Assembly: GCA_951406725.2 (NCBI GenBank)
Contig: OX597830.1
Coordinates: 47,864,001 to 47,928,000, forward strand
Source: Octopus vulgaris
Lineage: Eukaryota
Direction: 5' to 3'
DNA: 64,000 bases
In this document: piece by piece, positions 1-64,000 of the stretch
Layout: each line of letters starts with the position of its first letter
Numbering within the stretch: the first letter of the stretch is position 1
Position numbers and translations under genes: made by a program
The notes under the pieces: generated by a model
Database searches by the model: none
Told to the model about the DNA's origin: nothing
Seen by the model: the letters and a program-made list of their open reading frames with translations, nothing else

Positions 1-145
1 CAGGTGGAGATAATGTCTCCTGGGGTTAAATTACAGCAACATTCATCCTAAACCAGGATTGCCATGTTCTGCTGGCATACAATCTTTACTACAAAGTACT
101 GTTGCTGAATATCTCTCGTTGTGAGATTTAAAAATAGTAATTTTC
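1..145. mobile_element. Arm of a palindromic (foldback/MITE-like) repeat, cut by the window start
   Basis: Reverse-complement match to ~6091-6236 and direct match to 6361-6439. Confidence 0.7.
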
Positions 146-490
146 TAAAGTTATATTTTATGAAACATAACTACTGCTGGAACATTTTGATACCACCTCA
201 TACATCTAAACTCTATTTTGCCTGTTTGTTCTCAAGTCATCATTAAGCGTTTTCTTCCAGGATGAGTAACGTTTCTACAGTAAAGTTAGTAATGCTCATA
301 CATACTAGTTCAATTCTAATCAGGTTATTATGTATACAACCAATATCAAAACACCTGACTCTGATTGGAAATCAATTAAATCGGAATACAGAACAAATGG
401 AAACATCAAAATATTTTACTTCCTGAATAACATTAGTACTCAAAAGAATTATAAGCTTATTTCACTTTTAAAGTTGGATTTTATCACATA

Positions 491-808
491 TCATCATCAT
501 CATCATCATCATCATCGTTTAGCGTCCGCTTTCCATGCTAGCATGGGTTGGACGGTTCAACTGGGGTCTGTGAAGCCAGAAGGCTGCATCAGGCCAAGTC
601 TGATCTGGCAGTGTTTCTATGGCTGGATGCCCTTCCTAACGCCAACCACTCCGTGAGTGTAGTGGGTGCTTTTTACGTGCCACCCGCACAGGTGCCAGAC
701 GGAGCTGGCAAACAGCCACGGACGGATGGTGCTTTTTATGTGCCACTGGCACGGGGGCCAGGCGAGGCTGGCAACGGCCACGATCAGATGGTGCTTTTTA
801 CGTGCCAA
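491..808 (-). mobile_element. RTE LINE 3' UTR/tail fragment
   Basis: On the minus strand: GAGTGGTTGGCGTTAGGAAGGGCATCCAGC...AACCCATGCTAGCATGGAAAGCGGACGCTAAAC(GAT)n, the same tail as the RT-bearing copy at 1404-2878. Confidence 0.85.
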
Positions 809-859
809 TATAAATAATATATATATATATATGCTTATATACATACGTATATGTATATA

Positions 860-1340
860 CTTACATCTATATATAGATATATGCTTCTATACATACATAT
901 ATGTATATACGTACATCTTATATATATATATGCGTAAGTGGGCACAGGACATCACGAAACATGTACAACAAAAAAATACGAAGCATGAGTACATGAAACA
1001 TGAACTATTCTTTCGAACAACAGAAGACACAAATGGAAAACAAAACAAACAACATAAAGAATGACCCTTCATCAGTTGTCGGCTGTTTTTCTAGTCTCGT
1101 ATTTCGAACATTTAACAACAATATATACTTTCCATAAAACAGTTGCTCCTGCAAAGCAAATTAAATAAAATTTGGGATTTTGCGGAGGGTCAAAATAGGT
1201 GACACAAACAGGACAGTGAAAACAAACAGGAAGGGCTGCTAAGCCTAAACGAGGTTGTGGTGGCATATGCATAAATCAAGCTAGGACAGGAGACAAACAA
1301 GAACACGTCTCCTTGTTCCAGCTACAAAACAGAGACAAAC
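860..1340 (-). mobile_element. Non-coding repeat (subfamily B) carrying a permuted hammerhead-like motif
   Basis: Similar to 45010-45207 and 58431-58592; flanked by (TA)n; no credible ORF. Confidence 0.65.
1064..1142 (-). ncRNA. Non-circularly permuted hammerhead-like RNA (subfamily B)
   Basis: CUGUUUU-auggaaa-GUAUAU-A-UUGUUG-uuaaaug-UUC-GAAAUAC-gagacuaga-AAAACAG-c-CGACAA-CUGAUGA-AGGGU; stems I and III pair, stem II weak. Confidence 0.55.
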
Positions 1341-1370
1341 ACATACATAAATATGTATATATATATGTAC

Positions 1371-1403
<33 letters not shown>

Positions 1404-1404
<1 letters not shown>

Positions 1405-2878
1405 CATCATCATCATCATCATCGTTTAGCGTCCGCTCTCCATGCTAGCATGGGTTGGACGGTTCTACTGGGGTCTGTGAAGCCAGAAGGCTTCATCAGG
1501 CCCAGTCAAATCTGGCAGTGTTTCTACAGCTGGATGCCCTTCCTAACGCCAACCACTCCGTGAGTGTAGTGGGTGCTTTTACGTGCCACCCGCACAGGTG
1601 CCAGACAGAGCTGGCAAACGGCCACGAACAGATGGTGCTTTTTATGTGCCACCGGTATGAGGGCCAGGCGAGGCTGGCAACGGACACGAAACGGGGCGGT
1701 GCTGGCAACGGTCGCGAAACAGAAGGTTCTCTTACATGCCACCGGCACTGGTAACACATCTGCAATTTCCATTGATCGATTTCGATTCTGGTCCTCACTT
1801 GCCTCAACAGGTCTTCACAAGTAGAGTTTTGTGTCCCAAGAAGGGAAGGTATGCATACGTAGGCTGGCTCCATCTCATGTAGAAGGCCACGGGTTATGGA
1901 CTCACTTGTCCTGCCGGGTCTTCTTGCGCACAGCACACTTCCAGAGGTCTCGGTCTCTAGTCATTTCCTCAGTGAGACCTAAAGTTCGAAGGTCGTGCTT
2001 CACCACCTCGTCCCAGGTTTTCCTGGATCTGCCTCTTCCACAGGTTCCCTCAACCGCTAGGGTGTGGCACTTTTTCACACAACTATCTACATCCATTCTC
2101 GCCACATGACCATACCAGCGCAAACGTCTCTCTTGCACACCACAACTGATGCTTCTTAGGTCCAGCTTTTCTCTCAAGGTACTTACACTCTGCCGAGTAT
2201 GAGTACTGACATTACACATCCATCGGAGCATACTGGCTTCATTTCTTGCGTTCTTGCGAGCTTACACATATCCTTAGCAGTCACGGCCCATGTTTCACTG
2301 CCATGTAGCATAGCTGTTCGTACACACGCATCATACAGTCTGCCTTTCACTCTGTGTGAGAGGCCTTTTGTCACCAGCAGAGGTAAGAGCTCTCTGAATT
2401 TTGCCCAAGCTATTCTTACTCTAGCAGTTACACTTTCAGCACACCTGCCCCTGCTGCTGACTTGGTCACCTAGGTAATGGAAACTATCAACTATTTCTAG
2501 TTTTTCTCCCTGGAAAGTGACGGAAGTTGGTCTCAGAGCATTTTCAGTGTTTATTGTTCCTGAGCATCTGCCACATACAAAAACCATCTTCCTAGTTAGC
2601 CTTCCTTTGACATTGCTGCACCTCTTATGTGTCCATAGCTTACACTTGGTGCATCTTATAGAGTTTCTACCTACACCTTTTCTACAGATCGAGCAGGGCC
2701 ATCTACCTGAAGGCGTTTGTGATTTGTCTACCTTCCTACTGATTACGACCTTGGTTTTAGCTAGATTGACTCTGAGGCCCTTCGATTCTAATCCTTGTTT
2801 CCACACCTGAAACTTCTCCTCCAGTTCTGATAGCGACTCAGCAATTAGAGCAAGGTCATCAGCATAGAGGAGCTCCCA
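1404..2878 (-). mobile_element. 5'-truncated RTE-clade LINE: RT C-terminal half with Cys/His (PHD-like) insert, 3' UTR and (GAT)n tail
   Basis: [15 protein letters not shown]...C..C..WTHKRC...CGRC, YLGD, RRLRWYGHVARM, GRGRSRKTW; one frameshift near 2230. Confidence 0.92.
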
Positions 2879-2926
2879 TATATATATATATATATATATG
2901 CACGTATGTATATATATATGTACATA

Positions 2927-2969
<43 letters not shown>

Positions 2970-3139
2970 TTATATAGATCCGCTGCATCAGAAATTTGCA
3001 ATGGCTCCTAACTACCGTCTCAGCTGTCACCTGGAGCCCCAGTAATCCATTACAGCACTTACTTAGTGTACCTAATCGTTTAGATCACCTGTGAACTACA
3101 CCCCCATACTTTGTATGTATGTATATATATATATATATT

Positions 3140-3346
3140 CTTTTAGTCTTTTACTTGTTTCAGTCATTTGACTGCGCCCATGCTGGAGCACTGCCTTTAG
3201 TCGAACAGATTGACCCCAGGACTTATTTATTGTAAGCCACATACTTTTTTTATCGGACTTCTTTGCTGAACCACTAGGTTACAGGGACGTAAACACATCA
3301 GCATAGGTTGTCGAGCGATGTTGGAGGGACAAGCACAGACACACAA

Positions 3347-3399
<53 letters not shown>

Positions 3400-3560
3400 C
3401 ATATATACGACAGGCTTCTTTTAGTTTCCATCTACCAAATCCACTCACAAGGCTTTGGTCACCCAAGGCTATGGTAGAAGACACTTGCCCAAGGTGCCAT
3501 GCAGTGGGACTGAACTCAGAACCATGTGGTTGGTAAGCAAGCTACTTACCACATAGGCAC
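3140..3560 (-). mobile_element. tRNA-derived SINE, family 1
   Basis: Head TGTGGTAAGTAGCTTGCTTACC...GAGTTCAGTCCC, central (TG)n, 3' end GCTCCAGCATGG..CAGTCAAATGACTGAAACAAGTAAAAG; many copies in window. Confidence 0.85.
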
Positions 3561-3680
3561 ATATATATATATATATATATATAGTTAATCCAAACATGAA
3601 CAAAAACAAAACACAACAATGCGAGGACGTGGAACAAGTATAGTGTTATTGGATTGCTCAGGAAAGGAAAGAAAGGAGGA

Positions 3681-3713
3681 TTTAACACTTCGAGCAGAGC
3701 ACTTCGTCAGAAA
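3681..3713 (-). ncRNA. Degenerate minimal type I hammerhead motif
   Basis: UUU-CUGACGA-A-GUGC-ucu-GCUC-GAAGUGUU-AAA; GAAA core mutated; lies in a small repeat ~3585-3750. Confidence 0.45.
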
Positions 3714-3760
3714 CATAAGAAAAAGGAAAAGTCCAAGGAAGGGAAGCCGAGAAATGTATC

Positions 3761-3792
<32 letters not shown>

Positions 3793-3999
3793 AACTTGGA
3801 GAAGAGAAATAGAGAAATAACACGTGCGTTGGGTCATATAGCAATATAATAAATAAATAAAATATATGCATATATACATACATATATGTACATACTTACA
3901 TCTACATGTATATATACATGCATACATATATATATATGAGTACAGGACACCACATATATATATGATTATATATATATATTTATATGTATGTATGTATCT

Positions 4000-4290
4000 T
4001 TATCTTTTATCCTTTACTTGTTTCAGTCATTTGACTGCGGCCATGCTGGAGCACCGCCTTTAGTCGAGCAAATCGACCCCGGGACTTATTCTTTGTAAGC
4101 CCAGTACTTATTCTATCAGTCTCTTTTGCCGAACCGCTAAGTGACGGGGACGAAAACACACCAGCATCAGTTGTCAAGCAATGCTAGGGGGACAAACACA
4201 CACATATATATATATATATATATTATATATACATATATACGACTGACTTCTTTCAGTTTCCGTCTACCAAATTCACTCACAAGGCATTGG
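4000..4290 (-). mobile_element. SINE family 1, 5'-truncated
   Basis: Near-identical to 7485-7780. Confidence 0.85.
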
Positions 4291-4866
4291 TATATATATA
4301 TGTATATCATGCATATATGTGTGAATATATATGTATATATGTACGTATATGTATATGTGTATAGATATACACATGCGCGTGTGCACACACACACACACAT
4401 TCCAATCAACAGACTTTTCCTTTCATTTTTGTTCTTCCTTTCTTCTATGACAGTCATTCTGACTCCTCATGCATCCAAATTTATCTTTGCTTTTAGAAAG
4501 TGTGACTCAGCAAATCCTATTTGATTCCAAGCAGAACTACTGAGTCAAGAGTTGGACATATGTTTGCTAATTTTCTCTTCGTTGTGTGTATTTGCACATG
4601 AGCCTGCGTATATGTGTGTGTGTGTGTGTGTGTGTTTGTTTCAATATAAACGTGTGTGTGTGTGTGATTTTGCTCATTATTATGAATAAAAAAAATCAAT
4701 ATCGTTTTGCTAAGTAAAGCAAAAAAATCAATGGATGACAGAGCTGTGTGAAGGAATATGGACGCAATTGCTCTTTAGTAGAAGACACATACTCAAGGTG
4801 CCACACAACAGTACTGACCCAAAACCACTTGTTTGAGAAGTGAACGTCTTGACCACACAGTCATAG

Positions 4867-5096
4867 TTTCTTTACTGCCCACAAGGGGCTACACACAGAG
4901 GTGACAAACAAGGACAGACAAACGGATTAAGTCAAATACATCGACCCCAGTGCATAACTGGTACTTAATTTATCGACTTCGAAAGGATGAAAGGCAAAGT
5001 CGACCTTGGCGGAATTTGAACTCAGAACGTAACAGCAGATGAAATACGGCTACGCATTTCACCCGGCATGCTAATGTTTCTGCCAGCTCGCCACCT
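4867..5096 (-). mobile_element. tRNA-derived SINE, family 2
   Basis: GGTGGCGAGCTGGCAGAAAC...TTCTGAGTTCAAATTCCGCC...GTCGACTTTGCCTTTCATCC...CCCCTTGTGGGCAGTAAAGAAA. Confidence 0.85.
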
Positions 5097-6090
5097 TGAC
5101 CACACAGTCATGCCTGCAGCTACAGGTGTGTGCCGCACTGCTTGACCCCTTGGGTAAGTGTCTTCTATTATAGTCTTGAGTGCCACTGTCACACAAGCAG
5201 TGTCATTCATTTTTAGTCTTCTCTGAAAACTTGTAGTATTCCCCATATAGGAATACTTACTGCCTTACCTGGAAACAGGTGATGGTTGGTGACGGGAAGG
5301 GCATCCGGTCATACAAAATCTGCAGCAACAAATTGCATCTGACCCATGCAAGCATGGAAAATTGGATGTGAAAACAATGAAGGCGGCATATGTGAGTGTG
5401 CGGTGTTTCTTCACAATGGATGTGGTAGAGACACAGGAGAGAGAGAGAGAAAGAGTAACACTAAGGATGACAAACAAATCATTCGTGAGACATAAAATCA
5501 AATAGTTTCTGGAAGGTGGAATGGTTCCAATTACACATTATGTGAAGGCTTAGTGGTTACGATAATTGGCTCACAATCATAAGGCCGTGAGTTCAATTCC
5601 TGGCTGTGTGTTGTGTCCTTCAGCAAGACATTTTATTTTTGCTTTATTGCTCCAGTCCACTGGCAAAAATGATTTCAAAAGGGGCCAGCCTTGTCACATT
5701 CTATGTCATACCAAATTTCCCTGCTAACTACATTAAGGGTATATAAGTCTGTGGAGTACTCAACCAGTTGCACCTTAATTTCATGAGCAGGTGGCTGTTC
5801 TGTTTGTCAGATCAACTGGAACCTTCATGTGACTTATAACTGGCAGACTTCCAGTACAACTATATTTGGCAAAATGGCTGCATTGGAAACAAAAATTTCA
5901 AATATATAGAGTCAGTAGAGTGAAGGGCAAAGGAACTCTGGTATTCCCCAATGGCATCGGTGCTGCTCAACACTACTGGAAGAACAATATTGTTAGGAGT
6001 TACTAAAATCATTGCAATCTCCAGTCAACAGATGACGGAAAGAATGTCTTGTAGAGCAAGTTGTATGTAAAATAGATAATAGCTGTGTTT

Positions 6091-6439
6091 GAAAATTACA
6101 ATTTGTAAATCTCACAATGTGAGATATTCAGCAACAGTACTTTGTAGTAAAGATTTTTTGCCAACATAACATGGCAGTCCTGGTTTAGGACGAATGTTGC
6201 TGTAATTTAGCCCCAGGAGACATCGTCTCCAGCTGGCTATGCGACACGATCTGTGTCTTTATATTTTTGAAGAAGGGATACACAGATATTGTTTTGCGCT
6301 GAGTGGGGTTGCTAGATTCCCTTGTTCAAAAATATAAGGACACAGATTGTTTCGTATAGTCAGCTGGAGACAATGTCTCCTGGGGCTAAATTACAGCACC
6401 ATTCGTCCTAAACCAGGACTGCCATGTTATGTTGGCAAA
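6091..6439. mobile_element. Foldback/MITE-like palindromic element
   Basis: ~120-bp inverted arms 6157-6278 and 6318-6439, ~40-bp spacer; second copy at 1-145. Confidence 0.75.
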
Positions 6440-7371
6440 TAAGCTATGTGTTTGGTTGCATGGAAGTATATTGTATGTGTGTGCGTGTGTGTGTGTGTGT
6501 GTGCATGTGGGCATGTGTGTGTGCGCGAGGGCATGTGCACATTATTTGGTTTCTGTGTGTGAATATACTTTTTTGATATTTTGTGTATGTGTGTGTGTGT
6601 GGGGGGTGTGTATTCTTTGGCCTGTGCATGTGAATATATTTGTATGAAATTTAGGTGCCACATAAAGCACCCATGTAGAAGTGCTAGCTCCATGTAAGAG
6701 TGCTCCATGTAAGAGTGCTCCATGTAAGGGTGCCCATGCCGGTGCTATCGAAAAGCTCTCATGATGGTGCCATTTGAGAGCACCGGAACATTCAGCAAAG
6801 TGGGTGGCATTAGGAAGGGCATGCAGCCTTAGAAAAGGGGCCAAAATGGACGACTGAAACCTGGGCAGCTGGCAAGTGCTTGTCAAACTGTCCAACCCAT
6901 GCCAGCATGGAAAGCAGATGTTAGATGATGATGAGAATCTTATGTGCATGGGTGTGTGTGTGTGTGTGTATCTACTCATCTATTTTTTGTATGGGTTTTT
7001 TTTGTTCATCATTCTCATTGCATTTTCCTCTCACACACTCACACACGCACACGCACACGCACACACACACACACTCAAACACACACATATCAGACAATGA
7101 ACAATCAGATCATTTGGAGACATGAATTTACAGACCCATTGAATACTGGAGACTCTACAACCAGCACAGAGTGGAATTTCAAGTAATTTCTCATTAGGCT
7201 TAATAAGCTGACCATAATCTTCAGCTGATTGGACAATCCACTTTTCTATCTTAAACAGTGTGAGTCACAAACAACCAGAGAAAGAAGGGCCAGCACTTGT
7301 TTGTTTTATTCATTTAGTTTTTCATTTGGATTTTTTTTTCCTTGATTGACCACTGGTCATACTGCCATTAG

Positions 7372-7687
7372 TTTAACTCTTTCATTACGATATTTCTGTT
7401 AAAGTACACTGCCCTTGCTTCGATGATTAATTTGAAAAATTAACAAAGAATTTAGTAAAATAACCTTGTCATTATTAAACTCTTTACTCTTTACTCTTTT
7501 ACTTGTTTCTGTCATTTGACTGCGGCCATGCTGGAGCACCGCCTTTAGTCGAGCAAATCGACCCCGGGACATATTCTTTGTAAGCCCAGTACTTATTCTA
7601 TCGGTCTCTTTTTGCCGAACCGCTAAGTGACGGGGACGTAAACACACCAGCATCGGTTGTCAAGCAATGCTAGGGGGACAAACACAT

Positions 7688-7722
<35 letters not shown>

Positions 7723-8012
7723 CATATATACGACAGGCTTCTTTCAGTTTCAGTCTACCAAATCCACTCACAAGGCATTGGTCGGCCCGGGGCTATAGCA
7801 GAAGACACTTGCCCAAGATGTCACGCAGTGGGACTGAACCCGGAACCATGTGGTTGGTTAGTAAGCTACTTACCACACAGCCACTCCTGCGCCTATGGGG
7901 AAAAATTAACATGAAATTTTCATGGCAGGTTTTAATTAAGACTAATTTAAAACCGCAGGTTTTTAGCACAGAACGAAGAGCAACTGAGGTAGATTGGCAT
8001 CAAAAGGGTTAA
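7372..8012. mobile_element. TTAA-flanked piggyBac-like MITE interrupted by a SINE
   Basis: TTAACTCTTT...AAAAGGGTTAA termini; resembles the reverse complement of 50877-51106. Confidence 0.6.
7485..7892 (-). mobile_element. Full-length SINE family 1
   Basis: GCGCAGGAGTGGCTGTGTGG head through (GAGTAAA)n tail. Confidence 0.9.
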
Positions 8013-8267
8013 ACCTTGTAACTTCTGCTACTGCTGCTACTACAATTACTTTTAATAATAGTTTCTAATGCAACACAGAAACATAAAGTATTTGTGGGGG
8101 TGGGGAATGGCAGATGATGGCAGAGTGCAGATTATATTGGTCCCAGCACTTAACTGATGATTATTGTACCATTCTTGGAAGAATAAAAGACATCAACTTT
8201 GACGGTAGACAAATTCAAAATGTACAGGTATGCAATTAAATACTGCACAACAAAAAACAACAACAGC

Positions 8268-8320
<53 letters not shown>

Positions 8321-8434
8321 TGATGATGATGATGATGATGATGATAGAAATTATTATTGAAAGTGGTGGTGGTGGTGGTGGTGGTAGTAGTAGCAGCAAT
8401 AGTAGAAGTTACAAGGTTTAACTTTTTTGATGCC

Positions 8435-8694
8435 AACCTGCTTCAGATTGAATTACAGAGAATATGAGAAATACAGGTAAAACGTATCCCAGTAGTTACA
8501 GGTAGATTGGGAACTGTCCCTAAAGATCTGAACAGAAGGATAGAGGAAATGGACCAGTTTAGTACAGCTGCAGAAAACAGTGTTATTAGGGACAGCTAGG
8601 ATACTTAGGAGGGTTCTTGGCATCTAAGGTTAGTTGTTGTAGCCCAATGTTAGGATTCTTTTCTTTTCCAACAATCTAATCTGTTGAGTATATA

Positions 8695-8752
<58 letters not shown>
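8435..8752 (+). mobile_element. 3' end of R4/Dong-like (REL endonuclease) LINE with (AAT)n tail
   Basis: LQIELQRI...IPVVTGRLGTVPK...LQKTVLLGTARILRRVL* followed by (AAT)n. Confidence 0.75.
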
Positions 8753-8753
<1 letters not shown>

Positions 8754-8889
8754 CCTTTCTACTTCAAGCACATAGCCTGGAATTTGAGGGGAGGGGGATA
8801 GTTGATCACATCAACCCCAATATTTGACTGGTACTTAATTTAATGATCCGAAAGGATGAAAAGCAAAGTCAACCTCGATGGAATTAGTA

Positions 8890-8924
<35 letters not shown>

Positions 8925-9230
8925 TATAATAATAATGAACCACTTGCTATTCATGGATGACTTCAAGTCGTTCACAAAAAAATTAGGCAGATCTGGACAG
9001 CTTAGTCCAGTCTGTGCAGATTCGCTTGAATGATATTAAGAGGGAGATTTTGGACTCTGAAAATGTGCTACGATGGTGATGAGATGAGGAAAGCTTGTTA
9101 GGACAGAAGGCATATAATTGCCAACTGGTGAAATGATGAAAGCAACTGAATCTCAATCTAGGAATAACTGAGGCAGATGGAATTAAACACAACGACATGA
9201 AGAAGAAGACAAAAAGAGAGTGCCTGCAAC

Positions 9231-9370
9231 ATCATCATCATCGTTTAACGTCCGCTTTCCATGCTAGCATGGGTTGGACGGTTCAACTGGGGTCTAGCAA
9301 GCTCGAAGGCTGCACCAGGCCAGTCAGATCTGGCAGTGTTTCTACAGCTGGATGCCCTTCCTAACGCCAA
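9231..9370 (-). mobile_element. RTE 3' tail joined to a 5S rRNA copy
   Basis: TTGGCGTTAGGAAGGGCATCC...GGACGTTAAAC(GAT)n, ~10 bp downstream of the 5S 3' end on the same strand. Confidence 0.85.
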
Positions 9371-9379
9371 AGAAATGGA

Positions 9380-9499
9380 ATGCTTACAGCACCTAGGTTT
9401 CCCAAGCGGTCACCCATCTAAGTACTAACTAGGCTCGATGTTGCTTAACTTTGGTGATCGGACGAGAACCGGTGCTTTCAACGTGATGTGGCCGTAAGT
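9380..9499 (-). rRNA. Full-length 5S rRNA copy, probably a retro-pseudogene or SINE3 head
   Basis: CTTACGGCCACATCACGTTGAAAGCACCGGTTCTCGTCCGATCACCAAAGTTAAGCAAC...AGTACTTAGATGGGTGACCGCTTGGGAAACCTAGGTGCTGTAAGCAT; no T4 terminator; solitary. Confidence 0.93.
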
Positions 9500-10810
9500 G
9501 AGAAAAATATTGGCTTCAAAGCTGAATTCCAGAAATATGATTTTGCAAATAAACTTGCATGCAGTTGTGGTTGTTCGGTATGGCACTGGAATCCTGAAGT
9601 GGACAGAGGAGGACGCTAAAGGAGTTGGACAAGAAGGCAAGAAAGCTCCAAACAATGCACAAAGTCCATCATCCGTGGGCGGACACGGATCGCTTATACA
9701 TGAAGAGAGCAAATGGAGGAAGAGGACTGATAAGTGTGGAAGACTGCGTGCGTATCGGAAACGAGAGATTAATGAGATCTTAGCTGAAAGTAAGGAAACT
9801 TTGCTAGTGTCAGTTAGGAACGAGGGAGTATTGAAAGCAGAGAAAAAAGGGAAAACGAAGGAAGAAGTACAAAAAGAACACAAAGAAGAATTACGCAAGA
9901 AGAGACTACACAATCAATTCCACGTAGCCACAACAGAAGTTGCTGGAAAAAATAGGTAGGATTGGCTGAAGAAAGGAACACTAAAAAAAAAACTATACTG
10001 ACAGCATAAGATCAAGCTTTGGCCACAAACTGGATGGTTAACCTTGAAACCATTGCCCTTATCACAAACGAATACCCTAGACTTGCCCAAAACCACTACA
10101 AGTTGTGGAAACATGATCAGGTAGTGAAAGTGCTACATTGGAAATTATGTGAAACGTTGGGACCAGAGAGAGGCAAGGCGTGGTTGGACCACAAACTGTA
10201 GAGGATGGCAGAGTCAGAAACTTCCAAATTCTTTGGGATTTCCCAATCCAAACAGATCAAGTGTTAGAGCATAACAGACCAGGCCTAGTGGTGGTGGTGG
10301 ACAAAGTGCACCACATATGCTATATAGTTGATGTTGCATTCCCCTTTGACACATGAATAGTCAAGAAGGAAGGCAAAAAGATAGATAAATACAACCCTCT
10401 TAAGTACGAAATAGCCCAACTATGGAAAATGAAGAAGGTGAAGATAGTGCCAATTATTTTGGGGTCCTTGGGAACAGTATCAGAAGGCATCAAGAAGAAT
10501 ATGAAGGAAACTGGAATAGAGTGCCCAGTAGAACTGTTGCAAAAGGTTTACCTTCTTGGCACAGCCAGAATAATCAGGTAAGTATTAGATAACCGAAAAG
10601 AACAAATAGCATGGCACCGTAGGCTGCAGGTAGAAAACTCACTATACATGTAAAACTTGAGATAAAAAGAAAAAAAAAATTAATAGCACATTTTCTTTCA
10701 TTTTCCAATTCTCTTTTTTGCATTCACATAACTTAACTTTGTAAATGAACAATCTTGTGTGTTTATTTTTAATGGCCTGTCAATGTATAGAATGAGTTTC
10801 TTTGCCCTAG

Positions 10811-10874
10811 GTATCGGAAAGACACTCAGCAAGAAATGGAAACAAAATTGCAAAAAGAAGCAAAACTCATGAAA
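10811..10874 (+). CDS. Candidate internal exon of a coiled-coil protein
   Basis: tttctttgccctag|G TAT CGG...ATG AAA|gtaata; YRKDTQQEMETKLQKEAKLMK; non-repetitive sequence. Confidence 0.5.
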
Positions 10875-10885
10875 GTAATAATAAC

Positions 10886-11070
10886 GGTTTCAAATTTTGG
10901 CACAAGGCCAGCAATTTTAAGGGAGGGGCTATGTGAATTACATCAACCCAAGTATGCAACTGGTACTTATTTTATTGACCCTGAAGGGATGAAACGCAAA
11001 GTCAACCCCAGTGAAATTTGAACTCAGAACATACAGATAGCTGGAATACCGCAAAGCATTTTGTCTGGCA
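10886..11070 (-). mobile_element. SINE family 2 variant
   Basis: Shares CTGGTACTTATTTTATTGACCC.GAA.GGATGAAA...TTTGAACTCAGAAC with 4950-5030. Confidence 0.75.
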
Positions 11071-12630
11071 TGTTCACCACCCTCTGCAAAGCATTGATAA
11101 CAACAAAAACCTCAGTACATACTACACCTACTAATGTAATTAATGATAAATAAACAAGCTATTGTGCTGTACACTCGGACAAAAGCTCATTCTCTCATTC
11201 CTACAAAATGTTTGTATGGTTGTCAATAAACAAAAATCTTTAATAAATACAACCGTTTTTTCATTAATACAAAAGCGATCAAATTTATAGGAAAATAACC
11301 AACATTCAAAATATTGAAATTCCATTAGCTTGGAAAAATAGATGGGAAAAACAATTAAAAACTTGTGTGTGTCTAACAATAAATACACACCACATGAAGA
11401 CACAACTCAGCAACAAATAAGAAAAAGCAATGTATGATTTATAGGGGTTTAATTAGTTTGTTAAACTGAATATAACTCCTCTTCTATATAACACAAATTA
11501 ATTACAAATTATTGATGGAAATCTCTGATTAGAAGAGGTCAGACAATTGGCTTTATCCTCCATGCTTGAGATTCATATTATATATATCAACTAACTTCTG
11601 CTTCACTCATGATATTGTTATTAATAAAGCAAACGGGAATTTATAGATTGATAGAATGAATACATTTACAAGAAGAAGCCTGTCTTTCCTAAACAACATT
11701 CATTAACCACTAAACCAATCACTCATCACTCACTACAAATCATTTTGCCTTATAAAATGCTCCGCAGTGTGGTATTTCAGTAATGTATCTTTTTCTAGTC
11801 TAAAGAATGTAAATACTTTGAAAGTTGTTATTAGGTTAATAAGGTGTTTCTAAAAGTCAGGTGCCTAACCCAGGTTTTATGATATTAAATGTACAGGAGC
11901 TCAATCTCTGCACCTCTGGATAAGGCATCAATCTACCTGAGATAACACTAACCTATCAGAGATGTCCAATAACTTCATAAACTGGACACGAGGATTAAAT
12001 GAATGAGACGCCAATTATTCACAGAAAACGTTACAAGAAAATCTGATACAGATTCTCACGCAGCTTAGATAAACTAAGGCATGTAGAATTAAGTGTACTG
12101 CCCCTGAAAAAGGGACCAGTCTATCATATAGAACATTCTCAGATGATCTGGTACCTATTCATTGACTGCTAAATAAATTTGGATGCATAAAATTAAATGT
12201 AATGATTACAAGAAAAGGCACAAATTCCTCTCTAATAATATTCTGAAAAGTTTTGGCACCGGGAAATCATTTAAGTAAACCGAGGCACTTGGGTCAAAGA
12301 TACCTATGATGTATCATCAGTGATGTTTCTGGGATGTGAGAGGGTTTTGAGTTTTTCACTATCAGACCCCAGTTCACCCAGTTCACCCAGAGTGCATTCC
12401 GGTAGCAATAAACCACTAGTCTGCCCTCTTTATCCCAATCCACTTAGTGGCCTTCCCTGCAGCTTTAGTAATTAAATTTATGGCTCCCTTCTGTGCTATA
12501 CCAGTGACTCTAAGCCCAGTCAGAGTTTTGCAGAATGAATGCCCCACAAAACCTTGGCAACCCACTTCAGTTGCCTCACAATATAGCTATTATTATTATT
12601 ATTATTATTATTATCATTATTATTATTATT

Positions 12631-12779
12631 CAGGTCACTGCCTGGAATCGAACTTGGAATCTTGGGGTTAGTAGCCCGCACTCTTAACCACTACACCATA
12701 TACCCGTGGCTTAGTGGTTAAGAGTCATATGGTGTAGCAGTTAAGAGCATGGGCTACTAACCCCCAAAATTCCGAGTAC

Positions 12780-12813
<34 letters not shown>

Positions 12814-12975
12814 TTAATCATAATCATAATAATATTGAAAAATACCTTAGGAATGAGAACCCAGGTTTGAAATTTCCCCAAGACACCTGATGAAGGCTGG
12901 AAGGTATATCAACCGAAACGTTGTGTTAACAGCAAACAAGATGAGGACAAATATCCGTCAAATGTAAATAATGTA
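12631..12975 (+). mobile_element. tRNA-headed element with 3' hammerhead and an inverted duplicate of its head
   Basis: Inverted head 12631-12703 (A box TGGTGTAGTGG, B box GTTCGATTCC), forward head 12726-12777, (AAT)n, then hammerhead. Confidence 0.7.
12882..12927 (+). ncRNA. Minimal type I hammerhead ribozyme
   Basis: GACAC-CUGAUGA-A-GGCUG-loop-CAACC-GAAACGUU-GUGUU; stem I GACAC/GUGUU, palindromic stem III AACGUU. Confidence 0.8.
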
Positions 12976-13358
12976 AGACAAATGTATTCTTCAAAATATT
13001 CAAACTTCACTCTTGTGTTAAGGACACAACACCATGTCTTAAGTAAGTTTTGAACTTGCCAACTTGTGGTTAGTAGATTTGCACCTTAACCTTGTAGCCA
13101 ATGTGCCAGATGATACAAATGGAAATTGCAGGGAAAATAGAAAGCATCTTAGTTTTTTCTATAAATAATAATAAAAAAAAAAATTCCATTTCTTAATGTA
13201 AAATGTATTCATTTTACATTATTGACAGAAGAACAAAAGGAACCATTTCAGCAGAAGTTCAAGTGGAATATTTCTAAGTTTGATAAATGGAAATGGAAAA
13301 ATGGATAATCTGATTTAGATATGGGAATATTATGTCAACGGAGAGAACTGTAGTGGCA

Positions 13359-13519
13359 GGAAATAATTAGTCAAAATGGAATTAGTGATCTAGTGGTTAG
13401 GGTGATGGTGGGGGTGGTTGAAAAGAATAGAAAGAGTAGATGTAAAGATGGGATAGAATGAAAGAATGACAGGCAGACAGACAGAGAGGTATACTGAGTG
13501 AAAGATGGGGGGGGGAGTC

Positions 13520-13603
<84 letters not shown>

Positions 13604-13758
13604 GAAATAATTAGTCAAAATGGAATTAGTGATCTAGTGGTGATGGTGATGGTGGTTGAAAAGAACAGAAAGAGTAGATGTAAAGATGGAATAGAATGAA
13701 AGAATGACAGGCAGACAGACAGAGAGGTATACTGAGTGAAAGATGGGGGGGGGGAGTC

Positions 13759-13843
<85 letters not shown>
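13359..13843. repeat. Tandem duplication of ~243 bp including (TA)n(GA)n
   Basis: AGGAAATAATTAGTCAAAATGGAATTAGTGATCTAGTGG starts at 13359 and ~13602; few mismatches. Confidence 0.9.
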
Positions 13844-13844
<1 letters not shown>

Positions 13845-14589
13845 TGCAGACAGACAAATACACAAAGGCAAAATGGAGTGGAAGAAAGAGAGATGGAAGT
13901 GATAAAAAGAAACACGAAATACACGAGAAGAATATTGTGAATTGAATGAAAAAAAGAAAGAACAACTGAAAGAAAAAGTAGAAGAATGAAAGACAGGAAA
14001 GGAAGAATTACTAAAAGAAAGGAAGAAAGATGATTCTAAAAATAGAACAAAGAAAGAAAGGAAGAAAGAAAGGGTTATAGAAAGAAAAGAGAGCAAAAGG
14101 AAAAAAAGAATGGTAAGAAGGAAGGAAAGGAGAAAGAAAGAAGATTAATGGTAAGGAAGGACGCACGACAGGAGAGAAGAAGAAAACAAGAAAGAAAGAA
14201 ATTCATGAAAGGAAGAAACACACACGGACACACACACACACACACACACGCGCACGTACAAAAACATGTGTATACATATACACTCCACACACACTCAATG
14301 ACCAGTTATGCCTTCTCCCACCTTCAAAAACCATCTTTATCTCTCCAAATTCTGGTCAGTCATTTTCCAACCATGTAATGACACACGTACTTTTTTCCCC
14401 GGACTATCAGTTCCTTCCCTCTTTTCCTCTTCTCTGTACTTTTTCCACTTTCCAACAAAGAGCCATGCTCAAAACATCAGTTCCAATCCTATTTTCCCAT
14501 CTTAAACTTTCTCTGAGCCAATGGACTTTTGTTGTTTTTTTACCTGTCTTTTTTTGTTGTTGTTTTTCTTGGTCATGGATTTGTCTAAA

Positions 14590-14930
14590 TAGATCCAGGG
14601 GCCTCCTCAGCAATCATTTGAGAAACAATCTAAAATGCCAGCTGCCTCTAAGCACAGGTAAACCTCAGAAGGTGGGAGGAAATCACAGCACAGACGGAGG
14701 TGTAATAACACTGCATCCAGATCGTTGCAAGCAACTTTGAAAAGGCCAGAGCAGCCGTGGTGGACAAGCAACGCCAAAGACGGAAAGAGTCATCATCCCA
14801 GCCCACCATCAGACCAAAACCTCTTCCACAACCGCACCAAAGCCTCTGCTTCAAGGATCACTTTAGATAGCCACTTCACACCATGTCAGTCATCCTAATG
14901 ATCTTCAGACACTAAGAACTGCCATCATCA
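14590..14930 (+). mobile_element. Decayed RTE (BovB-like) 3' end
   Basis: RSRG..., NNLKCQL, ASRITLDSH remnants, then (CAT)n. Confidence 0.5.
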
Positions 14931-15290
14931 TCATCATCATCATTGCTATTTTATGTCTGTTTTCCATGCTGGCATGGGTTGGACAGTTTGACAGGAGTTG
15001 GCAAGCTAGGAGCCCCATCAGCTTCCGTTGTTTTGGTATGGTTTCTATGGCTGGATGTCCTCCCTAACATCCACCATTTCACAAAGTTTGACTGAAAATG
15101 GTAAGCCAGTGGGGCTGCACCAGATTCCAGTCTGATTTGGTAAGGTTTCTACAACTGGATGCCTGTTCTAACACCAACCACTCAAAGAGCATAGTGGGTG
15201 CTTTTTATGTGCCACCCAAATTGGGTGCCAGTCAGTTGGCACAGGCATCAGTCACAACTATGATTTCACTTGGTTCAACGAGTCTTCAGA
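14925..15290 (-). mobile_element. RTE 3' tail fragments
   Basis: TTTCCATGCTGGCATGGGTTGGAC and GGATG.C.TT...AAC motifs on the plus strand. Confidence 0.7.
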
Positions 15291-16464
15291 CGTAGTAACA
15301 GATTTAAAAGTAAATTAATAAGATATCTAAAACAACCCAGTAGTATTGTAGAATTGGTACACCACCACCACCACCACCTGATAACCGGTGTTGGTGTGTT
15401 TACATTCCTGTAACAATAGCACTTCAACAAAAGAGAGGCTGATAGAAGAAATACCAGGCTTAAAAGAAAGGGCCACAATTGTGAGCTTCATCAGTTTATT
15501 TGTCCAACCCATGCCAGCATGGAAAATGGATGTTAAATGATGATGATGATGATGGTGGTGTGTGGAACGGCTTGTCGACTGAGAACTGAAAACAATTGTA
15601 GGAACAAGTGACTATTGCAAACAGCAGGAGCATCATGTAATTGATTAGTGTTCTATGAGAGAGATGCTTACCCAAAATAAGTAAAAAAAATTAGAACAAA
15701 TAATTCTTTCAATTGAAGCACAAGGCCTGTAATTCTGAGGGGAGGGGCTTAGTAGATACCATTAACCACAGTATTTGACTGCCACTTTGAAAGGGCAAAA
15801 GAAAGGCAAGATCAACGCCAACGTAATTTGAACTCAGAATGTAAAGAGTTGGAAGAAATAGAATAAGAGGAAAGCTACTCTAAAGACTTTTGTCAGTTTC
15901 ACTCCTTGTACACTCTTTTACTTCTTTCAGTCTTTTGACTGCAGCCATGCTGGAGCACCGCCTCTTGACAAACAGCCAGCCACCAGATGAAAGAAAAGCT
16001 ATCTTCATTCACACAACCTCTTTCACAAACAGCCAAACACCAGATGAGAGGAAAACTATCTTCATTCCCAAGTTAAAAGAAGATGCTAAGACAATTTTCA
16101 CAATAGACTCAGCCAGATCTGTTGCCTACACAACAGAAGCTGTTCAACACAACTCCACAATTCACTCAATTTCACTGAGCAACAAAAGTAAACAGTTTCG
16201 TCTTGTCTGCTCTCATCTTGTCGGGTAGCACGTCACTCAGGAATAAGGCCACTGATTTTAAGATTGCAAATAAGTTGATTAAATTCATCTCAAGACTTGA
16301 ATGGTTCTTCATTTTATCGATTTTGGAAGAAGAATCCTACTGCAGTCAACTTTGCCATCCATTCTGAAGTCGATAAAATACCAGTGATGCATTAGGGTCA
16401 ATATAATCACAGGTTTCTGGCCTTGTACATAAGTTAGAAACAACTATTATTATTATTATGTAAA

Positions 16465-16915
16465 GTGGTGAGCTGGCAGAATCATTAGCACACTGGACGA
16501 AATGCTTACTGGCATTTTGTCTGTCTTTATGTTCCGAGTTCAAATTCCACCGCGGTCGACTTTACCTTTCATCCTTTCAGGGTTGATAAATTAAGTACCA
16601 GTGGGTACTCGTCTCCCCACCAAAAAAATTTCAGGCCTTGCGCCTATAATAGAAAGGATTATTATAATTATTATTATCATTATTATTATTATGACAATGA
16701 GCTGGCTGAATTGTTGGTGCATCAAACAAAATGCTTTGCAGTATTTCTTCTGTTGTTTTACCTTCTGAGTTCAAATTCTGCTAAGGTTGAGTTTTGCCTT
16801 TTGTTATTTCAAGGTCAATAAGTATCAGGTGGATGGTGGCGGTGGAGGGGGGGTTTGCTGTGATTGATTTACTCCTCACTTAAAATTGCTGGCCTTGTGC
16901 CAAAATTTGAAACCA
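16465..16915 (+). mobile_element. Two consecutive SINE family 2 variants
   Basis: GAGCTGGCAGAATC...GAGTTCAAATTC at ~16470 and ~16700. Confidence 0.75.
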
Positions 16916-18545
16916 GCGTTGCTGTTGTGGGTGTTATTACAACAATATTAAACACTAGTAGAATGGAATTGGTTCCCTTTCCACACCACTCCTAAACAAA
17001 AAATATGAAACAAAAATAAGCAGCAATAAACCAATAAAAGCCGCCACCGCCGGTGCCAAAACCGCCACCACCACCACCACCACCATTTGGGCAATCAGTG
17101 AATTGCTTAGCAACTATCATGTGAATCAATATATAAATATTTCTGAACTAGTTAATAACAGCTGAGATGCTTTGTTTCATTGCAAAGCCAAAACACAGAC
17201 AGAAGGAAGGAACCAGCAATATAAACATGATGGTTGGCCATGTTAGACATTAGAGGTGATATTTGAGTAAATATGCTAAATGGGACTTGTATTTAGAGGT
17301 AATCCTGTATATGTGTCTATATGCATATACCATCATCATCATCATCATCATCATCGGTTTCATTGTTTCCTGTCTGCCTTCAATGCAGGCATAAAGTTGA
17401 TGATTGTGGTCGATGACTACTTCCATTTCGAGTCAGTGCTTTCCAAGAGAGGTCAAAGGACAACATCTCGCTCATACAATTCATTTGGGTTGCTTTCTAC
17501 AGTTGGATGCCCTTTGTAAATCCAACCAGCTTACAGGTTATATTGGCTGCATTATTATACTGTGGCACCAGCATTTCAGAGGTTGCTGTGCCTTCAACAA
17601 GACCTAAGGGTTCTCTCGACCCTGCATCTTCACTCATCCACTTTACAGGGTGTCCTGGATGAATTTACAGTGGCATCAAGACTGGTGTAGTTGCCCCCCC
17701 CCCACAAGATTGGTGTAGTTGCCACACACACACACACACACACAATAAAATAGCAATGGAGCAATGTACTCCCTGATATGCAAAAATGTCAATAAAGACA
17801 TGTTCAACTCCCGCTTGTTTCTCACAATTTTATTCTTTCTAACATCTGACTCCTTTATAGCCAGTGTTTTGGTTTGTTTAAATTCACACACACACACACA
17901 TGAAATGAAGTGATATTTGGAGAGCAAAATACAAATAGTTTCTCTCTCCACATGTTTAAAATTTCGTAGTTAAGAAATCATCCTCACTACGAACCAGCTG
18001 TATGGCCTAGAAACACAATAAAGTACCCACAGTGAGATTTACACTGACAAACAAGGAATTAGTAACCAACTCTCTGTCAACTCAGCTATTTTACATTTAC
18101 CATTACTAATGAGTCACATCAAAAAGAAAAAAAAAAGTTCCATTTTAACCAATACCACATGAAAATGTTATAATTGGAAACTAATGTTTTGGTATTTGGT
18201 GATTACAACCAGACAAGTATGTAATTAGTTTATCTCCAGACCTTTAAACTTTGCAGTTCCTAATTGATCATCAAAGCAAAACAATTCACAGTAAACTAGT
18301 TGTGTGATCTGGTTTTGTATCTTAATTAAAAGTGTTGATTATCATTTAATAAAGATCATAATTCCTGTAACTCGTGTTTAAACTTTTAAACATAAAACCA
18401 CTCCTGGTTACTTATTTTAACCATCTTTTAGTCATAAAAACAGGCAGTTCCGCTGAGCCATTGCAGAGCCTCTCTGACTAATGGTTACCATCAAACCAGA
18501 GATTTGGCATGAGTGCTTGCATCTGAGTGAACTCTGTTAAAGCAG

Positions 18546-19040
18546 TCATCATCATCATTATCGTCGTCATTTAACGTCTGCGTTCCATGTTGGCATGGGT
18601 TGGACTGAGGGCTGGCAAGCCAGAAGGCTGCACCAAGCTCCAATCTGATCTGACAAAGTTTCTACAGCTGGATGCCCTTCCTAACGCCAACCACTGTGTA
18701 GTGGGTGCTTTTACATGCCACCAGCACGAGGGTCAGTCAGGCGGTACTGGCAACCGCCATGCTCAAAAGATGTTTTTTATGTGCCACCTGCATGGGAGCC
18801 AGTCGGGCGGCACTGGCAACGACCACACTCAAATGTTGTTTTTCATGTGCCAGTAAGGCAATGCTGGCAATGATCATGCTTGAATGTTGCTTTTTACGTG
18901 CCACCAGCATGGGAACCAGTCGGCGGCCCTGGAAACGATCACGCTCAGATGTGCTTTTAACATTCCACTGGCATGAGTGCCAATCAGGTGGTACTGTCAT
19001 CGGCCATGTCAGCAATTTCGATTTCACTTGCCTCGATAGG
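18546..19040 (-). mobile_element. RTE 3' UTR with ~60-bp tandem units
   Basis: Tail motif plus about five (G)TG.TTTT.A.GTGCCAC units. Confidence 0.8.
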
Positions 19041-19697
19041 TATTTGCAAGGTAATCATATTCATTTGGTTGATGGGTTCAGTCTAATACCTAATCAGGAT
19101 TTGAACTCAGAATGCGGACAGCCAAAACCAAATACTGCAAAGCATCTGATCCAACATTTCTATAATTCTGCCAGTCCATTACCTTGGAATGGGACTTTTT
19201 TTTTTATCAATGCCAAAAGAAGAAAAAACAAAGTTAACCTAGGTGGGATTTGAACTCAGAGTGCATCAAGTCAAAAAAAGGTACTCTGAGACCCACTGCC
19301 CATCACTGTAACAGCTCAGCCAATACACTCCCCAAGCGAGATTTCAAATATAAAGTATTAACTTAGGTTAAGTTTTTAAAATATCAACACACACACACAC
19401 ACACACACACACAACAAGCAATAATTACTTTGAGGTTAAAGTGTTGATCTGTTGACTGCAGCATCTTGTGTTCAAATCTTACCAGTTCAGAAAAAAAACT
19501 AAAAGATTGGCTCCACTTTTACTTTGTGTTTGAGGTGTGAAAGACAACATAAATAAGAATTGTCCTAACAAAACGGTCATCGCATCCAAGAATTCATGCA
19601 CCAATGGATATTAAATTAGCAAAAATTTAAACACAAAGTAATTAATAAACTATTAATTATCAGGTAACTGTGACTCCATCTGCTTTCATTTTTATGA

Positions 19698-19973
19698 TTA
19701 TTTACAGTTCTGAGAAATGGGTCAACAAATATCTTGGCCATGAATAAGCATAAAAACAGTTTGAGCAACTTGGCCAAACTTGACCCACAAGGAAACAATT
19801 CTTGCGAAAGAAAAGTAAAGAAAAAAAACGATGTTTTCGTATTGGTTCCAGTAGTTAATGATTGTCAATTTTATTGCTAAGCTATTTGCAAATTATTAAT
19901 TGTTACTTCTGTATAACATTCATTAGAGAAGGGTGTAATCAATTGAATTGACCTCAATGTATTACTGGTACTT
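19698..19973. repeat. Left arm of a ~270-bp inverted duplication (partner 25323-25590)
   Basis: Reverse-complement alignment with scattered substitutions and one short indel. Confidence 0.92.
19708..19814 (+). CDS. Candidate exon inside the inverted duplication
   Basis: tttcatttttatgattatttacag|TT CTG AGA...AGA AAA|gtaaag; LRNGSTNILAMNKHKNSLSNLAKLDPQGNNSCERK; frame open in both copies. Confidence 0.3.
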
Positions 19974-20149
19974 GTCAATATGACAGTCATCAATGAAAAA
20001 GTCCTTAGAAGACCTAGAGATTACTTTGGCTGGATTCTTCAAGTGTCAACATCATCACACCCATTCAGGAACCACATTGTTCAGTGGAATCAGAGTTCAA
20101 TTGATTTCAGTTCAATTGATTCAGTGGAATCGGAGTTCAACTGATTTCG

Positions 20150-21210
20150 TATGCAGCAGTGCTCCAGATGGGGTGATGTCATTAGTCATGGCTGTCAATT
20201 CAGACACCTGGGTACTTGATGTAAGAATAAAAATGGGTAGCATCGGTCAGTTGATCATGATCTGTCTTTGGCTGATATTTATTGGGATTAATCAAATTGT
20301 CTAAACAAAGTTCCTTCAAAATACAGAAAACAAGTTTGGTAAAAACCGTCTCAGACATGGCTGATGATTTGCAGTAAAGTGGATATTCTTACACGTGTGG
20401 CAGGAGAATTGAAATAGAAATGTTTAATTTTAATTATATGATTTGATTCTCACTAATTGTTTCATGCCACAGTTAATTAATTAGCTTCAGTGTTTTTTAA
20501 TTCTTCATTAATAATTGCAAGGATAGCTTACGTTGATACTGAGATATATGGTCTTGATAAGTTTGGCATACAGTAAACGGTGGAATCAAAGCTTTCAATG
20601 TAAAACATCTGCTATCATGTTCCACAGAAAACAGCTAATTCTTAGATCTGACACACTGCCAAAATCCAGTTGGTCCAGGATGACACAAAACACAGTGTAA
20701 ATCTGTGATTTCCAGAGATGTAACAGAGAGCATCTAGGAAAAGCGCCAGTGAATGTATGAGCTTTTTGGTATGTATCCAAAGTCATAATCCATCATCATT
20801 GTCTATGGTGATTCAAAGCACTAAAAAAGGATCTTATCATTTGTTGGTCAATGTTTTTACATTACACCAGGAAGTAAAAAGTTTTGCCATTAGCTAATTC
20901 TTCCTACAATAGCCAAAGCCTCTCCTTTCCAACTGATGAGAGATTTTGTTTTGAGGAAGAAGAAGTTTTTCAGAATAATAACAGGTTTATTATGCTGTGA
21001 AATGACTCCTGAAATTCTAGTTCCATGAAGCATCAGTCTCAACAGCTTGTGGAACTTCTGATAAGCTAGTTGAGAGAGATGGCATTAGCTATTGAAGTTT
21101 TAAACAGACGAATAACATCTACATAAACTTTTTGTAATGGAAGCACTGGATTCTGTTGGGTTTCAATTAATTCCAAAAAAGCAGGAACTTGTTTAGAGTT
21201 TAGTAATTAA
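20150..21210 (-). mobile_element. Decayed Ty3/Gypsy pol fragment (RNase H, integrase Zn finger, integrase C-terminus)
   Basis: VETDAS, GVISQHNKPV, SSVGKE/ALAIV..I..WQNFLL, LCHPG...VRSKN, NKYQP...THFYSYIKYPG; many frameshifts. Confidence 0.75.
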
Positions 21211-21329
21211 AGAAACATAATAGTCATTTGGTTAATATTGTTCTGCATCAAATAATGAATGAATGGTTTCATTCTTGCTAGATCAAGGTGTAGAGAATGA
21301 TTTTTATTTTGTATCCAAGATTGTTACAA

Positions 21330-21609
21330 ACGTCGCCTTACTAGCACCTGTGCCGGTGGCATGTGTAAAAAGATTTGAGCGAGGTCATTGCCAGTACTGC
21401 CTGACTGGCCCCCGTGCCGGTGGCACGTAAAAAGTACCCACTACACTCTTGGAGTGGTTGGTGTTAGGAAGGGCATCCAGCTGTAGAAACTCTGCCAGAT
21501 CAAGATTGGAGCCTGGTGCAGCCATCTGGTTCACCAGCCCTCAGTCAAAATTGTCCAACCCATGCTAGCATGGAAAGCGGATGTTAAACGATGATGATGA
21601 TGATGATGA
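21330..21609 (+). mobile_element. RTE 3' UTR/tail
   Basis: GTGCCGGTGGCACGTAAAAAG units, tail and (GAT)n. Confidence 0.85.
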
Positions 21610-21739
21610 AACAAATGGATATTTGATGGAGAAAACATTTCCTATAATTGAATTCAATGATGAAACTCTCAGTAAATGCTCCTCAATAGTTTTGCCCTTG
21701 ATTTCAGGTGAATCAAGATCTTTGAAATTTCTCTCTTTT

Positions 21740-22270
21740 GCCTAACTGGCTCCCACACCAGAGGCACATAAAAAGCACCATTTGAGCGTGGTTAATGCCA
21801 GTGTTGTCTGACTGGTCCTGTGCCAGTAGCACATAAAGAGCACCGCTTAAGCGTGGCCATTGCCAGTGCCACCTGACTGGTTCCCGGGCAGGTGGCATGT
21901 AAAAAGCATCATACAAGCATGGTTGATGTCAGTACAGCCTAACTGATCCTGTGCCAGTGGCACATAAAAAGCACCGTTTGAGCATGACTGTTGTCAATGC
22001 CACCTGACTGGCTCCTGTGCAGGTGGCACGTAAAAAGCATCATTTGTGTTTGATGCCAGTACTGCCTGACTGGCCCTCATACCGGTGGCATGTAAAAGCA
22101 CCCACTACACTCCTGGAGTGGTTGGCATCAAGAAGGGCATCCAGCTATAAAAACTTTACCAGACCAGATTGGAGCATGGTGCAGCCTTCTGGCTTGTCAG
22201 TCCTAAGTCAAACTGTCCAACCCAAGCCAGCATGGAAAGCAGATGTTAAATGATGATGATAATGATGATC
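21740..22270 (+). mobile_element. RTE 3' UTR with ~6 tandem ~64-bp units
   Basis: GGCAC.TAAAAAGCACC-like motif recurs near 21764, 21828, 21894, 21959, 22024 and 22086, then the tail. Confidence 0.85.
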
Positions 22271-23602
22271 TTAATCAAATCACCATAGCAAATAAGCTCA
22301 CACTGAAATCAGTCTATGATCTGGTTTTGTATCGTATATGAAGCTTCCAATCAACATTTATCAAAATAAACCTTTCAGTTATTACAACTCTCATTTACAT
22401 TATTCATTATCACCATCATCATCATCATTTAATAATCACTTTCCATGCTGGCATAGGTTGGACGGTTTGACTGAGGATTGGGCGAGCCCCTCCTAACGCC
22501 AACGCCCCCAAGAGTGTAGTGGGTGCTTTTATGTGCCACCAGCACAAGGACCATTCAGGCAGTACTGGCAATGACCAGTCTGGTGGCATTGGCAATGACC
22601 ACGCTCAAATGTTGTTTTTCACAAATTAATAATAATCTTTTCTACTCCATGCACAAAGCCTGCAACAGGGTAGGCTAATTAATTGCATTGTCCTCAGAGC
22701 AAAACTGCTATTTATTTTATTGAGTGCAAAAGCACCAAGAACAAAACCAACCAATAAAAATAAATAAATAACAAAATCAATTGGTTTTGTTTATGAACAA
22801 AGAGTCTGAAATGTTGATATCTCCAAGAAATGCATAATCGCTACCACATATTATAACATGTAGCCCTTACTACATGTCCCTAAAAGGGCAGAATAGCTTT
22901 GATTGTAGCCATGCTGAATCAAGGCCAATCTCAGGTTAAACAATAACCAAATAAGAGTGTTGATGGTTTGTATTTTCTTACAGAGTCTGTAACATGAAAG
23001 CACCCATCACAGTCCAGGCCTTCTTGCTGTAAGAAAAAGGGATCAATGCTCTCTAGATTTTCAGCTCAGCTCTGTTTATTACATGATTTTTTTTTTTGTG
23101 GGGGGGGTACTGAACAAAAAATAAATCATGATACAAGTAAATCTTAGAATGGAATAAAGTCAGAATAATTAATCACTCATTGAGAGATAGATCTGATTAG
23201 AAAGCTCTACTGGGACTTAAGTCATAAAATGAAGCAAATTTAAGAAAAAAGAAAAGTCACAAGTTGTGGCTTTCTAACCACATAGTTCTGCGTTCAGTGC
23301 CACTATGTGGTACCTTGGGCAGGTATCCTCATCTATAGCTTTGGGCTGACCAAGGCCTCGCAAGTGGATATGGTAGACAGAAACCGAAAGAAGACCATTG
23401 CATATATATCCCCCCTCTTCCTTTGCTAAGAGCATTTTTAAGCCAGCCCGTCATATTCCCGTGTCAGGCAGAAGAACGAAATGTTCCCAAGATAAGAGAG
23501 TCTTTCTAATCTAATGTTGTGGTTGAGCTGTTTATTATTTATTATTATTACTATTATTAGTAGTATTAGTATTGTCCCTTTGATCCTCGGTCGAAAATTT
23601 GC

Positions 23603-23651
<49 letters not shown>

Positions 23652-24067
23652 TTTCAGCTTCGCCTTGTATTGCATATTATTTCTCCATACAGGGGTTTTT
23701 TTCAATGGCGGCCCATTTTCGCGGGGTTCCACTATTTCCCTTCTCTCTCTCCCTCTTTTACGTTGTCTGCCATCCCCCTCTTCCTTTGCTAAGAGCATTT
23801 TTAAGCCAGCCCGTCATATTCCCGGTGCACCCGCCCTTGCCCACCCCCACCACCAATACCGGATATCTCTATATTTTTGCTCCATCTATACCGGATGTCG
23901 CTTCTCCCACCACCATTATAGGTGTCTACTCTTCGAACCCCCTCTTCAATACGCTATTTCAACATGCATTACCCCTCTCTTGATATCCTACGTTCTACTT
24001 GCCTAGAACCTGTCATCATTTCTCTGAACCACCCCTCCCCACTGGTGCTCCCCTATATTCCCCCCCC

Positions 24068-24889
<822 letters not shown>

Positions 24890-25322
24890 GATGGACTCTC
24901 CTGTTGAAAATGACATACGAGTGTTCAGCCTTCGTTGAACGACCTTCACAAATGATTTGTTTTTATAAGGATCAAATGTTCATGCAGCATGTTAGCTCAC
25001 TCCCCACTCCATCATATTGACACTACCTGAACAGGTGCAAAGTGTACCTCATGTCAGCTGTTGAAGAGATCACAGAGCAAGGTGAAATGAAGTGTTTTTG
25101 CTTGAGGACATGACTCACTGCCCAGTCTAGGAATTGAAATCACGATTGTGAGTGCAACAACCTAATTACTAAGCCATGTGCCCTCACATATATATATATA
25201 TATATATATATATGCCTTTCTCAGGTGTTTTAACAGCATAAGGGAAAAGATTGTGTGTGTGTGTGTTCCCCATCACTTCTCAACAACCAGTGTTGTTCCA
25301 TTCCTTTAAGGGTCAATAAATT

Positions 25323-25590
25323 AAGTACCAGTAATACTTTGAGGTCAATTCAATTGATTACACCCTTCTCTAATGAATGTTATACAGAAGTAAGAATTAA
25401 TAATTTGCAAATAGCTTAGCAGTAAAACTGACAATCATTAACCAATATGAAAACTGCTTTTTTTTTTCTTTACTTTTCTCTCGCATGAATTGTTTTCTTG
25501 TGGGTCAAGTTTGGCCAAGTTGCTCAAACTGTTTTTATGCTTATTCATGACCAAGATATTTGTTGACCCATTTCTCAGAACTGTAAATAA
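25323..25590. repeat. Right arm of the inverted duplication (partner 19698-19973)
   Basis: Reverse complement of 19698-19973. Confidence 0.92.
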
Positions 25591-25832
25591 CTGATATGCA
25601 TCGAGGTCAGCTGATTGAATTCACAAAAAAAACATTTGAGTCCAGCTCTTTTAGTCAGTCCCGCGTATTTTTTTTCTTTCGGAATCCAGACTCTAACAAG
25701 ATTTTCATTCTTGGTTGTAAATAGTTTGTGTCACAGTTCTGTCATAATTACTCTTTCGAAAGGGATGGGTGCCACAGCAACCTCAATCACATGCACTTCA
25801 TACAATCACACACACACACACACACACACACA

Positions 25833-26017
25833 TATTATCCAATAAAAGGTGAGAAAATGGGGAGTTGGTAAAGATATAAATCGTTCCAAGGTAAAAACTG
25901 AATACAAATAAATTCAATTTCGAATCTGTTCATATTCAATTTTTACCCTGGAACTATGTTAATATATCAATTCACATCTTTACCAACTCTCCATTTTCTC
26001 AACTTTTATTTGATAAT
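25833..26017. mobile_element. Foldback MITE-like element
   Basis: TATTATC.AATAAAAG.TGAGAAAATGG.GAGTTGGTAAAGAT pairs with ATCTTTACCAACTCTCCATTTTCTCAACTTTTATTTGATAATA; a second inner helix is also present. Confidence 0.7.
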
Positions 26018-26136
26018 ACTTACAATAATTCCATAGATATCGTTTAGACTTCCCTCGAACGAGTTATGGATTAAACTAGTGAAATTTTTGGATAAGATAT
26101 CCTCGAATTAACTGCATATATATATATATATATATA

Positions 26137-26199
26137 CTTTATTTTAAGCAGCAGAAAATTCAACACATTTTGTTGAATTTTCTGCTGCTTAAAATAAAG
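26137..26199. repeat. Perfect 29-bp-arm hairpin
   Basis: CTTTATTTTAAGCAGCAGAAAATTCAACA-cattt-TGTTGAATTTTCTGCTGCTTAAAATAAAG; arm matches 49784-49812. Confidence 0.9.
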
Positions 26200-26266
26200 C
26201 ATATTACTCTACCACTGGTATTTGAGTACTCTTTTTTCCACCTCGTTTCACATTTATGTTTACTCC

Positions 26267-26325
<59 letters not shown>

Positions 26326-26616
26326 GTATGTGTTTACGAAATCGGAATTTATTTATTTATTTTCAAGGCGAATCCAGAACTGAATTTCTAGGTGAAAATC
26401 TTCTTCCTACTCTTTTGTTGCTAAAACACTCAAGAAAGGCATAAACGTTATTCAATCAAATTATCGTCGGTTTCGATTCCCAGCCAAAGACACTTAGTAT
26501 GAGTAAACGTCTCTTGGTGAATGCCTTTGAGAAAGAAAAAAAACACGTTTTAAAAAGCCAGTCACTCAATGAATCTATTGTGCTTGCCTAAGAAATCAAT
26601 ATTTCCTGGAAGTAAG

Positions 26617-26676
<60 letters not shown>

Positions 26677-27676
26677 CATACATGCACAGCCTTCTTTCTC
26701 TATTCTCAACACATCTCCCCCACCACTTCGAACTGTCACATAATGAAATGCATACTTTTCACTTTAAGAATTCTAACTCGTTCATGAAAAATCCTCTCAG
26801 AATATTGAAAGAGAGATTTAATTTGATGTTCTTCCAATATTTATAATATTGTTTGAAAGATAACACTATGAAAACGTATATGCTTCAAAGAAAGCAAGCG
26901 TTGGAATTAAAAACACGTGCTCCAAGACAACGATTTTTAATATAATATGACATAATGAAAGTCTCCAGAATTCCAAACACATTGCTCCAACCTTCTCTTT
27001 CACACATACACATACTTACACGCGATATATTTATATATATATATGTATATATATGTGTGTGTGTGTGTGTGGAGAGAGAGAGAGAGAAAGAGAGCGTGTG
27101 TATGTATATGTTTACACACACGCGTGTGTGTGTGTGTGATCGCGACTCTAGTGGCATGTGTATGTCTGCGAGCGCGCATGTGATTATTTTGCCGACAGAT
27201 GCGCTCAAAGAGAGTGAAGAAGGAAGATGAAATCAGTAAAATTAACGATAAAAGAAATTGACAGAAATAATGTAAGCGTTCGCTTTTGAAGCAAAATGGG
27301 AACTAGGTGTTAAATCTTTAAACATAAAGAAACTATGATATAAATATATAGAGAAACACACAGACACACACACACATACTCTAAATGTTTTAACTACTCC
27401 AGAAATGACCGTGTGGGAATCGGTGCGATTTTCTTCGTAATTTTAATCCAAGAGATTTAGATCTGAATACTTCGGTTCTAATCAAGTTTATGAGAATCCC
27501 GAAGTTAACAATGTCTTCGTTTTGTTTCAATAATTTTTTTTTTTTTTCGATTAAAGAGGTAAAAACGATGGTCGTTTTTTTTTATACTTTTTAATTCGCA
27601 TAATTTTGAAAAGAGCCAATATTTTTACACCGAAGTCTCCAAGAATTCTAATTCTTAGCATACACATACATACATA

Positions 27677-27690
<14 letters not shown>

Positions 27691-27761
<71 letters not shown>

Positions 27762-27788
27762 CATATATATATACATATATATATATAC

Positions 27789-27843
<55 letters not shown>

Positions 27844-27932
27844 CATATATATATATACATATATATATATATACATATATATACATATATATATATACAT
27901 ATATATACATATATATATATACATATATATAC

Positions 27933-27975
<43 letters not shown>

Positions 27976-28025
27976 TACATATTTACATATACACATATAC
28001 ATACATACATACATACACACACACA
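27691..28025. repeat. (TA)n/(TACA) microsatellite
   Basis: Directly visible. Confidence 0.95.
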
Positions 28026-29255
28026 TAAATACACTCGCATAGTGTGTGTGTGTGAGTGTATATATATATATATATATATGTATAGATATATGTATGAATG
28101 TATGTATGTATATATAAAATGTATATGCTATTTAAAGTATCGAGAAGTAAATTTAAAGAAAAAAATAAGGGATTCAAATTCCTCTCTTCTGCCTCCTTCT
28201 CCCCCTCCTCCTGCTGCTAAACCAGTCAAGCTATCGTTTGCAGGGCAGAGTTAACTCCCTTCCCCTGGAGAGACAAACTTAATGACTCGCGCACTTCCCG
28301 GTGTTTCTTAGGTGTCGTTTAATAAATTAATAAAGGTCGTCTCCACGTAGCCTTTCTGGGTCCTCATACACAGATTGTCAAGTGGGTGTGATCAGCATAG
28401 ATAATGTTTGATTTAAATTACTACAGGGATTAAGAGTAAATACCGACGAGGAGGTTGTTCCAGCAGTACAAAGAAGAGGAAGATTTGACAATGCGTTTTT
28501 TAATGGGGTTTAAGGAATGAATTAAATTATGGAAATGGATCGAGTCAACGAGTCCGAATTAGCAAATTCAGGAAGACAACCGCAGCAATACAACAGAAGA
28601 GTCTAAGAGACAACATATATATATAATATACCCCAAAGATTGTGGTGGGTGGAAGCTTACTTAGGTATTATTTTCTGGTAATTCTTGATTGAATGTGTAG
28701 GCCTCAGATTTTTCTTTTAAATTATTAACTATAAGTAGTAGTAATTAGGACTAAATTTAGCTAAACATGACATCATTTCATATGAGAAGGTTAATAACCT
28801 TTGCCGAGAACTTCTTTGTTATATAAGCGATGGACACCTTTATGCTTCTATTTCAACGTTCACCGGTAATTATCTTTTACCGGTAAAACTGTCACGACAA
28901 ATAATCAACTGGCTCTATCTTCTTTTATATAACTGTGTGTACTGTCAATGGAATTTATCAAATAAGTTTTATGAAAGTTAAAGGGCAAATAGTAATAATG
29001 ATTATGAAAAGAGTAGAATGAAGGTAACGGGTTAATAAATGAAACGAAATTAAATGAAAACAGGGAAAATGAAGAACTGGCGTGACTATAATCACTTCAG
29101 AACAAATACAAAATATGTAGAATATATATTAAATACAATATATTATGATTAATATATAATGAAAAAAAAATTATAATGTTATCATAAATTTGCGTGTGTG
29201 TGTGTGTGTTGCAAAATAAAATACTAGTAACTTTAATATGGTCGAAAGGCCTTAC

Positions 29256-29615
29256 CTCGTCTGCTTTAGGTGAACGATGTTGACACATATGTCCGAAGAC
29301 GAGCGATGGAGTGAGGGCGGAAACTCCGACCAGTACAATCCATGCATAACTTGTGGTAATCACTCCCAGTGGCCTGCCAGAGCCGAGGTCGATCTCCGTC
29401 CATGGTGGTGTGTAAGAGGAGACGTCGTCGGCCAAGAGCACAAACAACAACAATAGTCTGATTATTATTAATAAAGGCGATAATGACGGCGATGAGGATA
29501 ATGATAATGATGAGGAAGATGTTGGTGATCGTTGAGGTAGTTGAGAAGTTGAAGAAGGTGGTGGTGATAAGGAACGATGCCAAAATGTCGTCAGAGCACC
29601 CAAGAGTCTGACCAT
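29256..29615 (-). CDS. LMLN: First coding exon of leishmanolysin-like peptidase (invadolysin, M8 metalloprotease)
   Basis: ATG at 29615, hydrophobic leader, then GHMCQHRSPKADE|gtaagg; matches the recalled invadolysin propeptide motif C.H..P...EV; strong donor site. Later exons not found in window. Confidence 0.7.
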
Positions 29616-30712
29616 CTCGTTGTTGCTACAACAAGCTCTGGTAACATCGCCGGTAGACAGCGGGTTATGAGAGTTTTACCGGGGAACGGATGTGGACAAA
29701 GAGATGTGGGGATAGAGAAACGGTGAGTTATGATACTTCTACACCGGGAACGGATATGGAGTGTGGGGGAGAGAAAGTGTAAGCAGAAAGAGCTAAAGGA
29801 GGAGAGAGAGAGAGAGAGAGAAAGAGGGAGAGAAAGAAAGAGAGGGGCTGACTTCTGAGAGTTCTTCTGGCAGAAACAGTAGAAAAAGAAGGACAGAAGT
29901 AAGGATAGTTTGTCTTTAGCGAAGAAAGGGACTAGAAGAGACAATCAGGGAATCAAACTAAATTAAAGGGTGAGTGTATATATATATATATATATATGCG
30001 TCCGTATAAATATATGTGTGTATGAAACAAAAATCAAATTAAGGTAGTCAAGAGTTGATCGAAGCCTTTTATTTGTACAATACACTGCAGTTAACCTAGA
30101 TATTATTGGCAGAAATGTCTATGGGTGTGTTGTTGCTATTGTTGTTGCTGGTGATGCTTTTTAAATCTTTGCACTATTTTCGGTCGTCTTTTTGCTAATG
30201 TCTTTTTGTGGTATTCCTCTTGATGCGGAACACCTCGGAGCACATTGCACGAATAATTGCAGTGTTGTTGTTCAATGATAGATATGGAGATGGTTTGTTG
30301 ATGTTGTTTAGCCTGGGATCAGCCCCGATCAAGCAGATATGTGATAAACAGTGTTCCATCCGTGACCACCCCGTCTTCTATTCCAATCCAGTATATCTGG
30401 GATCATTATTATGCAATGTGGTCCCTCGGTTTTCTGAGGGAAGTAAGGCGTGATTTTAAAAGCTATTTAGCTGCTATTTATAGCAACGCCTGCAACCACG
30501 TAGAGTGTCCCTTGCTGGTGGCGTTGGCAGCGATTTGTTTTCTTCTCTTAATTAGTGAATTAGTGATAGAAGAAGAAATTGTGTTGTGGGTGTGTCAGGG
30601 GTGGAAATGTAGGAAGGTCGGGGAATGGATTGTCTCTTTAAAACTGCGGCAGTTCCTGTGTATAGAATCTCTTTCTCTTTCCCTGCCTCTCTCTCTCTCT
30701 CTCTCTCTCTCG

Positions 30713-30744
<32 letters not shown>

Positions 30745-31530
30745 CTAGTAGGTAGATATGTGTGTGTAGGGAAGCTGAAACAATGACCGCAGTTAGGAAT
30801 TGTTATTACTACGATGAGTAGTAGTAATAGTAGTAGTAGTAGTAGCACTAGTAGTGATGGTGATGACTGATATAAAGAGATGGGGGTAGAAGAGGGGAGG
30901 AGGAGGAAGAAGAGAAGGTCGTGGTGGTACAGGGTTGTCTGACAACTGTAGCTGTGTGTGTCATTGTTGTTTTTGCTGCTGTTGATGGTGATGGCTGTGA
31001 TGATGGGTAACCACTGGTGAACGCCAATGATGACGATTATGACCACCACCACCACCATCACTACTACTACTACTACAATTACTACTACTACTACTAGCAC
31101 TACTACTACTACTACTACTACAACACTTTAAACGTGCGAAGTCTGGGGGAATAAAAAAAACCACAGCATGGTTTCACGGCCGGACCAAAGAAAGATCCGC
31201 TTTGCGGTCATCTGATGCCCTAGAAGTAGCAACTAAATCTCCCTCAGGTCACACCCGACTATCTTGAAAAAGAATGGCTGCGTCGAATAATGTAGACCTA
31301 GATACACTTTGCATGAAGAAAAAAAAAAACAAAAGAAAAGCAAAAACAAAACAGTGGGGTCATCAACGTCAGAATGCCTTTAATCATAATCCTACTTGAA
31401 TGAGGCAGTCCGAGGGCTAAAGAACAGCAAAACTACTGATTCTACTACAACTGCTGCTGCTGCTGCTGGTGTTGCTGAGAGGACAGTACAGCTATTGTAG
31501 CTGCAACTGCAACGACCAAAAGTAGTAGTG

Positions 31531-31570
<40 letters not shown>

Positions 31571-31774
31571 CAGTAGTTGTTGTAGTTGTTGTAGTAGTAG
31601 TAGTAGTTGGAGGTGCCTCTTAATTTACTAATGTCACTGACATTACTACAGCTCCATTTTTTCAGGGTCATTAAAATAAGGACCAGTTGTGCACTGGGGT
31701 TGATTCAATTGACTTAGCCCTCCCCCACTTCCCTCCTCCAAAAAGTGCTGGCCTTGTATCAAAATCTGAAACCA

Positions 31775-32000
<226 letters not shown>

Positions 32001-32490
32001 TGCTCCTGCTGGTGCTGTTGCTATACGACATTTTTACCAATATTATTGCTGCTATTACTGTTGATAATGAAGCTTTGCCAATTATTTTGCTACTGTTACT
32101 ACTACTACTACTACTACTACTTTTGGAGGAGTCAGTTAGCAGGGTAGGGGTTCCATGCAGTGTGCTAACATTTTTTTAAGGGTTAATCAGGAAAGAAAGG
32201 GTTATGGCCTTAACCTTTCTCAGAGCTTTCAAAATCGAGATGAACTGGAAGGAAGAAGTCTTCACAGTGGGGCCCTTGCGACAGAGTGGACCCCAGTAAG
32301 ACAGTGGTTTGCGAACCGACAAGTACATGACCCCCCAAAAAAATATTTGTGATTTTTTTTCTTTTTTTGCTCCTCTCTCTCACCTCTTAATTTCATAAGA
32401 AAGCGAAAAGTAAAGTTTACATTCAGATCAAGGTTAAAAAGGTTCCTGCCCAACCTTGTAACCTTGGCTTCAGTCCCACTGCACGGCACC

Positions 32491-32720
32491 TTAACCCTCT
32501 AGCATTCATACCAGCCATATCAGGCCAAAATATGTTTCACCTGTTTTATGTTGAAACTGACTGGATCTGGCCCCTCACACCTATCCTACAACGTCATTCT
32601 TAAACTAAACAATCACATAAGCAAAATCCTTAAACTACAAGAGAATGCTTGATTATTTCAAAACAATATAAATGAACAAATATTATATTTGACAGATTAA
32701 TCTGAACCCTAAAGGGTTAA
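32491..32720. mobile_element. TTAA-flanked piggyBac-like MITE
   Basis: TTAACCCTCTAG...CTAAAGGGTTAA termini. Confidence 0.7.
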
Positions 32721-33103
32721 GCAAGGCAGAAGAAAAAATTATTAATTAGAAAATTAATTCATTTTGAGTAATTAAGTAAATTAGTACAGTATTTGGTAAT
32801 TAAAAAAAGAACAATCTTTTTCCTGAGGAAATTAAAGAAATGTAAAAGGAAAATGATATTTTAGTTTTGTTTTTGATTTTTTTGTTTTTGGCCCAATTTT
32901 ATGCAACCCACCTCAAACCATCATCTTGATTGGTTTGATGGTATAATTCTGAATGAATTAACATCCACAGATTAAAGGAAGATCATCAGCAATTTTTTTT
33001 AATCAGTTACACAAAAAATAGTGAATTCATGTGATTATATTTATATTAGGTATCGATAAACCCATAAACCCTGATATGTATGTGTATGTATGTATGTGTG
33101 TAT

Positions 33104-33134
<31 letters not shown>

Positions 33135-33204
33135 TATACGTGTGTGTGTGTGTATGTGTATACGAATGCATGGTGTGTGTGTGTCCATATGTATGTGTCA
33201 TTGT

Positions 33205-34997
33205 CATCATCACCATCATCATCATCATCATCATTTATTGTTCATTGTCCATGCTGGCATGGGTTGGGTGGTTTGACCAGGGCTGGCGAGCTGGAAGGCT
33301 GCACCAGACACCAGTCTCATTTGGCATTATTTCTATGGCTGGATGCCCTTCCTAATGCCAAACACTCTGAGAGTGTAATGGGTGCTTTTACGCCTCACTG
33401 GCACAGGTGCCATTTGCGTGACACCAGTATCTACCAAGACTGTGATTTTGCCCAGCTTGTTGGGTCTTCATCTCAAGCACGACATAATGCCAAATGTCTT
33501 GGTCATTACCTCTGAGAGGCCCAACACTTGAAAGGAACTCAGCCACTTTGTCTCCCTGAGCCCCAACACATGAAAGGAACTCGCCTCCGTGAGGCTCAAT
33601 GCTCTAAAGGAACTCAGCTACTTTGCCTCCATGAGGCCCAACACTTGAAAGGTGCTCTTTATGCCCCACTGCCATGAGTGCCATGACTACGATTTCCTTT
33701 GGCTTGATGGGTCTTCTCAAGCACAGCACACCACCAAAGGTCTTAGTCACTATTTACTGCCTCCGTCAGGCCCACAGTTCAAAGATCATTCTTTACTACC
33801 TTGTCCTATGTCTTCCTGGCTCTACCTCTACCATAGGTTCCCTCCACAGTTAGAGATTGGCACTTCTTTACATGGCTGTCTTCGTCCATATGCATCACAT
33901 GACCATACCAGGACAGTCATCTCTCTTGCACACCACATCTGATGCCTCTTATGCCTAGCTTTTCTCTCAAGATGCTCACACTCTGTCAAACATGCACTCT
34001 GACATTGCACATCCAGCAAAGCAAACTGACTTCATTTCTTTCGAGCCTGTGCATGTCCTCGGCTGTCACAGTCCATGTTTCACTGCCATGTAGCATAGCT
34101 GTTTGCACATAGGCATCATACAATCTGCCTTTCACCCCGAGAGAGAGGCCAGCAGAGGTAGGAGCTCTCTGAACTTTGCCCAGCCTAACCTTATTCTACA
34201 TTTTGGAACATCCACTACTGACTTGGTCACTTAGGTAACAGAAGCTATCTGCTACCTCTAGTTTCCCCTGCTGGCAGTTGATGGAGTCTATTTTCTGCAC
34301 ATTTTCAGCATTTATTGCACCTGTGCATCATCCACATACAAAAACTATTTTCCCTGTTAGCCTTCTTCTGATATTGCTGTACTTTTTATGTGTCCAAAGC
34401 TTACACCAGGTGCATCTTATGGAGTTTCTACCTACATCCTTTCTGCAGATTGAGCAGGATCATTTACCTGAAGGGATTTGTGATTTGTCTGCCTTCCTAC
34501 TTACTAAGACTTTGGTTTTTGCTAGGTTAACTCTAAGGCCCTTTCAGTCTAGACCTTGCTTCCTATACCTGGAACTTCTCTAGTCCTGGTAGTGATTCAG
34601 CTATAAGAGCAAAGTCATTAATGTAGAGGAGTTCCTAGGGGAAGTCTGTCTTGAATTACTCTGTTATTGCCTGGAGGACTATGATGAACTAGAGGAGACT
34701 GAGGACCGATCCTTGGTGAACCCCTACTTGTACCCTGAATTCTACACTGTACTCATTGCCCACCCTCACCTTACTCATAGCATCCCTGTACATGGTTTGT
34801 ACAACTCTCACCAACCACTCGTCTATCCCTAGTTTCTGCATTGACTACCAGATAAGGACCCTGTCAAAAGCTTTCTCCATGTCAACGAAAGCCAAGTACA
34901 GAGGTTTATCTTTGGCTAGGTATTTCTGCTGCAGCTGCCTTATCAGAAATATAACATCAGTGTTGATTCTACCTGACACAAAACCAAACTGCATCTC
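33205..34997 (-). mobile_element. Decayed 5'-truncated RTE LINE
   Basis: [21 protein letters not shown]...AFVDMEKAFDRV, VHQGSVLSPL; collinear with 1404-2878; tail at left end. Confidence 0.9.
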
Positions 34998-35639
34998 ATA
35001 TATATATGTATATATATATATATGTATATATATATATGTATATATATGTGTATATAAGTGTGTATATATGTATATATATATATGTGTGTATGTGTGTGTG
35101 TGTGTGTATATATATACATATACACGCATTTACACACCCAGATATGTATTTATCTATATACATAAATATATATACATATGGAAACTGAAAGAAACCCATC
35201 TTATTTTGTGTGTGTTTTTGTTTGTGTTTGTCCTACCCCCGCTGCTTGATAACCAGTGTTGGTGTGTTTACATCCCTGTAACTTAGCAGTTCAGCAAAAG
35301 GGACTGACAGAATAAGTACCAAGCTTAACAAACAACAAGTCCTGGGGTCAGTTCATTTAACTGAAACTTCTTCAAGGCGTTGCCCCAGCATGGCTGTAGT
35401 CAGATGACTGAAAGAAGCCCAAAATACAAGATGGAAGATGTGTATATGTATGTATATATATATGTGTGTATGTGTGTATATATATATGTATATATGTGTG
35501 TGTGTGTGTATATATATATTTGCATGTGTGTGTGTTTGTGTGTCCTCACATATATGCCATGATAATAATAATGATAATAATAATAATAACAATAATAATA
35601 ATAATGATAATGATTTAGATAAAGATCACACTTTAGGAC

Positions 35640-36060
35640 ATTTCCTTCATTGAATGTCATCTGGAGATGACAATGGTTTTGGTATTTATCCAATATCACT
35701 CCCTTCAGCAAAGCCAGTCTCCATTGATAAAATCTGGAAATGTATTGAAGCTCTGCAAGCCATAAAGACATCGTTCCAAACAATGCAGCTGCCTTATTTC
35801 TTCCGTTGGCTATCAATGACCTTCTTCTTTGTCCTCAGCCTGTGTTTTCCTTTGATAAGATGGTGATTCTGCCAAATCTACAAAGAAGATTTCTCTGCTC
35901 TGTTCTACAGTTCACAATTTGTTGTTCTGCTTCACTTGATGGGACAAACAATCTGGATCTAGAGACAACCTAATGCCTACCCCTCCACCAGGAGGTCTTT
36001 ATAGGTAACATCCAAAAATCTTCCCACTTTGAAATCTTCATTTTGTGGGGTTATGCTTTA
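35640..36060 (-). mobile_element. Highly decayed LINE RT C-terminal fragment
   Basis: Disrupted frames weakly resembling an RTE-type thumb region. Confidence 0.3.
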
Positions 36061-36175
36061 TATTATTCTCCTGTGTTTTGGTCGTGCATACCACTATCAT
36101 GTCTAAGTCAGCCTGCCAGAAATAGGAACCAAAAACACCTTTATGTTAAACACCTTGCTGTAATATTCTGAGAGT

Positions 36176-36545
36176 GGAGGTGTAATAGCCCAGTGGTTAG
36201 GGCAGCAGACTCGCGGTCGTAGGATCACAGTTTCGATTCCCAGACCGGGGGTTGTGAGTGTTTATTGAAAACACCTAAAGCTCCACGAGGCTCCAGCAGG
36301 GGGTGGGGTGAACCCTGCTCTATTCTTTCACCACAACTTTCTCTGTCTTTCTTCCTGTTTCTATTGTATCTGTATTTCAAAGGGCCAGCCTTATCACACA
36401 CTGTGTCTTGCCGAATCTCCCTCGAGAACTACATTAAAGGTACATGTGTCTGTGGAGTGCTCAGCCACTTGCACGTTAATTTCACGAGCAGGCTGTTCCG
36501 TTGATCGGATCAACTGGAACCCTTGTCATCGTAACCGACGAACTG
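36176..36545 (+). mobile_element. tRNA-derived SINE, family 3
   Basis: TAGCCCAGTGGTTAGGGCAGCAGACTCGCGG...GTTTCGATTCCC head; body shared with 5545-5850 and 47600-47835. Confidence 0.85.
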
Positions 36546-36830
36546 CCAACAACCAACAACAACAATATTCTGAGATGTGCTGAAGGTTTTATAGCTAGGG
36601 AGCTATCTCCCTTGCCAGACATTGTTAACAATGCATCGCAGGAACTGTGGAAGGGTATAAATGGTAGTGGTGGGGGGATTGGCCTGGAATATGTGGTGGG
36701 TACATGTCATTCTTAAGTACTCATCATGGTCTTGCTGGTCTACACCATGTATGATGATATTATCCTTGATTTGGACATGCCCTGCTAAATCACAATCAGC
36801 CTCCTTCTCTTAGAAAAGAGGACACATGAA

Positions 36831-37250
36831 AGGCGGTGAGCTGGCAGAATCGTTAGCACGTTGGGCGAAATGCATAGCGGTATTTCGTCTGTCTTTACGT
36901 TCTGAGTTCAAATTCCGCCGATGCTGACTTTGCCTTTCATCCTTTCAGAGTCAATTAAATAAGTACCAGTTACGTAGTGGGGTCGATATAATCGACTTAA
37001 TCTGTTTGTCTGTCCTTGTTTCTCCCTTCTGTGTTTAGCCCCTTGTGGGTAGTAAAGATATAGGTATTTCGTCCGTCTTTACATTCTGAGTTCAAATTCT
37101 GCCAAGGCCGACTTTGCCTTTCATCCTTTCGGGGTCGATTAAATAAGTACCAGTTACGTAATGGGGGTTGATATAATCGACTTAATCTGTTTGTTTGTCC
37201 TTGTTTGTCCCCTCTATGTTTAGCCCCTTGTGGGCAATAAAGAAATTAGA
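36831..37250 (+). mobile_element. SINE family 2 with tandemly duplicated body
   Basis: GGTATTTCGTC unit at ~36879 and ~37063; possible target-site duplication TTAGAAAAGAGGACACAT on both sides. Confidence 0.88.
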
Positions 37251-37685
37251 AAAGAGGACACATTACATTATATAGTCATGACTCTATGAAAGGACATGAT
37301 GTTCATGGCTGCAGCATCTTTTAATTTTAGGCTCGTTCAGTCAGGGCTCCCCTGGATCTAATTAGCAATAACACATTGTTTTATTGAACCACAGAGATGA
37401 ATTGTTTACCACTCAGAGACAAGGGGTCATTTACCAAATGTTTTCCCTTTTACCCATTTTCTAATCATGTGTACTCCTGAAAAATGTTGCACTGCTTCTA
37501 CTTATCCTCCTTTGTAATCTTTTGCTAGCTTCCATGCAAGGAACCCCAGATTTCATATTATTGATGACTTTGGCCTTCAACAACAAGTACAGCCTCTTCA
37601 AAACAATCTCCTATTGTCAAATTGATGCATCTAGAGGACTTTGTTTTCAAGCCAGTTATATTCCTGAGGAGGAGACATTAAAAAA

Positions 37686-37853
37686 TGGTTCCGGGTTCAT
37701 TCCCACTGCATGGCACCTTGGGCAAGTGTCTTCTACTATAGCCTCGGGTCGACCAAAGCCTTGTGAGTGGATTTGGTAGACAGAAACTGAAAGAAGCCCG
37801 TCGTATATGTCCAACCCGTGCTAGCGCGGAAAACGGACATTAAACGATGATGA

Positions 37854-37895
<42 letters not shown>

Positions 37896-38128
37896 GTGTG
37901 TGTGTGTGTGTGTATGCGTATATGTTTGTGTGTTTGTGTTTGTCCTTCCAACATCGCTTGACAACCGATGGTGGTGTGTTTATGTCCCTGTAACTTAGCG
38001 GTTCAGCAAAAGAGACCGATAGAATAAGTACCAGGCTTCCAAAGAATAAGTCCTGGGGTCGATTTGCTCGACTAAAGGTGGTACTCCAGCATGGCCACAG
38101 TCAAATGACTGTAGCAACTAAAAGAGTA
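37686..38128 (+). mobile_element. SINE family 1 with an RTE tail fragment (37810-37855) inserted
   Basis: Family 1 body; GTCCAACCCGTGCTAGCGCGGAAAACGGAC in its microsatellite. Confidence 0.85.
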
Positions 38129-38512
38129 ATTTACACAAAAGAAGAGAAGTTGTTTCTGCAGTCTTTCCAGGCTTTGCCTAGATTTGGCATCGAAGAATGG
38201 TAACTGGGTGAAGTTGATGTGGCTAATGTTAAACTTAAACTTTTAAAGGTCAGCTGTTAAAATGAAATCACTGATGGAAAGAAGTCTTGTTAGGACATGA
38301 TTCTGAGATAGAAAAGCAAAGGGAATGTTGGACTTGTCAACTACTGCTAAATACAAGTCCCATAACTGCCGGAGAGAGACCAGGTTTTGTCTTCATGAAG
38401 TGAATCTCAGTTAAGGAAAGCTGATGAAACTGATGTCACTCTATGATAAATCAACAGTAAACTTAGAACCGCAAACTGATAAAGCATCCTTGACCTGCTA
38501 TAATTAGTAGGC

Positions 38513-38516
<4 letters not shown>

Positions 38517-38547
<31 letters not shown>

Positions 38548-38758
38548 GTTTAACGTCCGTTTTCCGTGCTAGCACGGGTTGGACGGTTCGACCGGGGTCT
38601 GGGAAGCCAGGGGCTGCACCAGGCTCCAGTCTGATCTGGCAGAGTTTCTACAGCCGGATGCCCTTCCTAACGCCAACCACTCCACGAGTGTAGTGGGTGC
38701 TTTTTACGTGCCACCTGCACAGGTGCCAGGGGGGTCTGACATCGGCCACGATCGGTTG
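38517..38758 (-). mobile_element. RTE 3' tail
   Basis: Canonical tail. Confidence 0.85.
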
Positions 38759-38795
38759 GAACTTTGTATAGCAAAAAATAAAGAAGCATTTTTAC

Positions 38796-38963
38796 GAGCA
38801 GTTTAAGTTCTTCTTCTTTTAACTTTTCTTCTTTGCGCTTGTTCTCTTCCAATTCAGCCATTTGTTCCCGAAGAACATTAGCAACTTCTTTGTTCCTGGC
38901 CTTCCTCTCCTTGTCTTCTTTCTCTTCTTTCTCAAGCATTTTCTGATATTCTTTCTTGTTGTT
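38796..38963 (-). CDS. Internal exon (168 bp, phase 0/0) of a trichoplein/CFAP53-like coiled-coil protein
   Basis: tttttaag|AAC AAC...CTG CTC|gtaaaa; NNKKEYQKMLEKEEKEDKERKARNKEVANVLREQMAELEENKRKEEKLKEEELKLL. Family call is from recalled similarity only. Confidence 0.65.
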
Positions 38964-39232
38964 CTTAAAAATGCATGTGCATAGCAGATGAAGTAAAAGT
39001 GAATGTAATATATCATAAATGAAGATAAGATGATGATGGCTTGAACATCCTGAATATAATATGTCATTAAAAAACCGAGAAGATGCTAGTTTGAATGTCA
39101 GTTGAATGATGTCTGTTTGGATCACAACAACATAAATCTGAAACATAAGATCTGAGGAGCAGCAAGTCATCAGGCAAATTACTTGAGTGCCATTTGTCTT
39201 ACTTGGTTTTCTACTAATAAAGCCTGCCATTC

Positions 39233-39267
<35 letters not shown>

Positions 39268-39554
39268 CTCTCTCTCTCTCTTCTCACCCTCTTTTTCTCT
39301 CTTATTCACTCCTTTGACCATTTCACCATTGCAGTTTGCCATGGGGAAAACTCTTGTTTAGGCAACAGGTGTCAAAATACCAATAGCCATCCCACAACAC
39401 CCTCTTGTGGAATGATGAATGCATTCAAAGCTATTTGGCTATCATCAGCATTGTATATCAGAAGCGAGACCACTCTCAAATGATACTGGGAGTCATGACC
39501 TCCTTATAGAAAATTAGGTCAAATGTGTCCAGATTTTTCACAGGTCAAATATGT

Positions 39555-39915
39555 TCCAGGCATGGCCGGGTGGTAAGATGCTTGCTTCCCAACCTCATGG
39601 TTCCAGGTTCAGACCCAAATGTCTTCCACTACAACCTCAGGCTGACCGATGACTTCTGAGTGGATTTGATAGACAAAACCCAAAAGAAGCTTGTCGTGTG
39701 TGTGGGTGGGTAGGTGTGTTGGTGCATGTGTTTGTCCTTCACCATTGCTTGAAAACAGGTATTGGTTTGTTTACATCCTGTAACTCAGCAGTTAGGCAAA
39801 ACCGACTAATAGAATAAATACCAGACTGGGATCAATTCATTCAGCTAATAATTCTTCAAGATGCTGCCCCAGCATGGCCACAGTTTAATGACTGAAGCAA
39901 ATAAACAATAAAAAT
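39555..39915 (+). mobile_element. Diverged SINE family 1
   Basis: Head CAGGCATGGCC..GTGGTAAG through CCAGCATGGCCACAG...ATGACTGAA. Confidence 0.75.
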
Positions 39916-39957
39916 ATAAACGATACACACACACACACACACACACAGAGATACATA

Positions 39958-40773
39958 CAAGGTGGTGTCAAAAAGTTCCTGGACTAGTTATGTAGCATGC
40001 CAATAGATGGCAGCATGCATGCACAAGGAAAGCTAGTACTGACCTTCATGAGGCAGTGTGCTGAGTGACATCGCTGTGTTTACTTTGCAAGGTGTGAAAT
40101 TTGTGTTTTTGTGATCACGTGCGTATGCTGTAGTCTGTGATTTTTGCCGTGGACAGGAACAAAGAGCCAACGTGGAATTTTGTGTTAAACTTAGGAAATC
40201 TGCTACAGAGACATTGAGCATGCTTCAGTAAGCTTACAGCAATGAGGCAATGGTTCGAGCGGCACGGGCACTTTGGAAGCAGAAGAAAGTTCCTGGAAAA
40301 CAATGAGCAATCTGGAAGACCTGCCATGAGCGTCACACCCAGAAATGTGGTATTGTGCATCAAGAATTCATCCCCCAGTGCCAGGCCCTTAATCAAGAGT
40401 TCTACTGTAATGTTTTGAACCACTTGAGGGAGGACATTTAACAAAAGTGAAGAACTGGTTTCTTCATGACAACAATGAACCCAGTCAGCAAGCTTTCCTC
40501 CCTCGTGAGTTTCTCACCAAAAACAACAGGGTATCGCTTCTGCTCCTGCCCTATTCACCAGATTTAGCCCCTATGGACTTGCATCTCAGAAGGTGCTTGA
40601 GATCACTTACAGAAAATTACTTCCAGGCTGGATTCCAAAAGTGGCAGGAATGCTGGGACCAGTGTATTGCTGTGCAAGGGGACTATTTCGAGGGAGATGA
40701 TGATAAAACTTAAGTAAATAATTTTTTTTTTTATTAAACATGACTAGGCTGGGAACTTTTTCATACCACCTCA
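39958..40773 (+). mobile_element. Internally deleted mariner transposon
   Basis: TIRs CAAGGTGGTGTCAAAAAGTTCC / GGGAACTTTTTCATACCACCTC; QRANVEFCVKLGKSATET, WFLHDN, PYSPDLAP, WDQCIAVQGDYFE. Confidence 0.88.
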
Positions 40774-40899
40774 GAGCTGCCGGCATGATTGTGTAGATAA
40801 GAAGCTTACTTCCTTCTCATGTGGTTTACAGTTCAGTCTCATCACACAGCACCTTGGGCAAGTGTCTTCTGCTATAGCACTGAGTGGATTTATCGATGT

Positions 40900-41170
40900 C
40901 AGTACCCCCTGACTAGCTCCTGTGCTGGTGGCACATAAAAAAAAACACCATCCAAACGTGAGCATTGCCAAGCCTGCCTTACTGGTTCCTGTGCCAGTGG
41001 CATGTAAGAAACACCCACTACACTCTCTGAGTGGTTGGCATTAGGAAGGGCATCAAGCTGTAGAAACTCTGCCAGATCAAGATTGGAGCATAGTGCAGCC
41101 GGTGGGTCTCCAGACCTCAGTCAAACTGTCCAACCCATGCCAGCATGGAAAACGAATGTTAATTGATGAT
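40900..41170 (+). mobile_element. RTE 3' UTR/tail
   Basis: Two tandem units plus tail. Confidence 0.8.
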
Positions 41171-41229
41171 GGTTTAGGGTTAGGGTTCGGGTTATGATGA
41201 TTATGGTGTTGATATATGTGTGTGTGTAT

Positions 41230-41270
<41 letters not shown>

Positions 41271-41307
41271 CAGAAAGACAAATAGATAGACAGATAGAGA
41301 GATAAAG

Positions 41308-41362
<55 letters not shown>

Positions 41363-41654
41363 TATTTGTGTGTATATATATATATATATATTTGTGTATA
41401 TATATATATATATATATTTATTATATACAAGCACACACACACACACAAACACACATATTCCAGTGGAGTGACAAGTTCAAAGAAGCTGTGTCTGAACTCA
41501 AAGATAAATCCGAGAATGAATAAACATTAAATCTATGATCATTACCTCGACAAAATATAAGTTGTCAAATTAATGGTTATGACGTAAATGTATGTGTGTT
41601 TGTGTATGTGCGTTTATGTATGTATGTGTACATACATATATATGTGTGTGTGTG

Positions 41655-41729
<75 letters not shown>

Positions 41730-42397
41730 GTATGTATATATGTATATATATATGTGTGTGTGTATATATATATATATATTATATATATATGCATAAATAT
41801 GTATGCATGCTGGAGAGTAAGTGCCAGTGACCAGGTCACAATCGGTGTGATGAAGATTTCAACACCAAAAAATAAATACTGAAGTAAAGTTAATGGTTTT
41901 TGTGTTCTTTCGATTGGCAAATGCGAGGAGTCTTCCATGCCATAACTGTTTTAGTTTCAACACAGTCTCAGATCCAATCATTTGCCTGGCAAGAGTGTCT
42001 CCAAAATTATACGGCTATTACATACACACATATGCACATGCACACACCCTCATGCACACAGACATTTTAGATGGAATTCTCCATTTCTGTATGAAGATCT
42101 CGACTGTTAGACATGCTTTGTAATGGTGTTTTCATACAATTCATTTATTAATGAGGCTATTCCAGGACACTAAGTGATATTGATTCTCTTACCAAGTCTT
42201 TACCAAAACCAGAACATGATGCATACTTGCACTAAATGCGTTTTGGGTAATAATAATCTTAGATCTCATTCGAGTCAGATATATTTTTTAAATTTTATAT
42301 ATAGAATGATAGGAAATATAATTTTCTCACCAAGATATTTATCTGTGATTGTGTGCATAACACATATAGATACTTATATATATGTATCTGTGTGTTG

Positions 42398-42435
<38 letters not shown>

Positions 42436-42524
42436 TTGCAAGATTCTTGATATGATCTTGTTTGTTGAAACAAATACCTTGGCATAATGATTCTCCCTTG
42501 TTACAATATAATATATGTGCTACA

Positions 42525-44560
42525 GGCATAGCCATGGCTGTATGGTAAAAAGCTTGCTTCCCAACCACATGGTTCTGGGTTCAGTCCCACTGCATGGCAC
42601 TGTCTTCTACTATAAGTTCAAGCTGTCCAAAGCCTTGTGAGTGGATTTGGTAGATGAAAACTGAAAGAAGCCCATCATATACATACAGTATCTCACAGAA
42701 GTATGTACACCCCTAACAAAATTCAGTCAAATTACCATTACTCTGATAATATCAAAGGAAATCAAACGAAATTTATACTGAATAAAATATATTTTACATT
42801 ATACACATTTTGAACACAAAACAATAAACATTTTCAAAGATGTGAACGAAATATTAATTTTAAAACGTTACAGAAATATGTACACCCTAAAGGAAATTTA
42901 CTATATTTTATATTTTATCCACTTTTTTTATTAATTTCAGATATTGCTAATTATTTCAATTCTAATAAATTATTTCTCCTGGCATTTTTTCATCGGTCAT
43001 TGTCATTGGATCTGGAGAAATTCTGATTTGTGTAACGTGGTGAAAATCTTCTTCATTGTGATTAAAATGGCATCAAAAGGAAAAGAATTGTCTAAAGATT
43101 TGAAGAAAATTATTTTTAATTTGCACAAGAATGGTTTAGGATACAAGTTAATTAGCAAACGAATACATATTAGTGTAAACACAGTTGCCAAAGTAATTCA
43201 GAAGTACAAAGCTACTGGACGGCTGAGCAATAAACAGCGTCCAGGTCATCCTTCTATTTTAACTGTGTGTGATATTCTTCACATCCACGTTGCGCGATGG
43301 ACGACAGGCATCGTGCCATTTCATCTTTGGCCCAAGAAATGCCTTCTGTTAGTGGAAAGAGTGTATCAGCCCAAACAGTTCACCGAAGTTTGAACCAATG
43401 TGGTCTTCATGGACGCATTCCTTGGAGGAAGTCTCCACTCAATGCCAGGCATAAATCAAATGATCTTTCTTTTGCTGAAACCTATGTGAGTAAAGGGAAG
43501 GAGTTTTGGAATAAAATTCTTTTTTTCTAGCGAGACTAAAATCAACTTGTTTGAGTCAGATGGTATTAAACGAGTATGGCAATGACCAGGTGAAGATAAT
43601 AGCGACAAATGCACCGTGAAATACGGTGTTGGATTGTTATGCTTTGGGGATACAAGAATGCAGCTGGTGTGGGAGGACTCACATTTTTTGAGAGAACAGT
43701 GGATTGGAGGTTTTATTGTGACATATTGCAGAAGACAATGTTGAAAAGCATCAAGGAACAAGGAAGACATTCCATGTTTAACATGATAATGACCCTAAAC
43801 ACACTTCACAGAAAACGAATAAGTTTTTTATCAGATAAAACGGTAAAGACCTTCGCCTACCATGACACCTGATTTAAACCCAACAGAACACCTGTGGGGT
43901 GTTTTGAAAAGAAAGGTTGAGGAGAAAAAAACCTTGCAGTGTAACACAATTAAAAGGCATCATTCAGGATGAATAGAGGTTGCTTTCATCAGTTATATGA
44001 GAAAATTTAGTTGACACTATGCCCAGAAGACTTAATGCAGTCATTGAAAGCAATGGTAGTCATGCCAAATATTAAATATAGCAAATAATCCTTTAGGGTG
44101 TACATATTTTTGTATCATTTAAAAATTGATTTTTCATTCATATCTTTGAAAATGTTTAGTATTTTGTGTTCCAAATTTGTATAATGTTTGCATGTATAAT
44201 ATATTTTATTCTGTATAATTTTCGTTTGATTTCCTTTGGTGTTATCAGAGTAACGGCAATTTTACTGAAATTTTTTCGTGGTATACACACATCTGTGAGA
44301 TGCTGTATATATGTGTATATCTACATGTGTGTGTGTCTTTGTGTCTGTGTTTGTCACCCCCATCATTGCTTGACAACCAATGTTGGTGTGTTTACATCCC
44401 CATAACTTAGTGGTTCAACAAAAGAGAACGGTAGAATAAATTACAAGGCTTTCAAAGACCATGTCCTGGGGTTAATTTCTTTGACTAAAAAACCCTTTAA
44501 GGTGGTGCTCTAGCATGGCCACAGACAAATGACTGCAACAAGTAAAAGAATAAAAGAATA
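42525..44560 (+). mobile_element. SINE family 1 split by the Tc1 insertion
   Basis: Head 42525-42683 and 3' half 44306-44560 join at the internal (TA)n. Confidence 0.8.
42686..44305 (+). mobile_element. Near full-length Tc1 transposon with ~210-bp IR/DR-type TIRs; transposase is a pseudogene
   Basis: TA|CAGTATCTCACAGA...TCTGTGAGATGCTG|TA; internal repeat TATGTACACCC; MASKGKELSKDLKK..GLGYKLISK, ETKINLF, HDNDPKH, PDLNPTEHLW; stops and frameshifts. Confidence 0.93.
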
Positions 44561-44562
44561 TA

Positions 44563-44593
<31 letters not shown>

Positions 44594-44606
44594 GTATAAT
44601 GAAATA

Positions 44607-44651
<45 letters not shown>

Positions 44652-44699
44652 TATATACATACATGCTTGTACATGCCTACATATATATGTATATCACCA

Positions 44700-45000
44700 T
44701 GACCACCGTGACCGACCAGGCTATCAGATGTTGCTACACATTGCTGGTCACAATGCGCTTCGCATTGTTTTAGCCTTCAAATGACGCCACCCCGCTGGCT
44801 AAGCGAGCTGGCCAACAGAAGAAAGAGTGAGAGAAAGTTGTGGCGAAAGAGTACAGCAGGGATCGCCCCCCCCTGCCGGAGCCTTGTGGAGCTTTAGGTG
44901 TTTTCGCTCAATAAACACTCACAATGCCTGGTCTGGGAATCGAAACCGCGATGCTACGACCGCAAGTCTGCTGCCCTAACCACTGGGCCATTGAGCCTCC
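44700..45000 (-). mobile_element. SINE family 3
   Basis: GGAGGCTCAATGGCCCAGTGGTTAGGGC head; near-identical to 57735-58033. Confidence 0.85.
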
Positions 45001-45009
45001 ATATATGTA

Positions 45010-45207
45010 TATATACATGCTTATATGGGTACAGGACGTCAAAAAGACGTGAACAAAATAAAAAAAACGAGAACATAAAAAACAAAAGCATGGAAAATGA
45101 ACTTTTTTTTCAAACAACAAAAGAAACAAACAGAGAAACGAGACAGGCAACATAAAGAACATTCCCTTCATCAGTTGTCCCCTGTTTTATCTACTCTGCG
45201 TTTCGAA
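45010..45207 (-). mobile_element. Subfamily B repeat with a 5'-truncated permuted hammerhead
   Basis: UUC-GAAACGC...AAAACAG-GGGACAA-CUGAUGA-AGGG at 45163-45207. Confidence 0.6.
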
Positions 45208-45520
45208 ATATATATGTGTATGCGTGTGCATGAGAGAGAGAGAGAGTGAGAGATAAAAGGGAGTTTGTGTGTGTATGGGTTCTTTCCTTGTCCTGTCTAT
45301 ATACACACGTGGCAGACATGCAACCCATACCAGCATGGAATATGAACATCAAATGCTGCTGCTGCTGATGATGATGATGATGACAGCTTGTGTTTGGCAT
45401 TTTCCAACCTGGTAGAGCCCATCCCCCATGAGGTTTCACCATGGTAGAGTTCTTCTAGAAGGAGTGTGACAGAGAAAGAGAATGAGAGAGAGAAGCAGAC
45501 AGTCAGAAGAGGAAGTAGAT

Positions 45521-45646
45521 GGAGAAGAAGAAGAAGAAGAAGGAGGAGGAGGAGGAGGAGGAGGAGGAGAAGAAGAAGGAGAAGGAGGAGGAGGAGGAGA
45601 AGGAGAAGAAGAAGAAGAAGAAGAAAAAGAAGAAGAAGAAGAAGAA
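45521..45646. repeat. (GAA)/(GGA) polypurine microsatellite
   Basis: Directly visible. Confidence 0.95.
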
Positions 45647-45885
45647 TGAGCGAACACTTAGTACTGAACTGCTACTTTATCAACTGCCTCCCCACCCCCA
45701 CCCCCACCCAGCAAAAGATGAAAGCCAGAGCAGATATTCTGAAGAAATATTACAAAGCATTATATCTGACATTAAAGAGTCTAGTAATTTGCCTCACATA
45801 TACACACATTTACAGAATACACAGACACAGACACACACATACACACACACCAGACCCATGCACACACACACACACACACACACTA

Positions 45886-45925
<40 letters not shown>

Positions 45926-46032
45926 TAGATAGATAGATAGATAGACAGATAGACACAGAGAGAGAGAGATGAATTAGCTATATAGATACATAGACACACA
46001 CACACCAGACCCATCCACACACACACTCTATA

Positions 46033-46113
<81 letters not shown>

Positions 46114-46114
46114 A

Positions 46115-46992
46115 TTAATAAATAAAATATATGCATACATACATATATATATGTACATACCTACATCTACATGTATATATACATGCATATATAAACATAT
46201 ATATGTGAGTACAGGACACCACAAATAGACGTAGAACTCAATGAGAAACGAAAACGTAAAAACAAACATGGAAACGGACTTTTTTTAACAACGAAAAACA
46301 GTACAAGACAAGCAATACAAGGAAAATTCCCCTTCATCAGCTGTCCTTGGTTCGACTCCATGTGTGTTTCGAAGGTAAGGACAGAACACGACTCGTCGAA
46401 CTAGCCCTTCCTGCGAAAGAATTAAATAAAATTCCTTTGCAGAGGGGTAAAAACAAGGAAAAGAAAAATGTGACAAAAACAGGACGTAAAAACAATACAA
46501 ATAAAAATACAAAAACAAAATAAAAATACAAATACAAAAAAATACAGTACAAGTAAAGAATAAAAACAGGACAAGGAAAAAAACATTGAGGGCTTTTTTT
46601 TAGCCTAGACGATGGAAAAATTCAAGAGCGCAGGAAAAAAGCATGTTCACTTGCAGGAGGCCGCCAGCGAAAGGAAGTGGTCGACTCGGCTGTGTGAGAG
46701 ATGAGGATGAGTGAGAGAGAGAGAGATAGAGAGGAAAGGAAACCAGAAAGAGTGAAAAATAAGAAGGAGAGAGACAGGCAAAGAGGAAGAAAGACAGGAA
46801 GGAAGGGAAGGTCAAGCAAAGGGTTACAGAGTCGAACAAGGGACAGCTGATGAAGGGGAATTTTCCTTGTATTGTTTGTCTTGTACTCTGTTTTTCGTTG
46901 TTAAAAAAAGTCCGTTTCCATGTTTGTTTTTACGTTTTCGTTTCTCGTTGAGTTCTACGTCTATTTGTGGTGTCCTGTACTCACATATATAT
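46115..46992 (-). mobile_element. Non-coding element (subfamily A) with an inverted partial copy at its 5' side (Penelope-like arrangement)
   Basis: 46115-46690 is collinear with 58730-59300; 46829-46992 is the inverted copy of ~46198-46358. Confidence 0.75.
46329..46404 (-). ncRNA. Non-circularly permuted hammerhead-like RNA (subfamily A)
   Basis: GUUCGAC-gaguc-GUGU-U-CUGUCCUU-a-CCUUC-GAAACAC-acaugga-GUCGAAC-c-AAGGACAG-CUGAUGA-AGGGG. Confidence 0.65.
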
Positions 46993-47844
46993 GAGCCTGA
47001 AATATGTTGTATCTTTTAACACCCATACATCTTTTTAGGGATTTCTCTTAGATGGAAAACTTCAGCTTCTGGCCTTTAAACAACACAAATACATTAAGCA
47101 TGTCATATTCATAATGTTTACATTAAGGAGTTGCTCTGATTCCATTATTTGATTTTTTTCTACTTATGCAGCAGCTTTATTGCTAATCAGCAAATAGTTT
47201 ATTCATCATCATCATCATCATCCATCATTTTGAATCCGGATTTTGTCCCTGTTGATGGGGGTGGCTGGATCTACTACAATGCCATAGCAACTGCCCTCAT
47301 ACCATCTCGCCATCTTGCCCGGTTTTAGGCATCTTCCCTTCTCAAGCCAACCCTTCCAGTCTCCTCCTCCACCTCTCCCCTCCACCTTTTCCTCAGTCTA
47401 TCTAGCTTTATTCACTGTCTGTATATGCTTCAGATTAGAGATTTCAATTTCAAATCCACAAGTGACTGAAGTGTTTGGCATTGATAAACTGCAACTACAG
47501 TGAATACAACAACTGCCCCTCTCATAATAAATTCTTGGATGATTTCATTCTGTTTAGCTCTGAAGGGATTTTTCCCACACAAAAATTGCTGCTTCTGGCA
47601 TTTAAGCAACACCCACATGTTATTTGTTGTTGCTCCAGTCCTCTCAGCTGGCAAAAATGAGTTGTACCAGTAATTCAAAGGGGGCCAGCTTTGTTGCATT
47701 CTGAGTGATGCTGAATCTTCCTGAGAACTACATTAAGGGTTCGTGGTGTCTGTGGAGTGCTCAGCCACTTGCAGGTTAATCGCATGAGCAGGCTGTTCTG
47801 TTGATCGGAACTCTGGTCATCGTAACCGATGGAATACCTACTGC

Positions 47845-48385
47845 ATGTATGTATGTATGCGTATGTATGTGTGCTTGTATGTGTGTGTGTATGTATGTAT
47901 GTATGTATGTATGTATGTATGTGTGTATGTATGTATGTATGTATGTATGTGTGTGTATGTATGTATGTGTGTATGTATGTATGTATGTGTGGGTATGTAT
48001 GTGTGTGTATGTATGTATGTATGTATTATGTGTGTGTGTTTGTATGTATGTATGTGTGTGTGTATGTATGTATGTGTGTGTATGTATGTATGTATGTGTG
48101 TGTATGTATGTATGTGTGTATGTATGTATGTATGTATGCATATATGTATGTATGTATGAATATATGTATGTATGCATGTATGTATGCATGTATGTATGTA
48201 TGTATGCATGTATGTATGCATAAATGTATGTATGTATGCGTGCGTGCGTGTGTGTGTATGTATGTATGTATGCATGTATGTGTGTGTGTATGTATGTATG
48301 TATGTAAGTGTATGCATGTATGTATGTACGTATTTATGCATGTAAGTATATGTATGTATATACATGTAAGTATATGTATATGTAC
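47845..48385. repeat. (TATG)n/(TG)n compound microsatellite
   Basis: Directly visible. Confidence 0.95.
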
Positions 48386-48398
48386 ACACACACGCAGA

Positions 48399-49430
48399 CA
48401 CCTAAAACTGAGTGGTGTATAACTTTGGGCTGTTAGTTGAACCCTCAGCCACAATGCATTTGGTATCATTTATTTCCAGTCTCTGTTGTTCTAAGCGGAG
48501 GCTTGAAGAATCTTTCTGTCAACCTGGAGAGAACAAAGATATTTATAAGTTATTGATAAAGATTTAGATACCATTATTTGATCAATATCAAAGCAGACAT
48601 GTTTCTCTTTGCTGTCTTTGACATTGCTACGGCTATACTTATTGAATACATACAGCTTGCGGTACCATGAATATACAATTAACTGGATGTATTATCTACC
48701 AGTGCCAACAAATGTACAATTACATGTTTCAAATCTTGAGATAATTAAGAAATGGAAGAGGATGATGTTGATTGAAGAATAGAAAATTGCTGAATATTTT
48801 GGTGGAGTTACCGATAGCAACATATACAGTTCATAGTGATGTGGTTGAGTTAAAATGGATGTATATTTCTTTACTACCCACAAGGGGCTAAACATAGAGG
48901 GGACAAACAAGGACAGACAAAGGGATTAAGTCGATTACATCGACCCCAGTGCGTAACTGGTACTTATTTAATCGACCCCGAAAGGATGAAAGGCAAAGTC
49001 GACCTTGGCAGAATTTGAACTCAGAACGTAACGACAGATGAAATACCTATTTCTTAAATACCCACAAGGGGCTAAACATAGAGGGGACCAGCAAGGACAG
49101 ACAAACGGATTAAGTCGATTACATCAACCCCAGTGCGTAACTGGTACTTATTTAATCGAACCCGAAAGGATGAAAGACAAAGTCGACCTCAGCAGAACTT
49201 GAACTCAGAATGTAACGACAGACGAAATACTGCTAAGCATTTCGCCCAGTGCGCTAACGTGTCTGCCAGCTCGCCACCTTGTTAAAATGGGTATATATCA
49301 ATACATATTCAGAAACAGGTATTGAAAGATTTGAGGAATGATACCAAATAAATGATCCAAAATGCATAGGCATTGTGGCTAAGGGTTCAGCTAACAGCCC
49401 AAACTTATACACTACTCCATTTTAGGTGTA
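48399..49430. mobile_element. Non-autonomous TIR element (~80-bp TIRs) containing a SINE
   Basis: CACCTAAAA..GAGT.GTGTATAA.TTTGGGCTGTTAG.TGAACCCT is inverted at ~49340-49428. Confidence 0.7.
48866..49280 (-). mobile_element. SINE family 2 with duplicated body and target-site duplication
   Basis: Two units; GTTAAAATGG on both flanks. Confidence 0.88.
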
Positions 49431-49602
49431 TGTGTGTGTGTGTGTGTGTGTACATATACATACATACACTTACATGCATACACTTACATCGTTTTGGGTT
49501 CAGTCCAACTGTATGGCACCTTTGGTAAGTGTCTTCTATAGCTCTAGGTTGGCTCATGACTTGTGATTGAATTTTGTAGATGGAAACTGCATGGAAGCCC
49601 AT

Positions 49603-49635
<33 letters not shown>

Positions 49636-49636
49636 C

Positions 49637-49685
49637 CCGATGAAGGGATATAATTAATAAATATCCTGGAAACAGCTGTAAGACC
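49637..49685 (+). ncRNA. Hammerhead-like motif, U4C core variant, 5' strand of stem I lost
   Basis: CCGAUGA-A-GGGAUAU-loop-AUAUCCU-g-GAAACAGCUGU-A; palindromic ACAGCUGU. Confidence 0.5.
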
Positions 49686-49750
49686 TTCTATCTATAAATG
49701 TTCTAGCATCTACACAGCCTTGGTCTTTTATCTCATTACGCAAATAATTT

Positions 49751-49783
<33 letters not shown>

Positions 49784-49816
49784 CTTTATTTAAAGCAGCA
49801 GAAAATTCAACAAAAC

Positions 49817-49854
49817 CTGTTACTCTGAGTTTCATGTTGCCGTTCGTCGGACAG
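49817..49854 (-). ncRNA. Minimal type I hammerhead-like motif, U4C core variant
   Basis: CUGU-CCGACGA-ACG-gcaa-CAU-GAAACUC-a-GAGU-A-ACAG. Confidence 0.6.
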
Positions 49855-49908
49855 ATAGATATGTAGGTAGATAGATAGATAGATAGATATATATATACAT
49901 ACATACTG

Positions 49909-49994
<86 letters not shown>

Positions 49995-50679
49995 TGTGTG
50001 TGTGTGTGTCTGTGTGTGTCTTAGTATTTGTCTACTCTGTCACTTGACTATAGTGCTGGTTTGTGTATGTCTCCATAACTTAACATTTTGCCAAAAATGA
50101 CCAGATTTGTTTTATTGTCCTTTATTGGTGTGAAATATAAAAAAGAAAATTCATCAAATTTGAAACTGAAAGTGAAACAGAAAATTATAAAATGAAGCAA
50201 TGCATTTTCTTTGTCATAAACTTCCCATTTTATTATTATTTATATTTAATATCTGATGTGAATTTAAGACACATATTTAGAGAATAAGATATTATCGGAA
50301 TTTTGTGGTCAAGTTAATTCTCTTGATACCAACCCACCTGAGAACCACCTTGGTTCAAAGAAAGAAATTTTCTGTTTTGAACATTTTGCATTCAGATTAC
50401 TCTGTCAAATGTTTCTTTATTCATTTGTTTCTTTATTCATGGTCAATTCAAGAATTGACCATGCGTTACCTGAAAGCTTCAAGATTCCAAAGATGTGATT
50501 GTTTATTTGTAGAAGGACATTGTTGGATATGTATGTGGGACTGAATCTGCCCAGTCTGAACATAAAATAAGTGCAATATTTGGGCCAGATGTGATCAGTT
50601 TCAATTCTAAAGGGCTAAAATGATCCAAGTTAAAACCTTCAATCTAAATTTCTTTTTAATTTATGCTCTAAATACTTGC

Positions 50680-51204
50680 TTAACCCTTTTGTTACCAACC
50701 TCGCTGAGGCCATCTCTGGCTCTGTAGTACAAATGTCTTGTTTTCAAAAAATCTGAATTAAAATCTTCCACCAAACCTTAGTCACAAGGATAAAAGGCAA
50801 AGATGACCAAGAAAGTATTGGAACCCAGAACATAAAGAGCTGAAAGAAGTGCTGGTGAACATTTTGTTTGATGTCTTTAACCCTTTTGTTACCAACCTGG
50901 CTGAGGCCACCTCTTGCTCTGTAGTACAAATGTCTTGTTTTCAAAAGATCTGAATTAAAATCTTCCACCAAACCTCAGTCACATTTTATATTCCTAAGAC
51001 TAGCTTAATGATAACCCAGTTATTTTACTAAATTCTTTGTTATATTTAAAATTAATTGAAAGAAACACAGAACATCTCAACAGAAATATGGTAACAAAGA
51101 GGTTAATAATGATGAAGTTAGTTTTATTGAATTCTTCATTATTTTGAAAATCAGTGGAAACAAAAACAGTGTGTTCCAACAGAAAAATGGTAAGAAAAGG
51201 TTAA
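50680..51204. mobile_element. Cluster of TTAA-flanked piggyBac-like MITE copies
   Basis: TTAACCCTTTTGTTACCAACC at ~50680 and ~50877; ends AAAGAGGTTAA (~51106) and AAAAGGTTAA (~51204). Confidence 0.7.
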
Positions 51205-51741
51205 ATAAAATAGGCAGATATTCTACAAATATCGTGCTTTTGACTGTGACTTGTCGTAGATGTTTTCTCTTGTTTCTTTGTTGTTTTGGCACAATTCTAC
51301 TTTATAATCAAGCTAATTAGATGACAGAAGCCAACCAAATGAAGACAATCAGTGAAAGGTCGTCAAGCCAAAGAAACATTCAAAGGGATCATCCTCTTTA
51401 TTGTTCGAGTCGTCTTCAAGTCCTAAAGCAACAGGATTTAGGACTTGAAGATCTATCACCTTTGTTCATAAGATTACTTCTGTCTTTGATCAGAATATAT
51501 TGAAAATGGCAGACAACCATTTAATAGTCAGCATGTCATGTAAGCTGGAGTTTCTACACAGCCTGGTTGAGGCTGCTTCCATCCCTGCCATACACTAAGT
51601 GCTTAATGTTGTTATACACTCATATGTCTGGGCTTGCTATACACTCTGTGTCTGGAGTTGCATTATATTGAAAACTAACTTTATGTATTTTACTGGTGTT
51701 TACTTTGATGGGAATTTCATTTAATATTGTTCAAAGACAGA

Positions 51742-51970
51742 AGCAGCGAGCTGGCGGAAACGTTAGCACGCTGGACAAAATGCTTAGCGGTATTTCATCT
51801 GACTTTACATTCTGAGTTCAAATTCCGCCAAGGTCGACTTTGTCTTTCATCCTTTCGGGGTCGATAAATTAGTACCAGTTACGCACTGGGTCGATGTAAT
51901 CGACTTAATTCGTTTGTCTATCCTTGTTTGTCCCGTCTATGTTTAGCCCCTTGTGGGTAATAAAGAAACA
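51742..51970 (+). mobile_element. SINE family 2
   Basis: Complete head to CCCCTTGTGGGTAATAAAGAAA. Confidence 0.85.
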
Positions 51971-52329
51971 GATTACACCAAACTCTGAATGTCACACTTA
52001 GTTTCTTTGTAAATTTGAAGTCTTGTATTCATAAATAAAAAAAAAGAAAGAAAGAAAAAAGATGGTAAACCAATAATTTCAGAAAGGAGTTTGGTGATGA
52101 GCTGGCAGAATGACATTTTGTCCATCGTTAGGTTCTGAGTTCAAATTCTGCCAAGGTTCAAATTCTGCCTTTCACCCTTTCATGGTCAATAAAATAAGTA
52201 CCAGTTGAACACTGGGGTTGAAGTTATTGATTTACATTTCACTGGAATTACTGGCCAGAATTTGAAACCAATAATTTCAGGAATGAATGAATCATTACAA
52301 GTTATCAAAATCAAAATCAAAATCAAATT

Positions 52330-52795
52330 CGATGACTGGCAACCGTGCTAGCGGGGTGCAAAGAACACCATACGAGTGTGATCATTGACAGAATGGCTAA
52401 CCGGCTTCAGAGCCAGTGGCACTTAAAAGGCACCATTCAAGCGGGATCGTTACCAGCATTGCCTTACTGGCACTCAAGCCCCGTGCTAGTAGGGCATTAA
52501 GAGCACCATCCGAGCATGATCGTTACCAGCATCGCCTTACTGGTACCTGTGTTAGTGGCATGTATAAAAGATTCGAGCGAGGTCATTGCCAGTACCGCCT
52601 GACTGGCCCCATGCTGATGGCATTTAAAGCACCCACTACACTCTCGGAGTGGTTGGCGTTAAGAAGGGCATCCAGCTGTAGAAACTCTGCCAGATCAAGA
52701 TTGAAGCCTGGTGCAGCCATCTGGTTCGCCAGCCCTCAGTCATTCATCCAACCCATGCTAGCATGGAAAGTGGATGTTAAATGATGATGATGACG
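52330..52795 (+). mobile_element. RTE 3' UTR with tandem units and tail
   Basis: 3' half nearly identical to 21330-21609. Confidence 0.85.
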
Positions 52796-54161
52796 ATTTG
52801 AAAGGAAAGACAATTCCTTGCGATAAGTATTTAATTCCATCAGTTTACATTCAGAGTTCAAATCCTTCTAGATTCAATTTTATCCTTCATTCCTTCTGGT
52901 TCAACAAAATATATATTCCAGTGTAAGGTTAAATCCAGGATCTGTGAAAGCTAACGAGTCTTCTGTTTCAGCAACCATCAGTCTGAAGGAAACTTCAAGA
53001 AACGTTAATGAGTGTGATTGCAGAGAGAAGCGGAAAGTGTAATGTCTCAGGTGTTGCCTTTCAATGTATAGTTACAGAAAGATTGTAGCAGTGGTGGGGC
53101 TGTTGGTTGTAAGGTAAGAACATTAGTTGAAAACACTTGGCACAAAGCCAGCACTTTCAGGTGAGTGGGTAGAAGGGGAGAGATCAATTACATTGACCCC
53201 AGTGTTCACCTGGTACTTATTTTATCGACCCTGAAAGATTAAAAGGCAAAGTTGACCTCAATGGTATTTGAACTCAGAACACAAAGATGGCATAAATGCT
53301 GCTAAGCATTTTGCCATCTTTGTTACTGATTCTAGCTGGTCACTCACTGCCGGAGTAAGCAAAGGATGCAGGAGACATGATGAAGGAGAGTTGTGGGGTG
53401 TGATGTGTGGAGCAGCAAAAGAAATGGATGGAGGTGTTGAGGGAGAGGAGACTACTGTAAGAGGGGTTAAAATATGAAAGCAAGGAATCAGAGAAAGAGA
53501 GAGAGAGAGAGAGAGGGTGAGAGAGAGAGAAGCAGACAGAAAGAGACCAGGTAAGAGACAATGGACAGCAACAGGATGCTGGTCAGAATTTTATGAAAAT
53601 AGCATGTTCTGACGTAGGTGGAGCAATAGTCAGGTGAATATAGAGAAAGACATTAACGATCACACACACACACACACACAGTGATAGGAGGAACTGTTTC
53701 AAAACATCAGCAAATACAAAAAGAAACACACCCAGCAATAAAAGCAGCCACAGATACAGAAACTAAGCCATATATACACCTATATAAACAACTGCATGGG
53801 TGAAGAAGCAAGCAAGTACATGAAGGATGGGAGCGAAGGGGATGGGTCAGTTTCTGTATTTAGAACATTCTACTGAACATCCTGTTGCTGTTCATTTTTT
53901 TTTTCTTTCCTTTTTTGTTTTTTTGGTTGTTTGTTTCCTTTCTCCCAGCTCACTTTCATTTATGACCCTCTCACACTACTCCTTTACCCCTCTGCACTCC
54001 CTCCTTCACCTGTTTTACTCTACCTGTCACTACCCTACGAACCTTTTTTTTTTTTTTTGTCTCTGTGTCTTCTTTCTGCAATCAGTGCCAACAGCCAAGT
54101 AAACTGTTTTCCAGGTGTGGCTGTGTGGCTAATAAACTTGTACCTGTGACTAAAAAAACAG

Positions 54162-54875
<714 letters not shown>

Positions 54876-54879
54876 GGCT

Positions 54880-56330
54880 TTCTTTCATTATAACTTTCAG
54901 CTGCCTTAGTACTGGGCATCCTCCGGAGGCCAAGAGTATCAAGGGCACTTTTGTTTTGCTATGCATGCTAAAGATATCCCCACATTTATTCCATTTTAGA
55001 TGGAGAGTGCTCTCCGTAGTCTATGGGCTGGACCCATCAAGGTTATCTTTTGTAGTTCATGGAGATTGGAGTTACCAGGAGTTGCTTAATATACTTCTCG
55101 GCTATCTTCTTTATCATTCCCAATGCACCAGTTACTACTGGTATTATTGTAGTACTAAGCTTCCACATTTTTGTGATTTCAATTTGCTGATTTTTACAGT
55201 GCGAAAGCTTTTCATATTCTCTTCTTGAGACATTTTAATCTTGTGGGACTGACATATCTATTAACAGACAAGTTCCTCTGTTGTAGTCCTTGATTACAAT
55301 GTCTGGCTTATTGGAGTTAGTTTTCCTGTCCCTTTGTATTGGGAAGTTCCAAAGGATGGTGATGCCCTCGCCATTTACTACATCTTCTGGATGGTGCCTA
55401 TTGCAACCATAGCTGATGCCAGTGTTGCATGTCCAGCCCATTTAAGAGTACCCCTGATGTGTCGGGTGATATGATATGCTCAAGAGGACCTGTTGAGTCA
55501 AGTAAAACCAAAATCATAGCTGTGACCAGTGCCCCTAGACTGGCTCCTGTTCCGCTGGCATGAACAATGCATCATCCAAATGTGGTCGATGCCAGTGTCT
55601 CCTGACTGGTTCCCGTGCTAGTGGCACATAAAAAGCACCACCCGAATGTGGCTGATGCCAGTACCCACTGACTGGCTCCTGTGCCAGTGACACGTAAAAA
55701 GCACTATCCAAATGTGATTGATGCCAGGACTGCCAGACTGGCCTCCATGCTGGTGGGGCACACCATCCAAACATGGCCAATGCCAGTACCACCTGACTGG
55801 CTCCTGTGCCAGGGGCATGTAAAAAGCACTATCCGAACATAATCAATACCAGGCTCACCTGACTGGTTCCTGTGCCAGTGGCACATAAAAAGCACCCACT
55901 ACACTCTCAGAGTGTTTGGTGTGGAAGGGCATCCAGCTGTAGAAACATTGCCAGATCAGATTGGAGCCTGGTGCAGCAACTGGCTCTCCAGACCTCAGTC
56001 AAACCGTCCAACCCATGTCAGCATAGAAAATGGACGTTAAACGATGATGATTATGCTGATTACAAGCATTCAAGTGGATGTACTGCCCTAGTCTGTCATG
56101 TCTTATGAGGTACTCCTTTACAGTGAGGACCGGGCAGCTGGAAACAAACATGATCAATTGTCTCTGTGAATTTTCCGCAAATTCTGCACGAACGATCAGA
56201 TCCGTCTTTAAGGACGTTTGCATGGTAGTTTCTGGTAGATAAGCTCTGATCTTGCACTGCAATAATAAAACCTTCTGTTTCTCCTTTCAAATCTGTCCCT
56301 TGCAGTCATTCATGTTAGGTTTTGATCAAT
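54880..56330 (-). mobile_element. R4/Dong-like LINE 3' part (Zn knuckle and PD-(D/E)xK endonuclease), split by an RTE tail
   Basis: ETEGFIIAVQDQ, CRICGK..ETIDHV..SCP, RHD, NKPDIV...LIDMSVP, IPVVTGALG; ends in (TAA)n. Confidence 0.88.
55420..56053 (+). mobile_element. RTE 3' UTR with ~6 tandem units, nested in the R4-like LINE
   Basis: GTGCCAGTGGCAC.TAAAAAGCAC units at ~65-bp period, then tail. Confidence 0.85.
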
Positions 56331-57123
56331 ATCCAGTTAAAGACTTTTTCACTTCCCAAGCGTTATACTAATACATCTATTTGTTGACTACACCACCTGT
56401 CTTCATCTTTTTTTTTGTGAATTCTCCCTCCCCCATATATATATATATATATATGACGGGCTTCTTTCAGTTTCCGTCTATCCACTCACAGGGTCTTGGT
56501 CGGCTCGAGGCAATAGTAGAAGACAATTTCCCAAGGTGTCACACAGTGGGACTGAACCCAGAACCATGTGGTTGGGAAGCCTGCTTCTTTCCACACAGCC
56601 ACGCCTGCGTCTATTGCTGATGCTGTTACTGTTGTCATTAATATTATTTTCAGTTCTGCAGTTATGGCAGTAATACTTAAGTTGCCTCTCAATATATATC
56701 TCTTGGCTTATTGCCGTTGTTGTTGTTGTTGTTATCATTAATAAGGATTTTTATATTGTTACTGCTTTTATTATTGTTGTTGTTGTTGCTGCTGGTCTTG
56801 TTTCTATTGTTTCTTCATTCCACATTATTGATTAGAATTCTCACCTCATTGTTGTTGAAATAACAATAAGCATCAATAAGTTATTGTTGCTGCTGATATT
56901 AGGTGGTTGTAGGGGTGGGTTAGGGTTATGCGAGGGTACGTTTTTGTTGGAGGTCATCTATGGTTATCTGAGGTCATCAGTTGGATTTGATCTCAAGTTA
57001 TGTGTCAAATTAGATTTGATCTAAGGTCATGTGTTGAATTAAATTTGATTTCAGAACAGATTTTCAAACCAAGATGCATTGTAGCCAGCTTACACCAGCT
57101 ACTTAAAGCACACACACATTATG

Positions 57124-57175
<52 letters not shown>

Positions 57176-57278
57176 CATATGTAGTATATATATATGTATA
57201 ACATATATATGTATATATATATGTATAGATCGTTAGCCACTACACACATTTTTTTCTCTCCTTGTTTTTTCTGTGTCC

Positions 57279-57314
57279 CTTTCTGTAGAAGAGCGTAGGT
57301 TCGAAACGTAAAAT
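57279..57314 (+). ncRNA. Minimal hammerhead-like motif, A6U variant
   Basis: UUU-CUGUAGA-A-GAGC-guag-GUUC-GAAACGUA-AAA. Confidence 0.55.
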
Positions 57315-57413
57315 ACTTTTTCTATTCCTGAGCGTTATACTAATACATCTGTTTGTTTTGTACACTCTCGAAACTCTCCCTATATATGTATGTATATATG
57401 TATGTATAATATG

Positions 57414-57479
<66 letters not shown>

Positions 57480-57568
57480 GTATATATATATGTATATATA
57501 TGTATATATATATGTATAGATCGTTAGCCACTACACACATTTTTTCTCTCCTTGTTTTTTCTGTGTCC

Positions 57569-57604
57569 CTTTCTGTAGAAGAGCGTAGGTTCGAAACGTA
57601 AAAT
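57569..57604 (+). ncRNA. Second copy of the A6U hammerhead-like motif
   Basis: Identical to 57279-57314. Confidence 0.55.
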
Positions 57605-57734
57605 ACTTTTTCTATTCCTGAGCGTTATACTAATACATCTGTTTGTTTTGTACACTCTCGTAAACTCTCCCTATATATGTATGTATATATGTATGTATAA
57701 TATGTATGTATATATATATATATATATATATCAC

Positions 57735-58033
57735 GTGATCACGTGACCGACCAGTCAATCGGATGTAGTTACACATCGCTGGTCACAGTGCGTTCGCATT
57801 GTTTTAGCCTTCGAATGACGCCACCCTGCTGGCTAAGCAAGCAGGCCAACAGAAGAAAGAGTGGGAAAAAGAGTGGTGAAAGAGTACAGCAGGGATCATC
57901 ACCCCCTGCAGGAGCCTCGTAGAACTTTTAGGTGTTTTCGCTCAATAAACACTCACAACGCCCGGTCTGGGAATCGAAACCGCGATCCTACGACTGCGAG
58001 TCCGCTGCCCTAACCACTGGGCCATTGCGCCTC
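57735..58033 (-). mobile_element. SINE family 3
   Basis: GAGGCGCAATGGCCCAGTGGTTAGGGCAGCGGACTCGCAG head. Confidence 0.87.
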
Positions 58034-58085
<52 letters not shown>

Positions 58086-58200
58086 AATATATTTATATAA
58101 ACATACATATATACATACATATATATGTATATATAAATATATATATATATACACACACACACATATATATATATAAATATATTTATATAAACATACATAT

Positions 58201-58283
<83 letters not shown>

Positions 58284-58330
58284 TATATATATAAATATAT
58301 TTATATAAACATACATATATACATACATAT

Positions 58331-58402
<72 letters not shown>

Positions 58403-58430
58403 TATATATATAGAGAGAGAGAGAGAGAGA

Positions 58431-58586
58431 GTAGAAAAACAACCAACAACTGATGAAGGGTCGTCCTTTTGCTGTTTGTTTTGTTTTCCATTCGTGTCTT
58501 TCGTCGCTCGAAAAAATAGTTCATATTCCATATACTCGTACTTCGTATTTTTTGTTGTACACGTTTCATGGCGTCCTGTGCCCTCA

Positions 58587-58592
<6 letters not shown>
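58431..58592 (+). mobile_element. Subfamily B repeat, 5'-truncated within the permuted hammerhead
   Basis: AAAAACAACCAACAA-CTGATGA-AGGGT; collinear with the reverse complement of 930-1095. Confidence 0.7.
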
Positions 58593-58642
<50 letters not shown>

Positions 58643-58729
58643 CAGCTTAGAGAAGGAGAAGAAACACGAAACGAAACCAACGGAATCGAATCGAATCGAC
58701 GCGAAGGCGCTCAGTCATACAATAGTGTA

Positions 58730-59300
58730 ATAAATAAAATATATGCATACATACAAACATATATGTACGTACCTACATCTACATGTATATATACATGCAT
58801 ATATAAATATATATACGTGTGTACAGGACACCACAAATAGACGTAGAACTCAACGAGAAACGAAAACGTAAAAACAGCATGGAACGGACCATTCCTTTAA
58901 CAACGAAAAAACAGAGTACAAGACAACTACACAAGGAAAAATCCCCTTCATCAGCCGTCCCTAGTTCAACTCCAGCGTGTTTCGAAGGTGAGGACAGAAC
59001 ACGTCTCGTCGAACTAGTCCTTCCTGCGAAAGAATTAAATAATATTCCTTTGCAGAGGAGTAAAAACAAGGAAAAAAATGTGACAAAAACAGAACGTAAA
59101 AACAATACAATTAAAAACAAATACAAAATAAAAATACAATTACAAGAAATACAGTACAAGAAGGAATAGAAACAGGACAGGAAAACAAATAAAGAGGGCC
59201 TATAAGCCTAGACGAGGAAAAAAACTTTTTCAGGAGCGCAGGAAGACACATGTTTACTTGAATAAGGCCACCGGCGAAAGGAAGTTCGTAGACCCGGCTG
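58730..59300 (-). mobile_element. Subfamily A non-coding element
   Basis: Collinear with 46115-46690. Confidence 0.8.
58943..59017 (-). ncRNA. Non-circularly permuted hammerhead-like RNA (best-preserved copy)
   Basis: CUAGUUCGAC-gaga-CGUGU-U-CUGUCC-ucac-CUUC-GAAACACG-cugga-GUUGAACUAG-GGACGG-CUGAUGA-A-GGGG. Confidence 0.7.
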
Positions 59301-59591
59301 TATATATATATATATATATATTTATAGATGCGAACGCTACGCATCCTCTTCCAAGTAAGTATTATATATCTATATCTATACACATACACACACACATATA
59401 TATAACGTACACACACACGAGCTATGATCAATAAGTCTCTGGATACGATTCCGTATTACTGCTGTTTACATCTTGCTTAGAGATTTAATATAGCTTATTT
59501 CTCCTTTTTTGAGACCATCGACGGTTCATCGCTGGAAAAAGCATATAGGATTTTGTGAGTGGGGTGATTTTTCATCACTAGCTGATGATTA

Positions 59592-59638
59592 ACACACACT
59601 GAGAACGGGTAACCACCCAGAAACTCAAGTCCGTGTGT
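59592..59638 (+). ncRNA. Type I hammerhead-like motif (G8A, probably inactive)
   Basis: ACACACa-CUGAGAA-c-GGGU-aacc-ACCC-a-GAAACUCAAGU-C-cGUGUGU. Confidence 0.55.
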
Positions 59639-59833
59639 ATCACGTAAGGCTAGGGATGGGACCGATGACCTCCCCTCGCAAATACTAATTGGACACAGCC
59701 CGTTGGATGAGATGTCTTTCTGGGGCTATAAACGTGAGAAGCACTGTTCCATATAGGACGCCACACTTGGTTGGCTACGATATATATATATATATATATA
59801 CACTCATTTATAGACACACACACACACGCACGC

Positions 59834-59866
<33 letters not shown>

Positions 59867-60274
59867 TTATCTGAAATGTATAGTATTATATATGCATCAT
59901 AGCTGATCTTACCTATCAGTTTCACACAAGGAATACAACGGAGTGTTAGGTAATAACCCGATTGTATTACCTTATGCTCATCAAGGTTAGCCGATATGGA
60001 AAGCAATATGGTGACTGCTCTCTATTGTCAGAGGTAAATGATCACAAATGGTTTGCATTTGGTTTGAAAAGATGGTGAAACAGAAAAGAGCAAGGGATTA
60101 GGTTAGAAGTTTATGTCCCTTGGTTAGACTTGCTGTAAAGCTGGTAAGGGTTATCTTGCAGTGTTTGTGATAAATGTGTGCGCTATTCAGTGTGATGCTC
60201 CTGTGGGAATGAGCGTGTGGTATGTGTAGTGATGTCATATGTAAAGTTTTCTTTTTCCAGTGGTGTAATGTATA

Positions 60275-60334
<60 letters not shown>

Positions 60335-60390
60335 CTTTAATTGTTCCACCTCTTTGCGTTGTTGTCTTTTTTGTTTTCTTGTTTGGATTA

Positions 60391-60465
<75 letters not shown>

Positions 60466-60948
60466 GGATGGATATATGCATATGTTATAACTTTCAGTCA
60501 GAAGAGAAGGCAGTACCCATGACCCATGGCTTTTTACAGGGCTTCGAAGACAAGTAGAAAGTAGGGAATGGAGAGGGATAGGGGACCAGTCCTGAAAGCT
60601 TGCAAGAATATCTACTGGATTGAGGAATAATTCATGAGCATTTTTCAGAAATAAAACGCATTGGCAAAATGTTTATTTAAAGGAGAATTTTTTGCTCTTC
60701 AAGACAGTGTTTTTTTAAAATTTTATTGATTTTTGTGTATTTTCAGATCATTAAAATGGAATGTCAATTTTGCTGCTATTTCTAGCAGGCTGAAAGGCCA
60801 CGTTAGCATCCTCCAATATTATGAATTTATGATAAAATATTTGTTATGAAAGAAAAGAACCAAAATAAATTGAATATACTAGTGTTTGGTGTATTTTAAA
60901 AGAGCCAAATTACTCTATGATGTTCTCAGTCTTATTGTTATTCTATAG

Positions 60949-61110
60949 ATTTTCTCAAGAAACAACAATGGCCAGCAACTGTTGTATTTTCAGCCCAAAC
61001 AGAGCCGACTTGGCGTCTCCAACACAGAAATCAGTCAATGGATTAAGGAATCAATCAGTCGATTAAACAATATTAATAAACTATGTTTAAAATATGTTGG
61101 TTTGTCATAA
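60949..61110 (+). CDS. Candidate terminal exon, unknown protein
   Basis: cttattgttattctatag| then 53 open codons IFSRNNNGQQLLYFQPKQSRLGVSNTEISQWIKES...*; no homology recognised. Confidence 0.25.
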   Translation: MFSRNNNGQQLLYFQPKQSRLGVSNTEISQWIKESISRLNNINKLCLKYVGLS

Positions 61111-62910
61111 AGGAGAAAAGAATATCCAAAGTTTTAGCCAAAGAATGAGGAAATGTTTTAAACACGAAAAGGCTGATCCTTTTCAGATTCCATTGGTTGA
61201 GAGAATTTGTGTTGCTTTTTCGTTTTTTCCATTGCAATAAAACCATCGAAATCCTTCGCTCCACACCCTTCTGCTAGAGAGGATGCTGGTCCATCATAGA
61301 TGGATTTTTCTCTCTGCCTCAGGAACTGAACCCGCCACTTTTAGCCAAAACTCTAGAATTTGTCAATACCACAGTGTTGAACTACGGTTCTTAACAGTAA
61401 ATTTTGGTCCTCACTAAATGACCGAGGACATAGCCAGAGATTAGTGGTCTGCACTGCTGGGAACGGGCAGTGTGTGTGTGTGTGTGTGTGTGACAGGAGG
61501 ATAGAACGTAAGGTGAGAGGGTACATGGTAGAGGTGGTGGTGAGAGGATACATTGTAGATGAGGTGGCAGGGCATGATGTAGATGCAGGGATGGTGACTG
61601 TGAGGATATCATCACATAGTGATGAGACAAAACAGGATGCAATGAAGTGCTACTAGGGAGCGGATACGTTGTAGAGGTTATGAGCAAAGAACACACAGCG
61701 AAGGTAGCGGTGGCGGCGGTGGTGGTGGTGGCAGAATACCATCCACTGACTCTTTGGCTGCTGCTCCCCCCCTACCCCGGTTCCCTATTGATTTGTCTAT
61801 CTGCAATCTCTAGAATATAAGATAAATGGTCTATAAATATATAAAAATGTTACAAGACGAAAGAAACAAAAGCAGATTTAAAAGGGAAAAAGGTTGAGAT
61901 AAGAAAGAAGCAAAGGAGAAACTATCAAGAAGAATTCTTTAGAGTTTTCCGTCGGTTTGTATTGTTTTTTTATTTTATTATATTTTCTTTTTCTTTAATG
62001 CTATATTTTTTTTGTTAATGTTTAATTTTGTTCAAACATAAAAATCAAAATCAGATAAAAATGGAAAGGAATAGTTTGGGTATATTGGCGGAGGTTGGTG
62101 GGTGGGAACAATAGAATTAAATGTTAGATATTTAGTTTGGTGAGAAGGCTGGTTGCCAACTTTTGGAAGAGGAACAGTCTTTTTATAATAAGTGTAAGAT
62201 AACATTAAGCAGCCAGACGAGGAGATTGCAGTTAATTTAGAGCCGTTTTCGTTTTCATAGTCTTTTATTTATTCGGTCTTCAAAAGAACAGACCAGAAAT
62301 CGAATGAGCTGACTGTGTGCAGCATCCGAGAGCAATTGTGTGTGTGTGTGTGTGCGTGTGTGTGTGCGTGCGTGTGCGTATGTGTGTGTGCGGTTGCGAA
62401 TGTTTGCGCTATGTTGACCAGCTCACCCTTCAGCCACCCGCAGATACCATTTATGATTCCGGTGTTATATGATGTGTAGTGAATCTTGCATGCATGAAGT
62501 GGATTCGATCCACCACAGCCAAATTTAAATTAACACTGCTACAGAACTTTTCCCACGATGGAACAATGTTTTTTCTCTGACAGCAGTTTTACATCTTCCG
62601 GATGCCTTTAGCTAGGCCGAAATAATGTCTTCACCACTTGACCCTTTCTAACCTCTTCTACATCACCAAAAGCTAGAATAGAGATAACAAGACCACCAAC
62701 TAAATCTGTTGTTCTCAATGATATATCTATCCTTCTGGTATATATACCATATATATACGTTAAGCTTCACTTAATGTATGTTATGTATTATATATATATA
62801 TGTATTTTGTTTTGAATATTTTATTGTAAAATGACGTATTTTTATATATATTTATATTTTCTTATAAGATAATATACGTACATTTATTTAATTATTTTAT
62901 TGTTTTTATC

Positions 62911-62992
62911 TTAGACCTGATGAGTAACTATATTTAAATTGAATTGATTTTATTGTTATCAATTTGAAAATATAGCCACGAAACATGTGTAG
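62911..62992 (+). ncRNA. Degenerate hammerhead-like motif with long stem II
   Basis: CUGAUGA-GU..CUAUAUUU...AAAUAUAG..AC-GAAACAUGU; stem I and cleavage site degraded. Confidence 0.4.
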
Positions 62993-63158
62993 TGTATTTA
63001 CTAATTATATACTATTTATTTATTATTTCGGACTTTATTTAATTCTAGGTAAATGTTTTATCATATCTTCAATTTTTTTCTATATGGTATGATTTAAGTA
63101 TATCATTGTTGAATTGCTACATGGAGGTCTTTCTCTAATTTATATACATGTATCATAA

Positions 63159-63227
<69 letters not shown>

Positions 63228-63247
63228 GTGTGTGTGTGTGTATGTAT

Positions 63248-63294
<47 letters not shown>

Positions 63295-63399
63295 CTGAAG
63301 GATTGAACTTAAAATTAATCAAAGCACATAATGAGTATGTTTGCCTGCTGGAAATAATAGTAAAAACTCTTATTTAAATCGCCAAAATACACTGATGAT

Positions 63400-64000
63400 A
63401 ACTAAAGAAATCAACCGAAAGCAGATCAGGTTAATAAAATCTAACGTACATTCAAGTATTTGGACTCACACGAACCGGTTTCTGCACTGGCAAAAAATCG
63501 ACTTCGCTTTTTCAGCACTCGTTACCAGCGGTGAACAGAAGAAAGAAGAGAATGCAGATAGTGAAACTATGGCATATAGTCTCAAGCAAAATAACACGAA
63601 ACTGAGGCAGAGTGGTTAAAGACACTCAAAGAGTCCAGTGGAAAGTATCAGCAGGAGGATTTGAGAATAACCGAGGGGATGATTAGAGATCAGTGCAGGA
63701 GAATTCCTAACTGGAAAGCCCTTGGCCCAGGTGGGGTTCAGGGCTTTTGGCTTAAAAATTTGACAGCTCTACACAGGAGGATTGCGAGACAGATGGATGA
63801 AATACTGAATGGTGACATCCAAGTACCGGCCTGGACGACAAAAGGAAGAACGGTACTATGCCAGAAGGACCCAAGTAAAGGGAACGTGGTTGGAAATTTC
63901 CGACCAATATCTTGTTTGCAACTGATGTGGAAGCTGATGATGGGCACCATATCAAACAGCATCTATAAATATCTAGATGAGAATGAAAAATGGAACAAAA
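63400..64000 (+). mobile_element. R4/Dong-like LINE RT N-terminal part, runs off the window
   Basis: PNWKALGPGGVQGFWLK, GRTVLCQKD, NFRPISCL..MWKL. Confidence 0.85.

Follow-up and report, generated by a model that had tools for sequence, protein, structure and literature searches.

A structured motif carried by a repeat in the octopus genome is predicted here to be a self-cleaving hammerhead ribozyme with a core-opened topology, residing in a non-autonomous Penelope-like retroelement; judged from the sequence and its variation among copies, this is the probable reading. The predicted ribozyme is a core-opened circular permutation of the type-SGC and type-CSG hammerheads, which would be hammerhead-like in action and yet is missing one defining feature of every described type. 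That selection acts on its six-helix structure is regarded as close to certain, and the host element of subfamilies A and B probably belongs to the Naiad group. General background on how hammerheads are numbered and how their core stacks is used throughout. If the prediction is correct, the motif represents a new natural hammerhead topology, breaking the assumption of the six permutations that CUGANGA runs into stem II, and many more such motifs may be hidden since standard descriptors miss it.

Topology of the motif and its copies in the window

Positions (Table 1) are those of the window, the whole 64,000-nt stretch of DNA that was analysed, and the letters for subfamilies and families (A–F and N) are labels of this study. 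Three full motifs with cores at 1075, 46340 and 58954 were found in the window, together with three partial motifs. A descriptor combining core and helices returned exactly the three full sites, against none in 40 shuffled windows. In an Rfam scan of the window, a hammerhead model was absent among the matches listed (150 of 174).

Table 1. Features of the motif copies in the window
Feature	Position	Strand	Remarks
Subfamily B copy, 5′-truncated, non-coding Penelope-like repeat	808..1337	-	Flanked by TA-rich runs; ends approximate
AT-rich tail of the subfamily B copy	808-931	-	
Whole structured motif of the window copy	1063-1191	-	
Helix X, 5′ strand GACCCU	1186..1191	-	Partner 1063-1068
Hairpin H, U-rich loop	1149..1185	-	Begins directly after X, stops directly before G10.1
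Stem II, 10.x strand GAGCA	1144..1148	-	Base 1 is G10.1; from unguided helix scan
Outer helix P0, 5′ strand CUGUUUU	1136..1142	-	Connects far ends of stems II and I
Stem III, 3′ strand	1123..1127	-	UAUAU here, CGUAU in B majority
Predicted cleavage site after A17, triplet AUA	between 1122 and 1121	-	Cleavage base A at 1122
Stem I, 3′ strand UUGUUG	1116..1121	-	
Stem II, 11.x strand	1106..1110	-	UGUUC here, UGCUC in majority; preceded by 5-nt linker
GAAA core and stem III 5′ strand (A15.1-UACG)	1098..1105	-	GAAA at 1102-1105
Outer helix P0, 3′ strand AAAACAG	1083..1089	-	
Stem I, 5′ strand	1076..1081	-	CGACAA here, CAACAA in majority
CUGAUGA core (C3-A9)	1069..1075	-	
Helix X, 3′ strand AGGGUC	1063..1068	-	Immediately follows A9
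Subfamily A copy, full motif	46329..46447	-	Core at 46340
Subfamily A copy, full motif	58943..59060	-	Core at 58954
Third-subfamily copy	45165..45208	-	Starts ~10 nt past predicted cut
B-type copy	58424..58459	+	Starts ~20 nt past predicted cut
Truncated A copy	46830..46856	+	Inverted relative to the 46340 copy

Read from 5′ to 3′, the motif opens with helix X, hairpin H, the G10.1 strand of stem II and the outer helix, continues with stem III, the NUH site and stem I, a short linker, and stem II, GAAA and stem III, and closes with the outer helix, stem I with CUGANGA, and X. In the order of its blocks S, G and C, and in having a helix that joins stems I and II at their far ends, the motif agrees with a type-SGC ribozyme. 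Block C, which would run uninterrupted through stem I, CUGANGA and stem II, is broken: the G10.1 strand lies approximately 70 nt upstream and, in place of a direct or 1–2-base joining of A9 to G10.1, X and H fill the step, with zero linker bases both from A9 to helix X and from hairpin H to G10.1.

As linker bases are lacking, X, H, stem II and the A9-G12 pair may form a perfect four-way junction, in which X would stack on H and stem II on the A9-G12 pair. This Holliday-like junction would substitute for the A9–G10.1 bond, and the stack of stem II, core and stem III would be retained because C11.1-G12 stays continuous in it. The outer helix would clamp stems I and II, like the I–II helix of type-SGC and type-CSG ribozymes. 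It is suspected that the transcript cuts itself after base 17, possibly aided by the element's protein, and that the 3′ cleavage product becomes the template for reverse transcription; many new copies would then begin at or just past the cut. Source elements would be under selection, with inserted copies, the window copy included, decaying neutrally. A competing pairing able to trap G8-A9 is possible in A-type copies.

In the window copy the core, the AUA site, stems I and II, the outer helix and X are intact, and hairpin H has a single C-A mismatch close to its base. Stem III is damaged, being reduced to three pairs plus a mismatch and a wobble. The earlier note had described the copy as a permuted hammerhead with compensatory changes relative to a second subfamily, and its account was partly confirmed. 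On the minus strand, the B letters of the outer helix and stem I, the cleavage base A and the cores were confirmed, and the other letters it gave for the A type are present in the copies at 46340 and 58954. The permuted-hammerhead reading holds in part, stem II, X and H having been missed; with a true stem II and these two helices present, the topology is not that of a plain permuted hammerhead, and the structure outruns the span of 1064..1142 first given. An extra AU suspected in stem III, the reason offered for supposing the copy may be dead, does not exist: the window copy has no insertion relative to the B majority, whose stem III is CGUAU/AUACG, a CpG in that stem having decayed to TA. 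Nor is UUCGAAA invariant, since the B majority has CUCGAAA and U is found in only 4 of 30 B loci, the window copy being one with this change of C to U; the AGGG after the core is invariant because it is the 3′ strand of helix X. As for the outer helix, the contrast drawn with GUUCGAC/GUCGAAC was out of register, the A homolog of the B helix being CUAGUUC/GAACUAG and the former pair its inward extension.

Other features were also detected in the window. The motif is flanked by two copies (517-790 and 1424-1690) of a different repeat, which contains 63-nt sub-repeats, a 290-nt tandem duplication at 57120-57731 contains a Penelope-like tail with TTCGAAAC, and a lone 5S rRNA gene or pseudogene lies at 9381-9499 (-) with 103 bits.

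Covariation and core letters among genomic copies

The animal genome searched (G000) comprises 2.8 Gb, and a pattern spanning the layout had 3,700 matches in it against 2 for the control. First-look candidates numbered 3,680 for the window copy (subfamily B) and 2,651 for subfamily A, of which 40 per subfamily were scored; over 191 nt, the window B copy was 92–94% identical to the other 39 best-scored places. A pattern of GAAA followed by the core gave 7,151 exact matches, compared to 50 with a reversed control, with eight of 30 retrieved loci belonging to a different family, F. A set of 90 copies was derived from the first 95 layout-pattern matches, three near-identical neighbouring duplicates being dropped, and was split by eye into about ten subfamilies; clustering on flanks alone was too noisy to define these. 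A set of 30 sequences consisted of 29 of the 90, picked to span the subfamilies, and the window copy. Another set, picked by tail, comprised 70 B and 70 A copies, i.e. the first 71 listed of each less one neighbouring duplicate. Parts of family A were also present in assembled contigs of four organisms.

An unguided Watson-Crick scan of the 90 copies recovered X, H, II, III and I as well as one decoy. In the same copies, stems I and III were paired in 807 of 900 cells, against a mean of 659 and a maximum of 693 for swapped partners. Counting Watson-Crick pairs, the values were 404/450 for stem I over five pairs (swap mean 292), 420/450 for the upstream stem II (324), 315/360 for the base of hairpin H (240) and 387/450 for helix X (356, maximum 368), and the outer helix scored 6.28 with its own partner and 4.76 with swapped ones (sd 0.12, maximum 5.12), although these swap tests overstate significance because the copies are related. 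Stem II is spelled GAAGG/CCUUC in A-like and GAGCA/UGCUC in B-like subfamilies, its closing pair G10.1-C11.1 being G-C in 81 of the 90 copies, and helix X shows a C-G to A-U change between subfamilies. Among the 44 B copies chosen by their 3′ tail alone, the pairings claimed in the earlier note were likewise kept, with paired cells of 182/220 for stem III, 219/264 for stem I and 262/308 for the outer helix.

Over 24 pairs in the 30 sequences, 94.8% of 717 cells were paired, compared to 41–46% in slid controls, and 16 of the 24 pairs had changed on both sides. Such two-sided changes were seen in three of five pairs of stem II, four of five of stem III and three of four of hairpin H (30 sequences). 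The outer helix was excluded from the 24-pair test as its register shifts by one between subfamilies. When changes were placed on a tree (single-column parsimony, midpoint root, columns including X and H), pairing was kept in 32 of 36 changes on internal branches, the terminal ones keeping it in 65 of 210 (Fisher p 4e-11), internal branches being those with three or more leaves and two-leaf branches (3/7 kept) being excluded. Stems I and III alone gave 21/25 internal and 38/93 terminal changes keeping the pairing. The earlier reported covariation of the outer helix and of stems I and III is real across subfamilies and wider than claimed, and selection on structure, proposed at the same time, is supported by the contrast between internal and terminal branches and by the two-sided changes. 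Nested folding was of ordinary stability (z 0.04, 0.39, −1.59 and 0.39), as expected because the RNA is pseudoknotted.

Stems I, II and III, together with the site, were all intact in 41 of the 90 copies. Position 17 was A in 38, C in 27, U in 25 and G in none, and A15.1-U16.1 was present in 86. The commonest cleavage triplets were GUU (24), GUC (18), GUA (16), AUC (6) and AUA (19), and AUA and GUA are among those found in natural hammerheads in the available text of PMC1636495. Among the tail-picked copies CUGAUGA, which represents the majority letters, was matched exactly by 25 of the 44 from B and 29 of the 33 from A, CUGANGA by 28/44 and 30/33, and CGAAA by 33/44 and 29/33, respectively.

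Host element, family N and 5′ ends of truncated copies

Copies of A and B are truncated at the 5′ end, have AT-rich tails ending at TA runs, and occur as partial tandems and inverted pairs, family A having a unit of ~0.8 kb in partial tandem (L034, L036, L053). TA targets and partial tandem and inverted copies are common to A/B, Naiads and other Penelope-like clades; with the Naiads, whose targets are TA microsatellites, the motif layout is shared as well. Unlike Naiads in the available descriptions, A and B are without the ORF (N-terminal GIY-YIG, C-terminal RT) in the loci examined. No same-strand match to 154 Naiad-like proteins was obtained upstream of A-to-E copies in 120 loci of ~3 kb; layout and insertion pattern are therefore the grounds for assigning A and B to the Naiads. 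An autonomous parent of A and B was looked for and not found, and a rare full-length one is possible. Searching the supplement of Craig et al. (2021; PMC8557442) with the A/B core context gave 0 matches. With respect to retrozyme-type arrays, partial tandems were seen and long arrays were absent among the loci, circular RNA being beyond what assembled contigs can show.

Two other identities were considered and rejected. A donor-like motif approximately 500 nt upstream of the core and an AG before G10.1 in A suggested an intron; a splice joint at the repeat was absent from four contig sets, and B and D are mostly without the AG. Family A might also have been the 3′ end of a Neptune-like ORF (L183), where the copy sits behind a TA run, and an A-type motif was absent from the 1 kb after the ORF in nine other listed loci of this ORF group. 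The young Neptune-like Penelope family itself (L181, L183 and L190 on C3, C1 and C18 of G000) has open frames of 753 aa that encode RT plus GIY-YIG and are nearly identical, along with a further frame upstream and 5′ pieces in inverted orientation, and no hammerhead was seen in its 3′ end at these three loci.

Naiads have been described as being without canonical hammerheads, some being marked HHR_core or HHR_half_core, and from this lack it was argued that Penelope-like elements can do without hammerheads (Craig et al., 2021; PMC8557442, in the available part). A pattern built from the 3′ end of the published octopus Naiads detected 433 matches in G000, against 0 for the control, and this family N has the same layout as A and B with different letters. 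Its majority sequence forms stems I, II (6 pairs) and III as well as the outer helix, and also hairpin H, whose U-rich loop is similar; helix X is short, with about three good pairs, and one of 20 N loci passed the full descriptor. The N motif lies 0.8–2.6 kb downstream of same-strand RT fragments in 13 of 30 loci and in 6 of 20, and some of these loci do not extend far enough. The N-linked RT matched RVT_1 with an E of 1e-5, which is under the curated cut-off; of its homologs, P0003 and P0006 have a GIY-YIG before the RT and P0002 an N-terminal GIY-YIG, and a homolog search with the 110-aa RT end gave no match. Should the motif be a ribozyme, the reported absence of hammerheads in Naiads would be resolved and their ribozyme supplied.

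The 5′ ends of truncated copies were scanned from −250 to the tail. For A, the densest 23-nt window of ends starts at −1 and holds 20 of 54 ends (scan p 2e-4, the lowest value that 5000 draws allow), and for B it starts at 0/+1 and holds 11 of 45 (p 0.018). Ends per base at risk were 0.017 in A and 0.008 in B, compared to 0.002–0.004 in both, and the 23 nt ahead of the site held 3 and 5 ends, respectively. At least two of the 20 A ends (L335, L344) are located at inverted junctions. Family N (49 of 50 aligned) showed no enrichment in the window 0..+22 (4/33 ends, p 0.23); a wider window of −2..+45, chosen afterwards, held 14 of 33 ends (p 2e-4), with two in −50..−3. Ends in B and N are blurred by a few bases through TA microhomology. 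The pile-up fits a 5′ end of the template made by a ribozyme. Such a pile-up at the cut would allow ribozyme action during Penelope-like transposition to be read from the genome. For a Poseidon element, hammerhead cleavage required protein; insertion in vitro did not depend on it, and it left no ends in RNA-seq (available part of PMC11167929).

Family F was tried as a positive control for the 5′-end test and gave 1 of 30 ends after its site; it is unsuitable as it is a SINE-like element with only ~25 nt available. This repeat (window 12860-12935, plus strand; L461–L490) has a tRNA-like head, as read by eye, and an AAT run, carries a minimal type I hammerhead whose stem III is palindromic, and had 3,403 exact tail matches.

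Naiads of other phyla, alternative readings and known hammerheads

The 54 Naiad consensus sequences in the available supplement of PMC8557442 were inspected at core-word matches (CTGATGA 60/62, CTGACGA 23/23, CTGAGGA 15/25 and CTGAAGA 30/43, words broken across lines being missed); layouts were read by eye and species assigned by file order. The core-opened layout, X and H included, was recognised in nine of them: three from Acropora, two from octopus, one after the Naiad_EuTe header and three unassigned (parts 9 and 12). Outside octopus, X and H have 5–9 pairs and linkers of 0–1 base. Six Naiads of the nematode parts (13–16) were read by eye as clean type-CSG with block C intact, a type previously known from two metagenome sequences. 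At least two arthropod-part entries have a different S-G-C arrangement, and four ostracod- or crab-part entries defied parsing. On balance, the favoured view is that the core-opened four-way-junction hammerhead would be active and the usual 3′ ribozyme of many Naiads across animal phyla, with nematode Naiads having the parent type-CSG. In that case animal genomes would commonly harbour ribozymes of the non-circularly permuted kind, and the template for retrotransposition would have its 5′ end fixed by cleavage.

A selected fold derived from a hammerhead and no longer catalytic, acting as a signal for RT binding or priming, with 5′ ends piling up by stalling at the pseudoknot, would be in keeping with the missing A9–G10.1 bond, the ordinary stability of nested folding and the weaker and broader pile-up in family N. 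Stalling, however, would be expected from the 3′ edge of the structure (approximately +45 to +58), whereas the left edge of the densest window is the cut in A and B, and the core letters and NUH rule are kept across subfamilies and phyla; this reading is considered unlikely. Chance or common ancestry without selection is scarcely credible, even though the copies are related and the subfamily changes amount to few events, in view of the tree-based contrast, the lack of descriptor matches in the shuffled windows and the recurrence of the same six helices in the same layout, spelled with unrelated letters, in both family N and distant phyla.

Stem II was initially read from the AGGG after the core, and this was demoted by the evidence for pairing with the upstream strand. 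Under the corresponding explanation the motif would be an ordinary type-SGC ribozyme, with the AGGG that follows CUGAUGA supplying stem II in addition to an extra A, and with X, H and the upstream strand forming an off-state or switch. Pairing of this downstream kind was present in 339 of 360 cells, more than with swaps, and shows one two-sided change; a viroid hammerhead is known to have a single additional base following A9 (PMC1636495), and such a base is seen in Hydra-clade elements, as far as the available sources go. Yet only 165 of the 360 cells are Watson-Crick, the match is partly fixed by the search pattern, and the single co-change is explained by helix X, which uses the same base. 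The helix energy is 0 to −1.5 kcal/mol compared to −4.6 to −5.4 kcal/mol for the upstream strand, and the pairing is reduced to two pairs in family N and is absent in the coral and clam-shrimp Naiads of the available supplement. This explanation is rated as quite improbable.

The core-opened hammerhead has its closest relatives among the permuted types of Eckert et al. (2023; PMC10085705), who, in the available text, defined the blocks S, G and C, assumed to be uninterruptible, and validated ribozymes of the SGC and CSG types in which stems I and II are joined by a helix. The octopus repeat shares their cyclic block order, the short linker between stems I and II, the I–II helix and all core letters. 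It differs in that block C is split, X and H lying at the A9/G10.1 step, and in its setting, an animal genome with thousands of copies, SGC and CSG being described there only from metatranscriptomes and metagenomes. For genomes of known organisms the same text gives no non-circular permutation but one doubtful GCS case, so that the octopus motif, if confirmed, would be the first non-circular hammerhead in such a genome save that doubtful bacterial one. The supplement of Eckert et al. (2023) contained no octopus, mollusc or metazoan match, and SGC, cephalopods and molluscs are not mentioned in the available part of bioRxiv 10.64898/2026.07.22.740005. Neither a hammerhead with its chain opened at A9/G10.1 nor a description of SGC or CSG motifs in Naiads was found in the literature searched, subscription papers and bioRxiv supplements lying outside it. 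The CChMVd (+) hammerhead has an extra A10, indicating that the A9/G10.1 step tolerates insertion (available text of PMC1636495); that insertion is one base, whereas in the octopus repeat it is two helices carrying the RNA ends.

With canonical Penelope-like elements and non-LTR retrozymes, as far as these are described in the sources available, the octopus motif shares the presence of a hammerhead in a non-autonomous Penelope-related repeat. To our knowledge, the hammerheads of those elements have so far been nested type I, often minimal. Family N matches published octopus Naiad 3′ ends in the available supplement of PMC8557442.

It should also be noted that arthropod Naiad 3′ ends in this supplement (parts 16–19) have large structured regions ending in a C-run followed by CUGACGA or CUGAAGA, which are likely to be other permutations. 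The hemichordate 3′ ends (parts 25–26) have in common a conserved structured stretch without CUGANGA, possibly another ribozyme.
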